In this document: in pieces, positions 1 through 64,000 of the stretch
How positions within the stretch are numbered: the first letter of the stretch is position 1
Layout: every line of letters starts with the position of its first letter
NCBI GenBank assembly: GCA_963789955.1
Contig: CAWBMV010000034.1
Location: forward strand, 1,088,001-1,152,000
Direction: 5' to 3'
Source: an uncultured Candidatus Rokubacteria bacterium
GTDB taxonomy: Bacteria; Methylomirabilota; Methylomirabilia; Rokubacteriales; CSP1-6
DNA length: 64,000 bases
Program-made: the position numbers and the translations under genes
Notes under the pieces: generated by a model
Databases searched by the model: none
What the model saw: the letters and a program-made list of their open reading frames with translations, nothing else
Told to the model about the DNA's origin: nothing

Positions 1-465
1 GGCGTCGACAAAGGACAGCAAGCACCGCTGCATCGTCTCGAGCACAGCCTGCATCCCTGGGTGGCGTTCGGGATCCTTCCGATCTTCGCGCTCGCCAACT
101 CCGGTGTCTCGCTGACCGGCATGTCGCCGACGAGCCTGCTGTTGCCGCTGCCCCTCGGGATAGCGCTCGGGCTCTTTGCGGGCAAGCAGCTCGGGGCCTT
201 CGCGGCGACCTGGCTCAGTGTTCGACTCGGCCTCAGCGCGCTTCCGGAGGGCGCGAGCTGGCTGCAGATGTATGGCGTGTGCGTGCTCACTGGGGTCGGG
301 TTCACCATGAGCCTCTTCATCGGAACGCTCGCGTTCGTGGACGAGGGGCAGGTCTCCGCGGTTCGCCTGGGCGTCCTCGCTGGATCCCTGTTATCGGCCG
401 TTCTCGGCTACGTGGTACTGTACGTCGCCGACGCGCGCAGTCCGAAGACGTCACGAGAGACCTGA
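1..465 (+). CDS. nhaA: Na+/H+ antiporter NhaA, C-terminal part (truncated by window start)
   Basis: Frame open from base 1; LEHSLHPWVAFGILPIFALANSGV, GKQLG and GVGFTMSLFIGTLAF motifs typical of NhaA. Confidence 0.93.
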   Translation, partial: GVDKGQQAPLHRLEHSLHPWVAFGILPIFALANSGVSLTGMSPTSLLLPLPLGIALGLFAGKQLGAFAATWLSVRLGLSALPEGASWLQMYGVCVLTGVGFTMSLFIGTLAFVDEGQVSAVRLGVLAGSLLSAVLGYVVLYVADARSPKTSRET

Positions 466-1904
466 TGTCCGAGTACAGAAAAGATAGGGGAAGAGAGATG
501 ACTCAATCGCGACCGGCTTGCCGGTACGTGGGGCCGCTGAAGTTCGTTCTGATCGGCATCGCGCTGTTGCTGACACTCGTCGGGTGCGAGCGCGGGGACG
601 CCAAGGCCAAGCAGGGCTCGGCCGCGCCGATTCCGACCGTCCTCGTCGCCGAGGTGGCCCAGCGCACCGTGCCGGTGGGCGCCGATTTCGTGGCGCGAAC
701 CGAAGGTGTTCCCACCGTCGAGATTCGGGCCCGCGTCTCGGGGGTGCTCGAGGCAGTACGGTTCCGCGAAGGGTCCGAGGTGAAGCAGGGCCAGGTCCTG
801 TTCATGATCCAGCCGGAGGAGTACAAGGCGGCGCTCCAGTCGGCGCGCGCCCAGCAAGCCAAGGCCGAGGCCGATCTCCTTCGCGCGAAGGACACCTCGA
901 TCGTGGATCGGGCTCGCGCGAGCCTCGATCAGGCAAAGGCCGATCTCGGGAAGGACCGCGCGGATGTCGCGCGCTACCGTCCGCTGGTCGAGCAGCAGGC
1001 GATTCCCAAGCAAGACCTGGACACCGCGCTGTCGCGTGAGCAGGCGTCGGCGGCTGGTGTCTCGGCGGCGGAAGCCGCCCTCAAGGACTCGATTCTCGCT
1101 CAGCGCACCGCCATCCAGCTCGCGGAGGCGGCGGTCGAGTCGGGCAAGGCTTCCGTCACTCAGGCTGATCTCAACGTCAAGTACACCGTCGTCGAATCGC
1201 CGATCAACGGCATCATCAGCAAGCTGGCCGTTGACACGGGCAACCTGGTCGGCAAGGGCGAGCCGACCTTGCTGGCCACGGTCTCGGCCGTCGATCCGAT
1301 CTACGCGGATTTCTCGATCACCGAGGCGGATTATCTGCGACTGGTCAAGCGCATACCCGGGTCTCGGTCGCGGTGAGGTGCCGCGCGACCAACCGCCCAC
1401 GTTCGATCTGATCCTGTCCGACGGGTCTGTCTTTCCGCAGAAGGGCCGGCCGGTCTTCGTCGACCGGGCGATCGACCAGAAGACCGGGACCATCCAGGTC
1501 CGGGCCGCGTTTCCCAATCCCCAGCGCGTGCTGCGCCCAGGCCAGTTCGCGCGTGTGCGGGCCGTGACGGAGGAGGTCCCGGACGCGATCCTGGTGCCGC
1601 AGGCGGCCGTGCAGGACCTGCAGGGCGCCAAGACGGTGATGGTGGTGGGCGAGGACAACAAGGTCGCGATGCGAACCCTGACACTGCGTCAGCCGTACCA
1701 GGAGTTTTACATCGTCTCGGCGGGCATCAAGCCGGGGGAGCGCGTGATCGTCGAGGGGATTCAGAAGGTGAGGCCCGGGCTGGTGGTGAAGGCCGAGCTG
1801 AAGCCTGCCTCCGCCGCAACACCGGCACCGGCTCAGCCGACCCCGGCGCCGCCGCGGCGGCACCGCCGGCACCGCCCGCGTCGAAGCCCAAGAGCGGAAG
1901 CTAG
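465..1904 (+). CDS. RND efflux periplasmic adaptor (MFP), frameshifted at ~1365 and ~1850
   Basis: Lipobox-like LVGC; VEIRARVSG, SPINGIISKLAVDTGNLV, FPNPQRVLRPGQF; C-terminus continues in ORF 964..2619; TAG 1902-1904. Start 465 or 498. Confidence 0.88.
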
Positions 1905-1911
1905 GCGAACC

Positions 1912-4900
1912 ATGGCTGAATTCTTCATCCGCCGCCCGATCGTCGCGATCGTCATCGCGATCCTCACCGTCCTGCTCGGAACGTACTCGCTCCTCAAGCT
2001 CAGCTTCGAGCAGTACCCGTTCCTCGCCCCGCCGACCATCCGGGTCACGGCCAACTATCCCGGCGCCTCGGCGGTGGCCGTCGAGCAGTCCGTGGCCACG
2101 CCGATCGAGCAGGAGGTCAACGGCGTCGACCGGATGATCTACATGAAGTCGTCGAACACGAGCGACGGCCGCATGCAGCTCGACGTGAACTTCGAGGTCG
2201 GCGTCGACCAGGACACGGCCAACGTGCTCACGCAGAACCGGGTCTCGTCGGCGCAGGCGCGCCTGCCGCAGGAGGTCGTCGCGCAGGGCGTCACCGTGAA
2301 GAAGCAGAGCCCCAGCATCCTCATGCTGATCTCGCTCTATTCGCCCGGTGGGGAGCTACGACGCGAACTTCCTGATCAACTACGCCTCGATCAACGTGCG
2401 CGACCAGATCTTGAGGATCCCCGGTATCGCGCAGGTCGATCTCTTCGGCGGCACCGACTACGGCCTGCGCGTCTGGATCCGGCCCGACAAGCTCGCCAAG
2501 CTGGGCATCACGCCGTCCGACGTGATCTCGGCGATCAAGGAGCAGAACCTACAGGCTCCGGCGGGTCGGGTCGGCGCAGGCCCCGACACCAGCCGATCAG
2601 GCGTTCACCTTCACGGTGAGCGCGCCCGGACGACTCGTCACGGCCGAGGAGTTCGAGAACATCATCATCCGCGAGGCCTCGACCGGGCATCCGGTGCGCA
2701 TCAAGGACGTGGGACGCGCCGAGCTCGGCAGCCAGGACTACAACTCGTTCGGCCGGCTCAACGGCAAGGCGTCGGGCGCGATGGCGGTCTATCTGCTCCC
2801 CGGCGCGAACCAGCTCCAGGCGGCCGAGACGATCTACAAGACCATGGCCACGCCAAGACGGCTCTTCCCGCCGGACCTGGACTACACGATCGTGTACGAC
2901 ACGACGCCCGCCGTCCAGGCCTCGATCCACGAGATCGTGAAGACCTTCGTCGAGGCGCTGATCCTGGTCACGCTCGTCGTGTTCATCTTCCTGCAGAATC
3001 TGCGCGCGACGATCATCCCGCTGCTGACGGTGCCGGTCTCCATCGTCGGCACCTTCATCTTCTTCCCGCTGCTGGGCTTCTCGGTCAACACGCTGTCGAT
3101 GTTCGGGCTCGTGCTCGCGATCGGCATCGTGGTCGACGACGCGATCGTCGTCGTCGAGGCGGTCATGCACCACATCGAGCACGGCATGAGCCCGCGCGAC
3201 GCGACCGCCCAGGCCATGAAGGAAGTGTCGGCGCCGGTCATCGGCATCGCGCTGATCCTTTCGGCCGTCTTCATTCCGGTCGCCTTCATCAGCGGCCTCA
3301 CCGGGCGCATGTACCAGCAGTTCGCGCTCACGATCGCGATCTCGGTGCTGCTCTCGGCCTTCAGCGCGCTCTCGCTGTCGCCCGCGCTCGCGGCGATGCT
3401 CCTCAAGCCCGCCAAGCCGATGCGCGGCCCGCTCGGCGCGTTCTTCCGCGGGTTCAACAAGGTGTTCGACAAGGCGACCACGGGCTACATCGGCCTGGCC
3501 CAGCACCTCATCCGCCGCGGCGTGATCACGATCGTGATCATCGGTCGTGGTGATCGCGGGGGTCGCGGTCCTGGGTCGCGCGCTGCCGGCCGGGTTCATT
3601 CCCGACGAGGACCAGGGGCTCTTCGGCGTCAACGTGCAGCTCCCGCCGGGCGCCTCGCTCGAGCGGACGAGCGCGGTGCTCCGCAAGGTCGAGGAGATGC
3701 TCAAGAAGGTCGACGGCGTCGAGTCGTTCCAGACGATCGGCGGCTACGGCGCGGTCACCAGCACCTACCAGCCGAACTTCGGGAGTATCTTCGTGCGTCT
3801 CAAGCCGTGGGAGGAGCGGCACAGCGAGTCGCTCCACGTGCTCGGCATCATGCGCCGCATGGCGGTGCAGCTGGCGGCGATTCCGGAGGCGATCGCGTTC
3901 CCGTTCAACATCCCGACCATCTCCGGCTTCGGCGCGTCGGCGGGCTTCAACTTCCTGCTTCAGGACCGGAGCGGCTCGCTGAGCGTCGAGGAGCTCGGCG
4001 CCAAGACGCGCGACTTCCTGACGGCCGCGCGGCAGCGGCCCGAGTTCGCCTCGCTCTTCACGGCGTTCGATCCCACCTATCCGCAAGTCAGGGTCGAGCT
4101 CGATCGCGAGAAGGCGCGCACGCTCGGTGTGCCCGTGAACGAGGTGTTCCAGGCGATGTCGACGTCGATGGGCGGCACCTACGTGAACGACTTCAACCGC
4201 TTCGGACGTCTCTACCGGGTCTACGTCCAGGCCGAGGCCGACTACCGCCGGAAGCCGTCGGACATCGGTGACGTCTACGTCCGCAGCAAGACGACCAACA
4301 CGATGATCCCGCTCTCGACGCTCGTCACCATCACGTCGGCGACCGGGGACGGAGATCACGACACGCTTCAACCTGCTGCGGTCGGTCGAGATCAACGGCG
4401 CGCCCGCGCGCGGCGTGAGCTCCGGGCAGGCGCTGGCCGCGCTCGAGGACGTCTTCAAGCAGACGATGCCCAAGGAAATGGGCTTCGCCTACTCGTCGCT
4501 GTCGTATCAGGAGAAGGTCGCGCCGCCCGCGGCGCCGACGTTCGTCCTCGCGATCGTGTTCGTCTTCCTGCTGCTGGCGGCGATGTACGAGAGCTGGCGC
4601 CTGCCGTGGGCCGTGCTGCTCGGCTCGCCGCTGGTGGCGCTCGGCGCCTTCCTCGGCGTGTGGCTCACCGGCTACGACAACAACGTCTACGTGCAGATCG
4701 GCCTGATCATGCTCGTCGGGCTCGCCGCCAAGAACGCGATCCTGATCGTCGAGTTCGCGAAGGCCAAGCACGAGGAGGGCCAGTCGCTCGAGGAGGCCGC
4801 GCTGACGTCCGCGCGGCTGCGCTTCCGGCCGATCTTGATGACGGCGTTCGCCTTCATCCTCGGCGTCGTGCCGCTGATGCTGGCGAGCGGGGCGGGCGCG

Positions 4901-5093
4901 GGCGCCCAGAACGTCATGGGCACCGCGGTGTTCTGGGGGATGCTGATCGCCACCGGGCTCGGCGTGTTCCTGATTCCCGGCAACTTCACCTTCGTCGAGG
5001 GGCTCGGGCGAAAGGGCGCGCCGGCGAAGACAACCCGTGGCGCAGCGCCCGGCGCGCCGGCGCCCGTGCCGGGGACGGCGGCAGCACGCATGA
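1912..5093 (+). CDS. RND efflux permease (HAE1/AcrB family), split by about 5 indels
   Basis: MAEFFIRRPIVAIVIAI start; GIVVDDAIVVVE, GLAAKNAILIVEFA and RFRPILMT motifs spread over ORFs 964, 2348, 2616, 3547 and 4415. Confidence 0.92.
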
Positions 5094-6562
5094 AATCTCG
5101 GACGCGCTTCTGCCTCGCGGCGCTCCTGCTCGCCGCTTGCACGGTGGGACCGGACTACAAGACGGCCCGAGCTCTCGACCCCGCCGACTTCCGCGGACCG
5201 CGCGCCGGACGCCCCGCCGAGCGCCGAGTCACTGGGGGACATCGCCTGGTGGCTGATCTTCCAGGACGAGACGCTGCAGTCGCTGATCCGCACGGCGCTC
5301 GTCGAGAACTACGACGTGCGCGTGGCCGCCGCGCGCGTCCTCGACGCGCGGGCGCGGGTCACGATCGAGCGATCGTTCCAGTTCCCGGACGTCAGCGCGT
5401 CCGCGAGCGCGCCGTACGTCCGGCTCTCCGGCGATCGCGCGCCGAGCCAGGAGGCGGAGACCTTCAGCCCCCTGGGGACGCTCGACCTCTCCTGGGAGAT
5501 CGACCTGTGGGGCCGCTTGCGGCGGTCCACGGAAGCGGCCCGGGCCGACCTGCTGGCCTCGGACGAGGCGCGGCGGTTCGTGATCAGCACCCTGGTGAGC
5601 GACCTCGCGACCGCGTACATGCAGCTCCGCGAGCTCGACCTGGAGCTGGAGATCTCCCGCCGGACGCTGGCGGCACGGCAGGACTCCCTCCGGCTCGTGA
5701 AGCTCCGGGAAGAGGGCGCCGTGGCGGCCATGATCGACGTGCGCCAGGCCGAGGTCCTCGTCTACACCGCAGCCGAGACCATCCCGGACGTCGAGCGCCG
5801 CATCGAGCAGACGGAGAACCTGATCAGCCTCCTGCTCGGGCGGAGCCCGGATGCGGTGCCGCGGGGCCGCCCGCTGCTCCAGCAGATCGCGCCCCCCGCC
5901 GTGCCGGCCGGGCTGCCGTCCAGCCTTCTCGAGCGCCGGCCGGACATCCGGCAGGCCGAGAGGCCAGCTCGCGGCCGCCACCGCTCGGATCGGTGTCGCC
6001 AAGGCGGACTACTTCCCGCGGGTCCTCCTCACGGGCTCGGCCGGGGGTGGGAGCGTGATGGTGGGCGGGAACTGGTTCGGCCCCACCGCGGTCCTCGGCA
6101 TCGGACCCCAGGTCACGCTGCCGATCTTCAACATGGGCCGGATCGGCGCCGGCGTGGCCTCGGCCGAGGCGCAAGCGCAGGAGGCGCTGGTTCGCTACCA
6201 GCAGGCGATCCAGCAGGCGTTCCGCGAGGTCTCGGACGCCGCTCGTCGAGCACCGCAAGCGGCAGGAGTTCCGCGTCCAGCAGGAGGGGCTCGTCGACTC
6301 GCTGCGCGATGCGGCCCGGCTGTCGGACATCCGCTACCGCGGCGGCGTGACGAGCTACCTCGAGGTGCTGGACACCGAGCGCCAGCTCTTCGACGCCGAG
6401 CTGAGTCTGGCGCGGACTCAGCGCGACGAGCTGCTCGCGGTCGTGCTGCTCTACCGCGCGCTCGGGGGCGGCTGGATGGTCGAGCAGCCTCCGGCGGCAT
6501 CGGCTCAGGAGCAGGGCGGCGAGACGGTGGTGGTCAACGATCGGAGAGGAGGATCGCGATGA
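5090..6562 (+). CDS. Outer-membrane efflux lipoprotein (NodT/OprM family), frameshifted
   Basis: Lipobox LLLAAC-TVGPDY; WEIDLWGRLRR, PSSLLERRPDIRQAE, YLEVLDTER and LYRALGGGW motifs. Confidence 0.9.
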
Positions 6563-6637
6563 GCGCGAGATACATCCGACCCTCCGTCACGAGCTGGCCG
6601 ACAAGATCCTGCTGGTGAAGTCGGCGGCCCGGTTCAG

Positions 6638-9094
6638 GTGATCAACCGGACGTATCGGACCACCGCGCTCGCGCTCCTCGCGTGCGCGCTTCTTCTCGCG
6701 GGTGCGCCGGCCTCGCCGGTGGATGCCCAGGCGCCGCCTCCCGCGCGCCCGGAGCAGAAGGTCACCGCCGATGCGCCGCCGGCGATTCCCATTGCCGAGG
6801 TCGCGCGGCGGGCCGACGAGGTCGGCGCTTTCCTGCGTTCGCTGGACGAGCAGCTTCCGGCAAGCCCGCAGATGAAGCGGATCGAGCAGGAGCTGCCGCC
6901 GCTGAGCGAGCGCCTCGCCGATCGCTTCGAGCAGACGCAGCAGACCATCGGGTCGCGGCATGCACTCGGGACCCTGGACGCCCTGATGGATTTCTGGCGC
7001 TCGAGCCGTGGCGGTCTGTCGGCCTGGTTGGCGACCGTGACCGAGCGGGCGGACTGGCTCGAGCAGCAACGCGCGGAGCTAGCGAAGCTGACGGCTACAT
7101 GGGCGCGGACACGAACGGAGGTTCGTTCGGCGAAGGCGCCGCCGGAGCTCTCCCAGCGGATCATGGATGTCATGGCCGCGCTGGTCGGCGCGCAGGCGCG
7201 TGTCGAAGCGGAGCGCGCCGCGACGCTTGTGCTGCAGGACCGCGTCGCACGGGAGCTGACGCGCATCGACGGCGTGCTGGCCCAGATCGCCCAGGCCAGA
7301 CGGCAGGCCGCCGGCGGCCTCCTCGTGCGGGACAGCCCGCCGATCTGGCGCGCCCAGATTCCTCCGCCGGGCTCTCGCCCGCCGATCGGAATAACGCTCG
7401 CGACGGTGGCCGCAACGGTGCGCGGCTTCGTCGAGGAGCATTCCGATCGAATCGCGCTTCACCTGGCGGGGCTCCTGACGCTCGTCGTGGTGCTCTGGTG
7501 GGCCCGCAGTCGCGCACGCCAGCTACCGGCCCCCGAAGGGAGCGCAACGTCGCCGGCCATCGCGCTGGATCAGCCGGTGGCGGCCGCCCTCGTGCTGGGC
7601 ATGCTGGCGGCGTTCTGGATCTATGCGGAGGAGCCACGGACGGCCCGGCTCATCGTCGAGATCGGCGTGTTTCCCCCGATGGTGCTGATCTTGCGCCAAC
7701 TGGTGACGCCGCCGATGCGTCCGGCGCTCTATATCATGGCGGCATTCTTCCCGGTCGACGTCGTGCGCGATGTCCTGGTTCAGCGACCATTGCTCGAGCG
7801 CGCACTGTTTTTGCTGGAAATGCTGACGGCTGCCGCCTTGCTGAGCTGGTTCATCCGGTCGGGGCGTCCGGACGAGCTGATCGTCGCCAGCGGGGGATCG
7901 GCGTCGGCGCGCGTGCGCAAGGATTTGTTCAAGCTGGCGCTGACGGGGGTCCTGGTCGCGCTGGTGGCCGACATCGTCGGCAACGTGAGCCTGGCGCGGC
8001 TGATTGGATCGGGCGTCCTCTCGAGCGGCTATCTCGCGATGGTGCTCATCGCCGGACGTCGATTGGCGGAAGGGCTCGTCACGTTCACGTTGCGAGTCAG
8101 GCCGCTGGTCCGGCTCCGCATGGTCGCAAACCACGGTGCCCACCTCGAGCGACGCGCTCAGCGATGGCTGCGCATGCTCAGTGCGATCGTGTGGGTTATC
8201 GCGACGCTCGACTACTTCGGCCTGCTCATGCCGTCCGTCGCGCTCGCTCGACAGGTCCTCGATGCACGCCTCTCGATCGGGGCGCTCAGTCTCGCGCTCG
8301 GAGATTTCCTGGCGTTCGTGTTGACCGTGTACCTCGCGTCGGTCCTCTCGTCTCTGATCGAGTTCGTGCTCGCGGAGGATGTATTCCCGCGATTGAGCCT
8401 CCGCCCCGGCTTACCGTATGCCCTCTCGCGCCTCATCAAGTACGCGATCGTCTCGGTCGGGTTCTTCGTGGCCCTCCTCGCGCTCGGCGTGAATCTCAAT
8501 CGGGTGACCGTGCTCGGCGGCGCGCTGGGCATCGGCGTCGGCTTCGGCCTTCAGAACATCGTCAACAACTTCGTTTCGGGCCTGATCTTGCTGTTCGAGC
8601 GACCGGTCCGCGTGGGCGACGCCGTCCAGATCGGCGACGTTCAAGGCGAGGTGCGCCGGATCGGCATCCGGGCCACCACGGTGCGCGCGTGGGAGGGCGC
8701 CGAGGTCATCGTGCCGAACTCGCAGCTCGTGGCGGAGCGCGTCACGAACTGGACGCCAGCGGATTACCGGCGGCGCCTCGACATTCCTGTGAACGTCGCC
8801 TACGGCAGCGCGCCGGACAAGGTGATCCAGGTGCTGACCGAGGTCGCCCAGAGCCATCCCGACGTCGTCGCCTCACCGGTTCCGGTCGCGCTGTTCCTGG
8901 GTTTCGGGGATAGCGCGCTCCAGTTTCAGCTCCGGGCGTGGACGAGTCGGCTCGACCGGCACCTCATGGTCAGGAGCGAGCTCGGCGTCGCCGTCTACGC
9001 CGCGCTCCGGGATGCGGGGTTCTCGATTCCGTTTCCGCAGCAGGAAGTCCGAATTCATCCCCCGGCGCTGCCGCCTGAATCGGGTGGGCGCTAG
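6638..9094 (+). CDS. Large mechanosensitive channel, MscS family (MscK-like); true start may be ATG 6559 with an indel
   Basis: Signal peptide, coiled-coil, multiple TM helices, GIGVGFGLQNIVNNFVSGLILLFERPVRVGD, IPFPQ; strong [12 protein letters not shown] before 6559. Confidence 0.9.
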   Translation: MINRTYRTTALALLACALLLAGAPASPVDAQAPPPARPEQKVTADAPPAIPIAEVARRADEVGAFLRSLDEQLPASPQMKRIEQELPPLSERLADRFEQTQQTIGSRHALGTLDALMDFWRSSRGGLSAWLATVTERADWLEQQRAELAKLTATWARTRTEVRSAKAPPELSQRIMDVMAALVGAQARVEAERAATLVLQDRVARELTRIDGVLAQIAQARRQAAGGLLVRDSPPIWRAQIPPPGSRPPIGITLATVAATVRGFVEEHSDRIALHLAGLLTLVVVLWWARSRARQLPAPEGSATSPAIALDQPVAAALVLGMLAAFWIYAEEPRTARLIVEIGVFPPMVLILRQLVTPPMRPALYIMAAFFPVDVVRDVLVQRPLLERALFLLEMLTAAALLSWFIRSGRPDELIVASGGSASARVRKDLFKLALTGVLVALVADIVGNVSLARLIGSGVLSSGYLAMVLIAGRRLAEGLVTFTLRVRPLVRLRMVANHGAHLERRAQRWLRMLSAIVWVIATLDYFGLLMPSVALARQVLDARLSIGALSLALGDFLAFVLTVYLASVLSSLIEFVLAEDVFPRLSLRPGLPYALSRLIKYAIVSVGFFVALLALGVNLNRVTVLGGALGIGVGFGLQNIVNNFVSGLILLFERPVRVGDAVQIGDVQGEVRRIGIRATTVRAWEGAEVIVPNSQLVAERVTNWTPADYRRRLDIPVNVAYGSAPDKVIQVLTEVAQSHPDVVASPVPVALFLGFGDSALQFQLRAWTSRLDRHLMVRSELGVAVYAALRDAGFSIPFPQQEVRIHPPALPPESGGR

Positions 9095-9144
9095 GACCGA
9101 CCGGCGGGATCGACTCCGTCCCCGGTTACGCCCAGCGTCCCGCG

Positions 9145-10407
9145 ATGGATGAACACGGTGTCGTTGTTCCGCTCGTCGGTGTCCTCGAGCTCTTGCTGCT
9201 CGCGTCGCTGTCCGCCGTGGCGTTCAGGCGCATTCGATTTCCCTACACGATAGGTCTGGTCATCGTCGGCGCCGTCCTGGCGGTCGCCGAAAACCATCTC
9301 GATCTCCACTTCCTCGAGCCCATGCGGCACATTCGACTCACGCCCGAGGTCGTTCTGTATCTCTTCATTCCGACCCTGGTCTTCCCGGCGGCGGTGCGAC
9401 TCGACTTGCCATTGCTCAAACAGAATGTGTATCCGATCCTCCTGCTGGCACTTCCCGGTCTGGTCGTGTCAACCCTCATCGTGGGCGGCATCGTGGGAGC
9501 GATGACGCCGCTTGCCTGGAGCACGGCCATGCTGTTCGGAGCGTTGATCTCGGCGACCGATCCGGTTGCCGTGGTCGCACTCTTCGAGGAGCTGAAGGTT
9601 TCAGGCCGTCTGTCCGTCGTGGTCGAAGGCGAGAGCCTGTTCAACGACGCCGCCGCAATGGTGCTATTCGCGAGTATTCTCTCGGCGATCAGTTCGGACA
9701 CTCACGGACCGGTGCTCTTGGCTCAGGGGGTCGTGAGCTTCGTCTGGGTGTCTCTGGGAGGGCTCGGCGTCGGCGCGGTCGCCGCTGCTCTCTATACCGC
9801 GCTGGTGCGCTTCGCCGAGGACGACCCCTTGATCGAGATCGCCCTGTCGATGGTGCTGGCGTACACGGCCTTCGCGGTCGCCGACCACTATCTCGGTGTC
9901 TCCGGAATCCTGGCCGTGGTCGCGGCGGGCTTGGTGGTTCGTCGTCTGCGCTCGGGCCATTTCGAGAACGCCACAAAGGCGCGGCCCTATCTGCGGCACT
10001 ACTGGAGCTACGCCGAATTCGTCGCGAACAGCTTCGTTTTCGTGTTTCTGGGAATCGGCGCCGACACGTTTCTCAATCGCTTGCGAGACGCGAGCCTGAT
10101 GGACATGAGGTACCTCGTCTACGCCGTCGTGGCCGTCATCGTGGCCCGCCTCGTCGTCGTCTATGGGTTCGCCGGCGTCTTCAACAGATGCACGAGCGCC
10201 GAGCGGATCGATTGGCGCAATCAGACCATCATCTTCTGGGGTGGAGGGATGCGCGGGGCTCTTCCGCTGGTCATGGTTCTCAGCCTCCCGGCAAGCTTCG
10301 CGCAGCGGCAGCTCGTGCTCGACATGACAGCCGGCGTCGTGCTGTTTACCCTGCTCGTCGCAGGCACGACGGTCGGCCGCCTTCTTCGAGCCGTTCGTTT
10401 GCCGTAA
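9145..10407 (+). CDS. CPA1-family cation:proton antiporter (NhaP-like)
   Basis: ISATDPVAV, EGESLFNDAAA and GGMRGAL motifs; about 12 TM segments. Confidence 0.9.
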   Translation: MDEHGVVVPLVGVLELLLLASLSAVAFRRIRFPYTIGLVIVGAVLAVAENHLDLHFLEPMRHIRLTPEVVLYLFIPTLVFPAAVRLDLPLLKQNVYPILLLALPGLVVSTLIVGGIVGAMTPLAWSTAMLFGALISATDPVAVVALFEELKVSGRLSVVVEGESLFNDAAAMVLFASILSAISSDTHGPVLLAQGVVSFVWVSLGGLGVGAVAAALYTALVRFAEDDPLIEIALSMVLAYTAFAVADHYLGVSGILAVVAAGLVVRRLRSGHFENATKARPYLRHYWSYAEFVANSFVFVFLGIGADTFLNRLRDASLMDMRYLVYAVVAVIVARLVVVYGFAGVFNRCTSAERIDWRNQTIIFWGGGMRGALPLVMVLSLPASFAQRQLVLDMTAGVVLFTLLVAGTTVGRLLRAVRLP

Positions 10408-10436
10408 CGTGGGGAGGACCGCACGCTGAAGGCTCG

Positions 10437-12412
10437 TCAATCGGACATCAAGAAGATGAAGGGACGCACGTCCGCCTCGGGCGTCCAGTCCCAGTAACGC
10501 AGCAGGATCGTGTAGACCATCAGCCCGGTCTCGCCCTCACCGAACAAGAGATACCGGATGGCCTGGGCCATCAGACTACGCCGAGTGAGCCCGATGAAGA
10601 CCGATATGGGGTCGATGATCTCGCTGACGTAAGCGATGGTGTTCGCGATGGCGATCGCCCCAAAAACTTCGCCAACGTAGTCGTTACCCTCCTTCCGGAG
10701 GCTGATCTCGAGTGGGGCAGAGAATTCACTGCGGTTGTCGAGCAGGTTCACGTGAAGAAACAAGAACGGCCCGCGCACGTTGTAGTGTCGGACGATCTCG
10801 GCGCGCTTCGTACGGCGCGCGTCCGCCGAGGAGCTCGGGATGGGAACCAGGTGCACTTTCTTGCCCCGCGTCTCCGGCCCCAGGCGCCAGCTCTCGACAT
10901 CCGCGAAGTAGCCGTATGGAATGCGGAACTCCACGGAGCGTACGACCGGCTCAGAGCACACCCGAGTATCAGGAGGACGGTGAAGACGGTTCCGATGATC
11001 AACCCGTCCGGGCGCTCCAGACAGTTGTCCGCCAGCGTGTAGGCGAACACTAGACAGAGGATGCCCGTGTAGGAGGCCAGCCCCCAGCGACGTTCACGCC
11101 ACAGCGCGAGCGTTGCCGCAAAGGCAGCCGACAGGATGAGCACCAGGACGCCGGTGGCATAGGCGCCGCTCTGCGCCTCGACGGAAGCGCCGAAGATCAA
11201 GGTGATGACGACATTGATGACGAACAGCACCAGCACGAGCGGCCGGGAGAGCGCGGCCCACCGCGGGGCCATCCCGAAGCGGGGCAGGTAGCGCGGAATC
11301 AGATGAAGGAGGCCGGCCATCGCCGATGCGCCGGCGAGACCGAGAATGAGAATCGTCGACACGTCGTAGACCGTGCCGAAGCCGCGGCCGAGGTAGCGGT
11401 GAGCCAGGAACGCGATGGCGCGCCCGCTCGCCTTGCCGCCCTCCGCGTAGTCGGCCGGGGCGATGAGCAGCGTGGTGACGACGCTCGAGAGAATCAACAT
11501 GCCGCTCATGATGACGGCTGCGGTCAGCAGGAGCTTGCGGGTATTGGCTACGCGCCCCATCGGCGTGCCGCCGCTGCGCGGGCTGTGCTCGCGATCCGTT
11601 TCCCCGCCGTCGATCAGCGGCATGACGGAGACGCCGGTCTCGAAGCCGCTCAGGCCCAGGGCGAGCTTCGGAAACACCAGCAAGGCTCCGGCGATCAGCA
11701 GGGGAAAGCTGCCCTGACCGGCGAGCGCGGATCGCCAGCCGGCGAGCAGGTCGGGGTGCGTGATCACCTCCTGCGCGCCACGTCCAAGGACGACGAGGTT
11801 GAGGGCGAGGTAAGGCAGGGCGGCCGCCGCCGCCAGGCCGAGGGCCTCGTTGAACCCTTTCAAGAAGACCGCCGCGAGCACGGTGAGGATCGCGAGCGTG
11901 ACGAGGATCGGGTGGTCGCCGAGCACGGGCACGAGGAATGGATTTTCGATAGCATGCTTGGCGGCGTCGGCGGCCGACAGCGTCATCGTGATCACGAAAT
12001 CGGTGGCGGCAAAGCCGAGCAGGACCAGGACGAGCAGCTTGCCCTTCCAGCCGCTGAGCAGATTCTCGAGCATGGCGATGGATCCCTGCCCAGCGTAGCT
12101 GCGCCTGGCCACTTGCGCGTAGACCGGCACAGCTCCGAGCAGCGTGACCAGGACGAGGATCACTGTGGCGATCGGCGCCACCGCCCCGGCGGCGAGCAAC
12201 GCGATGCCCGGCTGGTAGCCGAGGGTCGAGAAGTAGTCGACTCCCGTTAGCCAGATGACCTTCCACCAGGGATGAGTCACGACTTCCTGCCCGGCGTGGT
12301 CGCTCACGGGCTCCCCGCGCGACAGCCACTTCCCGACAGCGGATCGGTACTCGAGGGAGGGCTGCGGCAGCTGTTCGCGAAAGGAGATGCGCTGCGGCGC
12401 GTCCGGAGTCAT
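10437..12412 (-). CDS. APC-superfamily amino-acid transporter-like membrane protein, frameshift at ~10950
   Basis: WLTGVDYFSTLGYQPG, FPKLALGLSGFETGVSVMP and YATGVLVL motifs; soluble C-terminal tail in ORF 10437..10961; ATG 12412 follows a TATCAT -10. Confidence 0.8.
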
Positions 12413-12552
12413 ACGGGATGATAGCCGTTGCGCATATGCCGCGCGACTGGCTCGTCCGATTGGCTCCATGAGGCCGACGTTGCGGCTTTCCCGTTGCAGC
12501 CTATCGATTTCAGCGCGAAACTGAGTCGCACCACCCGCGTGAGGTAGCGACC

Positions 12553-13515
12553 GTGCCCTCGAGTCTGCTCGCCCTGCTCGACGACATCGTCACGGTGCTC
12601 GACGACGTGTCGGCACTCAGCAAGGTCGCCGCACAGAAAACAGCAGGGGTGCTGGGCGACGACGTCGCGCTCAGCGCCGAGCAGGCGGCTGGTCTGCGAC
12701 CCGACCGCGAGCTGCCGGTCGTCTGGGCGGTTGCCAAGGGCTCCCTACGGAACAAGGCCATCTTGGTGCCTGCGGCGCTGGCCGTCAGCGCTTTCGTGCC
12801 GTGGGCCATGATGCCACTGCTCATGCTGGGCGGCGCATATCTCTGCTACGAAGGGTTCGAGAAGCTCGCGCACAAGTTCGTGCGGCGCCGGGCCAAGGAC
12901 GATGTGCACGATGCCGACCTGGTGCATGCCAGGTCCGATCTCTCGGTGGACCTCGTATCGGCCGAGAAAGCGAAGATCAAGGGGGCCGTGCGTACCGACT
13001 TCGTGCTCTCCGCGGAGATCATTGTGATCACGCTGAGCAACGTGGCGTACGCGCCTTTCGCCACGCGGGTCGGGGTGCTGGTCGGCATCGCGCTCATCAT
13101 GACGGCGGGCGTCTATGGTCTGGTCGGTGGCCTCGTCAAGCTCGACGATGTCGGACTCCATCTCAGCCGACGCGGCGGTGACGCGATGGTCTCCCGGATT
13201 CAGCGCCGCATCGGGACAAGCATTCTCGAGGCCGCGCCGTTGATCATGAGGGGCCTGTCGATCGTCGGCACGGCTGCAATGTTCCTGGTGGGCGGCGGTA
13301 TCCTCGTCCATGGCATTCCCGTGCCAAACGGGTGGATCGAGGGTCTGGCCGAACGCTTCGCCGCGACCCCCGGCATCGGGCGCGTGCTTCGACTTGCGCC
13401 ATCACTCCTGCTCGATGCCGTCATAGGGATCGTGGCCGGTGCGTTGGTCATGGTCGTCGTGGGCGGCTTGCAGCGCGCATTGCGTCCGCGGACGGCTGGG
13501 CCTCGGCTGGGATAG
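12553..13515 (+). CDS. DUF808 (YedI-like) inner membrane protein
   Basis: SLLALLDDI, KTAGVLGDD, RELPVVWAVAKGS and IKGAVRTDFVLSAEI motifs. Confidence 0.88.
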   Translation: MPSSLLALLDDIVTVLDDVSALSKVAAQKTAGVLGDDVALSAEQAAGLRPDRELPVVWAVAKGSLRNKAILVPAALAVSAFVPWAMMPLLMLGGAYLCYEGFEKLAHKFVRRRAKDDVHDADLVHARSDLSVDLVSAEKAKIKGAVRTDFVLSAEIIVITLSNVAYAPFATRVGVLVGIALIMTAGVYGLVGGLVKLDDVGLHLSRRGGDAMVSRIQRRIGTSILEAAPLIMRGLSIVGTAAMFLVGGGILVHGIPVPNGWIEGLAERFAATPGIGRVLRLAPSLLLDAVIGIVAGALVMVVVGGLQRALRPRTAGPRLG

Positions 13516-13540
13516 GTCCGGAATGGTCCTCGACGCGTCG

Positions 13541-14455
13541 TCACCGCTTGGTCGAGCCGCCGTCAGCCTCCGCCCACGTCCGATCGGGGTTGTACGTCTT
13601 CATCGCGTTCGCCGCCTGCGCCGTCTTCGGCCCGAGATCCTTCTGATACACAACCCCGTCCTGATTGACGATGAAGGTCATGATGCCCGAGGCGCCGTAG
13701 CTTGCCGGGTATGCGACGAGCGCGAAGCCGCCGATCATGTGCCCCCGCACGACGAAGTCATAGGCTCCTCCGGGCGCGTCGGGGCCCTGTGCCAGGAGGA
13801 TCCGATAGAAGTAGCCGTGATAGGGAGCCGGGCCGCGAGGCGGAGGAAGCGGATAGCCCGCGGCCCGGGCCCTAGCCACCAGCGGGCCGAGCGGGCTGTC
13901 CAGCTCACCGGGCCGAGTCTCCCAGTAGAGGCCGTCGTGCTTTCCCTTGGTGCTGTCGAGCCGCTGCGCGTATTCGAGAAGCCCCTGACCTCGGGAATAG
14001 TATTCGCGCTGAGCATCGACGTAGGCCAGGCACACCTGGATCGTGGCGAGCTCGTTTTCGCCGATCCGGCGATTGAGAAGCTCGTCGTCTCCAGCGTCGG
14101 TATCCCAGAGCCAGCGCGGGCCGTCGGGCACGAGCGGGATCGGGAACGGGAAGTCATCGTCGCCGACGTAGAGCACGACTTTGCCGCCGCCGCCATCGAG
14201 CCGGTGAGCGCGGTCGTACTCCGCCGTGAAGCGCTGGAATGCCGCACGGTCGGCGACGTCGTCTCCGGACCACACCAGCGGATTTCCCTGCGGCCCGAGG
14301 ATCTCGACCAGCGCCTTTCGGTCGGCCGCGCGAAGGGCCGCGACGAGCGCATTGACCGCCTCGTCAAGAGAGGCGAAGGTCTTCTGCGCGGGTGCGGCGA
14401 ATGTCGCGCACTGCAGGGCGAGCATGATCGCGAGCGCGACGCTCAGTCTTTTCAT
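13541..14455 (-). CDS. DUF2950 domain exported protein
   Basis: RRIGENEL, YVDAQREY, PYHGYFYRIL, YGASGIMTFIVNQDGVVYQKDLG; ATGA-coupled to the DUF3300 gene. Confidence 0.88.
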   Translation of the reverse strand: MKRLSVALAIMLALQCATFAAPAQKTFASLDEAVNALVAALRAADRKALVEILGPQGNPLVWSGDDVADRAAFQRFTAEYDRAHRLDGGGGKVVLYVGDDDFPFPIPLVPDGPRWLWDTDAGDDELLNRRIGENELATIQVCLAYVDAQREYYSRGQGLLEYAQRLDSTKGKHDGLYWETRPGELDSPLGPLVARARAAGYPLPPPRGPAPYHGYFYRILLAQGPDAPGGAYDFVVRGHMIGGFALVAYPASYGASGIMTFIVNQDGVVYQKDLGPKTAQAANAMKTYNPDRTWAEADGGSTKR

Positions 14456-15801
14456 CGCCGCCCTCCGCCGCGCCCACCGCCACCCCCGCCGCCACCGCCG
14501 CGCCCACCGCCGCCTCCGGAGTAGCCGCCCCCGCCCCCTCGGCTCCCGCCGCCGCTGTAGCTGCTCCCGCGCGACGACTGACCACGCTGGCTGTAGGACC
14601 GCTCGCTCTGCCCTTGCCCCACACCCTCGAACGCTCGGCCGCCTCCCGCGTCGCCGCGCTGTCCGCCGGCGCCGGATCCGATCGAGCCTTCTCGGCCGCG
14701 TGCCGTGCCCGCGCCGCTCTGGCCGACTCCACCGGCGCGCTGCCCGCCGCCTGCCGATCCGACTCCGCCCTCGCGCGAACGTGCCGCGCCCTGGCCCGCT
14801 CCGCCGCGCCCCATCTCTTGTCGCCCTTGCTCGGCCCGGCCGCGGAACGATTCGCGCGAGGCGGCCCTGGCGCTGTCGCCGCCTCGGTTGAATTTCTGCT
14901 GAGTGGCCGAGTCACGGTACTGGGCGCCCTTCCGGTGCTCGGGGTTGTGTTGCCACGACCCCCGGTCGCCACGGGCTCCGGCGGCGCGGTCGGAAGTGCG
15001 CGGGCTGACCCTGTCCCCGCGGTTCACGTTCCTGTTGAAGTTGTTCTGCCGGTTCACGTCGATGTCGATGTTGCCGCCGCCCCAGTTGCACCCGCCCCAG
15101 ATCGCGCCGCCGACCGCCATCCCGATGCCGAACGCGATCGCAGCCGTTGCGAAGTAGCCGACGGGATAATACGGCGGGTAGTAATAATAAGGAGGATAGG
15201 CCGGATATGGCCATCCTCCGTAAACGACCGTCGGATTGTAGGTCGGTACGTAGATGACGTCGGGACTCGCCGGCTCAATTCTAATTACCGTCTGCTGCTG
15301 AGGCTGGCCCTCGGCCTGTTCGACGATCACCTTCTGCTGCTCGGTCGACTTGAGATTGCCGGCCGACTGCGCCTTCGCCCTCAGGCGCTGGATCGCGTCC
15401 ATCGTGTCCTTCTGCTGAGCGAGGACGGCGTCGCCGAGCTTCTGCATCCACTCCAGCTGGTTGTCCATCATCTCGAGCACCTGGGGAAAGCCGACGAGGG
15501 CCTTGACGCTGTCGTCCCAGGTTTGCTTCTTGAGCTCTTCGTTGAGCGCGTCGCCCTTCAGGTTCGGATTGCTCTTCGCGAACCGTGCCGCCTGGATGAC
15601 CTCGAGGGGATACGTGGACGCCATGAAGATCTGCGCCACGAGCGGGTCCGGATACAACGCGATCGGCGCCACGATCTGCTCGAGCTCCTCGGGCTTGAAG
15701 GGGCCGGGCTGCTGCGCTCGTGGAAGGGGCGGCGCCGCGAGCAGAACCACGAGGCCGATCGACACGCATCCGGCCAGTGCTCTGTGAATCCGGCTACTCA
15801 T
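14452..15801 (-). CDS. DUF3300 domain protein with Gly/Arg-rich tail
   Basis: EELEQIVAPIALYPDPL, WDDSVKAL, IYVPTYNPTVVYG; long RGG-rich C-terminus. Confidence 0.88.
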   Translation of the reverse strand: MSSRIHRALAGCVSIGLVVLLAAPPLPRAQQPGPFKPEELEQIVAPIALYPDPLVAQIFMASTYPLEVIQAARFAKSNPNLKGDALNEELKKQTWDDSVKALVGFPQVLEMMDNQLEWMQKLGDAVLAQQKDTMDAIQRLRAKAQSAGNLKSTEQQKVIVEQAEGQPQQQTVIRIEPASPDVIYVPTYNPTVVYGGWPYPAYPPYYYYPPYYPVGYFATAAIAFGIGMAVGGAIWGGCNWGGGNIDIDVNRQNNFNRNVNRGDRVSPRTSDRAAGARGDRGSWQHNPEHRKGAQYRDSATQQKFNRGGDSARAASRESFRGRAEQGRQEMGRGGAGQGAARSREGGVGSAGGGQRAGGVGQSGAGTARGREGSIGSGAGGQRGDAGGGRAFEGVGQGQSERSYSQRGQSSRGSSYSGGGSRGGGGGYSGGGGGRGGGGGGGGGRGGGRR

Positions 15802-16013
15802 AGCTCTTCTCCACTCGCGTGCGGCGTCTGCCGGCCGTCTCCATCGGTCACGCAGGTGATCTCCCGATGTGCTTATGCCGGTAACGTCCCGGCCGAAATG
15901 GGACCTTGGTCGCAAGTTAGGGACGCCACGGCACAGCCATGACTATCTCAGCGGGATGATGCGACGGGACGTTGGGGAGACCGTCCCGGATGAGCGCGGA
16001 GAAATCCTTCGTC

Positions 16014-17924
16014 TCACTGATCCGCGAGGTGCTCGAGCAGGATCCGCCTGACCTCCAGGATCGTGTCGGGCTCGGCCTGGCACGAATGGGGCGATCGCAC
16101 GATCTTCTCGGACTCGACCTCGTCGAGGTGCGCGCTCTCGTAGGCGACGACCCCGTCCGTCTTTCCGCTCACCGGGCCTTCACCGAGTACCGCGATGATC
16201 GAGTGGGCGGTGACACCCGGGGCGATCGGGCTCGCTGACAGCGTTCGGACGAAGCGATTACCCGGGCGCATGTTGTCGACGGCCGTCGGCATGGCTTTGG
16301 CGGCGTTTTGAGCTTCGACGAGATCAGGATTCTCCGCGGCGAGCTCGTTCATGTGCTTCGCGAGGGTGACGGGAAGGGTGACGACGCGGCGCACCAGATC
16401 CAGGACGAGCGATGAGACGCGGAAGCTCCCGCGATGCGGCGTCGCGATGAACACGACCCGGCTCACGGGTGGCACCGGCTTGAAGAACATTCCGTTCCGG
16501 ATGAGCGCCAGCGCTTCCGGCGACCCCTTGATCTCGGAGAAGGGCTTCTGGGACACGTTGTTCCAGAAGCGGTTGCCGCTGTCCGTGACCATGAGCCGCG
16601 TCAGCATTCCACCCTGGCTGTGCCCGATCACCACCATCCGGTGCAGGGCCGGGTCGCGACCGTCCGGATCGAGCTGCTTGACGATATCGAGGAGCGCGGC
16701 CCGCAGCTCGCTCGCCGACAGGAGGATCGGATTGCTGGTCGAATAGGTGAAGAGCCAGAACTGGATGCGGCCATTCAACAAGGGGTCGTTCTGGAGGTCG
16801 TTGATCATGTCCGCCCAGCGTGCGGGGCTCGACGCCGTACCGTGAACGAGCACGACCGGAATCCGCCCCGCCCGATAGGGATGAAGCATGACGAGACTCG
16901 TGCCGGATCTGCGGCCGGGCGAGAGGAAGAAGCCCAACTCGGTGTCCCACACGGGCGCGCCTTCGAGGGCGTAGGCGAGAACCGCGCTGAACTCCTGCTC
17001 GAGGGGCAGCTTCCGGCCCTCGACCTCGGCCGTCAACGCTTCGTCGGACGGATAGAGCTCGAGGCGGCCTCGGAGCTGGCCACTGGCGATGCCCTCCGAC
17101 ACGTCCTCCAGTCGCACGAACGCCGTCACCGGGACCTTGATCCGCTTCGGGATGTACTTGCGCGCGATTTCGGCCTCGGGTCCGCTTCCGTCCTGGGTCA
17201 CCTCCGCGGCGAGCGCCGCGCCGATGCCCGGCTGGCGATAGCGATTGCGGAGCCCGCGAATGCTGAACTCGCCGACCGAGATGAAGCGATTCATGCGGAG
17301 GCCGCCCCACACGAACTCGGACGCGTTGCCCTGCAGCTCGAGCCGGCCGAATGGTAGGGCGAGCGTCCGATCGGTCAGTGTGACCTCGGTCGCCTCCTCT
17401 TCAGCCGCGGTGCGGCCCGGTGTCGTCGAGCGGTCATTCGTGTCGGCCGGCGCCGGTGGCACCGCGAGCGCCAGGGCCAGACCGAAGTTGTAGAGATCGG
17501 CGGCGAGCCGTGTGCGCGAATCGAGGGGATCGTCGATCGCGCCGTCCTTCCGAAACAGAAACGCATAGGCGTAAACGGCGGCCGCCAGGTAATGGTCCTG
17601 GCGGTTTTCCTGCTGGGCGTAGATGAAGGAAAGCTCGGCCAGCGCGAAGAGTCGGTCGCGGCTGAGCCCGGTGCCCTGGCCGCGGAGCTGTTCGATCGCG
17701 CCCTCGGGGTCCTTGTCGAAGCGTTCGGCGAGGCCGAGGCGATGGAGGAATTGCTCCGTCGCGGCGCTGGGCTGGCCGTTGGTCAGCACGCTCCGTGTGA
17801 CCGCGCGGTGGATCTCTTTCGGACCCGAGAGCGAGACACCGATCGGCGTGGCGCAGGCGCCCGCCAGGAGCAGGACGCCGATCAGCGGGAGGAGCGCGAG
17901 AGCTCTACTTGACCGAATATCCAC
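16014..17924 (-). CDS. Lipoprotein alpha/beta hydrolase (lipase/esterase-like)
   Basis: Lipobox LLAGAC; VHGTASS oxyanion motif, GHSQGG nucleophile elbow, IATPHRGS, DGVVAY. Confidence 0.8.
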   Translation of the reverse strand: MDIRSSRALALLPLIGVLLLAGACATPIGVSLSGPKEIHRAVTRSVLTNGQPSAATEQFLHRLGLAERFDKDPEGAIEQLRGQGTGLSRDRLFALAELSFIYAQQENRQDHYLAAAVYAYAFLFRKDGAIDDPLDSRTRLAADLYNFGLALALAVPPAPADTNDRSTTPGRTAAEEEATEVTLTDRTLALPFGRLELQGNASEFVWGGLRMNRFISVGEFSIRGLRNRYRQPGIGAALAAEVTQDGSGPEAEIARKYIPKRIKVPVTAFVRLEDVSEGIASGQLRGRLELYPSDEALTAEVEGRKLPLEQEFSAVLAYALEGAPVWDTELGFFLSPGRRSGTSLVMLHPYRAGRIPVVLVHGTASSPARWADMINDLQNDPLLNGRIQFWLFTYSTSNPILLSASELRAALLDIVKQLDPDGRDPALHRMVVIGHSQGGMLTRLMVTDSGNRFWNNVSQKPFSEIKGSPEALALIRNGMFFKPVPPVSRVVFIATPHRGSFRVSSLVLDLVRRVVTLPVTLAKHMNELAAENPDLVEAQNAAKAMPTAVDNMRPGNRFVRTLSASPIAPGVTAHSIIAVLGEGPVSGKTDGVVAYESAHLDEVESEKIVRSPHSCQAEPDTILEVRRILLEHLADQ

Positions 17925-18372
17925 GCCCCGCCAGGCACGTCGCGTAGGCCTTCTCGTAGTTGCCGTAGGCGGCCTGTTGCTGGGCCTGCGCCTGCTGGGA
18001 GGCTTGCGCCGACGCGCGGTTGTTGGAGTTTTGTTTCATTCTGCCACCGACGGCGCCCGCGGTGGCGCCCACCGCGGCACCCTTCCCGGCATCGCCCCCG
18101 ACGGCGCCCGCGGCGGCGCCCACCGCGGCTCCGCGCGCCGCGCCCCTCGCGGCACCGCCCTGCTGCGGCGGCGGCGCGGCGGCGGTCTGCGGCGGTGCGG
18201 CCGGATCGAAGCCCGTCTGCTGCTTGGCCCAGTTGTGACACTCGTACTGGTCCTTCTCGAACGCATCCTGGCTCTGCCCCGGCTTGGGGTAGACGTAGAT
18301 CTCGGCCTGCGCCGCGCTCACGAGCGCACACGCGACGAGTCCGGCAACGATCGCGGCCGTCCAGCTCTTCAT
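17905..18372 (-). CDS. Glycine-zipper (YMGG-like) exported protein
   Basis: Signal peptide; DQYECHNWA...CLAGRGYSVK; GAARGAAVGAAAGAVGG zipper. Confidence 0.75.
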   Translation of the reverse strand: MKSWTAAIVAGLVACALVSAAQAEIYVYPKPGQSQDAFEKDQYECHNWAKQQTGFDPAAPPQTAAAPPPQQGGAARGAARGAAVGAAAGAVGGDAGKGAAVGATAGAVGGRMKQNSNNRASAQASQQAQAQQQAAYGNYEKAYATCLAGRGYSVK

Positions 18373-18427
18373 GCCCGTCCTCCGAGATGTCAAACGCATG
18401 TCTCGATCAGTTGAGGCCGCGGCCTGG

Positions 18428-18970
18428 TCATCGTGCGAGCGGCACGACGGACGCGAGCTGGGCCAGGAGTATGGCGTCGAGCTTGTTGTCCGCCTGGAAG
18501 AAGCGCATCACTTTGCGTGCCGGGAGGATCTTTTTGAAGCGCGACACGTACTTGTCCTTCACGGCCGTTCTGGCCTTCTCGACGCTGATCCACTCCTTCA
18601 TGAGCTGGGACGCCTGCACGTCGGTCAGCGCGTCGTACTGCTCAGAGTACTGGACGAGCGCCTTGGCGACGCGGTCGCCCACCTTCGCCATCTCGATGCG
18701 ATAGTCGCGATAGAGCGGCCAGAACGCTTCTGACTCCTTCGGGGTCAGGTCCATCACGGATGTCATGATGGCCTGACGGCGGAGCTGGATCGACGCCCGC
18801 GTCAGCGCCACGTCGCTCGTCAGGTCTTCCTCGTCGGCTCCGGGAGCCGAGCTGCCCGCCGGGGGCTGGGCGGGCGCCGTCGGCTGCTGTGCCACGACCC
18901 AGCTGGTCATTGACACCGCGAGGCCGAGTGCCACCAAGAGCATGATCGTTCGTCGCGCAGCCTTGCTCAT
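18428..18970 (-). CDS. Exported helical hypothetical protein
   Basis: Signal peptide, AGGAG SD, LTPKESEAFWPLYRDY motif. Confidence 0.7.
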   Translation of the reverse strand: MSKAARRTIMLLVALGLAVSMTSWVVAQQPTAPAQPPAGSSAPGADEEDLTSDVALTRASIQLRRQAIMTSVMDLTPKESEAFWPLYRDYRIEMAKVGDRVAKALVQYSEQYDALTDVQASQLMKEWISVEKARTAVKDKYVSRFKKILPARKVMRFFQADNKLDAILLAQLASVVPLAR

Positions 18971-19063
18971 TCCGTTCTCCTTAAGCACGCACGTCTGTGG
19001 AGGAGTGGCCCATCAGCGGGGTGAAAAGCGGCACGCCCGAGGTGACGGTGATCGTCGTCTCTA

Positions 19064-19387
19064 CTATCGTGATGCCCGCGTGAAGGCCGAGAGCACCGTT
19101 TCGGTGGGAGCCGCCTTGCAATAGCCGAGGGCTCGGTCGATGAGCTCAGCGACCTGGCGCTCGTCCCAGACCGTGTGACGACGCATCCCGTCGACGTAGC
19201 CGTTGAAGTACACCAGGAGCCGATCCATCCGCTCGCTCGAGATCGCCTGCAGTTCCGCGCATTTGACCTGGTCGATCTGGATGACGCGCGGAGTGAGGGT
19301 CATCTGAGCCGGCGCCCGCTCGGGCTGGAATTCTGCCGCCGCCAGGGCCAGGCACGACGCCACGAGTATTGGAGCGCCCCGATTCAC
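19064..19387 (-). CDS. HdeA/HdeB-like periplasmic acid-stress chaperone
   Basis: Small exported protein; IDQVKCAEL...YFNGY...YCKAAPTETVL two-Cys pattern of the HdeA family. Confidence 0.65.
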   Translation of the reverse strand: MNRGAPILVASCLALAAAEFQPERAPAQMTLTPRVIQIDQVKCAELQAISSERMDRLLVYFNGYVDGMRRHTVWDERQVAELIDRALGYCKAAPTETVLSAFTRASR

Positions 19388-19513
19388 GCCATCACCAACG
19401 TCATATCTGTCCCCCACACACCGGCGCCGTATCGTACGCAGGCGCCCGGCCTTCCAACAACCCCGCCTAAGGTCGCAAGGGGGCCCGTCATGAGTCCGAT
19501 GAGCGGCGGCGTG

Positions 19514-20395
19514 TCAGATCCGCGGTCGCGTCTCACGGGCGAATTTCTCGTAGATCGAGATCATGTCGTCGAGGTCGCGGACGCGCGACTCGAGGATCAC
19601 GTGGCTCACCCCGAGCGCGGCGAGCTCCCGGATCTCGCGCACGAGCGCCTCGGCGTCCTGGCGCGCGGGCAGACCGAGGCGGGCGCTGATGGTCAGCGAG
19701 CTCATGTCGCGGCCGACCTGACGGCACGCGGCCGTGAGGTCCGCGAGCCCGGCTTTCATCTTCGCGGCGCTTGGAAACGCGGCGTGCCAGCCGTCACCGA
19801 GCTCGGCGACACGGCGGAGCGCACGCGGCGTATGACCGCCGATCCAGACGGGGATCGTTCCCTGCGCGGGCTTCGGCGCCACGCCGAGCCCCTCGAACCG
19901 CATGAACTCGCCGCGGTGGCTCACACGCTCGTCGCGCCAGCAGGCCTTCATGATCCGGATCGCCTCGTCGCTCCAGGCGCCCCGCTGCTTGTACGGCACG
20001 CCGAACAGCTCGATCTCTTCCTTCATCCAGCCGACACCCGCGCCCAGGATGACACGGCCCGGCGCCAGATGATCGAGCGTCGCGAGCATCTTGGCGGCGA
20101 GCACGGGATGACGATGGGGAAGAACGAGCACGGTCGTGCCGAGGCGGATGCGCTCGGTCACGCCGGCGACGAGGCCGAGCGCGACCAGCGGCTCCAGAAA
20201 GCTGGTGGTCGGCGCCAGCGGGAAATCGCCGGTCGGGTTATAGGGATAGCGCGACGCGATCGCGTACGGAATGACGACGTGGTCGCTGGCCCAGAGGGAG
20301 TCGTAGCCGAGCGCCTCCATGCGCCGCGCGAAGCCGAGCAGCACCTCGCGCGTGGCCGCTGGGCCGTAGACCGGAAGATGGCAGCCGATCTGCAC
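19514..20395 (-). CDS. LLM-class (putative F420-dependent) oxidoreductase
   Basis: GYDSLWASDHV, RLGTTVLVLPHRHPVLAAKMLATLD and GAGVGW motifs. Confidence 0.88.
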   Translation of the reverse strand: MQIGCHLPVYGPAATREVLLGFARRMEALGYDSLWASDHVVIPYAIASRYPYNPTGDFPLAPTTSFLEPLVALGLVAGVTERIRLGTTVLVLPHRHPVLAAKMLATLDHLAPGRVILGAGVGWMKEEIELFGVPYKQRGAWSDEAIRIMKACWRDERVSHRGEFMRFEGLGVAPKPAQGTIPVWIGGHTPRALRRVAELGDGWHAAFPSAAKMKAGLADLTAACRQVGRDMSSLTISARLGLPARQDAEALVREIRELAALGVSHVILESRVRDLDDMISIYEKFARETRPRI

Positions 20396-20400
20396 GATGA

Positions 20401-22008
20401 CTAGTCGTCGTCGCCGTAGACGACGCGTTCCCCGATCGAGTCGTCCTGGATCATCTGCACGAGGCGCGAGTGCTGGATCTTGCCGCTCGAGGTCTTCGGA
20501 ATCGTGCTGGACCGCACGAGGATCACGCGTGCCGGCCGGTGGCCGCTCGCGCGATGGACGCGGCTCGTGATCTCGCGGATCAGGTCGTGGAAGTCGTCGG
20601 GCGCGGCCTCCTCGCTGCGCACCTCGGCGACGACGTGGAGCCGCTGCGTGCCGGTGCGCTCGCTGTCGATGCCGACGGCGGCGGAGTAGCGGACACCGTT
20701 CACGCGATCGACGACCTCCTCGATGTCGGCCGGCACGACGTTCTGACCGCCGAGGATGATGAGGTCCTTGAGCCGGCCGGTCACGAAGAGGTATCCCTCG
20801 GCGTCGATGAATCCCAGATCGCCGGTCCTGAGCCAGCCGCCGGGCATGAGCACCTTCGCGGTGGCCTCCGGGTTGTTGTAGTAGCCCTTCATCACGCCGG
20901 GGCTCTTCACGCAGATCTCGCCTTCGACCCCGACCGCGCGCTCACCGGTGCCTTCGTCGATCGGCGCCAGGATGCGGACCGACACGCCGCGGCACGGCTG
21001 GCCCACGGAGAGAAAGCGTCCGCTCGGGTCGAGCCGGAGCGGCACGCCCCGCGGCCAGATGGCGACCGCCAGGGTGGCCTCGGCGAGGCCGTAGCACGGC
21101 GAGATGATGCGCTTGAGGCCGAAGTGCGACTCGAACGCCTCGATCGTGGACAAGCGCACGGGCTCGGCGCCGGAGAGCGCCGACTTGAGGCTCCCCAGGT
21201 CGAGGCCCGTCGTGTCGCGGACGTTGCGCACGCAGTTGCGGTAGCCGAAGTCCGGCGAGACCGTGAACGTCGCGCGGATCTCCGTGATCAGCGAGAGCCA
21301 CTGCCGCGGGTTGCGCAGATCGGGCGGCAGGAGCCAGATCGGCGTGCCGAGGAGCGGCGGCGTGAACGCGCAGCCGATCAGTCCCATGTCGTGGTACAGC
21401 GGCAGCCACGAGACGACGCGGTCGTCGACCGTGATGCCCGCCCCCTCGGCCATGAAGTGAATGGTCGACACGACGTTGGCGTGGGTGAGCATGACGCCGC
21501 GCGGGTGGCCCGTGCTCCCCGACGTGTACTGCAGGAACGCCAGATCGTCCGCCTTCGCCGCGGCCAGCGGCGGCGCGGGCGCGTCGATGTCGAGATCGGG
21601 CGGCTCCAGCACCATGCGAACGTTCGGCGCCAGCGCGCAGCTCTCGTCGACACCCGTGCGGAACCACCCGATGGTCGCGACCGCGATCGCTTCCGAGTCG
21701 CGGAAGATCGCGGCCGTCGTGTCCACGCCGAGCGTCGGGTAGAGCGGCACGGGCACGGCGCCGATGCGCAGCGCGCCGAAGAAGGTGTAGAAGAACTCGG
21801 CGCACGTCGGATAGATGAGGCAGACCTTGTCGCCCGCCTTGACCCCGGCGCGCGAGAGTCCGGCGGCGTACCGTCCGCTCTGCTCCCACAGACGCCCGTA
21901 GGTCACGGTCTCGTCGTACAGCCGGAAATATTGCTGGTCGGGCGAGAGTGCCGCGCGCCGCCGCATCATCTCCGTGAGCGTCGGCGCTCCTTTCACGTCA
22001 TCGACCAT
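20401..22008 (-). CDS. Fatty acyl-AMP ligase-like adenylating enzyme
   Basis: LQYTSGSTGHPRG, WLPLYHDMGLIG, YGLAEATL, TGDLGF and PKTSSGKI motifs. Confidence 0.85.
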   Translation of the reverse strand: MVDDVKGAPTLTEMMRRRAALSPDQQYFRLYDETVTYGRLWEQSGRYAAGLSRAGVKAGDKVCLIYPTCAEFFYTFFGALRIGAVPVPLYPTLGVDTTAAIFRDSEAIAVATIGWFRTGVDESCALAPNVRMVLEPPDLDIDAPAPPLAAAKADDLAFLQYTSGSTGHPRGVMLTHANVVSTIHFMAEGAGITVDDRVVSWLPLYHDMGLIGCAFTPPLLGTPIWLLPPDLRNPRQWLSLITEIRATFTVSPDFGYRNCVRNVRDTTGLDLGSLKSALSGAEPVRLSTIEAFESHFGLKRIISPCYGLAEATLAVAIWPRGVPLRLDPSGRFLSVGQPCRGVSVRILAPIDEGTGERAVGVEGEICVKSPGVMKGYYNNPEATAKVLMPGGWLRTGDLGFIDAEGYLFVTGRLKDLIILGGQNVVPADIEEVVDRVNGVRYSAAVGIDSERTGTQRLHVVAEVRSEEAAPDDFHDLIREITSRVHRASGHRPARVILVRSSTIPKTSSGKIQHSRLVQMIQDDSIGERVVYGDDD

Positions 22009-22027
22009 TCGTGGCTCCTCGACTGGC

Positions 22028-23767
22028 CTAGTCGGTGCGGGGCCCAAGCGTGGCGGACGTTGTCTGAGCTTCGCCCGCTCGCAGATAGAGGACCGAGACC
22101 GTGTCGCCGGGCTGGCGATCGCGGATCAAGGCGCGAAGCTCTTCGAGGCCGTCGACCGTGGTCCCGGCGAAGCGCACGATCACGTCACCCTCCCGAAGGC
22201 CGGCGCGCTCGGCCGCGGTCCCCGGCATCACGCTCGAGAGCGTGAGGCCGTCGGTCCCGGGGCGCGGCACCGCGACGACGCCGAGGAGCGCGCCGCCGGC
22301 GGCGGCTCCGGCGCCCTGCCGGCGAGCCGGCCGCGTCACCTGAGCGTAGGCCGGACGCGACTTCGGCGGCGAGCCGCTCGATGACCCGCGCGCCGACGGA
22401 CGCGACGCGGGCCATGCCGGCCGCGTCGATCTTGTCGGCCGTATCGCCCGGCCGATGGTAGTCGGCGTGACCGCCCGTGGAGAAGAAGAGGACCGGCACG
22501 CCAGCCGCGTAGAACCGGCTGTGATCGGACGGACCGTACGGCGAGCCATTGACGTCGAGCGTGACGCCGTCGGCCTGCGCCGCGTCGCTCACGAGCGCGC
22601 CGAGCCGGCTGCCGCTGTCGCCGCCGGCGACGTGAAGTGGCCGCCCTTGCAGCCGGCCGACCATGTCGAAGTTCACCATCCCGACGGTGCGATCGAGCGG
22701 GACCGCGGGCCGGTTCACGTAGTGGCGAGAGCCGATCAGGCCCAGCTCCTCGGCGCCGAAGAACGCGAAGACCAGGGTGCGGCCGGCGCCGCCGGCCGCG
22801 GCGAATGCACGCGCGAGCCCGAGGACCACCGCGGTGCCGGAGCCGTTGTCGTCGGCGCCCGGGTACACGACGCCGTCGACGCGGCCGAGGTGATCGTAGT
22901 GCGCGCCGACCACGACGGCTTCGGAGACGAGCGCGGGGTCGACGCCGGGCAGAGAGTCCGATGACGTTCGCGGCGCGTGTCTCGTCGGTGACCTGCTCGA
23001 TACGGATGTGCGCGCGGGTGCCCGTCGCGAACGGCACCGGAACCCGCGCCGCGGACAGCGCGCGAGTCACGTCGGCGATCGTTCGACCGGCGGGAGCCAG
23101 GACCGCGTCGGCGACTTCGCGCGTGACGGCACCCGAGAGCAAGCCGACCTCGACCGCCGTCTTGTCCGGCGTCGGGAGCTCGTCGCCCACGATCAGCAAC
23201 GCCGCGGCGCCGCGTCGCTGGGCCGTGATCAGCTTGTCCAGGCGCCCTACCCGCGCGCTGGCCAGCTGCGCCGGCGCGCCATCGAGCGCGAGCGCGATCT
23301 TTCCACGAACGTCAATACCGGCGTAGTCGTCGTAGGCGGGGTCGGCGATCTCGATTCCGTAGCCGACGAACACGACCTCGCCGCTGACCTCGCCGGCGAG
23401 CGAGCCGCCGTGGGCGATCCAGTCGCCTCCGAAGTCGAGCTTCCGTAAGGTCGGCCCGAGCAGGTCCAGACTGCTCGCCGGACCGGGACGCGACGACGTC
23501 TCGAGGACGAAGGTTTGCAGAAAGGATCCCGCGTCTCCGCCGGGCCGGAGCCCCGCGGCGGCGAGCCAGTCGGCGAGCCGGCGGGCGGCATGATCGCCGC
23601 CCGGTGTGCCCGACCGGCGGCCGTCCATCTCCGGCGTGGTCAGGGCATTGACGCTCTCGGCGAGGGACGCGGCCTGGGGCGGTACGATCGCCGTCCGCGC
23701 GGACGCGCCGGCCGCCGCGACGATCAGAAGTATGGCGAAGAGGAAATGTGACGAAACGGCGGGTCAC
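22028..23767 (-). CDS. M28 family peptidase with PA and PDZ domains, split by about 3 indels
   Basis: VGAHYDHLG, GADDNGSG, FGAEELGLIGS, NFDMVGR, SDH; C-terminal PDZ (AERAGLREGDVI). Confidence 0.85.
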
Positions 23768-23964
23768 ATGCGCATTTTACTCTACCCGGAGCGCGGCGCC
23801 GCCGCTGCGGGCGTTCGTGACGCGATCTGCTCAATCCTCCTGGGTGCATGGGCATCGACGCGCAGCGCGCGCCACGCCACGACGCAGGCCACGACACAGT
23901 CGCAAGCGCCCGCAACGCGCCGGCATCGGCGCGTGCCTGTCCACGCGCACCGCAGCGCGGCTTG

Positions 23965-23980
23965 CGGCATCGTCCATGCG
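23965..23980 (+). promoter_or_regulatory. Putative sigma54 (-24/-12) promoter
   Basis: CGGCATC-GTCC-ATGCG, exact GG-N10-GC spacing, followed by AGGAGG and ATG 24009. Confidence 0.5.
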
Positions 23981-24008
23981 ATACTTCGAGGCGCGCAGGA
24001 GGCGACAC

Positions 24009-24266
24009 ATGATCACGATCGCGAGCCTCTGAATCTTGGCCGTGGCAGTTTCCTGGCGTTTTTTCTCGCCGCAGCGTGCGAACAGTGCATCGTTTATTGC
24101 GTCTTCCAATGCGAGGGAGCGATGTCCAGGCGAGTTACCTGGGAAACCAGCCGTAGGGCCGCCCATCGACGTGACGGAGTGCAGCGAATTCCGACCGAAG
24201 AACGCGATCACGTGCATCGACGACGCCGCGCTGCTGGGTCTACCACAGCGGGCGCTCAACGGCTAG
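24009..24266 (+). CDS. Small Cys-rich membrane-anchored hypothetical protein, disrupted by indels
   Basis: SD plus ATG; hydrophobic N-terminus; PIDVTECSEFRPKNAITC motif resembling the 24596 product. Confidence 0.4.
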
Positions 24267-24552
24267 CGCTGGTGGATTCGCGGGCGCCGCCGCCGAGCGC
24301 CCCCGCGCCCAACCGCGCGAGTTGCTCAAAGCAATAACGCTCCTCCTGGGTGCCCCACGCGGAGCCCACCGCCGTGAGCACGTGCACGTTGCCCGATTAC
24401 GAACACGACTTCGCTCGCGACTTCTCCTCGACGACGCGAATCATCGTGGCGATCGAGTGCCGGCGCCTCACGAAGCCGTTAGTGAGGCGTCTGCACCACC
24501 GCATGGCTGGCAACAGCAACGGAATCCCCGCGATTTCTAAAGGCCCCTTGCA

Positions 24553-24568
24553 CGGCGCGATTGATGCA
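24553..24568 (+). promoter_or_regulatory. Putative sigma54 promoter
   Basis: CGGCGCG-ATTG-ATGCA, exact spacing; GAGGAGG at 24582 and ATG 24596 downstream. Confidence 0.5.
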
Positions 24569-24595
24569 CATGCCTTCGCCCGAGGAGGCCGAGCA

Positions 24596-24956
24596 ATGGA
24601 CTGGTTTAGTGAGTGGCAGCCCGTGCCCAATCTGGAGATCGACCGTGCTCAAGCTAATCCGTACCTCGGGGAACTCATGGCCTGGGCCATCTTGATCGTC
24701 CTCGCGTTGGTTGTGACCGCTGTTTGGTACCGTCAGCGCCGGTGGCGTGTCGCTGTTCTGGTAAGCGCAACCGTCGGACGCGACGTCGAAGTCCGCTGGC
24801 TTCAGGTTCGGATGTGCGGTGTCCTGCTCGGCATTCGAACATCTTGATGGCGATCGCTTGCGCCCGGCGTTGTCTCGATCGCAGCTTCCGCGTGCAATGG
24901 CCGCCGGCGCTTGCCCGTCTTTACGGGCGGCGAGACCCCGCGCCTTGTTGTCTGAA
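24596..24956 (+). CDS. Small Cys-rich membrane-anchored hypothetical protein, frameshifted
   Basis: One TM helix, then VGRDVEVR...SCSAFE...AIACARRCLDRSFRVQWPPALP assembled across frames; end coordinate approximate. Confidence 0.45.
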
Positions 24957-25199
24957 ACGGAGGGAGTATGAAGAAGCTTGCGCAACACACCATGCGTTGC
25001 CCGATGGAAGAGCGCTCCGCAACGGTTAAAGCACAGATCTGATCCCGAGGGCTAAGGGTATGATTTCGCAAAGATATGGTTCCGCTCGACATTTCAGTTC
25101 TAACACAGCAACGCTGAACGGCACTCAAAGTCACAGCAGGACGATCTGCTTGCTCCGTCCATCAGATAAGACGCCTGACGGCAGCTGATTCGCCGGAGG

Positions 25200-25481
25200 C
25201 GCAAATTGCCGCTCTTCGAGAGGCTCAGCAATATCTGAAGCAGATCAGCAGGATCCTCGCAGATAGAGGGTTGAGCGTTGAGGCAAAGGTTTCGTGCCGG
25301 GCCCCCAGCAGCGGCGATCGTAGCGGCGGCGTGTTCGGAGAAAGTCGATCTGATCAGTGATGGCGACCCACGGTCGGAGCGGCCTCGAGCGTCTCGTGCT
25401 CGGCAGCATAACTGGTGGATTGTGCAGTGCGCACGTGCCGTTCTCGTCGTCCGCCAGAAGGCGTTCCGTCGGACGTCGTAG
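25200..25481 (+). pseudogene. Universal stress protein (USP) C-terminal remnant or error-ridden gene
   Basis: GPPAAAIVAAACSEKVDLI / MATHGRSGLERLVLGS / AVLVVR across frames; start approximate. Confidence 0.65.
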
Positions 25482-25551
25482 TTGGGGCCACGCCAGCGGG
25501 CGCCGACTTACGCGTCTAGGCGCTCACGACGATCTAGGTGGGGGGAGGTGA

Positions 25552-29318
<3,767 letters not shown>

Positions 29319-29326
<8 letters not shown>

Positions 29327-30338
29327 TCTGTCCACGCGCTACCTGGGTCTGACGCTCAGGAACCCGCTCGTGGCCTCGGCCTCGCCGCTCTGCGAATCGC
29401 TCGACAACATCCGGCGGATGGAGGACGCGGGCGCAGCAGCCGTGGTCCTGCATTCGCTCTTCGAGGAGCAGATCAACCTCGAGAGTCATCACCTGGACCG
29501 CTATCTGTCGCTCGGGACGGAGAGCTACGCCGAATCGCTCACCTACTTCCCCGACATGACGAGCTACAACCTCGGTCCGGATGCCTACCTCGAGCACGTG
29601 CGGCGGGCCAAGGCTGCCGTGGATCTACCGATCATCGGCAGTCTCAACGGCGTCTCGACCGGAGGCTGGATCACCTATGCCCGGGAGATCGAGCAGGCGG
29701 GCGCGGACGCGCTCGAGCTGAACGTCTACTACATTCCAGCCGATGCTGGGCTGACCGGCGGGCAGGTCGAACAGATGTACGTGGACCTCGTGCGCGACGT
29801 GAAGCGGCACGTCACGATTCCGGTTGCGGTGAAGCTCGGGCATGGGTTCAGCGCAATGGCCAATCTCGCACAGCGTCTGGACAGCGTGGGCGCCGACGGC
29901 CTCGTCTTGTTCAACCGGTTTTATTTGCCCGATTTCGACCTCGAGAGCCTCGAGGTCGTACCGCGGTTGACGCTCAGCAGCTCTCACGAGTTACTGGTTC
30001 GGCTGCATTGGGCCGCCATCATCTATGGGCGCGTGCGCGCCGATCTGGCGATCACCGGCGGCGTCCACACCGGTGCCGATGCACTCAAGGCGATGATGGC
30101 GGGGGCCCGCGTGGCGATGATGACCTCGGCCCTCCTTCAGCACGGCATCGAGCATCTGACGGCAGTCCGCGCCGAGCTTGCTCAATGGATGGAATCGCAC
30201 GAGTACGAGTCGATCACGCAGATGCAGGGCAGCATGAGCTACCGCTCCGTGCGAGAGCCTACTGCGTTCGAGCGCGCCAATTACATGAAGGTCCTGAGTT
30301 CATACACCCTCAGGCATCAGGGACCCGGGACACCATAG
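29319..30338 (+). CDS. Dihydroorotate dehydrogenase-like flavoprotein (PFOR-associated type)
   Basis: [45 protein letters not shown]; overlaps the PFOR stop. Confidence 0.88.
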
Positions 30339-30393
30339 GCGTCAGATGGGACGTGGACGGAACCGTGACCGTCATGGCTCGGAGGACGACGGC

Positions 30394-30813
30394 ATGTTCA
30401 AGCGCATCCTGGTGCCACTCGATCTGAGTGGGAGGAATGAACGGACCCTCGATACCGCCCGAGAATTAGCGCAATTGCACCACGCGCGCGTGACGTTGCT
30501 CCACGTCGTCCAGCAGATCCCGGACGCCGCGACGAGCGAGTTGCGTGGGTTCTACCGGCGACTGGAGCGCATGTCAGCGCGGAGGCTCGGGCACATCGCC
30601 GAGCGATTCGCTGCGAGGGGCCTGGGCGTCGCTGTGGCGGTCTGCATCGGGGAGCCGGCCCGTGAGATCGTGAAGACCGCCGCGTCCAAGAAGATCGACC
30701 TGATCGTCATGGGTTCCCACAAGGTCAGGCCGGGTCCCCCTGCGAACGGTTGGGGCACTACAAGCTACAAGGTCGGCATCTTCTGTCAGTGTCCGGTGCT
30801 GCTGGTCAAATGA
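30394..30813 (+). CDS. Universal stress protein
   Basis: MFKRILVPLDLS, GEPAREIV, DLIVMGSH, CPVLLVK; GGAGGA SD. Confidence 0.9.
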   Translation: MFKRILVPLDLSGRNERTLDTARELAQLHHARVTLLHVVQQIPDAATSELRGFYRRLERMSARRLGHIAERFAARGLGVAVAVCIGEPAREIVKTAASKKIDLIVMGSHKVRPGPPANGWGTTSYKVGIFCQCPVLLVK

Positions 30814-30916
30814 AGGCAACGACCACGATGCGGATCGCTCGTGCCGACTTCGTCGCGCTCGTCCAAAATACTCTCGCGACGCCACCACGATCCTGATCGT
30901 ACGACCCGGGGCGCGC

Positions 30917-30953
30917 TGGGGCACGCGTTCTCCAGTGAGGCAACGTCGCCCCA
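30917..30953. promoter_or_regulatory. Tandem 18-bp palindromic sites (putative enhancer for a sigma54 activator)
   Basis: TGGGGCACGCGTTCTCCA and TGAGGCAACGTCGCCCCA; same motif at 31836-31876. Confidence 0.55.
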
Positions 30954-31025
30954 GCCGCGGAGCCGTCCTGAGTCCAGACGCACGTCAAATGGCCAACTTC
31001 ACGTCGATTGCCGCGGGCCGGCCAG

Positions 31026-31040
31026 TGGCACGTTCGTTGC
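31026..31040 (+). promoter_or_regulatory. sigma54 promoter
   Basis: TGGCACG-TTCG-TTGC, a perfect consensus match. Confidence 0.82.
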
Positions 31041-31108
31041 GTCGCGAAGCAACCACGAACACCGTCATCGCGCAGTGAACGGCTGGAAGACATCGAGGAG
31101 GGTATCTC

Positions 31109-31537
31109 GTGATCAGCGAGCTTCGTGCCTTTCTGATCCGCGAACAGGCTCCATTCGAGGTCGGTGATGCCGACGGCCGCCGCTTCGCGAAGGTCGTGGC
31201 CCTGCGCGACGGCGACTTGTACGCGCTGGCCGTTCTGCCGGCGGCGTCCGCCCTCGACCTGATCGGATTCCGCCGCCGAATCGGACGGTACGCCCTGACC
31301 GTCGCCAACGAAGACGAGTTCAGGGGCCAGTTCCCCGAGTTGCCTCGGGGGCCTTTGATGCCGTTTGGACGCTTGCTCGGGATTCCTGTCTACCTCGATC
31401 GCGGCCTCGCCGAGGAGACCGCGATGACGTTTGAGAGCGGCGTGGCTCGCGAAATGGTCAGCATGCCGATGCGCGACTACGTGCGGGCCGAGCGACCCGC
31501 GATCGCACCGCTCGCGCGAGCGCTGCGTGCGGCGTGA
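31109..31537 (+). CDS. YbaK/EbsC-fold protein (divergent)
   Basis: AKVVALR, LAVLPA, PFGRLLGIPVYLDRGL; GAGGAGG SD. Confidence 0.7.
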   Translation: MISELRAFLIREQAPFEVGDADGRRFAKVVALRDGDLYALAVLPAASALDLIGFRRRIGRYALTVANEDEFRGQFPELPRGPLMPFGRLLGIPVYLDRGLAEETAMTFESGVAREMVSMPMRDYVRAERPAIAPLARALRAA

Positions 31538-31550
31538 GGACAAGCATGAG

Positions 31551-31679
31551 TTGAAGGTCGATCTCGTGCTGCTGGCCACGCACGGGCGCGGCGAGATCCA
31601 TCGACTCCTGGTGGGCAGCGTGGCCGACCGCGTGATCCGGATGGCGCCGTGCCCAGTGTTCACGGTCAAGGAGGCTTGA
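31551..31679 (+). pseudogene. USP C-terminal fragment
   Basis: VDLVLLATHGRG..LLVGSVADRVIRMAPCPVFTVK with no N-terminal half. Confidence 0.7.
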
Positions 31680-31835
31680 TTCGGGCAGGTCCGCAGTGCG
31701 ACGTTGATCCGACTGGCTCCGAGTAGAGTCTCCATGGCTCGCGCATCAGCACGTCGCTATGAAGCGAATGTCCGTTCTTGCTCCCCTGAGTTTTCGCGGC
31801 AGCTGCGCCGAGGGTACGCGGCTGCGAAACGCGGG

Positions 31836-31876
31836 TGGTACGACGGCGCCCCACTCGCTGGGGCACCCGCGCACCA
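31836..31876. promoter_or_regulatory. Tandem 18-bp palindromic sites (putative enhancer)
   Basis: TGGTACGACGGCGCCCCA and TGGGGCACCCGCGCACCA. Confidence 0.55.
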
Positions 31877-31926
31877 GCGCTGCTGACGTCCCTTTCCCAA
31901 CATCGCGAAATGACGTCGTTCGGCTC

Positions 31927-31942
31927 TGGCAATCCGTATGCA
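31927..31942 (+). promoter_or_regulatory. sigma54 promoter of hsp20
   Basis: TGGCAAT-CCGT-ATGCA, exact spacing. Confidence 0.65.
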
Positions 31943-31993
31943 CTATTAGATGGTCGACCGGGCCCGAAGAGCGGCCCGGGAAAGGAGGGTGCG

Positions 31994-32428
31994 ATGCGGA
32001 CTCTGGCCCCGTGGGGCGGAGACGTGAGGCGGGAGATGGAGCGTTTCTTCGACCGCTTCGCTGCGCCGATCTGGGAGCCGTTCGAGATGGTGGCTGGCGG
32101 CTGGGCGCCGATGCTCGACGTTTCGGAGACGAAGGACGCCATAGTCGTAACGGCCGACGTGCCAGGCGTCGATCCGAAGGAGATCGAGATCGCGCTCCAT
32201 GGCGACCTGCTCACCCTGCAGGGCGAAAAGGAGAAGGCGACAGAGGAGAAAGAGGGGCATCGCTACCGCATCGAGCGGACCTATGGTGCATTCTTCCGCA
32301 CCATCCGACTGCCGATGGCGGTGGACGGCAGCAAGGTCACCGCGACGTTCAAGAACGGCGTGCTGGTCGTGAAGCTGCCGAAGACGCCGGCCGCGAGAGG
32401 GACGACGATCCCCGTGAAGGCCGAGTAG
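31994..32428 (+). CDS. Hsp20/alpha-crystallin small heat-shock protein
   Basis: WAPMLDVSET, DVPGVDPKEI, ERTYGAFFRTIRLP, ATFKNGVLVVKLPK. Confidence 0.95.
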   Translation: MRTLAPWGGDVRREMERFFDRFAAPIWEPFEMVAGGWAPMLDVSETKDAIVVTADVPGVDPKEIEIALHGDLLTLQGEKEKATEEKEGHRYRIERTYGAFFRTIRLPMAVDGSKVTATFKNGVLVVKLPKTPAARGTTIPVKAE

Positions 32429-32440
32429 CGACCGACGTCG

Positions 32441-32470
32441 CGCCGGGGAGGCCGCATCGCCTCCCCGGCG
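32441..32470 (+). terminator. 12-bp GC-rich hairpin after hsp20 (terminator or mRNA-stabilising stem)
   Basis: CGCCGGGGAGGC-CGCATC-GCCTCCCCGGCG; no U-tract. Confidence 0.45.
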
Positions 32471-32501
32471 AGCTTCGCGCTCGAGGAAAGGAGGCGGTGC
32501 C

Positions 32502-32870
32502 ATGACGTGTCACGTTGCGCGACGGATGAACGAATTCGAGCGACGCCTGCGCCGCGAGCGTCGTGAGACGTACCAGGCCCTCGTGACGACTGATGCCGAG
32601 CTAGCCAGCCGCGAACCGCACAGCGCTGGCGAATCTATGGACGACGCGGCAACGGAGACGGCATGCCGTGTGCTCGCGAACCTTCGCGAGCGCGATCGCC
32701 GCGTCCTCACTGAAATCGACGCCGCCGAGGCGCGCCTGTCGATCGGAACCTTCAGCGTGTGCGCAGACTGTGCACGGCCGATTCGTTTCGAGCGATTGAA
32801 GGCGTTGCCCGCGGCGCGTCTCTGCGTCGCATGCGAAGAGAAAGAAGAGACGGAAAGCAAGCGATGCTGA
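32502..32870 (+). CDS. TraR/DksA C4 zinc-finger protein
   Basis: EIDAAEARL, CADC...RLKALPAARLCVACE. Confidence 0.88.
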   Translation: MTCHVARRMNEFERRLRRERRETYQALVTTDAELASREPHSAGESMDDAATETACRVLANLRERDRRVLTEIDAAEARLSIGTFSVCADCARPIRFERLKALPAARLCVACEEKEETESKRC

Positions 32871-32911
32871 GCTGGGGAGTTATCGCCGTGTGGACTGAAA
32901 GGAGGGACCTG

Positions 32912-33262
32912 ATGGAACGGTTCAGCGGTTTCGTGACAGGCGCCCTGCTTGCGCTGCTAATCACGGCACCGGTCTACGCTCAGCAGCCGAGTACGGCGAA
33001 CGACCCCGGTCATCCCGCGACAGTGGTGTCGTCACCGGCCGCTGCCACGCCCGCGCCGCCGGCAGGGGACATGCGGATGATGGACATGTGCCGCCAGATG
33101 ATGACCGGCGACATGATGGCCACGCCCGTGATGGGGGCGCCCACATCGGCGGATCCGAAAGACAAGGCCGAAATGCTTCAAATGCGCGGCGAAATGATGA
33201 AGGCGATGGGCGACATCATGATGAAACACGCCCGCCACATGCAAGGCATGACGGGTAAGTAG
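32912..33262 (+). CDS. Exported Met-rich hypothetical protein
   Basis: AAGGAGG SD, signal peptide, 18 Met in the last ~65 aa. Confidence 0.72.
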   Translation: MERFSGFVTGALLALLITAPVYAQQPSTANDPGHPATVVSSPAAATPAPPAGDMRMMDMCRQMMTGDMMATPVMGAPTSADPKDKAEMLQMRGEMMKAMGDIMMKHARHMQGMTGK

Positions 33263-33325
33263 CGAAAACGGTGCGGTGCGCGCCCCGCCTGCTTGCGGCC
33301 GGCTGGCCCCGCCGCTCTGAAAAAC

Positions 33326-33358
33326 CGAGGGCCCTTGCGGTCTGCCGCAGGGCCCTCG
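33326..33358. terminator. Hairpin at the right end of the stress island
   Basis: CGAGGGCCCTTGCGG-TCTG-CCGCAGGGCCCTCG, preceded by an A-run. Confidence 0.55.
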
Positions 33359-33700
33359 TCGTTTCGGCGATGTTCGTTGATCGTCTTCGCTTCGTCGTCG
33401 ATCCAGTGGACCAGGCGGACGGCACTGAGCGGCGTATTACCCGGAACGCGATACGACCGGCGCGCGAGCACCGCCAGACCGAACACGACGCAGGATGATC
33501 GGGAAGCCACCCCGCGCTGGCTCTGGGCGCTGAAAATCGAGCTCTCTCTGGCGCGGGGGAGCTGATGAACCCGGACATCGATCCGACAGGGAGAACCGGC
33601 GTACTGGCGGAGCTCAGAAAAGTCCGCGGACTAGCCTATCTACCTTCGATCTCAATTGTCAGCGAAACCGGAAATTGTTGAATCAGCGAACTGGCGCTCG

Positions 33701-34192
33701 TCATTTTTCGGCTCCCGACTTGACCTCCGCGACGCGGCCGCCGGTCATGCGCACGAGGTCGGCGGGGGTCAGCTTGAAGACCGTGTTCGGATGGCCGGCC
33801 GCCGCCCAGATCTCCGACCACCGCAGCAGATCCTCGTCGATCAGGATCGTCAGCGGCTCGGCGTGCGCGACGGGCGCGACGCCGCCGATGGCGAAGCCCG
33901 TCCGTTGCCTCACGAAGTCGGCATCGGCGCGGCCGACCGGCTCGGCGATGAGCGCCGCCACCTTGCGCTCGTCGACGCGATTGGCGCCGCTCGCGATGAC
34001 CAGCACGGCGCGCTGGCTCTGCTCGCCGCGAAAGACCAGCGACTTCGCGATCTGATCGACCTTGCAGCCGACGGCGATCGCCGCCTGGGCCGACGTCCGC
34101 GCCGACTGTTCGAGGGCAATCACGGTGTGGCCGCCGCCGGCCGCGGCCAGCGCATCCTGGACGCGCCGAACGCTCGGGCCGAAGTCGGTCAT
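33701..34192 (-). CDS. YbaK/EbsC aminoacyl-tRNA deacylase family protein
   Basis: QIAKSLVF, ASGANRVDE, TGFAIGGVAPVAH, WAAAGHPN. Confidence 0.9.
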   Translation of the reverse strand: MTDFGPSVRRVQDALAAAGGGHTVIALEQSARTSAQAAIAVGCKVDQIAKSLVFRGEQSQRAVLVIASGANRVDERKVAALIAEPVGRADADFVRQRTGFAIGGVAPVAHAEPLTILIDEDLLRWSEIWAAAGHPNTVFKLTPADLVRMTGGRVAEVKSGAEK

Positions 34193-34929
34193 GAGCCGAG
34201 CTGACGCACGGCGCGCGCGACGTCGGTGGGGTCGGGCCGGATCTGGATGCTGTCGGCGAGCTGGAGCCAGCGGACTATGCCACGCCGATCGATCACGACC
34301 GTCGTCGGTCGCGCCACGTCCTGACCCTTGTGGCCTCCGTGGGCGTGGAGGAGGCCGTAGCGTCGCGTCACGGCGAGGTCACCATCGGTGAGGAAACGGT
34401 ACCGCGCGCGGAGCTTCTGGGCCAGCTCCTGGCTTCTCTCGTTCGGATCGGGGCTGATCGCCAGGATCTGGACGCCCTCGTCGCCGAGCTCGGTCAAGAC
34501 AGCTCCAAGTCCTTGGAGCTCCGCGACACAGAAGGGTCACCAGTAGCCGCGATAGAAGACCAGGACGACCGGCGCGCGCTCACGAAACGACGCGAGGCTC
34601 ACCGCCGCGCCGGTCGCGTCGGGCAAGGTGAAGTCGGGCGCGGGCTCGCCGACGCGGAGCACCGTCGGGGTGGCCGGCACTCTCGCGAGGACGAAGTTGA
34701 AGTACCCGCCGAGGATCAGCAAGACCATCGAGAGCCCGAGCGCCACGAAGTTCGGCCACCGCGCCGCGTGCCACGTCGCCGCGCCCGCGATCACCGCCGC
34801 GATCGCGAATGCCACGAGGTAGAGCCCGGGGTGATTGCGTACCGCCGGCACACGCAGGAACGCGTAGTAGCCGGCGATGGCGCCGAGCGAGAGGAGCACG
34901 CTCAGGAGCGCCGGCCAGTACCGGATCAT
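34189..34929 (-). CDS. Membrane-anchored AhpC/TSA peroxiredoxin-like protein with in-frame TGA (probable Sec131, UPFC)
   Basis: 3 TM helices, then VGEPAPDFTLPD...VLVFYRGYW-TGA(34539-34537)-PFCVAELQGL, continuing in frame into ORF 34189..34497. Confidence 0.85.
34501..34520 (-). promoter_or_regulatory. SECIS-like hairpin
   Basis: AGCUCCAA-GGAC-UUGGAGCU starting 16 nt after the UGA; loop begins with G. Confidence 0.65.
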
Positions 34930-35624
34930 CGCGCCAGCACGACCCGGTCGAACGTCTCCGCGTAGGCGTAGCCTTTCGGCTTGCCGAGCTCGGCCGCTCG
35001 CTCGCGGATGCGCTTCTCGACGCCGGCGAAGTCGGCGAACTGACTGGCGTGACAGGCCAGCGCCTTGATCTTGAGGTCCATCACGTCGCTGATGTCCACG
35101 ACGAGCTGCGGATTTTCCCACTGCATCAGATGGATCTCGAGCGCCTTGTGGGGCTCGAAGTCGGGCATCAGCTCCGGGAACGACAGGTGGTCGCGGGCCA
35201 GCGGATAGACGCAGTCGAGGGTGACCCCGGCGACGGTCCGGTGATCGCGGTGCGAGCCCCCGAGGTTGTACGTGCGGTGCGGGTTCATCGTGATCACGAG
35301 ATCGGGGCGCCACCGTCTGATCTCGCGCGTGACGTCGCGCCGGAGGTCGCGCGTGTCCTCGACCTCGCAGTCGGGATAGCCGAGGAACTCCACGCGGACG
35401 ACGCCGAGCGTGCGGGCGGCGTTGCGCTGCTCTTCCTCGCGGATGCGCGCCAGTCGCTCGGAGGTCATCGTACGGTCGCCGGAGCCCTTGTTGCCGTTGG
35501 TCACGATGACGTACGTGACCTCGCAGCCATCCCGCACGAGCTTCGCGACGGTGCCCCCGGCGCCGAACTCGGAATCGTCAGGATGGGCGGTCACGACGAG
35601 CACGCGCTGGATCTTCTCGGCCAC
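34926..35624 (-). CDS. PIG-L/LmbE family deacetylase
   Basis: VTAHPDDSEFG, R.EEQRNAA, HRDH; ATGA-coupled to the Prx-like gene. Confidence 0.9.
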   Translation of the reverse strand: MAEKIQRVLVVTAHPDDSEFGAGGTVAKLVRDGCEVTYVIVTNGNKGSGDRTMTSERLARIREEEQRNAARTLGVVRVEFLGYPDCEVEDTRDLRRDVTREIRRWRPDLVITMNPHRTYNLGGSHRDHRTVAGVTLDCVYPLARDHLSFPELMPDFEPHKALEIHLMQWENPQLVVDISDVMDLKIKALACHASQFADFAGVEKRIRERAAELGKPKGYAYAETFDRVVLAR

Positions 35625-35719
35625 GGTAGCTTCTTGTAGCGCATGTTCTATTGTAGCGGGGACCGTGAGGCCGGCTCGGACCGAGGGTGGCCTGAGACAG
35701 GTGCTGGCCGGCTCCGCAT

Positions 35720-35782
35720 GCCCGCTCAACCGTTTACGGCTTACGCCCGCTCGACCGTTTACGGCACGCCCGCTCAACCGTT
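35720..35782. repeat. Three imperfect tandem copies of GCCCGCTC(A/G)ACCGTTTACGGC
   Basis: Copies at 35720, 35745 and 35768 (partial) in a divergent intergenic region. Confidence 0.8.
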
Positions 35783-35879
35783 CGGTGCTTCAGCCGCTGA
35801 CGCCGCTCGCTCTGCGTTTTGATGTCTTTCCGTAGGATAGCGATTCCGGGTGCGGCGTGTGAACAGCTATAATCACGCG

Positions 35880-37634
35880 ATGCCGATCGCCGCCCCGCGC
35901 CGGGTGGGGGTCGCGGGCTTGCTCGGTCTGCTCGCCGGCGCGCTCGTCCTGATGCTCGCGCCGGGGAATCCAGGGGCCCTGAGACTCGCCGGCATCGGTC
36001 TGCTCTGGTGGTACGCGACCGTCGTCGCGCCGCTCGCCGCCCTGCTGCTGGTGATCGTCGTTCAGCGTGTCAGCCCCGGGCCCGCGTCCCGCCGGCCGAG
36101 GGTGTTGGCCGTCGCGGCCTGGACGTCGCCGGTGCTGCTGGCGCTGGTCGCCTCGCGGGCATTCTCGGGCATGCCGGACGCGCCGTCGCTCGCGCTGTCC
36201 GCGCTCGTCGCGCCGTTGATCGCGCTGCTCGCCCCGGCGTCGAGCGCGGAGCGCCGGCCGAATCTCGTGGCGCTGATGGCCGCCGGCGTTGGCGCCGGCC
36301 TGGTCATCTGGGCGAATCTGCTCCTGTTCGGGGACGTCGCCGGCCTGATCGGATTTCCGCGCTGGGCCGCCACGCTTCTGGCGACGATCATCGCGCTGCT
36401 CGCGATCGAGCTGGCGCACACCGCCGACGCCCCCGAGAAGGGTGCTTCGTCTCGAGAAGGCGCGGAGAGGCGCACGGGCCGGCGCGTCTATCGGATGGCG
36501 CTTCGTGGCGGCGGCCTCACCTTGCTCTACACGAGCGCGCTCGGCTTCGTCGCGCTGGTCGGGCTCGTCGCGGTCGCGCTCGCCATCTCGCCGTGGGGGG
36601 CTTGGCGAGCGGTCGCGTCGCGGCCCGCGCTCACCTTCAGCGAGGCGAGTGCGTGGGTGACCGACGGCCGGACCCTGGCCCGATCGACGGCCCTCGATTT
36701 CACCGAAGCCCAGCGGGTCACGGCGCTGAGCCCGGCGACATACCGCGTGCTCGAGCCCGGACGCTTCCGCGAGGGGCAGCTCCACCCCGGCGAGTCGTTG
36801 GCGCTCCGCGCCGGCGATCGGCTCGTGCTCGCCGCCGGCGCTCGTCTCCGGTTCGAGGCCGGTAAGCGGATCCCGGGATCGCCGGCGTCCGGCATCGCGT
36901 GGGCCGACCCGCCCGAGCGAAGCAGTCTCCCCTCGGTGCTGGGGGCGCTCGGCGCCACGGTGACCCTGGTCGGCGGAGCGCTCGCGTTCGTCGGATCTCG
37001 GCGTGCGCTCGCCGCGCCGACCATCTATATCGGATCGGGACTCTTGCTGGTGCTGGTGCTCGCGTCGCTCTCGCTCGGCGTGTTCGGCGCCTATGCCGCT
37101 CCCGGACTGTCGATCGGTGTGCCCACGCTTGCCGCCGTCTTCGACCTGCCCGCCGCGATCGTTCCCGGGCCGCGGGGCCGGATCCTCGGCGTGCTCGGCG
37201 CCGCGGTGCTCCTCATCCTGTTCGCGGCCACGGCCCTCGCGCTGCGCGACGTCATCAACCGGGCATTGCGGACGCCGGACGGGAAGGGGTCGGACGCGGC
37301 GGGTGGGCGAGCCAAGCTCGTCCGGCCGATCATGCGAACGTTCCTCGTGGTCGCGTGCGCCGCGAGCTTCTGGAGCGGCGACGCCTCACGCGCGCTGCTG
37401 ACCGGGCTCGGGCTGGCGGCGTCGGCCATGCTCGCGACTCTGCTCGCGGACGACGAGCCGGGAGCTCGGCTGGTCGGCTCGCTGTCCGGTGTGATCGTAT
37501 TCGCCGGCGTCTCGCTGCTCGGCGCGCGCCTGCCGGCATGGGCGGCCGCCGCCGGCGCGTACCCGGTGCTGGCGGCGATCCCCGTGGCGTGGGCCGCGGT
37601 CTGGCTATGGAACTTCGTCGCCTGGCGACGCTGA
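35880..37634 (+). CDS. Polytopic membrane protein, possibly a degenerate sodium:solute symporter-like fusion
   Basis: More than 12 hydrophobic segments; TATAAT 6 nt before the ATG. Confidence 0.6.
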
Positions 37635-37642
37635 GAGCGCGG

Positions 37643-37738
37643 TGGGGCCCCGCCGGCGAGGCGAGCCTGATAGTGGTCGTGCGAGCCGCAGGCCGTCGCG
37701 GGGCTGGGGCCCCGTCGGCCGAGACGAGCCTTATAATG
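37643..37738 (+). repeat. Imperfect ~33-bp direct repeat upstream of uvrA; second copy carries the TATAAT
   Basis: TGGGGCCCCGCCGGCGAGGCGAGCCTGATAGTG vs TGGGGCCCCGTCGGCCGAGACGAGCCTTATAATG. Confidence 0.7.
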
Positions 37739-37745
37739 AGTCGCC

Positions 37746-40541
37746 ATGGCCAGTGATCGGATCGTCGTCAGAGGCGCCCGCGAGCACAATCTCAAGAACA
37801 TCGACCTCGAGATCCCGCGTGACCAGCTCGTCGTGATCACCGGGCTCTCGGGCTCCGGCAAATCGTCGCTCGCCTTCGACACGATTTATGCCGAAGGCCA
37901 GCGGCGTTACGTCGAATCGCTGTCGGCGTACGCCCGGCAGTTCCTCGAGCAGATGGAGAAGCCCGAGGTGGACTCGATCGAGGGGCTGTCGCCCGCGATC
38001 TCGATCGAGCAGAAGACCACGTCGAAGAACCCGCGCTCGACCGTCGGTACGGTCACCGAGATCTACGACTACCTCCGCGTGCTGTTCGCGCGGGTAGGCG
38101 TGCCGCACTGCCCGAAGTGCGGCCGGGTCATTTCCGCCCAGACCGTGCAGCAGATGGTCGACCGCGTCCTGGCCCACGCGCCGGGCACCCGGCTGCTGGT
38201 GCTGGCGCCGGTCGTCCGCGGCCGCAAGGGCGAGTACAAGAAGCTCTTCTTCGATCTGCAGCGCCAGGGCTATTCGCGGGTCCGCGTCAACGGCGTGGTC
38301 CGCGAGCTCGGCGAGGAGATCGAGCTCGACAAGAAGCGCAAGCACACGATCGACGTCGTCGTGGACCGGCTGATCGTCCGCGAGAACCTCGGCTCGCGCC
38401 TGGCCGACTCGCTGGAGACGGCGCTACGCCTGGCCGACGGGATCGTGACGGTCGAGACCGTCGAGAGCGAGGGCGCCAAGGGCAAGCCCGCGGCCACGAC
38501 CTTTTCAGAGAAGCTGGCGTGCGCGGACTGCGGCATCTCCTTCCCGGAGGTGTCGCCGCGCATGTTCTCCTTCAACAACCCGTACGGCGCGTGCCCGGAG
38601 TGCGGCGGGATCGGCTCGCGTGACGAGATCGATCCGGACCGGCTCGTGCCGAACCCGGCGCGCTCGTTGAAGGAGGGCGCGCTCGCGCCGTGGGCCGGGC
38701 GCGAGACCTCGTACTTCCGGCAGACGCTCGCGGTGCTGGCCAAGCGCCACAAGTTCTCGCTCGAGATCCCGTGGTCGGAGCTGCGCAAGCCCGTGCGCGA
38801 CATCATTCTCCACGGCGAGCGCGACGGCGGCTTCGAGGGCGTGATCAAGACGCTCGAGCGGCGCTATCGCGAGACTTCGTCGGAGGAGGCGCGCGCCGAG
38901 GTCGCGATGTTCATGACCGAGCGCCCGTGCCCGGCGTGCGGCGGCTCGCGGCTGCGGCCTGAATCGCTGGGTGTCAAGATCGCGGGCAAGTCGATCGCGG
39001 AGGTCGTGCGGCAGACCATCAAGGAGGGCGCGGCCTTCTTCGACGGGCTCAGCCTGACCGAGCGCGAGGCCGCGATCGCCCGCCGCGTCCTCAAGGAGAT
39101 CCGCGAGCGCCTCGGCTTCCTGATGAACGTCGGGCTCGACTATCTGACGCTCGACCGGCCGGCGGGTACCTTGTCGGGCGGCGAGGGGCAGCGCATTCGG
39201 CTGGCGACGCAGATCGGGTCGAGTCTGGTGGGAGTCCTGTATATATTGGATGAGCCGTCCATCGGCCTGCACCAGCGGGACAACCGGCGGCTTCTCGACA
39301 CCTTGAAGCGCCTGCGTGACATCGGCAACACCGTGCTGGTCGTGGAGCACGACGAGGAGACGATCAGGTCGGCGGACTATGTCGTCGACCTCGGGCCGGG
39401 CGCCGGCGAGCTCGGCGGCCACATCGTCGCGGTCGGGACCCCGGACGAGATCATCGCGAATCCGGACTCGCTCACCGGGCGCTATCTCGGCGGTGCGCTC
39501 GCGATCCCGATCCCGGCCACTCGCCGGAAGGGCAGCGGCCACTTCATCACGATCCACAACCCGCGCGAGCACAACCTGAAGGGCATGGCGGTGAAGATCC
39601 CGCTCGGGACGTTCACGTGCGTGACCGGCGTGTCGGGCTCCGGCAAGTCGACGCTCGTCAACGACATCCTCTACCGGGCGCTCGCCTCGATGCTGCATCG
39701 CGCGCAGGACCGGCCGGGGGCGCACGACCGTATCGAAGGGGCCCAGCGGATCGACAAGGTCGTCGACATCGACCAGTCGCCGATCGGGCGCACGCCGCGC
39801 TCGAACCCCGCGACCTACACCGGCGTGTTCACCTTCATCCGCACGCTCTTCGCGCGCACGCCCGAGGCGCGGATGCGCGGCTACCAGCCCGGGCGGTTCT
39901 CCTTCAACGTCAAGGGCGGGCGGTGCGAAGCCTGCCAGGGTGACGGGCTCGTGAAGATCGAGATGCACTTCCTGCCCGACGTCTACGTGACGTGTGACGT
40001 GTGCAAGGGCCGCCGCTACAACCGCGAGACGCTCGACGTGCACTACAAGGGGATGAGCATCGCGGCGGTGCTCGACATGACCGTGCGCGAGGCGCTCGCG
40101 TTCTTCGACGCGGTCCCGGTGATCAAGTCGAAGCTCGCGACCCTCGACGACGTCGGCCTCGACTACATTCGCCTCGGCCAGTCGGCGACGACCTTGTCGG
40201 GCGGTGAGGCGCAGCGGGTCAAGCTCGCGACCGAGCTCTCCCGCCGCGCGACCGGGAGAACGTTCTACATCCTGGACGAGCCGACGACCGGACTGCACTT
40301 CGCCGACATCCAGCGCCTGCTCGACGTGCTCAACAAGCTGGTCGATCAGGGCAACACGGTCGTGATCATCGAGCACAACCTGGACGTGGTGAAGACGGCC
40401 GACTGGGTGATCGATCTCGGCCCCGAGGGCGGCGACGAGGGCGGCCGGGTGGTGGCCACCGGAACGCCCGAAGAGCTCGCCCGTCGCGCGGAGCGTTCGT
40501 ATACCGGGCAATTCTTGAGACCGCTGCTCACGGGTTCCTGA
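37746..40541 (+). CDS. uvrA: Excinuclease ABC subunit A
   Basis: [33 protein letters not shown], two ABC cassettes and Zn fingers. Confidence 0.98.
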
Positions 40542-40544
40542 CGG

Positions 40545-41977
40545 ATGCGGCGGACCAAGATCGTCTGCACGATCGGTCCGGCGAGCAGCAGCACCGAGGA
40601 GCTCGATCGCCTCGTGGCGGCCGGCCTCGACGTGGCGCGCCTCAATTTCTCCCACGGCACGCACGACGAGCACGCGGACGTCATTCGTCGCATCCGCGAC
40701 GGCGAGGCGCGCTGGGGCCGACCGGTCGCCATCCTTCAAGATCTGCAGGGCCCGAAGATCCGGCTCGGGACGTTCGGCCCCGGCGGCGGCGCCCGCGTCG
40801 ACCTCGAGCCCGGCCGGCCGTTCACCCTCTGCGCGCATCCGGTGGAGGGGACCGTCGAGCGGGCGTCGATCACGCATCCCGAATACCTGCGAGACCTGCG
40901 CGCCGGCGACGAGATCTGGATGGACGACGGCATGATCCAGCTGCGGGTCGAGACGACCTCGCCGGACGAAGTCCGCTGTCGCGTGGTGGTCGGCGGGCGC
41001 ATCAGCGATCACAAGGGACTCTCGCTGCCGCGCGTGAAGCTGCCGGTGTCCTGCCTGACCGACAAGGACCGCGAAGACCTGCGCTTCGGCCTGCGCCACG
41101 GGGTCGACTACGTGGCGGTCTCGTTCGTGCGCTCGGCCGACGACATCGACGAGGTTCGAGCGTTCCTGCGCGCCGAGGCCGCCGATCTGCCGATCGTCGC
41201 CAAGCTCGAGCGCCACGAGATCGTCGCCAACCTGCCCGGCATCCTGAGCAAGGTCGACGCGGTCATGGTCGCGCGCGGCGACCTCGGCGTCGACGTGCCG
41301 ATCGAGGACGTGCCCCACATCCAGAAGGAGATCATTCGCCAGGCGCGCGGCGCGAAGGTGCCGGTGATCGTCGCCACCCAGATGCTGGAGTCGATGGTCA
41401 CGCATCTGCAGACCGACCCGCGCGGAGGTCTCGGACGTCTCGACCGCGATCTTCGACGGCGCCGACGCCGTCATGCTGTCGGCCGAGACGGCCACCGGAC
41501 GCTACCCGCACGAGGCCGTCGCGGTGATGGCGCGGGTGGCCGAGCGCGCCGACGGCGCGGTGCTGATCCTCGACCGCGAGCGGCGCCGGCGCTCCGGGCT
41601 CGAACTTTCCCGAAGCGATCTCTGACGCGGCCGCGACGGCGGCGCACGTCCTGAGCGCCCGCGCGGTCGTGGCGTTCACCGAGTCCGGCTTCTCGGCCCG
41701 GCTCATCTCGCAGGCTCGGCCCAGCGTGCCGATCCTCGCGCTGACGCCGTTCGTCGAGGTCCAGCGCCGGCTGGCGCTCTCGTGGGGCGTCACCTCGCGG
41801 CTCATCCGAAAGGTCGGGACGACCGACGAGATGATCGAAGAGGTCGAAGCCAACCTGCTCGGCGACGGCGTGGTGCGTCCCAACGACGTCATCGTCATCA
41901 TCTCCGGCTCGCCGATGTGGGTGCGCGGAACGACGAATCTGTTGAAGCTCCACCGGGTTGGCGAGCGCCGGACGTGA
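40545..41977 (+). CDS. pyk: Pyruvate kinase, frameshifted at ~41410 and ~41590
   Basis: [51 protein letters not shown]. Confidence 0.95.
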
Positions 41978-44900
41978 AGTTCGGGCTCAGGCGCCGATTC
42001 TCCCGCCGCCTCCTCCCGGCGCTCTTCGGTCTCCTGATGCTCTGGGCGATCGCGGGTGTCGTGGTCGCGGAGCGTGTCGTCGCGCGGTACGACACCGCGG
42101 TGAGCGCGACCCTGACGTCAGTCCGCGAGCTGGTGGCACTGGCCCTGGAAGACGTGCGCCGCGAGGCCTGGCTCCTCGCGCACGATCCCGCCGTCTCGGA
42201 CGGGATGGCGGAGAGCGACTGGGCCACGCTCGTGCGTGGCGCGCTGCCGAAGATCCTGGCGCTCCAGCAGGACCGGATCGCGGACCTCCTGCTGATCATG
42301 GACGCGAACGGCCTTCCGCTCATCCAGATGCCGCCCGCCAAGCAGAGCATCGCGCCCGCGGTCCTCCGGCCGACGGAGCCCTTCACGCAGGTGGCCCTCG
42401 TGGGCGAGCGACCCTACGTGCTGGGCATCGCGCCGACACCAGCGGGGATGGTCGTCGTCGGCCGGAGCTTCGATGCGCTCGAAGAATCGATCGCGACCCT
42501 TCCGTCCCGTCCGGCACTCGTGGCGGTCTCGAACGACCGCGCCCTCGGCGCGGTGTTGCCGGGCGCGCCGACGGCGGGCTGGACGGATGCGCTGCGGACG
42601 GGGCAGATCGCGATCGGCGGTGAGACGTGGCTCGCCCGACCGCTCCGCGAGGGCGGCGACCGCTTCTGGACCTTGCTGTCGGCGCGAGAGCACCGCGGCC
42701 CGGCGCGACGTCTCTGGATCTGGTGGGCCGTCTCGCTCGCCGCCGCGCTGGCCGGCGCCGTGGGTATCGCCGCCGTTTCCGCGTCGGACCGCGGCAAGGG
42801 CCGGCAGGAACGAAAGCCGAAAAGCCGGCCGTTGAACCGCGCGCGCCCTCGACCGGAGCCGGCTCCCGCGGCCGCCGAGCCCTTGCCCGCTGCCGCCGAG
42901 GCATCCGACATGCGCCGGAGCCGTGAGCTCGAGGTGCTGCATGCGGTCGTCGTGGCGACCGGGAGCGGCGACGACCTCGTGCTCACCGCCGAGCGGACCC
43001 TGGAGGTCGTGTGTGACGTCGCCGGGATCCACTTCGGCGGCGTGTTCCGCTTCGACCGCGCCACGCAGACCCTCGGCCTCATCGCCCATCGCGGGCTCGA
43101 GCCCGAGGACGTCGACCGGCTGCGTCTTCGTTCCCTCGACCGGAGCCACGTCGGCGAGGTGATCCGCACCGGGCGCGTGATCATCACCGACCTGACGGCC
43201 TCCCGCGTCTTGACGCCCGACGTCGTCGAGCGGGTGCGGGTCGGCGGCTACCACACGCAGCTCGCAATACCGATTCCGGTCAACGGCGAGACGTGGGGCG
43301 TGATGGCGCTCATCTCGAAAGAGGCGCGGACGTTTCAGGCCGACGAGCTCACCTTGCTCGAAGCGGTGGCGCACCAGGTGGGGCAGGTGGTGGCGCGGGC
43401 CTCGCTGCTGGCGGAGAGCCGCGAGAAGAGCCGTCGCCTCGAGGCGCTCGGCCGGCTCGCCCAGACGCTCACGGCCACCTTGTCGCCGGACGAGGTGTTT
43501 CAGCGGGTCGTCGACGCCGTGGTCGAGCTCTTCGGGTCGAGCGCCGCCCAGCTCTGGCTCGTGGACGAAGGCGGCCAGCATGTCGCGCTCCACGCCGTCG
43601 CCGGAGCCGATGCCTCCACCGGAGGCTTCGAGCGCGTGCGAGTCGGCGAGGGGCTCATCGGCACCGTCGTGGCGACGCGCGAGCCGCTGGCGACGGCCGA
43701 CGCGCTCACCGATCCGCGGACCCGCAACGTCGAGCCGACGCGCGCCGTCGGCGTGATCGGCGTGGGCATCGTGCCGCTCATGATCGATCAGAAGGTTCTT
43801 GGAGTCTTGACGATCGGCATGCGCGAGCGGCACGAGCCCACCGCCGAGGAGATGCAGCTCCTCGGCTCGCTGGCCTCGCATGCGGCGAACGCGATCAACA
43901 ACGCCCAGCTCTATCGCGAGGCGACGCGGCAGGCCCAGCGGATGAGCGCGCTGGCCGACCTCGGGCGGCTCCTCTCCGAGACGCTCGACCTCGACCTGGT
44001 CGGGCAGCGCATCGCCGACAGCGTCCGCCGGCTGCTGGGCGCGCACTCGTCGAGTCTCTACCGGATCGATCCGGACACGGAAGCGCTGGTGGCCTTCGTC
44101 GTCACCGGGGAGGACGGAGTCGCGATCCCCCGCGACACGGTGTTCCCGCGAGGCCACGCCCTCGTGGGCGTCGTCGTGCGAGAGCGAGCGCCCGTCGCCA
44201 CCGAGAATCTGCTGGCGGATCCCCGCTTCGTCTTCACCGACGAGGCCAGAGCGGCGATCGAGCGCGCGGGACACCGATCCGTGCTGGCGGTCCCGCTGCG
44301 TATCGGCGAGCGCGTCATCGGCGCCCTCGGCCTCGGCGACCGGGTCGGGCGCCGGTTCGATGACGACGAGATCCGCCTGGTCGAGGCGTTCGCCGACCAG
44401 GCGGCGCTCGCGCTCGAGAACGCGCGGCTCTACACGGAGTCGACGCGGCGCCGTCTCGAGGCCGAAGAGCTGGCGCGGCTGGCGCAGTCCCTGACGGAGA
44501 GCCTCGACCCGCGCGACGTCGGCCAGCGGATCGTCGAAAGCGTGCTCGGACTCTTCCAGGTTCGTTCGTCGGTGCTCCGGCTGCTGCGGGCCGACGGCTC
44601 GCTGATCACGCTCGCGGGCGGCGGCCGTTTCCGCGACGTCTCGCAGGTCGTCCCCGTGCTACCGGCGGGAGTCGGGCCGTCCGGGATCGCGATCGTCGAG
44701 GGACGCGCCGTGGCGTCGGTCGACGTCTTCAACGATCCCGCGATCGTCCTGAGCGACGACGTCGCCGCGGCGATGCGGCGCACCGGCGCCGGCGCGGTCG
44801 TTGCCGTTCCGCTGCGGGCCAAGGGCCGGATCATCGGCACCCTGGCGCTGGGCGACGTGGCGGGCCGAGTGTTCTCGGCCGGCGAGGTGGCGCTGCTCCA

Positions 44901-46619
44901 GGCGTTCGGCGACCAGGCGGCGCTCGCGCTCGAGAACGCGCAGCTCTATGAAGAGAACCGCCGCCAGGTCGAGGAGCTGTCGGTGCTCCTCGAGCTGTCG
45001 CGGGCGGTCACCGGTCAGCTCGATCGCGCGACCTTGCTCGAGGCCATCCGCGTCCAGGCCGGCCGCATCCTCGACGCCACCAACATGGCGATCGTGCTGC
45101 GCGACGAAGAGCGTGGCGATCTCGAAGTCGTCCTGCGTGTGGTGGACGGCGTTCCCGACATGCGCATGCCGCTCCGGTATCCCTCCCGCACGGTCGGGCT
45201 CATGTCGGCCGTGCTCGAGACCGGCAAGGCGCTGCGGACCGATGACTACCACGCCGAGTGCGCGCGGCGCGGGCTCGCGCCGGTGGAGACGTTCCCCGGC
45301 TCGCGGTCCTGGCTCGGCGTGCCGATGACCACCGGGGACATGGTGATCGGCGTGCTGACCCTGCGGAGCCAGACGCGGACCTTCGGCGAGGCCGACGAGC
45401 GGTTGCTGTCGAGCATCGGTCATCTCGCCGCACTCGCGCTGCGCAGCGCCCGGCTCTTCGAGGAGCGCACCCGGGCATACAGCGAGCTGGCCTCGGCGCA
45501 GGACCAGCTCGTGCGGACCGAGAAGCTGCGCGCGCTCGGCGAGATGGCCTCGGGGTCGCGCACGACTTCAACAATCTGCTCGCGTCGATCCTGGGCCGGG
45601 CGCAGCTCACCCTGCAGCGCTTGCAAGACCCGCAGCTCCGCAAGTGGCTCCAGGTCATCGAGCGCTCCGCGCTCGACGGGGCCCAGACCGTTCGCCGGCT
45701 GCAAGAGTTCACCCGCACCCGCCGCGACCAGCCGTTCGTGGCGGTCGACCTGAACGAGGTCGTCCGCGGCGCGCTCGAGATCACCCAGTCGCGCTGGCGC
45801 GAGGAAACGCGAAGCCGAGGCGTGGACGTCGAGGCGCAGACGTCGTTCGGGACCTTGCCGATGGTGGCGGGCGATCCGGCCGAGCTCCGCGAGGCGATGA
45901 CCAACCTGATCCTCAACGCCGTGGACGCGATGCCGACCGGCGGCACCCTGACCCTGACCACGCGCGTCGAGAACAATCTGGTCGTCGTCACGGTCGCGGA
46001 CACCGGTATCGGGATTCCCGAAGCGATCCGCGGCAAGATCTTCGATCCGTTCTTCACCACGAAGGGGCCGCAGGGCACCGGGCTCGGGCTCTCGATGACG
46101 TACGGCATCCTCTCGCGCCACGGCGCGCGGATCACGGTCGACAGCCAGGAGGGGCGCGGCACCACGTTTCGTCTGACGTTCGCGCCGGGCGCGGTCCCGG
46201 ACGTCGAGGTGAGCCCTCCGGCCGAGTCGGCGCCGCTCGGAGTATCGCTCCGGTGCCTGGTGATCGACGACGAGGCGGAGGTCGGCCGTGTCCTCGGCGA
46301 CGTGCTCCAGACGAGTGGGCACCGCGTCGTCGTGCTCGGCGACGGCGCCGAGGCGATCGCGCAGTTCCGTGCCGAGGCCTTCGATATCGTGTTCACCGAT
46401 CTCGCGATGCCCCGCGTCTCGGGCTGGCAGGTGGCCCAGGCCGTGAAGGAGATGGCGCCGGCGGTGCCGGTCGTTCTCGTCACGGGCTTCGGTGTCGAGC
46501 TGACGGCCGAGGAGCGTCAGGTCCACGGCGTGGACATGGTGCTGGTGAAGCCGCTGAAGATCGCCGACGTCCTCGGCGCCGTGGCGCGTGCCGCCCGCTG
46601 GCGTGCCGAGCGAAGCTGA
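41974..46619 (+). CDS. Hybrid sensor histidine kinase: 2 TM, 5 GAF, HisKA, HATPase, receiver; one indel at ~45555
   Basis: Repeated QAALALENARLY GAF ends; EKLRALGEMA / AHDFNNLL; FDPFFTTKG..GTGLGLS; TDLAMP receiver motif. Confidence 0.9.
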
Positions 46620-46635
46620 GAGGAGGACGACCTTG

Positions 46636-47424
46636 ATGGACTTCAAGTTCCTGACCCTCGAGCGCCATGACGGGGTCGCGACGATCACGCTCAACCGGCC
46701 CGACGCGTTCAACGCGCTGAGCCTCGGCCTCGGCCGCGACCTCTTCCACGCCGCGCTCGAGGTCGACGAGGACCCGGCCGTGCGCTGCGTCGTCGTCACC
46801 GGCGCGGGCCGGGCATTTTGCGCCGGCGGCGACGTCAAAGACTTCGTCGACAATCTCGAGCGCATCGGCGTGCTGGTGAAGGAGCTCACGACCTATCTGC
46901 ACGGCGCGGTGTCCCGGTTCTGCCGGACCGACAAGCCGATCATCATGGCGGTCAACGGCGTCGCGGCGGGCGGCGGCCTGAGCTTCGCGCTCTCCGGCGA
47001 CCTGGTCGTCGCCGCTGAGTCGGCGCGGTTCACGATGGCCTACTCGAAGATCGCGGCCACCCCCGACGGCTCGTCGTCGTACTTTCTGCCGCGCCTCGTC
47101 GGGCTGCGCCGCGCGATGGAGCTCTACTTCACCAACCGCGTGCTCTCGGCGCGCGAAGCACTCGAGTGGGGGCTGGTGACGCGCGTGGTGCCCGACGCAG
47201 AGCTCGCGTCGACGGTCGCCGCGATGGCGCGCGAGCTGGCCCAGGGCCCGACGAAGGCGTTCGGCGGCGCCAAGCGCCTCTTCCACCAGTCGACGTGGGA
47301 GAGCCTGGAGACGCAGATGGAGCTCGAGGCGCAGGCGATCGCGGCGAGCGGCCATACCGAGGACTTCCGGGCCGGCGTCACGGCGTTCGCGCGCAAACAG
47401 ACGCCGACGTTCCGCGGACGGTGA
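46636..47424 (+). CDS. Enoyl-CoA hydratase/isomerase family protein
   Basis: LNRPDAFNAL, FCAGGDV, NGVAAGGG. Confidence 0.92.
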   Translation: MDFKFLTLERHDGVATITLNRPDAFNALSLGLGRDLFHAALEVDEDPAVRCVVVTGAGRAFCAGGDVKDFVDNLERIGVLVKELTTYLHGAVSRFCRTDKPIIMAVNGVAAGGGLSFALSGDLVVAAESARFTMAYSKIAATPDGSSSYFLPRLVGLRRAMELYFTNRVLSAREALEWGLVTRVVPDAELASTVAAMARELAQGPTKAFGGAKRLFHQSTWESLETQMELEAQAIAASGHTEDFRAGVTAFARKQTPTFRGR

Positions 47425-47484
47425 GCGGCGCTGGGCCGGAACGTCCTCGGGTACAATTGGTGACGAGTCGCTCAGGAGGCCTCG

Positions 47485-48261
47485 ATGAACGACAGCGCTA
47501 CGCGGGTATCCGGAACCAGAGCCCGGTTCTTCTACCGGCCGGGCTGATCGTCCTGCGCCAAGACGAAGGAGCTCCTCACGTCTTGGGGGGTCGAGTTCGA
47601 CCCGGTCGATACGCAAGCTCACCCGGAAGGCTACGAGGAACTGGCGCGCCTGGGAATCCAGCGCGTCCCGGCGCTGACCATCGGGGATCGCGCCGCGCAC
47701 GGATGGAACCCGCCGGCGTATGCGGAGCTCCTCGGGATCCCGTACTCGGAGACGATCAAGCTGGCTCCGGCCGTGCTCGCCCAGCGGCTCGACATCGTGC
47801 TCGACACGAACCAGCAGCTGATGGGTATCGTCCCCGAGCGGCACCTGAACTGGCGACCGCCCGAGCGCAATCGGACGCTCCGCAACCTCGGCTACCACGT
47901 CTTCCGGCTCTCGCTCGCGTTCGTGGACGGAATGGATCTCGGTGAGTTCCCCGAATCGTGGCTGCTCGACGAGGCGCCCGACGATCTCTCGGACGGTCCG
48001 GCCATCGCGCGCTACGGCGCGCTCGTGCGTGGACGTATCGCCGGCTGGTTCGAAGGCGCGTCCCCGTCCGAGTTCTCGCGCGTGATCAGGGTGTACTACG
48101 GCCCGCAGTCCGGCCACGACCTGCTCGAGCGCACGACGTGGCACGCCGCGCAGCACCTGCGCCAGCTCTACGCCCTCTCCGAACGGCTCGACATCAAGCC
48201 GCCGGTGCCGATGCCGAGCGAAGCCTTCAAGGGCCTGCCGCTTCCTGCCGCGCTCTGGTGA
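47485..48261 (+). CDS. Glutaredoxin-like (USSC, probable Sec21) fused to a DinB-family domain
   Basis: AGGAGG SD, ATG 47485, FFYRPG-TGA(47545)-SSCAKTKELL..GIQRVPALTIG, in frame with ORF 47773..48261 (GYHVF, WHAAQHLRQ). Confidence 0.82.
47558..47586 (+). promoter_or_regulatory. SECIS-like hairpin
   Basis: CCAAGACG/CGUCUUGG stem starting 10 nt after the UGA; inner AGG-AGCU-CCU apex. Confidence 0.6.
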
Positions 48262-49029
48262 CACGGGTCGACTACGATCGGCGCCTCTATCGGACGTATC
48301 GCGCCGGTCGTAGCCTCTCCCCCGACACCGGCCGGCTCTGGATGGACGCGCTGGCCGGCCACGTCGGTCGCGGCCACTCTGATCTGACCATTCTCGACCT
48401 CGGCGCCGGCACCGGGCGCTTCTCGGTGCTGCTGGCCGATGCGTTCGCGTCGCAGGTCGTCGCCGTCGAGCCGTCGGAGAAGATGCGCGCCGAGGCCGAG
48501 CGCGGCAGCCCGCACGCTCGAGTCGTCTATCGGGACGGCACGGCCGGCGCGATCCCGGCCGCAAACGGAGCGTTCGACTTCGCGCTCCTGTCCATGGTGA
48601 TCCATCACGTTCCAGATCTCGATGGCTGCGCGCGCGAGCTCCACCGGGTCATCAAGCCCGCGGGGCTCGTGTTCATCCGAAACACCTTCAGCGGCCGACT
48701 CGCGAGCATTCGCCACTACGAGTTCTTTCCGTCGGCGCGCGCCATCGACGAGGCGCGTCTCCCCACGGTCGAGCAGATCCGCGATGCGTTCGAGGCGAGG
48801 GGATTCGCGACGGCGGCGCTCGACACGCTCGAGCAAGAGATCGACCCGAGCCTCGCCGCCCACTACGACCGCCTGAAACGCCGAGCCCTCTCCTCGTTCG
48901 AGCTGATGACCGACGCCGAATTCGAGCACGGCCTCGCTCGCCTGCGAACTCGCCGCCTCCCTCGAAACCACCCCCATACCAGTCCTAGAAAAAATCGACC
49001 TCCTCGTCCTCCGCCGCCCCAACAACTAA
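48258..49029 (+). CDS. Class I SAM-dependent methyltransferase (probable indel near 48946)
   Basis: ILDLGAGTGRF, VEPSEKM, FDFALLSMVIHH; GTGA overlap with the upstream stop. Confidence 0.85.
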
Positions 49030-49155
49030 CCCCGTTCCCACCACAAGAACCGGAGTCCTTCCCAGCACCGAAGCGCACCGTGCCGATGCCAGGCACACCG
49101 CGAGCCCGGCTGCCGTGACGTGTGCGTCTGACTGCATACGCCTAGCAAAACCGGG

Positions 49156-49312
49156 GGCGCGGGAGGCAGGCGGTGGGTGGGGGGCATTGCGACTCGTTCC
49201 CTCCAAGGGTCAGCGGACGAACAGCGCCGAGATGGAGCCCAGCCGCTACGGGAAATGCGCCCGCGTGCCGCGTGGTCGCAATGCCCCCCACCCACCGCCT
49301 GCCTCCCGCGCC
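49156..49312. repeat. Perfect 38-bp inverted repeat with 81-bp spacer (MITE/REP-like)
   Basis: GGCGCGGGAGGCAGGCGGTGGGTGGGGGGCATTGCGAC at 49156-49193 and its exact reverse complement at 49275-49312. Confidence 0.85.
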
Positions 49313-49322
49313 TCCGCCTCCG

Positions 49323-50282
49323 CTAGTCCTCTTCCACCCAAGCCGCCGTCAACCGACGCGCCAGCCCGCGATGTCCTTGGAAGAAATACGCGAGCATGAC
49401 GACGCTGGCGAGGAGGTTGCCGACGAACACGGTCCAGCCGGCGATCTCGTCGAGCACCCACTTCGCCGCGATCAGGACGCCGCCGATGAAGAACACCTCG
49501 AACGCGGTGAAGAAGATCACCAGCGCGAAGACGAAGAGCGGCTGACGCTCGGCGCCCGCGATCAAGAGGGCGCCGACGATGCCGAAGAGCGCGAAGGCGA
49601 TCCCGTGCACGACGGTGTAGGTGACGAGCGCGGTCACCGGATCGGATTGGCGGAGGAGCCCCATGCCGAGGAGCGTCGGCGTGCGCAGCGGCTCGCCCTG
49701 AATCCAGTCGATCGCCAGAAACCAGAGCGCCACCACCGCCGCGCCGAGCAGGCCCGCCACGATGCCCTCGCGGAGGACGGCGCCCCACGAACCGATCAAC
49801 GTGCGCGGCAGCGCCCGGTGCGCGCGGAAGAAGTACCAGAGCATCGCGATCGACGCGAGCAGGTTGCCGATGAGGATCGCCCACCAGACCAGCGCGCCGA
49901 GCATCGACTTGCCGAGCGCGCCGACCACGCCGAAGACGAAGACTTCGAAGCTGGCGAACAGGATGACGAACGCGAGAAAGAGCGCAGGCTCGCGCTCGCT
50001 GACCGCCATGAGACTCGCCGCGACGACCCCGAACGCGACGAACGCCAGCCCGTGGATGATCGTGTAGCCGAGCACGTTGCCGAACGTCGGCCTGAGGCCG
50101 GCCGGGTCGGTGACCCCGTGGAACACCGCGGCACCCAGGAGGCCCGGCGTGAGGAACGGCTGGCCGCGGGCGATATCGAACACGAGGAACCAGACGGCGA
50201 CGACCGCCGCGCCGATCAAGCCGGCCACGATGCCTTCCCTGAGGATCGACCGCTCGGCGGACGCCATCTGGGTGCGCATCAT
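49323..50282 (-). CDS. Membrane protein made of two tandem homologous halves
   Basis: LREGIVAGL.GAAVVA.WFL and GNLLAS each occur twice. Confidence 0.8.
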   Translation of the reverse strand: MMRTQMASAERSILREGIVAGLIGAAVVAVWFLVFDIARGQPFLTPGLLGAAVFHGVTDPAGLRPTFGNVLGYTIIHGLAFVAFGVVAASLMAVSEREPALFLAFVILFASFEVFVFGVVGALGKSMLGALVWWAILIGNLLASIAMLWYFFRAHRALPRTLIGSWGAVLREGIVAGLLGAAVVALWFLAIDWIQGEPLRTPTLLGMGLLRQSDPVTALVTYTVVHGIAFALFGIVGALLIAGAERQPLFVFALVIFFTAFEVFFIGGVLIAAKWVLDEIAGWTVFVGNLLASVVMLAYFFQGHRGLARRLTAAWVEED

Positions 50283-50292
50283 TGTATGCCTT

Positions 50293-50943
50293 CTACGGTG
50301 ACTCGGCGTCGCGCGCGAATCGCACGCCGTAGTCGGAGTAGCGCAGGTGGGGTGGCAGGGAGGAGCGGTGGCCGACCGGGCTCCACGGATCGGCATGCCG
50401 CCAGGCTCCGCCTCGGCTGACTCGCCGCGTCCCGGTGGCCGCGCCTCGCGGATTCCGGTCCGGCGATTCGACGTAGTAGCTCTCGCCGAACCAGTCGGCG
50501 CACCATTCGTGGCACACGCCGGAGAGGTCGGTGAGCCCGAGCGCGTTGCGCGGCGTTTCGCCGACGCGCGGCGGCCGCTTGAACATCATGGTCGGTCGGT
50601 CGTCGCCCCAGGGGTAGCGCGCCTCGTCGAGGCCGCCGCGGGCCGCTTTCTCCCACTCGGCCTCGGTCGGCAATCGCGCTCCCGACCACTCCGCGAACGC
50701 CACGGCCTCGGCCCACGAGAGGCCGACGACGGGCTGACCTGGATCGGCGAACCCCGGCTCGAGCCAGAATGGCGGCACCGGGGCGCCGGTCGCCTTCGCG
50801 TAGGCGGCGAAGTCCGCGTTGGTCGCGGGCGTGCGCGCGATCATGAACGCGTCGACCCAGACGAGATGCCGCGGGCGCTCGCATGGGTGGCCGGAGGCCC
50901 AGCCCATGGCGAATCGTCCGGCCGGAACGCTCACGAAGTCCAC
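50293..50943 (-). CDS. FGE-sulfatase (SUMF1/EgtB-C-terminal-like) domain protein
   Basis: VPAGRFAMG, RLPTEAEWEKAARGG, YPWG, RGGAW, GVRFA. Confidence 0.88.
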   Translation of the reverse strand: MDFVSVPAGRFAMGWASGHPCERPRHLVWVDAFMIARTPATNADFAAYAKATGAPVPPFWLEPGFADPGQPVVGLSWAEAVAFAEWSGARLPTEAEWEKAARGGLDEARYPWGDDRPTMMFKRPPRVGETPRNALGLTDLSGVCHEWCADWFGESYYVESPDRNPRGAATGTRRVSRGGAWRHADPWSPVGHRSSLPPHLRYSDYGVRFARDAESP

Positions 50944-51022
50944 GCCTTATAATAGGTAGCTTTCAAAACGCCGGCGGGAGAAGTCGGTCGTTGCGGGGCC
51001 GGACCCCGCCAGGAGGATCTTC

Positions 51023-52192
51023 ATGAACTTCGCCCCAAGAATGGCCCGGCTCGGCACCGAGTCGGCGTTCGAGGTATTGGCCCGCGCGCGCCAGCTCGAG
51101 CGCACCGGACGCGAGATCATCCACCTGGAGATCGGCGAGCCCGACTTCGACACGCCGGCGCACATCAAGGAAGCGGCGAAGCAGGCGCTCGACGCGGGCG
51201 CGACCCACTACGGCCCGGCCGCGGGGCTGCCGGAGCTGCGCGAGGCGATCGCCAAGCACGTGGGCGAGACTCGCGGCATCGCCGTGTCGCCCGAGGAAGT
51301 CGTCGTGACGCCGGGCGCCAAGCCGATCATGTTCTTCACGATCATGGCGCTGATCGGCGACGGGGACGAGGTGATCCATCCGAACCCCGGCTTTCCGATC
51401 TACGAGTCGGTCATCAACTTCGTCGGCGGCGTGCCCGTGCCGATCCCCCTGCGCGAAGAGAGCGGCTTCGGGTTCGATCTGGACCTGTTCGAGCGGCGCA
51501 TCTCGCCGAAGACGAAGCTGATCGTGATCAACTCGCCCGAGAATCCCACCGGCGGCGTCCTCGATCGGAGCCAGCTCGAGCGCATCGCCGCGATCGCGGC
51601 CGAGCGGAAGATCCTGGTCCTGACCGACGAGATCTACCGTCAGTTCCTCTACGAGGGCGAGTTCGCCTCGATCACGAATCTGCCGGGCATGCAGGGGCGC
51701 ACGATTCTCCTCGACGGCTTCTCGAAGTCGTACGCGATGACCGGCTGGCGCCTCGGCTACGGGGTGATGCCGGCGCCGCTCGCCGAGCACGTCGCGCGGC
51801 TGATGGTCAACTCCAACTCCTGCACGGCCTCGTTCGTGCAGCTCGCCGGCATCGCCGCGCTGCAGGGTGACCAGACTCCGGTCGCGGCCATGGTGGCCGA
51901 GTTCAAGCGGCGGCGCGATCTGCTCGTCGACGGCCTCAACCGTTTGCCCGGCGTCAAGTGCGCGCGGCCGCGCGGCGCGTTCTACGTGTTCCCGAACATC
52001 ACCGGCACCGGCCGCTCGTCCGCCGAGGTGGCCGAGCGCCTGCTGACCGAGGCCGGCGTGGCGGCGCTGTCCGGCGCGGCGTTCGGCGCCCACGGCGAAG
52101 GCTATCTGCGGTTCTCGTATGCGAACTCGGAGGCCAACCTGAGCAAGGCGCTCGAGCGCATGCGCCCGGTGTTCGAGGGCTTCGCGAAGTGA
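51023..52192 (+). CDS. PLP-dependent aminotransferase class I/II
   Basis: LEIGEPDF, NSPENPTG, DEIY, FSKSYAMTGWRLG. Confidence 0.95.
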   Translation: MNFAPRMARLGTESAFEVLARARQLERTGREIIHLEIGEPDFDTPAHIKEAAKQALDAGATHYGPAAGLPELREAIAKHVGETRGIAVSPEEVVVTPGAKPIMFFTIMALIGDGDEVIHPNPGFPIYESVINFVGGVPVPIPLREESGFGFDLDLFERRISPKTKLIVINSPENPTGGVLDRSQLERIAAIAAERKILVLTDEIYRQFLYEGEFASITNLPGMQGRTILLDGFSKSYAMTGWRLGYGVMPAPLAEHVARLMVNSNSCTASFVQLAGIAALQGDQTPVAAMVAEFKRRRDLLVDGLNRLPGVKCARPRGAFYVFPNITGTGRSSAEVAERLLTEAGVAALSGAAFGAHGEGYLRFSYANSEANLSKALERMRPVFEGFAK

Positions 52193-52207
52193 CCGCGCCG
52201 CGCGGCG

Positions 52208-53020
52208 CTACGCTTCGAGCTCCAGCTGTCGATACGCGGCGCCCGCCGGCGTGATGTTCTTGCTGTAGAGTGGATGCTCGAAATCGTGCAGGACGTAGCT
52301 CTGCTCGTTCCACGCCCGCGCGCGTTCCCGCATCCAGCGAAGGCCGGCGATCTGCGAGATCTTCTTGTGCTTGCTCTGGCTGTTGAAGTCGCGAATGGCC
52401 GCGTATTCCCCCGTGAACTCGCTGTAGCAGGCGCGCTCCGGCCAGAATAGGTCGTCGAAGTAGCAGAACACCCGTGGCAATCGCGATTCGGACCCGCTGT
52501 CGAAGATGTGAAAGGCCTGCATGGTCGAGCTGTAGTAGTCGAGATCGAACGAAAGAAAGCCCACGGGATGGCGTAGGGTGCTCAGGGCCGCCGGAATGGT
52601 CTTCGCCAGGTCTCCGAGCATCAGGTTCGTGTGTTGCAGCCTGCGCTTCAACTTCTCCGGGTCCATACGGTAGAAGCCTTCGGCCCACACGTATGGGAGG
52701 TCGCGAAAGTCGGCGGGGGCTGGATTGCCGGAGCCGGTGTCGAAGCCGAACACGTCGACACTGAGGCCGAAGTGGGTCGCCATGGCTCGTGCGATCGTTT
52801 CGAGCGCCACGAGCCCGGAGCCCCCGGCCACGCCGAATTCGGCGACGGTGATTCCGTTCAAGCTCAACGATTTGGCCAGCTCCGCCGCCCGCCACACGCC
52901 GTAGGCGTACGCCGGGCGCGACCAGATGTCGAAGCGAGTCCTCAGCTCGGGCGAGCCCAAGGGGAAACTGCGCCACAGCCGACCGAATCCGGGAATCCGT
53001 GTGATCTGATTCAGCAGCAT
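52208..53020 (-). CDS. TylF/MycF-like methyltransferase-fold protein
   Basis: EFGVAGGSG, FGFDTG.G, FLSFDLDYYSST, YFDD. Confidence 0.6.
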   Translation of the reverse strand: MLLNQITRIPGFGRLWRSFPLGSPELRTRFDIWSRPAYAYGVWRAAELAKSLSLNGITVAEFGVAGGSGLVALETIARAMATHFGLSVDVFGFDTGSGNPAPADFRDLPYVWAEGFYRMDPEKLKRRLQHTNLMLGDLAKTIPAALSTLRHPVGFLSFDLDYYSSTMQAFHIFDSGSESRLPRVFCYFDDLFWPERACYSEFTGEYAAIRDFNSQSKHKKISQIAGLRWMRERARAWNEQSYVLHDFEHPLYSKNITPAGAAYRQLELEA

Positions 53021-53157
53021 GGTCGCAGTCTACGCAGATCCGGCCACGACCGGCATCGAGTGAAACCCTGAATTTCCGCTCGGGCGTTGGGGGTGAGTTG
53101 GGCCTCTAGGCCAGGTCGAACGAGTACAATGACGCGATACCAGATGCCGGTACACGC

Positions 53158-54614
53158 GTGAGCGGTACGACCGTCGCCGATGTCGTCGTTGACGGCCTCA
53201 GACGCGCCGGAGCGCCGCGTTTGTTTGCCGTCGCACGCGGCGCGTCCCGCTTCGGCACTTCTCGATGCGGCGCGCGCGCGCGGGCTTCCCGTCACGATCG
53301 CGTCACACGAGACCGGTGCGTTCGTCATGGCCGCGGTCACCGGCGACCTCGTCGACGCGCCGGGTGCCGTACTCATCGGCGAGGACGGCTCCGCATCGGC
53401 GCACGCACACAACGTGCCGGACGACGCGCCGCTGATCTTGTTGACCAGCGGCCATCCATCGAACGTACCCCGCTGCAAGGAGACACTTCGGATCGAGGCG
53501 GTGTCCGCCGCGCATCGCATCGCCCACGCGGTCAGGCTCGCCATGACCGAGCCGCGAGGTCCGGTCCATCTCGCCATCTCACGCCGGGGTCGCGAGCGCA
53601 GCGGCGGTGCCGCTGGCCACGTCGTGCCGTCCCGATCCGCTGCCGTATCCCGATGGCGTGGCGCTGGACCGGCGGCTCGCGAGCTCTCCGCGGCCTCGCG
53701 GCCGCTCCTGCTCGCGGGACTTCACTGTCGCTCGGCCGACGCGGTGCAGTGGCTCCGGGCATTCGTCGAGGCGCTGCCCGCTCCACTCCTGACGACGCCA
53801 CGCGCGAAGGGCGCGCTGCCCGATCCGCACCCGCTGACGCTCGGCGTGCTCGGCGTGGGCGGTGTAGCGGAGCGCCTGCTGAGCCGCGCGGATCTCGTCG
53901 TCGCCCTCGGGCTCGACACGCACGAGGCGAACGCCTTGCCGAAGGCCTGCTGGTCGAACGCTCCGATGCTCGTCTTCGGTCCGGCCGCGGTGCCCGATGG
54001 CCGGCTGCCGGCGGTTCACGTGATCGGTGACGTGAGCGCCATCATCGAGGAGCTCGCGATACGCCTGCGCGACAAGCCTCGGGCCGACTGGGACGTTGCC
54101 GAGGTCGACCGTCTACGGCGTGAGGGGGCCGCTCGGGGCGGCGACGGGCTCGTCGCGCGCGTCGTTCGCCTCGCCCGTGAAGCGACGCCGGCGGGAACGA
54201 TCGCGACGGTCGACGCGGGCCACTATCGAGAGTCTGTCGCCACTGCGTGGCACGCGGTCGCCCCGCGCGAATTCCTCGCGTCGAACGATCTCGCGCAAAG
54301 CTTCGCGCTGCCCGCCGCGATCGCCGCGCACCTCGTGCATCCAGATCGCTACGTCGTATGCTTCACCGGCGCCAACGAGGTGGGAACGGCCGCGACCGAG
54401 CTCGAGACCGTGGCGCGGCTCGCGGCGCGCATCGTGATCGTCGTTCACGAGACCGACGGCACGGGCGCCGCCGCGATGCGGCTGGCCGACGAGCGTTGGT
54501 CTTTCTGTATCCGCCGTCGCCAGCGAGGCGGCGTTTTCTCAGGCGTTCGGTCGTGCGCTCAACGGCGCCGGAGGATCGCTGATCGTCGTCACCGCGGACG
54601 CCGTCGAGCGCTAG
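53158..54614 (+). CDS. Thiamine-diphosphate enzyme (acetolactate synthase-like) homolog, degenerate and frameshifted
   Basis: TVADVVVDGL, HETGAFVMA, PRGPVHL, KGALPDPHPL, FALPAAIAA. Confidence 0.7.
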
Positions 54615-54735
54615 ACCGCAACGATCGTGGGATCGATGCGCGCCACGACGTAGCCGGCGACTGCGCCGGCGCCGAAGGACGCGGCGAAGATGGTGTGGCT
54701 CCCTGGCGCGCGATTCCAGCAGGTATAATGACGCC

Positions 54736-55386
54736 ATGCCGATCCTGAACCCGCGCGACCAGGAAGCCGTCCGCAAGGAGTTCGAACGCATTGCCGGACC
54801 CGTGAAGCTCATCGTCTTCTCGCAGGAGCTGGCGGCGGCCGAGCTCTGCCAGCAGAACGAGGCGCTGGTCCGCGAGGTCGCCGAGCTGTCCGACCAGATC
54901 ACGGTCGAGGTGCTCAATCTCGCCATCGATCGCGAGCGGGCGGAGGCCTATGGGGTGGATCAGGTGCCGGCCATCGTCGTCGAGGGCAGCCGCGACTGGG
55001 GCATCCGTTTCTACGGAGTCCCGCTCGGCTACGAGTTCAGCAACTTGATCGACTCGATCATCGTCGCGTCGACCGGCCAGCCGGGACTGTCCGAAGAGAC
55101 GCTCGCCTCGCTGCAGGCGCTCGCGAGCGATGTCGACATCAAGGTCTTCTCGACACCGACCTGACCCCACTGCCCCCGGGCCGTGCGCCTGGCGCAGCAC
55201 ATGTCGGTGGCCTCGGACCGGGTGCGCTCGACCGTGATCGAAGCGACCGAGTTTCCCGAGCTGTCGCGGGCCTACCAGGTGATGGGCGTCCCCAAGGTCG
55301 TGATCAACGATCGCGTCCAGTTCGAAGGCGCCCTGCCGGAGCACGACTTCCTGAGCGCGGTGCTCCAGGCGGTGGAGACCCCCTGA
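54736..55386 (+). CDS. Protein-disulfide oxidoreductase (AhpF-NTD/PDO type, two Trx folds) with in-frame TGA (probable Sec143, UPHC)
   Basis: RFYGVPLGYEFSNLI..IKVFSTPT-TGA(55162)-PHCPRAVRLA..YQVMGVPKVVIN..FEGALPE, all in one frame. Confidence 0.85.
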
Positions 55387-55790
55387 AGGCTTCGGGGCGC
55401 CGCCCGGCGCTCCTCTTTGCCTACGGCACCTTGATGCGCGGCTACTCGCTGCATCGCGTGCTCGCCTCGGCATCGACCTTCCTCGACGAGGGCGCGGTCC
55501 GCGGACGCCTGCTCGACCTCGGCCGCTACCCCGGATTGATCGACGGCGACGGGCGCGTGCGCGGCGAGGTCTACCGGCTGGACGACCCTGAACTTCTCCC
55601 GGTGCTCGACCGGGAGGAGGGGTACAATTTCGAACGTCGCCGCGCGATCGTCACGCTCGCGAACGGCCGGCGCGCGCGAGCCTGGATCTACCGCTACCGC
55701 GGGCCACAGAATCGGGCGGTCCCCATCCCGGACGGGGACTACCGGCGAGTGCACCCGCGATCCGTCACAGGAGAACGTCAATGGCGATGA
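55383..55790 (+). CDS. Gamma-glutamylcyclotransferase (GGCT/AIG2-like)
   Basis: LFAYGTLMRG, YPGLI, VRGEVY, LDREEG, AWIY, GDY. Confidence 0.85.
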   Translation: MKASGRRPALLFAYGTLMRGYSLHRVLASASTFLDEGAVRGRLLDLGRYPGLIDGDGRVRGEVYRLDDPELLPVLDREEGYNFERRRAIVTLANGRRARAWIYRYRGPQNRAVPIPDGDYRRVHPRSVTGERQWR

Positions 55791-57163
55791 CCGCCGCTGA
55801 GCTCGTCAAGGCCGATCAGGATCACCTGATCCATCCGCTTCACCATCCCATCGACAACGCCGAGCCGATGATCTACGTCCGCGGCCGCGGCTCCATGATC
55901 CAGGAGATCGGAGGCCACGAGTACATCGACGGTCTCTCCGGACTCTGGAATGTGAACGTGGGCCATGGCCGCACGGAGCTCGCCGACGCGGCGGCCGCCC
56001 AGATGAAGGACCTCGCGTACTTCTCGGGCTACGTCGGCTCGTCGAACATTCCGGCGATCACCCTGGCGAACAAGCTCATCGAGCTCGCCTACGACAACAT
56101 GCAGGCGGTGTTCTTCACCTGCGGCGGCGCCGAGTCGAACGAGTCGGCGTTCAAGACGGCGCGCTTCTACTGGAAGACGCAGGGCAAGCCCGACAAGATC
56201 AAGATCATCTCGCGCCAGCAGGGCTATCACGGCGTCACCTTGCAGGCGATGAGCGCGACGGGGATGAGCCCCTACTGGAAGATGTTCGAGCCGCGCGTTC
56301 CGGGCTTCGTCCACATCCAGACGTGCTACCCGTATCGGTTCCAGGGCGCCAAGCCCGGCGAGACCGTGGGGCAGGCGGCCGCGCGCGAGCTCGAGGAGGC
56401 GATCCTGCGCGAGGGGCCCGACACCGTCGCGGGATTCATCGGCGAGCCCATTCACGGCGGCGGCGGCGTCATCTATCCGACCGACGATTACTGGCCGCTG
56501 GTGCGTGAGGTCTGCACGCGCCACAAGGTGCTCCTGATCGGCGACGAGGTCATCACGGGCTTCTGCCGGACGGGTCGCTGGTTCGCGCTCTCGCACTGGG
56601 ACGTGAAGCCCGACATCATGTCGTTCGCGAAGGGCGTGACCTCGGGCTATCTGCCGCTCGGCGGCATCATGGTCACCAAGGCGATCAAGGACGCGATGGA
56701 CTCGGTCAACCCGGCCGATCGCTGGATGCACGCCTACACCTATTCGAGCCATCCCACGTGCTGTGCCGTCGGCGTCCGGAACGTCGAGATCATGGAGCGC
56801 GAGCGGCTCTGGGAGAACGCGGCGAAGATGGGCACGCGCCTGCACAAGGGGCTGCAGCAGGCGTTCGGCGATCATCCGCACGCGGGCGACATCCGGGGCG
56901 GCAAGGGGCTGCTCGCCGCGGTCGAGCTCGTGGAGGATCGCGCGACGAAGAAGAACTTCGCCGGCGACAAGCAGGTCGCGCCGCGCATCCAGGCCGAGAT
57001 GATGAAGCGAGGCGTCGTGACGCGGACGCGGCCGTCGCCGGGCCCGCATCCGGCACCGGGCGATTCGGTCTACTTCGCGCCGCCGCTGGTCGTCACCGAG
57101 GCGGAGGTCGACCGGCTCATCGGCGTGACCCGTGACGCCGTGAAGGTCGTTCTCGGCGTCTAG
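55781..57163 (+). CDS. PLP-dependent aminotransferase class III
   Basis: YIDGLSGLWNVNVGHG, YHGVT, DEVITGFCRTG, FAKGVTSGYLPLG. Confidence 0.95.
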   Translation: MAMTAAELVKADQDHLIHPLHHPIDNAEPMIYVRGRGSMIQEIGGHEYIDGLSGLWNVNVGHGRTELADAAAAQMKDLAYFSGYVGSSNIPAITLANKLIELAYDNMQAVFFTCGGAESNESAFKTARFYWKTQGKPDKIKIISRQQGYHGVTLQAMSATGMSPYWKMFEPRVPGFVHIQTCYPYRFQGAKPGETVGQAAARELEEAILREGPDTVAGFIGEPIHGGGGVIYPTDDYWPLVREVCTRHKVLLIGDEVITGFCRTGRWFALSHWDVKPDIMSFAKGVTSGYLPLGGIMVTKAIKDAMDSVNPADRWMHAYTYSSHPTCCAVGVRNVEIMERERLWENAAKMGTRLHKGLQQAFGDHPHAGDIRGGKGLLAAVELVEDRATKKNFAGDKQVAPRIQAEMMKRGVVTRTRPSPGPHPAPGDSVYFAPPLVVTEAEVDRLIGVTRDAVKVVLGV

Positions 57164-57175
57164 GCCGGGCTCGTC

Positions 57176-57358
57176 GTGAAACTGATCACCGCCCACCGCA
57201 TCCTCATCATCGCGGGGATCGCGTTCTTTCTGTTCTACGCGATGGTCGTGCTCTCGCGCGACCACACGGCGTCGGGGCTCGTGCAGGCGGTGATCTCGCT
57301 GGCCGTCGTCGTCGGGCTCGCCCTCTACTACCGCACGCTCAGGCGGTGGGGCTCCTAG
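57176..57358 (+). CDS. Small 2-TM hypothetical protein
   Basis: Two hydrophobic segments; operon position. Confidence 0.6.
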   Translation: MKLITAHRILIIAGIAFFLFYAMVVLSRDHTASGLVQAVISLAVVVGLALYYRTLRRWGS

Positions 57359-57771
57359 TGGGAGCCCCGGGCCATCGCGAGGCTGGGGTCCGGCCGGTCG
57401 AGGCGAGCGATCAGCGAACTCCCGCCGTCCTGATCTACGACGGCGAGTGCGCCATGTGCCGGGCCAGCGCGCTCTGGCTCATGCGCCTGGCGATGGCCGG
57501 CGGCGAGCTCGAGATCCTGCCGTGCCGGTCGGCGCCGCGACGCATCCGGTTTCCGCACCTCACCGACGAAGCCTGCATGACCGCGATGCAGCTCGTGCTG
57601 CCCGATGGCCGCACGCTCGCGGGCGCCGATGCCGTGCCCGAGCTGCTCCGGCGCATTCGCGGACTCGGATGGCTGGCGACGGCCTTCGCGCTTCCTGGCG
57701 CGCGCCCGGTTGCTCGCCGCGTGTACGGTTGGATCGCCAGGAACCGCATGCGTCTCTCCTGCGAGCGTTGA
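57358..57771 (+). CDS. DCC1/DUF393 thiol-disulfide oxidoreductase family
   Basis: LIYDGECAMC and YGWIARNR motifs. Confidence 0.85.
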   Translation: MGAPGHREAGVRPVEASDQRTPAVLIYDGECAMCRASALWLMRLAMAGGELEILPCRSAPRRIRFPHLTDEACMTAMQLVLPDGRTLAGADAVPELLRRIRGLGWLATAFALPGARPVARRVYGWIARNRMRLSCER

Positions 57772-57786
57772 GACGCGCAACGGTGT

Positions 57787-57833
57787 TGCACGTTTCTTCG
57801 GCATCGCGCGCTGAGTCGCACGCGAATTCGGCA
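57787..57833. promoter_or_regulatory. Two NtrC-like 17-bp sites, 30 bp apart
   Basis: TGCACGTTTCTTCGGCA and CGCACGCGAATTCGGCA. Confidence 0.45.
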
Positions 57834-57910
57834 CCATACTTTCAGGAATATGCCTGACCCCGAGGAGATAAGTGCTGATGTAGATTGACTATCGACTCGT
57901 GGCTGACGCC

Positions 57911-57926
57911 TGGCACGCGCGCTGCA
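57911..57926 (+). promoter_or_regulatory. sigma54 promoter of nitrate assimilation operon
   Basis: TGGCACG-CGCG-CTGCA, exact spacing. Confidence 0.75.
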
Positions 57927-57969
57927 CCTACACGGCGGCGGCGCGTCCAGGACGGACACGTCGAAGGGA

Positions 57970-58018
57970 CAGCGATGGCGCTGGAGGCCTCCTCGCGGAG
58001 GCACGGCGCCATTTTTTT
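57970..58018 (+). terminator. Leader terminator overlapped by an ANTAR-type hexaloop hairpin
   Basis: CAGC-GAUGGC-GCUG overlaps the 5' arm of AUGGCGCUG..GCCUCC-UCGC-GGAGGC..CGGCGCCAU, followed by a U-tract. Confidence 0.7.
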
Positions 58019-58034
58019 GTCTGGGAGGTGATCG

Positions 58035-59272
58035 GTGCGGGTCACGCGACGGACGTTTCTGCAGACGACAGGCGCCGCGGCGCTGCTCGCAGGACTGCCC
58101 ACGAACTGGGCAGGCGGAGTGTACGCGGCCGACGGACCTGAGACGCCGAAGGTGCGGATCGGCATCATTGCGCTCACCGATTGCTCGTCGATCGTCATGG
58201 CGCACGAGCTCGGACTTTTCAAGAAGTACGGCATCGAGTCGACGATCTCGAAGGAAGCGTCGTGGGCGGTCATCCGCGATCGCCTCACGCTCGGCGAGAA
58301 CCAGGCGACGCACATGCTGCTGGGGATTCCCTACGCGGCGACGATGGGCCTTCAAGGCTCGCCGGTGAAGCCGATGATCATCCCGATGTACCTCAACCGG
58401 AACGGGCAGGCCATCACGCTCACGAAGGCGCTGCTCGAGAAGGGCGTGAAGACGCCGCAGCAGCTCAAGCCGCTGGCGTTCGAGGCGAAGGTCAAGGGCT
58501 CCCCCATGACCTTCGCGATGACCTATCCGCCCGGGACGCACGCGATGTGGACGCGCTACTGGCTCGGCGCCGGCGGGATCAATCCCGATCGTGACGTCAC
58601 ACTGATCACGATCCCTCCCGCGCAGATGGTCGCGAATATGAAGGTCGGCAAGATGGACGGCTACTGTGTAGGCGAGCCGTGGGGCGCGCGCGCCATCGCC
58701 GACGGGATCGGCTTCACCGCCGTCACCACGCAGCAGATCTGGCGCGACCACCCCGAGAAGGTGCTCGCCTTCACGGAGGAGTTCGCGCAGAAGAACCCCA
58801 GAACGGTGAAGGCCGTGATGGCCGCCGTGCTCGGAAGCGAGCCAGTGGAACGACAAGCTCGAGAACCGACCGCGCATGGCGGAAGTCGTCGGCCAACCGC
58901 AGTACGTCAACGCTGCGAAGGAGATCATCCTCGGCCGCATGCTCGGCGACTACGACTACGGCGACGGGCGCAAGGAGAAGGACAAGTACTACATGACCTT
59001 CTTCGACCGGCAGACGAACTTCCCGTTGAAGTCGCACGGCCTCTGGTGGCTCAGCCAGTTCCGGCGCTGGGGCATGGTCAGGAGGCGCCGGACTACAAGG
59101 GCTCGTCGATCGCGTGCATCGGCCCGACATCTTCCGCGAGGTGGCGAAGGACATGGGGATCGAGACACCGCGGGAGGACATGAAGAAGGAAACGCTCTTC
59201 GACGGCGTCACCTTCGACCCGGCCGATCCGGAGAAGTACGCGAAGAGCTTCGCCGTCCAACTGATGGCGTGA
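58035..59272 (+). CDS. nrtA: NrtA/CmpA-type nitrate ABC substrate-binding protein (Tat signal), frameshifted
   Basis: TRRTFL Tat motif, IALTD, LNRNGQAIT, VGEPW, WRDHPEK, SQFRRWG. Confidence 0.88.
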
Positions 59273-59282
59273 CCATGAGGCC

Positions 59283-60053
59283 ATGAGAGATCCGGCACTC
59301 ACGCCGAGATGCTCCTCCTGCTGTTCGGCGCCGTCGTGTCCTGCTGGCCTGGGCATGCTCGTCGCGACACGTCGCGCCGGATCTCCCGTCGCCGAGCCGG
59401 ACGTGGCAGGAATCGCGAGCGGTACATCCTCGGCCGTTCTTCAAGGACGGCGAGATGAACCAGGGGATCGGCCGCTTCGCGTTCTGATTCGCTGGCGGGT
59501 GGGCAAGGGCTTCGTGCTGGCGCTGGCGATCGGCACGCCGCTCGGCTTCTTGCTCGGTCTCTCGACGCGCTTCCACCAGCCGTTCGATCCGATCATGCAG
59601 GTCATGCGGCCGATCTCGCCGCTCGCGTGGCTGCCGCTCGGCCTCATGATCTTCCAGACGTCCGAGCCGGCGGCGATCTTCACGATCGCCCTCTGCGCGA
59701 TGTGGCCGACGGTCATCAACACCGCCGTCGGCGTGCGGTCGATCAGTCCCGGAGTACCTGAACGTGGGCCGCGTGCTGAAGCTCTCGCGCACCGACGATG
59801 CTGCGCAGATCATCGTCCCGGCCACGCTGCCCTACGTCTTCACCGGCTACCGGCTGTCCCTCGGCCTCGCGTGGCTCGTGATCGTCGCCGCGGAGATGCT
59901 GACCGGCACGCCGGGCGTCGGCGGCTTTCTCTGGCAGGAGTACAACAGCCTCGTCTACTCGCACATCCTCCTCTCGTCCTGACGATCGGCGCGATCGGCT
60001 TCTTGCTCGACCGCCTGATGGGCCTGGTCGAGGCGCGCGTCGGCGGACTCTGA
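59283..60053 (+). CDS. nrtB: Nitrate ABC permease, frameshifted
   Basis: [37 protein letters not shown]. Confidence 0.85.
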
Positions 60054-60055
60054 CC

Positions 60056-60870
60056 GTGACGGCGTACGTCGAGGTGCGGGCGTGCGGAAGGCCTTCACCG
60101 GGGCGCGGTCGGACGCCGTGCTGGGCGGGCGTCGACCTGGCGCTCGACGAGGGCGAGTTCGTCGCGGTCGTCGGCTACTCCGGGTCGGGAAAGACCACGC
60201 TGGTGTCGCTGATCGGCGGCCTCATCGACCGGACCGCGGCGAGATCCGACTCGACGGCGCGCCGATCACCGGGCCCGGCCCCGAGCGCGGCATCGTCTTC
60301 CAGAGCTACTCGCTCCTGCCGTGGCTCAGCGTGCGCGACAACGTCGCGCTCGCCGTCGACGCCGTGCACCCGGACCTGTCGGCGGCCGAACGCGCGGCGT
60401 ATCACCGAGCGAGTTCATCGCGCCTCGTCGAATCTCACGCCGGCCGCCTGGAAGCGACCGCGCGAGCTCTCGGGCGGCATGCGCCAGCGCGTGGCGGTGG
60501 CCCGCGGTCTCGCCATGCAGCCCAAGCTCCTGCTGATGGACGAGCCGTTCAGCGCACTCGACGCGCTCACCCGCGCCACGCTGCAGGACGAGCTCTCGCG
60601 GATCTGGGCGAGCGCCGATCGACGGTGATGTTGATCACGAACGACGTGGACGAGGCGATCTCGCTCGCCGACCGGATCTACCCGATGACGCCGGGGCCGG
60701 GGCGCGGTGCTCGGCGCCACCGATCGAGGTCGGGTCTGCCGCGGCCGCGACAGCGCCGCGCACATGAACCTCGAGCCCGCGTACCAGAAGGCGCGCCGCG
60801 CCCTCGTCGAGTTCCTCGTCTCGATCGAGCAGCGGCCGCGACCGCCGAGGGTGGCGCGAGCCGCCGGCTC
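60056..60870 (+). CDS. Nitrate ABC ATP-binding protein 1, frameshifted (end approximate)
   Basis: [41 protein letters not shown]. Confidence 0.8.
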
Positions 60871-60879
60871 GGAGCGCGA

Positions 60880-61710
60880 ACCATCCAGGTCCGACACGCT
60901 TCGTCGAGATCGCCCAGCTCGGCAAGAGCGTACGAGACGCCCCGGGCCCGGCGGTCATCGTCCGGGACTTCACCTCTACGTCGACGGAGGGCGAGTTCGT
61001 CTGCCTCCTCGGCCACTCCGGCTGCGGCAAGTCGACGGTGCTCTCGATCCTGATGGGACTCACGCGCCGAGCAGCGGTGGCGTCGTGATCGGCGGCCGGG
61101 AGATCGATGGGCCCGGTCTCGATCGCGGCGTGGTCTTCCAGTCGGCCGACCCTGCTGCCGTGGATGTCGGTCGCGCGCCAACGTGTCGGCTCGCCCGCGA
61201 GCAGGTCGCATCCGCGATCGCGGCCGCGACGCGGACTCCTACTTGGCGTCGGTCGGCGCTCGGCGGGATGGGCGAGCGCTATCCCGCCGTGAGCTCTCCG
61301 CCGGCATGCAGCAGCGAGCGGGCATCGCCCGCGCGTTCGCGCTCGAGCCGCAGGCTGCTCCTGCTCGACGAGCCGTTCAGCCTCCTCGACGCGCTGACCC
61401 GGATGGAGCTGCAGGACGAGCTGATGCGCGCTCTGGGAAGACCGACAGCGGACCGAACCGTGATCATGGTCACGCACGACGTGGACGAGGCGCTCCTCCT
61501 CGCCGACCGCATCGTGATGATGACGAACGGGCCCGCGGCGACGATCGGGCGGATCTTCGACGTGCCGTTTCCGCGCCCCCGAAGTCGTGACGACCTCCTG
61601 GCGCGCCCCGATTACTTCTGGCTCCGAGATCGCGATCGTCGCCTTCCTCGGAGGACCAGGCGCACGCGCCCGCGGCGAGGCCGCGCGCCGGGCGGACCTG
61701 CGACTGACCG
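60880..61710 (+). CDS. Nitrate ABC ATP-binding protein 2, frameshifted (ends approximate)
   Basis: GHSGCGKST, DEPFSLLDALTR, VTHDVDEALLLADRIVMMTNGPAA. Confidence 0.8.
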
Positions 61711-61717
61711 GCCGACC

Positions 61718-63863
61718 ATGTGCCCGTACTGCGGCGTGGGCTGCGGCCTGCTGCGTGCAGGTGCGCGATGGGCGGGTGACGAAGGTCAAGGGCGATCCGG
61801 ACCATCCGGCGAGTCTCGGCGACCTGTCGCGCGAAGGCGGTTCATCTGCCTCCGGTCCTGCGCGCGCCGCGATCGCCTGCTCTATCCGAGCGTGCGGCCC
61901 GGCGCGACGCGCCGCTGGAGCGCGTGCCGTGGGAGCTCGCGATCCGGGTCGCAGCCGAGCGAATGCGCGAGATCGTCGCCAGCCCACGGCCCGGACGCGG
62001 TCGCGTTCTACGCCTCGGGCCAGCTGCTGACCGAGGAGTACTATCGTCGCCGTCGCAAGCTCGCCAAGGGCTTCGTCGGCACCAACAACTTCGACACGAA
62101 CTCGCGCCTGTGCATGGCGTCGGCGGCGACGGGCTATGCGCGCTCGCTCGGCTCCGACGGACCGCCGCGCGTCGTACGAGGACATCGATCTGGCCGACTG
62201 CTTCCTGCTGCTCGGCACCAACACCGCCGACTGCCACCCCGTCACCTTCAAGCGCATCAGGCGAGCGGAAGCCGCAGGACCCCGACGACGTCAGCGTCAT
62301 CGTCGTCGATCCGCGCTGGACCGAGACCGCGGATCTCGCCGATCTCCACTGTCCGCTGCGGCCCGGCTCCGACATCGCGCTGCTGAACGCGATGCTGCAC
62401 GTGCTCGGCGCGAGGGCTCGCTGCGATCGACGGCGTCGATCGACGAGCACACCGACGCGGCTGGGAACGGTGCGCGCGTGGTCGAGCGCTTACCCGCCCG
62501 AGCGCGCGCGCGGCGCTCACCGGGCTGTCCGCGGGACGCATCGTCGCGGCCGCGCTCCGGTTCGGCGCCGCCCGCGCGGCGCTGACGCTGTGGTCGATGG
62601 GGGTCAACCAGAGTCACGTCGGGCACGGACAACAACTGCGGCGATCATCAACCTGCATCTCGCGACGGGCCAGATCGGCCGGCCCGGCGCGGGGCCGTTC
62701 TCGCTGACGGGCCAGCCGAACGCGATGGGCGGCCGCGAGACGGGCGGGCTCGCGCACCTGCTGCCCGGCTACCGGCTCGTGACCGACGCCGACGCGCGCG
62801 CGGCGGTCGAGCGCCACTGGAGCGTGCGCGCCGGACGATCGCTCCCGACGCCCGGGCGCAGCGGCGCTCGAGATGTTCGAGGGCGCTCGCGACGCGGCGA
62901 CGGTGCGCGCGGTGTGGATCATCGGCACGAACCCGGCCGCCTCGATGCCGGACCTCGACTTGGTCGAGAAGGCGCTCCGCCAGGCCGATCTCGTGATCGT
63001 GCAGGACGCCTACCACCCGACCGAGACGACGCGCGTTCGCCGACGTGCTCCTGCCCGCCGCCCAGTGGCCGGAGAAGGACGGCGTGATGACGAACTCCGA
63101 GCGGCGGCTCACGTACCTGCCGAAGCTCGTCGAGCCGCCGGGCGAGGCGCGGCCGGACGCGGAGATCTTGACGCGATTCGCGGCGACGAGCTCGGGCTGC
63201 AAGGAGGCGTTCGCATGCGCGGCGCGGGCGAGGTCTTCGACGAGTTCGCGGCGCTGACGGCCGGGCAGGCCGTGCGACTACTCCGGGCGTCAGCCACGCG
63301 CGTCTGGGCGCCGACGGGCCGCTCCAGTGGCCGGTGCCGCGCGCGCCGACCACGCCGGGCACCGGCGCGGCTCTACGCCGACGGCCGCTTCCCGACCGCG
63401 GACGGGCGCGCGCGGTTCGTCGCCGGTCGAGCACGCGGAGCCCGTCGAGCCGGCCGACGCATCGCTTCCCGCTGATGCTCACGACGGGCCGCGTGCGCGA
63501 TCACTGGCACACGCTGCACGCGCACCGGCAAGGCGCCGGCGCTCGCCGCGCGCACGCCCGAGCCGATTCTCGAGCTGCAGCCCGGCGACGCGCGACGCGG
63601 CCGGCATCCAGGACGGCGACTTCGTCGAGGTCGCGTCTCGCCGCGGCAAGGCCGTGGCGCAGTGCCGCGTGAGCGGCGCGATCCGCGAGGGCACGTGCTT
63701 CCTGCCGTTTCACTGGGGCCGGCAGGCCGGGTTCTACAAGAGCGCCAACAACCTGACCCTCGGCGGCCGCGATCCGCTGTCGCGCCAGCCGGAGCTGAAG
63801 GCGTGCGCGGTGCGCGTGCGGCGTGTCGCCGGGAACGTGCTGGAAGCAGCGGGCACATCGTGA
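61718..63863 (+). CDS. Assimilatory nitrate reductase catalytic subunit (Mo-bisPGD; NasA/NarB type), many indels
   Basis: [72 protein letters not shown]. Confidence 0.9.
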
Positions 63864-64000
63864 ACAAGATCGAAGCGCTGAAAGCCGAGCGCGACGGCCT
63901 CGACGTCACCGAGGATCTCGTCCGCTTCGCCCGCGAGGGATGGCGGACGATCGCCGACGACGACAAGGAGCGGCTGAAGTGGGTCGGCGTGTTCCACCGC
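63860..64000 (+). CDS. nirA: Ferredoxin-nitrite reductase, N-terminus (truncated by window end)
   Basis: [16 protein letters not shown]...ERLKWVGVFHR; GTGA overlap with the nitrate reductase stop. Confidence 0.8.
   Translation, partial: MNKIEALKAERDGLDVTEDLVRFAREGWRTIADDDKERLKWVGVFHR

Follow-up and report, generated by a model that had tools for sequence, protein, structure and literature searches.

A predicted selenoprotein family joining a redoxin to a DinB-like domain in Candidatus Rokubacteria

Glutaredoxins that carry selenocysteine (Sec) are single-domain proteins of about 80–120 residues, and the NrdH, YruB and UXX-star redoxins are likewise described by single-domain models; NrdH is reduced by thioredoxin reductase. 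EgtB, OvoA and SenA need a DinB and an FGE-sulfatase domain in one chain. The other members of the DinB/YfiT superfamily considered here (BstA/YfiT, mycothiol S-transferase and DR0053) share a four-helix bundle with an H...HxxxH triad, which in BstA has the metal-site pattern H67/H160/H164 in the available text of PMC5815605. The available text on the STL enzymes (PMC10950700) presents them as metal-dependent thiol transferases and gives thiol transfer to the DinB domain in the two-domain members.

The window, a stretch of 64,000 nucleotides from an uncultured Candidatus Rokubacteria bacterium, contains a gene that resembles each of these systems in part (Table 1). Its product is like cGrx1 in having a thioredoxin fold, a U-x-x-C motif at the same place and a conserved proline, but it has a DinB domain joined to the redoxin, and gshB is not detectable in its main hosts. 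With BstA/YfiT, mycothiol S-transferase and DR0053 it shares the bundle and the triad at 13–18% identity, and it differs from them in being fused to a Sec redoxin. A DinB-type domain is common to it and EgtB/OvoA/SenA (Z 10–11), whereas Pfam detected no FGE domain in the window protein, which sets it apart from that group. The same architecture and motifs are found in uncharacterised Glutaredoxin+DinB_2 proteins, mostly of Pseudomonadota, that are known from automatic clusters (53–115 members in the ESM Atlas, score 0.97) and that have Cys in place of Sec and lack the hairpin; neither a curated NCBIfam model nor a paper was found for them. The sequence-only reading had called the architecture unusual, which holds for the Sec form and not for the two-domain layout, already present in databases in these Cys-type proteins.

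The reading had also recognised no characterised selenoprotein family in the fusion, and the lists that we searched agree. The word DinB occurs nowhere in the 119-family table and main text of a 2026 review of prokaryotic selenoproteins (PMC13188914), and a term search of the main text and four supplements of deep-Sep (PMC12013277) did not return it. The same review credits Deng et al. 2026 with the prediction of 63 selenoprotein genes, new candidates included, from one Methylomirabilota MAG. Among the papers listed by full-text searches, we found none linking selenoproteins with DinB or Rokubacteria; Deng et al. 2026 and Haft and Tolstoy 2025 could list the family.

Table 1. Coordinates in the window of the redoxin-DinB gene, its elements and its neighbours
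Feature	Position	Strand	Basis or remark
Enoyl-CoA hydratase/isomerase gene, upstream	46588..47424	+	in 61/78 genome loci
TACAAT, -10-like hexamer	47452..47457	+	sequence; -35 partner not found
Shine-Dalgarno AGGAGG	47474..47479	+	ATG 5 nt further on
Full CDS, 258 aa, UGA read as Sec	47485..48261	+	ATG 47485, closing TGA 48259-48261
Glutaredoxin/NrdH-like domain, Pfam PF00462, residues 16-69	47530..47691	+	39.3 bits vs cut-off 22.9
In-frame UGA, predicted Sec21, first residue of U-S-S-C	47545..47547	+	codon comparison across related loci
Cys24, presumed resolving cysteine	47554..47556	+	Cys in 78/78 loci and 54/56 covering representatives
SECIS-like hairpin, 12-pair register, 5-nt loop AGCUC (47570-47574)	47558..47586	+	conservation, covariation
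DinB_2 four-helix bundle, residues 102-228	47788..48168	+	Pfam 31.9 vs cut-off 24.8
His triad H138, H220, H224	47896-47898, 48142-48144, 48154-48156	+	conservation
Class I SAM methyltransferase gene	48258..49118	+	GTG overlaps stop (GTGA, 48258-48261)
Membrane protein gene, no NCBIfam family	49323-50396	-	in 31/78 loci
FGE-sulfatase-domain gene, stand-alone, weakly EgtB/SenA-like	50293-50943	-	in 43/78 loci

Reading frame and Sec/Cys interchange at the UGA site

The hidden fusion frame described in the sequence-only reading was confirmed. The ribosome-binding motif is present and the start codon stands where it had put it, the region around the UGA reads RFFYRPG-U-SSC, and the frame runs unbroken from the redoxin through the DinB domain to the closing TGA; its one slip was the first base of TACAAT, given as 47453 instead of 47452. 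The table-11 ORF track opens this frame only at 47773, past the UGA, and of the 120 database proteins that match the window protein best, nearly all likewise begin 3' of the TGA. Their starts are scattered (lengths 162–234 aa), as is usual for truncated entries. An in-frame start lies 6–35 codons 5' of the UGA site in 77 of 78 loci, accompanied by a Shine-Dalgarno-like motif in 56. A -10-like hexamer was found upstream in 20/78 loci, compared with 1/78 for an in-gene control, and TACAAT itself in 14 close relatives; a consensus scan of the window gene detected neither a full sigma-70 promoter nor a terminator. The whole gene is covered by a 1086-nt contig from an RNA library, for which DNA carry-over is possible, with no TGA difference among the rows listed.

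We compared the aligned codon at the UGA site in two sets of loci. The genome set (132 related genome loci, of which the best 80 were used) has TGA in 77 loci and TGC in one, and two loci do not reach the site. In the metagenome set (the best 80 of 557 loci, whose query alignment consisted mostly of Cys-type proteins), it is TGA in 31, TGC in 32 and TGT in 17. Pooled, 158 of the 160 loci cover the site, with 108 TGA and 50 Cys codons, and TAA, TAG and TGG are absent from the internal site in all 158. The alignment of TGA with Cys codons supports the earlier proposal of a selenoprotein. As TGA occurs in 77 of 78 covering relatives, it is not a read error. As their true stop codon, the 76 full-length loci use TGA (43), TAG (26) and TAA (7), indicating that TGA serves as an ordinary stop elsewhere in these genes. 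The codons 5' of the UGA vary synonymously while the peptide F/Y-Y-R-P-G stays fixed, and the TGA is flanked by conserved peptide sequence on either side. When the 150 best of 2398 cluster representatives are considered, the site is covered by 55, and CxxC stands there in 53.

To follow the Sec/Cys state, we used a tree of 116 rows, thinned from 154 distinct proteins and based on the residues 3' of the hairpin. On this tree, which was made by a quick method and has several long branches, 7 changes of state are needed and at least 4 are forced by well-supported branches; judged from it, the state has changed at least 4 times and probably 7 times. Taking the codon comparison together with the hairpin and machinery described below, we consider it almost certain that the window gene is a real selenoprotein gene.

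Downstream hairpin and selenocysteine machinery

The 8-bp stem that had been reported 10 nt after the UGA is present exactly there, with the arms CCAAGACG/CGTCTTGG at 47558-47565/47579-47586. The loop begins 22 nt past the UGA and has G at its second position, and the hairpin thereby fits the bSECIS constraints stated in the available text of PMC13188914, namely a loop of 3–9 nt, a G within the first two nucleotides of the loop and a distance of 16–37 nt from the UGA. Folded alone, the window hairpin has z-scores of -2.65 (66 nt), -1.51 (53 nt) and -0.27 (101 nt). By itself it would thus be only modestly better than chance in GC-rich DNA, and its weight comes from conservation.

In the 12-pair register, 89% of cells are paired across 69 distinct sequences with 30 two-sided changes, a covariation signal that is inflated by the relatedness of these sequences. 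The score of this register, which was picked after inspection of the alignment, was reached by 0 of 500 shuffles and lies above those of all slid registers. A stronger test is given by the independent divergent set, in which at least 6 of the 7 core pairs are formed in 25 of 30 distinct TGA sequences vs 0 of 44 distinct Cys sequences (kin among them not being independent), while the peptides encoded at the hairpin are nearly alike in the two types of gene. When all 243 codon positions of the window gene are compared, 10 of 12 pairs in the register are reached at the Sec codon alone. Together these results support the SECIS assignment.

Several other treatments of the RNA were discarded or returned little. 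The minimum-energy register of the window, with a bulged upper stem, has covariation not above that of shuffles (138–413 of 500), and RNAalifold recovered only 4 pairs of the 12-pair register. A loose energy-based bSECIS rule was rejected as evidence, as it passes 77/77 internal TGAs but also 32/43 terminal ones. The Rfam scan gave no match to a SECIS model and two sub-threshold miRNA matches on an inverted repeat. A REP/MITE-like intergenic inverted repeat lies at 49142-49326 of the window, with 52-nt arms that are 90% complementary and 81 nt apart.

The Sec machinery sought in the host genome is all there: the tRNA-Sec, selA and selB genes lie together on one contig (C1) and selD on another (C6), with the selA, selB and selD profiles all over cut-off. 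The assembled selD is broken by a one-base frameshift, likely an assembly error, since in 20 of 20 relatives the gene is uninterrupted and contains one TGA. At G000:C6:164350-165326, SelD itself shows an in-frame TGA (CAG-U-ASK) together with a perfect 8-bp hairpin. Four genes of the window also look frameshifted (pyruvate kinase at 40545-41977, a GAF histidine kinase at 41782-46619, the methyltransferase at 48946 and a TPP enzyme at 53180-54748), which is consistent with indel errors in the assembly. Nearly all sampled genomes of the phylum have selA (137 of 151; among 13 other host MAGs, 10 have it and 3 lack it), so its co-occurrence with the family there is not discriminating. Among metagenome loci with at least 300 nt of downstream flank, selA/selB lie within 4 kb of 6/28 TGA-type vs 0/44 Cys-type loci. 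The six are L109, L122, L131, L132, L141 and L164, and in L132 the start of selA is 13 nt past the redoxin-DinB stop. No sel gene is beside any of the 69 TGA-type genome loci with flank.

Two other genes with in-frame TGA codons were noticed. The window gene at 54736-55383 (+) encodes a TIGR02187 protein disulfide oxidoreductase, over cut-off when read through; it has an in-frame TGA at 55162 (STPT-U-PHC) and a downstream hairpin whose loop begins with G, and by these features is a second selenoprotein gene, of a known family. Elsewhere, the gene directly after trxB encodes a 78-aa redoxin with the motif VG-U-GPC and is accompanied by a hairpin (L168:1501-1734 / G000:C6:491586-492800); this redoxin scores below all NCBIfam cut-offs.

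Domains, distribution and neighbourhood

The Grx-like fold of the N-terminal part is borne out by the PF00462 match, a modelled thioredoxin fold, the U-x-x-C motif and the RVP proline P62 (47668-47670), a proline being present in 130 of 130 covering representatives. The best PDB sequence match is glutaredoxin 7c10 ('Dithiol cGrx1', E 7e-17), which we take to be the Sec-glutaredoxin of Clostridium oremlandii, in keeping with reference titles in the selenoprotein review. The model of the N-domain matches 3zij (Z 13.1, rmsd 1.3 over 72), NrdH 1h75 (Z 11.6) and cGrx1 7c10 (Z 11.5, rmsd 1.6 over 72). By NCBIfam score (June 2026) it is closest to the YruB, NrdH and UXX-star redoxins (E 2e-8 to 9e-6), yet falls well short of the cut-offs of TIGR02194 (34.6 vs 88.55 bits), TIGR02196 (32.3 vs 85.75) and NF041212 (25.9 vs 66). 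Its HGWNP segment resembles the SGFRP loop of NrdH.

The C-terminal part is, as had been read from the sequence, a DinB-like domain with a His triad. AlphaFold2 modelled residues 13-258 from a 68-sequence alignment with a pLDDT of 91.7 and a pTM of 0.83. The best fold match of the C-domain is 6iz2 (Z 15.8, rmsd 2.2 over 143), followed by YfiT 1rxq (Z 12.9), mycothiol S-transferase 8f5v (Z 12.4) and BstA 5wk0 (Z 10.0). The triad is invariant in one alignment (A1) and nearly or fully so in another (A3), and divergent members further share R130, R216, W219, Q223, R226, Q227 and a C-terminal LPxP. At identities as low as about 30–40%, the His, Arg, Trp and Gln residues of the pocket still show little or no variation. 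H138, H220 and H224 have the same H...HxxxH spacing as H67/H160/H164 of BstA in the available text of PMC5815605, and by this analogy the three His residues would form a divalent-metal site.

Copies of the DinB domain that lack the redoxin were fetched as a chosen subset of partial matches (n=11); 9 have no His triad and 2 retain it, which is consistent with coupled domains. In the nine (L169-L173, L176-L179) the frames are open, and 8 of 9 lie just downstream of an enoyl-CoA hydratase gene. The triad-less copies are possibly pseudo-enzymes. Their location, mostly at one syntenic site, suggests that the redoxin-less copies probably arose in few events and may go back to a single one. Two divergent members from other families of the class (L180, L181) keep the TGA, with TNC or FTC after it, and have an altered His region. 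A representative fused to PrpD (P0193) is a singleton.

We found the family in 100 of 151 sampled genomes of the phylum, a sample that includes genomes flagged unpublished and overlaps the collection of related loci; apart from the host genome itself, these are 97 of 109 genomes of the host order and 2 of 41 in other groups. The 97 listed matches that start at model positions 1–3 contain exactly one TGA each. The closest relatives (75–84% identity) belong to Ca. Rokubacteria, Methylomirabilota and Binatia, and 120 further genomes from the phylum of genome G162 gave no family match.

The neighbourhood is informative mainly about lineage. The overlap of the methyltransferase start with the redoxin-DinB stop, from which translational coupling had been proposed, is real in the window, but is not a family feature: the methyltransferase is present in only 12 of 78 loci, mostly those of the closest relatives, and so says little about function. 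Its frame runs to 49118 as assembled, and one RNA-library contig has a one-base indel near 48946, by which the true stop would probably be at 49027-49029. In L071 the gene seemed to be fused to the methyltransferase, but this proved to be a frameshift into out-of-frame sequence and was set aside. The enoyl-CoA hydratase gene, the FGE gene and an aminotransferase gene (40/78 loci) are lineage synteny, and in the divergent set the enoyl-CoA hydratase did not emerge among the shared neighbours. We also rejected a split EgtB/OvoA/SenA-like cluster composed of DinB, FGE, methyltransferase and aminotransferase genes, which lie on opposite strands and occur together in the host lineage only; the FGE gene scores 94 vs 360 and 85 vs 420 bits against EgtB/OvoA/SenA-type cut-offs. 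Clustering of neighbours across 98 divergent loci returned no shared functional partner beyond small clade-level sets. In one clade that adjoins selA/selB, several members are flanked by a glutathione S-transferase gene (PRK10357) and mnmA.

Proposed chemistry and competing readings

The gshB, bshC and mshC genes were each found in 0 of 41 related genomes, in which the positive controls were detected, and GCS2 in 4 of 41; this absence of the glutathione, bacillithiol and mycothiol pathways is drawn from four marker families in incomplete MAGs, two of them flagged unpublished. Neither bacillithiol nor mycothiol synthesis is thus indicated for the host by its relatives. The host genome has no egtB over cut-off, and trxB is present. 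A classic small-thiol transferase would be left without its usual substrate in these bacteria. The earlier suggestion of a low-molecular-weight-thiol transferase accordingly keeps the fold and the triad in its favour and remains an extrapolation from the superfamily, with the missing thiol genes against it. The near-core occurrence of a redoxin-transferase in hosts without the usual thiols suggests that a tethered selenol is the nucleophile and thioredoxin reductase the reductant.

On this proposal, SelB and Sec-tRNA would read the hairpin past codon 21 and insert Sec to give the 258-aa protein, in which the NrdH/cGrx1-like redoxin (U21-S-S-C24) and the DinB bundle would together make up a self-contained redox enzyme. 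With invariant Arg, Trp and Gln residues around it, the DinB site would bind and polarise a small anionic substrate, whether an electrophile, a disulfide or a sulfur adduct. Attack on the substrate would then come from the selenolate of the protein itself, replacing the free small thiol of single-domain DinB transferases. Cys24 would resolve the adduct to form a selenenylsulfide, and thioredoxin reductase with NADPH would re-reduce it. Against this mechanism, Cys-type homologues are common in Pseudomonadota, which usually make glutathione, and no conserved neighbour points to a substrate. We judge the chance that the tethered-selenol, thioredoxin reductase-recycled mechanism is right to be about even.

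The best of the competing readings accepts the selenoprotein and makes its DinB domain a classic S-transferase that conjugates a diffusible thiol (CoA, cysteine, another thiol, or glutathione in Cys-type hosts) to electrophiles, while the fused redoxin keeps the thiol or the enzyme reduced in the manner of mycoredoxin or bacilliredoxin. In its favour, the fold and the His triad are shared with BstA, YfiT and mycothiol S-transferase, metal-dependent thiol transfer is assigned to the DinB domain in the available STL text (PMC10950700), and PRK10357 lies divergently upstream in 5 TGA-type metagenome loci. Identity to the characterised STL transferases is only 13–17%, however, and the want of gshB, bshC and mshC where the gene is near-core, together with that of egtB in the host, argues against such a role, which we think unlikely though worth keeping in view.

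A role in metal, metalloid or selenium handling, in which UxxC and the His triad would bind, reduce or pass on an ion or a selenium species, for example to SelD, appears improbable. It would suit the six TGA-type loci adjoining selA/selB, which fall on two tree branches, the presence of mnmA near 4 TGA-type loci and faint ArsC-related NCBIfam matches (E 0.02–0.1). Against this, the TGA-type genome loci with flank have no sel neighbour, and selenoprotein genes often cluster with the Sec machinery whatever their function. Metal-resistance genes are absent from the recurrent neighbours, and the adjoining methyltransferase scores far under the ArsM cut-off.

We give slightly less credence to a non-catalytic or sensing DinB module that docks the redoxin on one partner protein and so makes a dedicated disulfide reductase. 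The closeness of the N-domain to NrdH, YruB and cGrx1 redoxins and the persistence of triad-less DinB-only copies as open frames would fit this picture, but near-invariance of the pocket is what is expected of a small-ligand active site, and no partner gene is conserved nearby.

That there is no Sec at all, the TGA being a true stop, a sequencing error or a Trp/Cys read-through with the DinB protein starting downstream, is very improbable, for the truncated database entries, the indel errors elsewhere in the assembly and the permissiveness of the loose SECIS rule are outweighed by the scatter of the database starts, the exchange with Cys codons only at a site where other stops and TGG never appear in genes that end normally in TGA, the peptide conserved on either side, and a fixed-register hairpin that Cys genes lack.

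The window protein therefore very probably represents a new selenoprotein family, made by standard recoding and having an uncharacterised redoxin-DinB architecture. The recoding mechanism is ordinary and new selenoprotein families of the thioredoxin fold are reported regularly, which limits the surprise. The family is nevertheless near-core in Rokubacteria and recurs in divergent clades, yet is cut short in public protein databases, and the natural Cys-type homologues make its function testable without Sec expression. If true, this would be the first link found between Sec and the DinB/STL superfamily. More tentatively, the protein may be the first selenoenzyme of the DinB superfamily, with a tethered selenol in place of a free low-molecular-weight thiol: a self-contained, metal-assisted selenium-dependent transferase or reductase with a core redox or detoxification role in an abundant soil lineage without glutathione, bacillithiol or mycothiol, which would have converged on the layout of glutathione transferases (redoxin plus helical bundle) through an unrelated helical domain. 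As its hosts seem to lack the three canonical small thiols, the protein would offer a handle on the thiol chemistry of these abundant uncultured soil bacteria.
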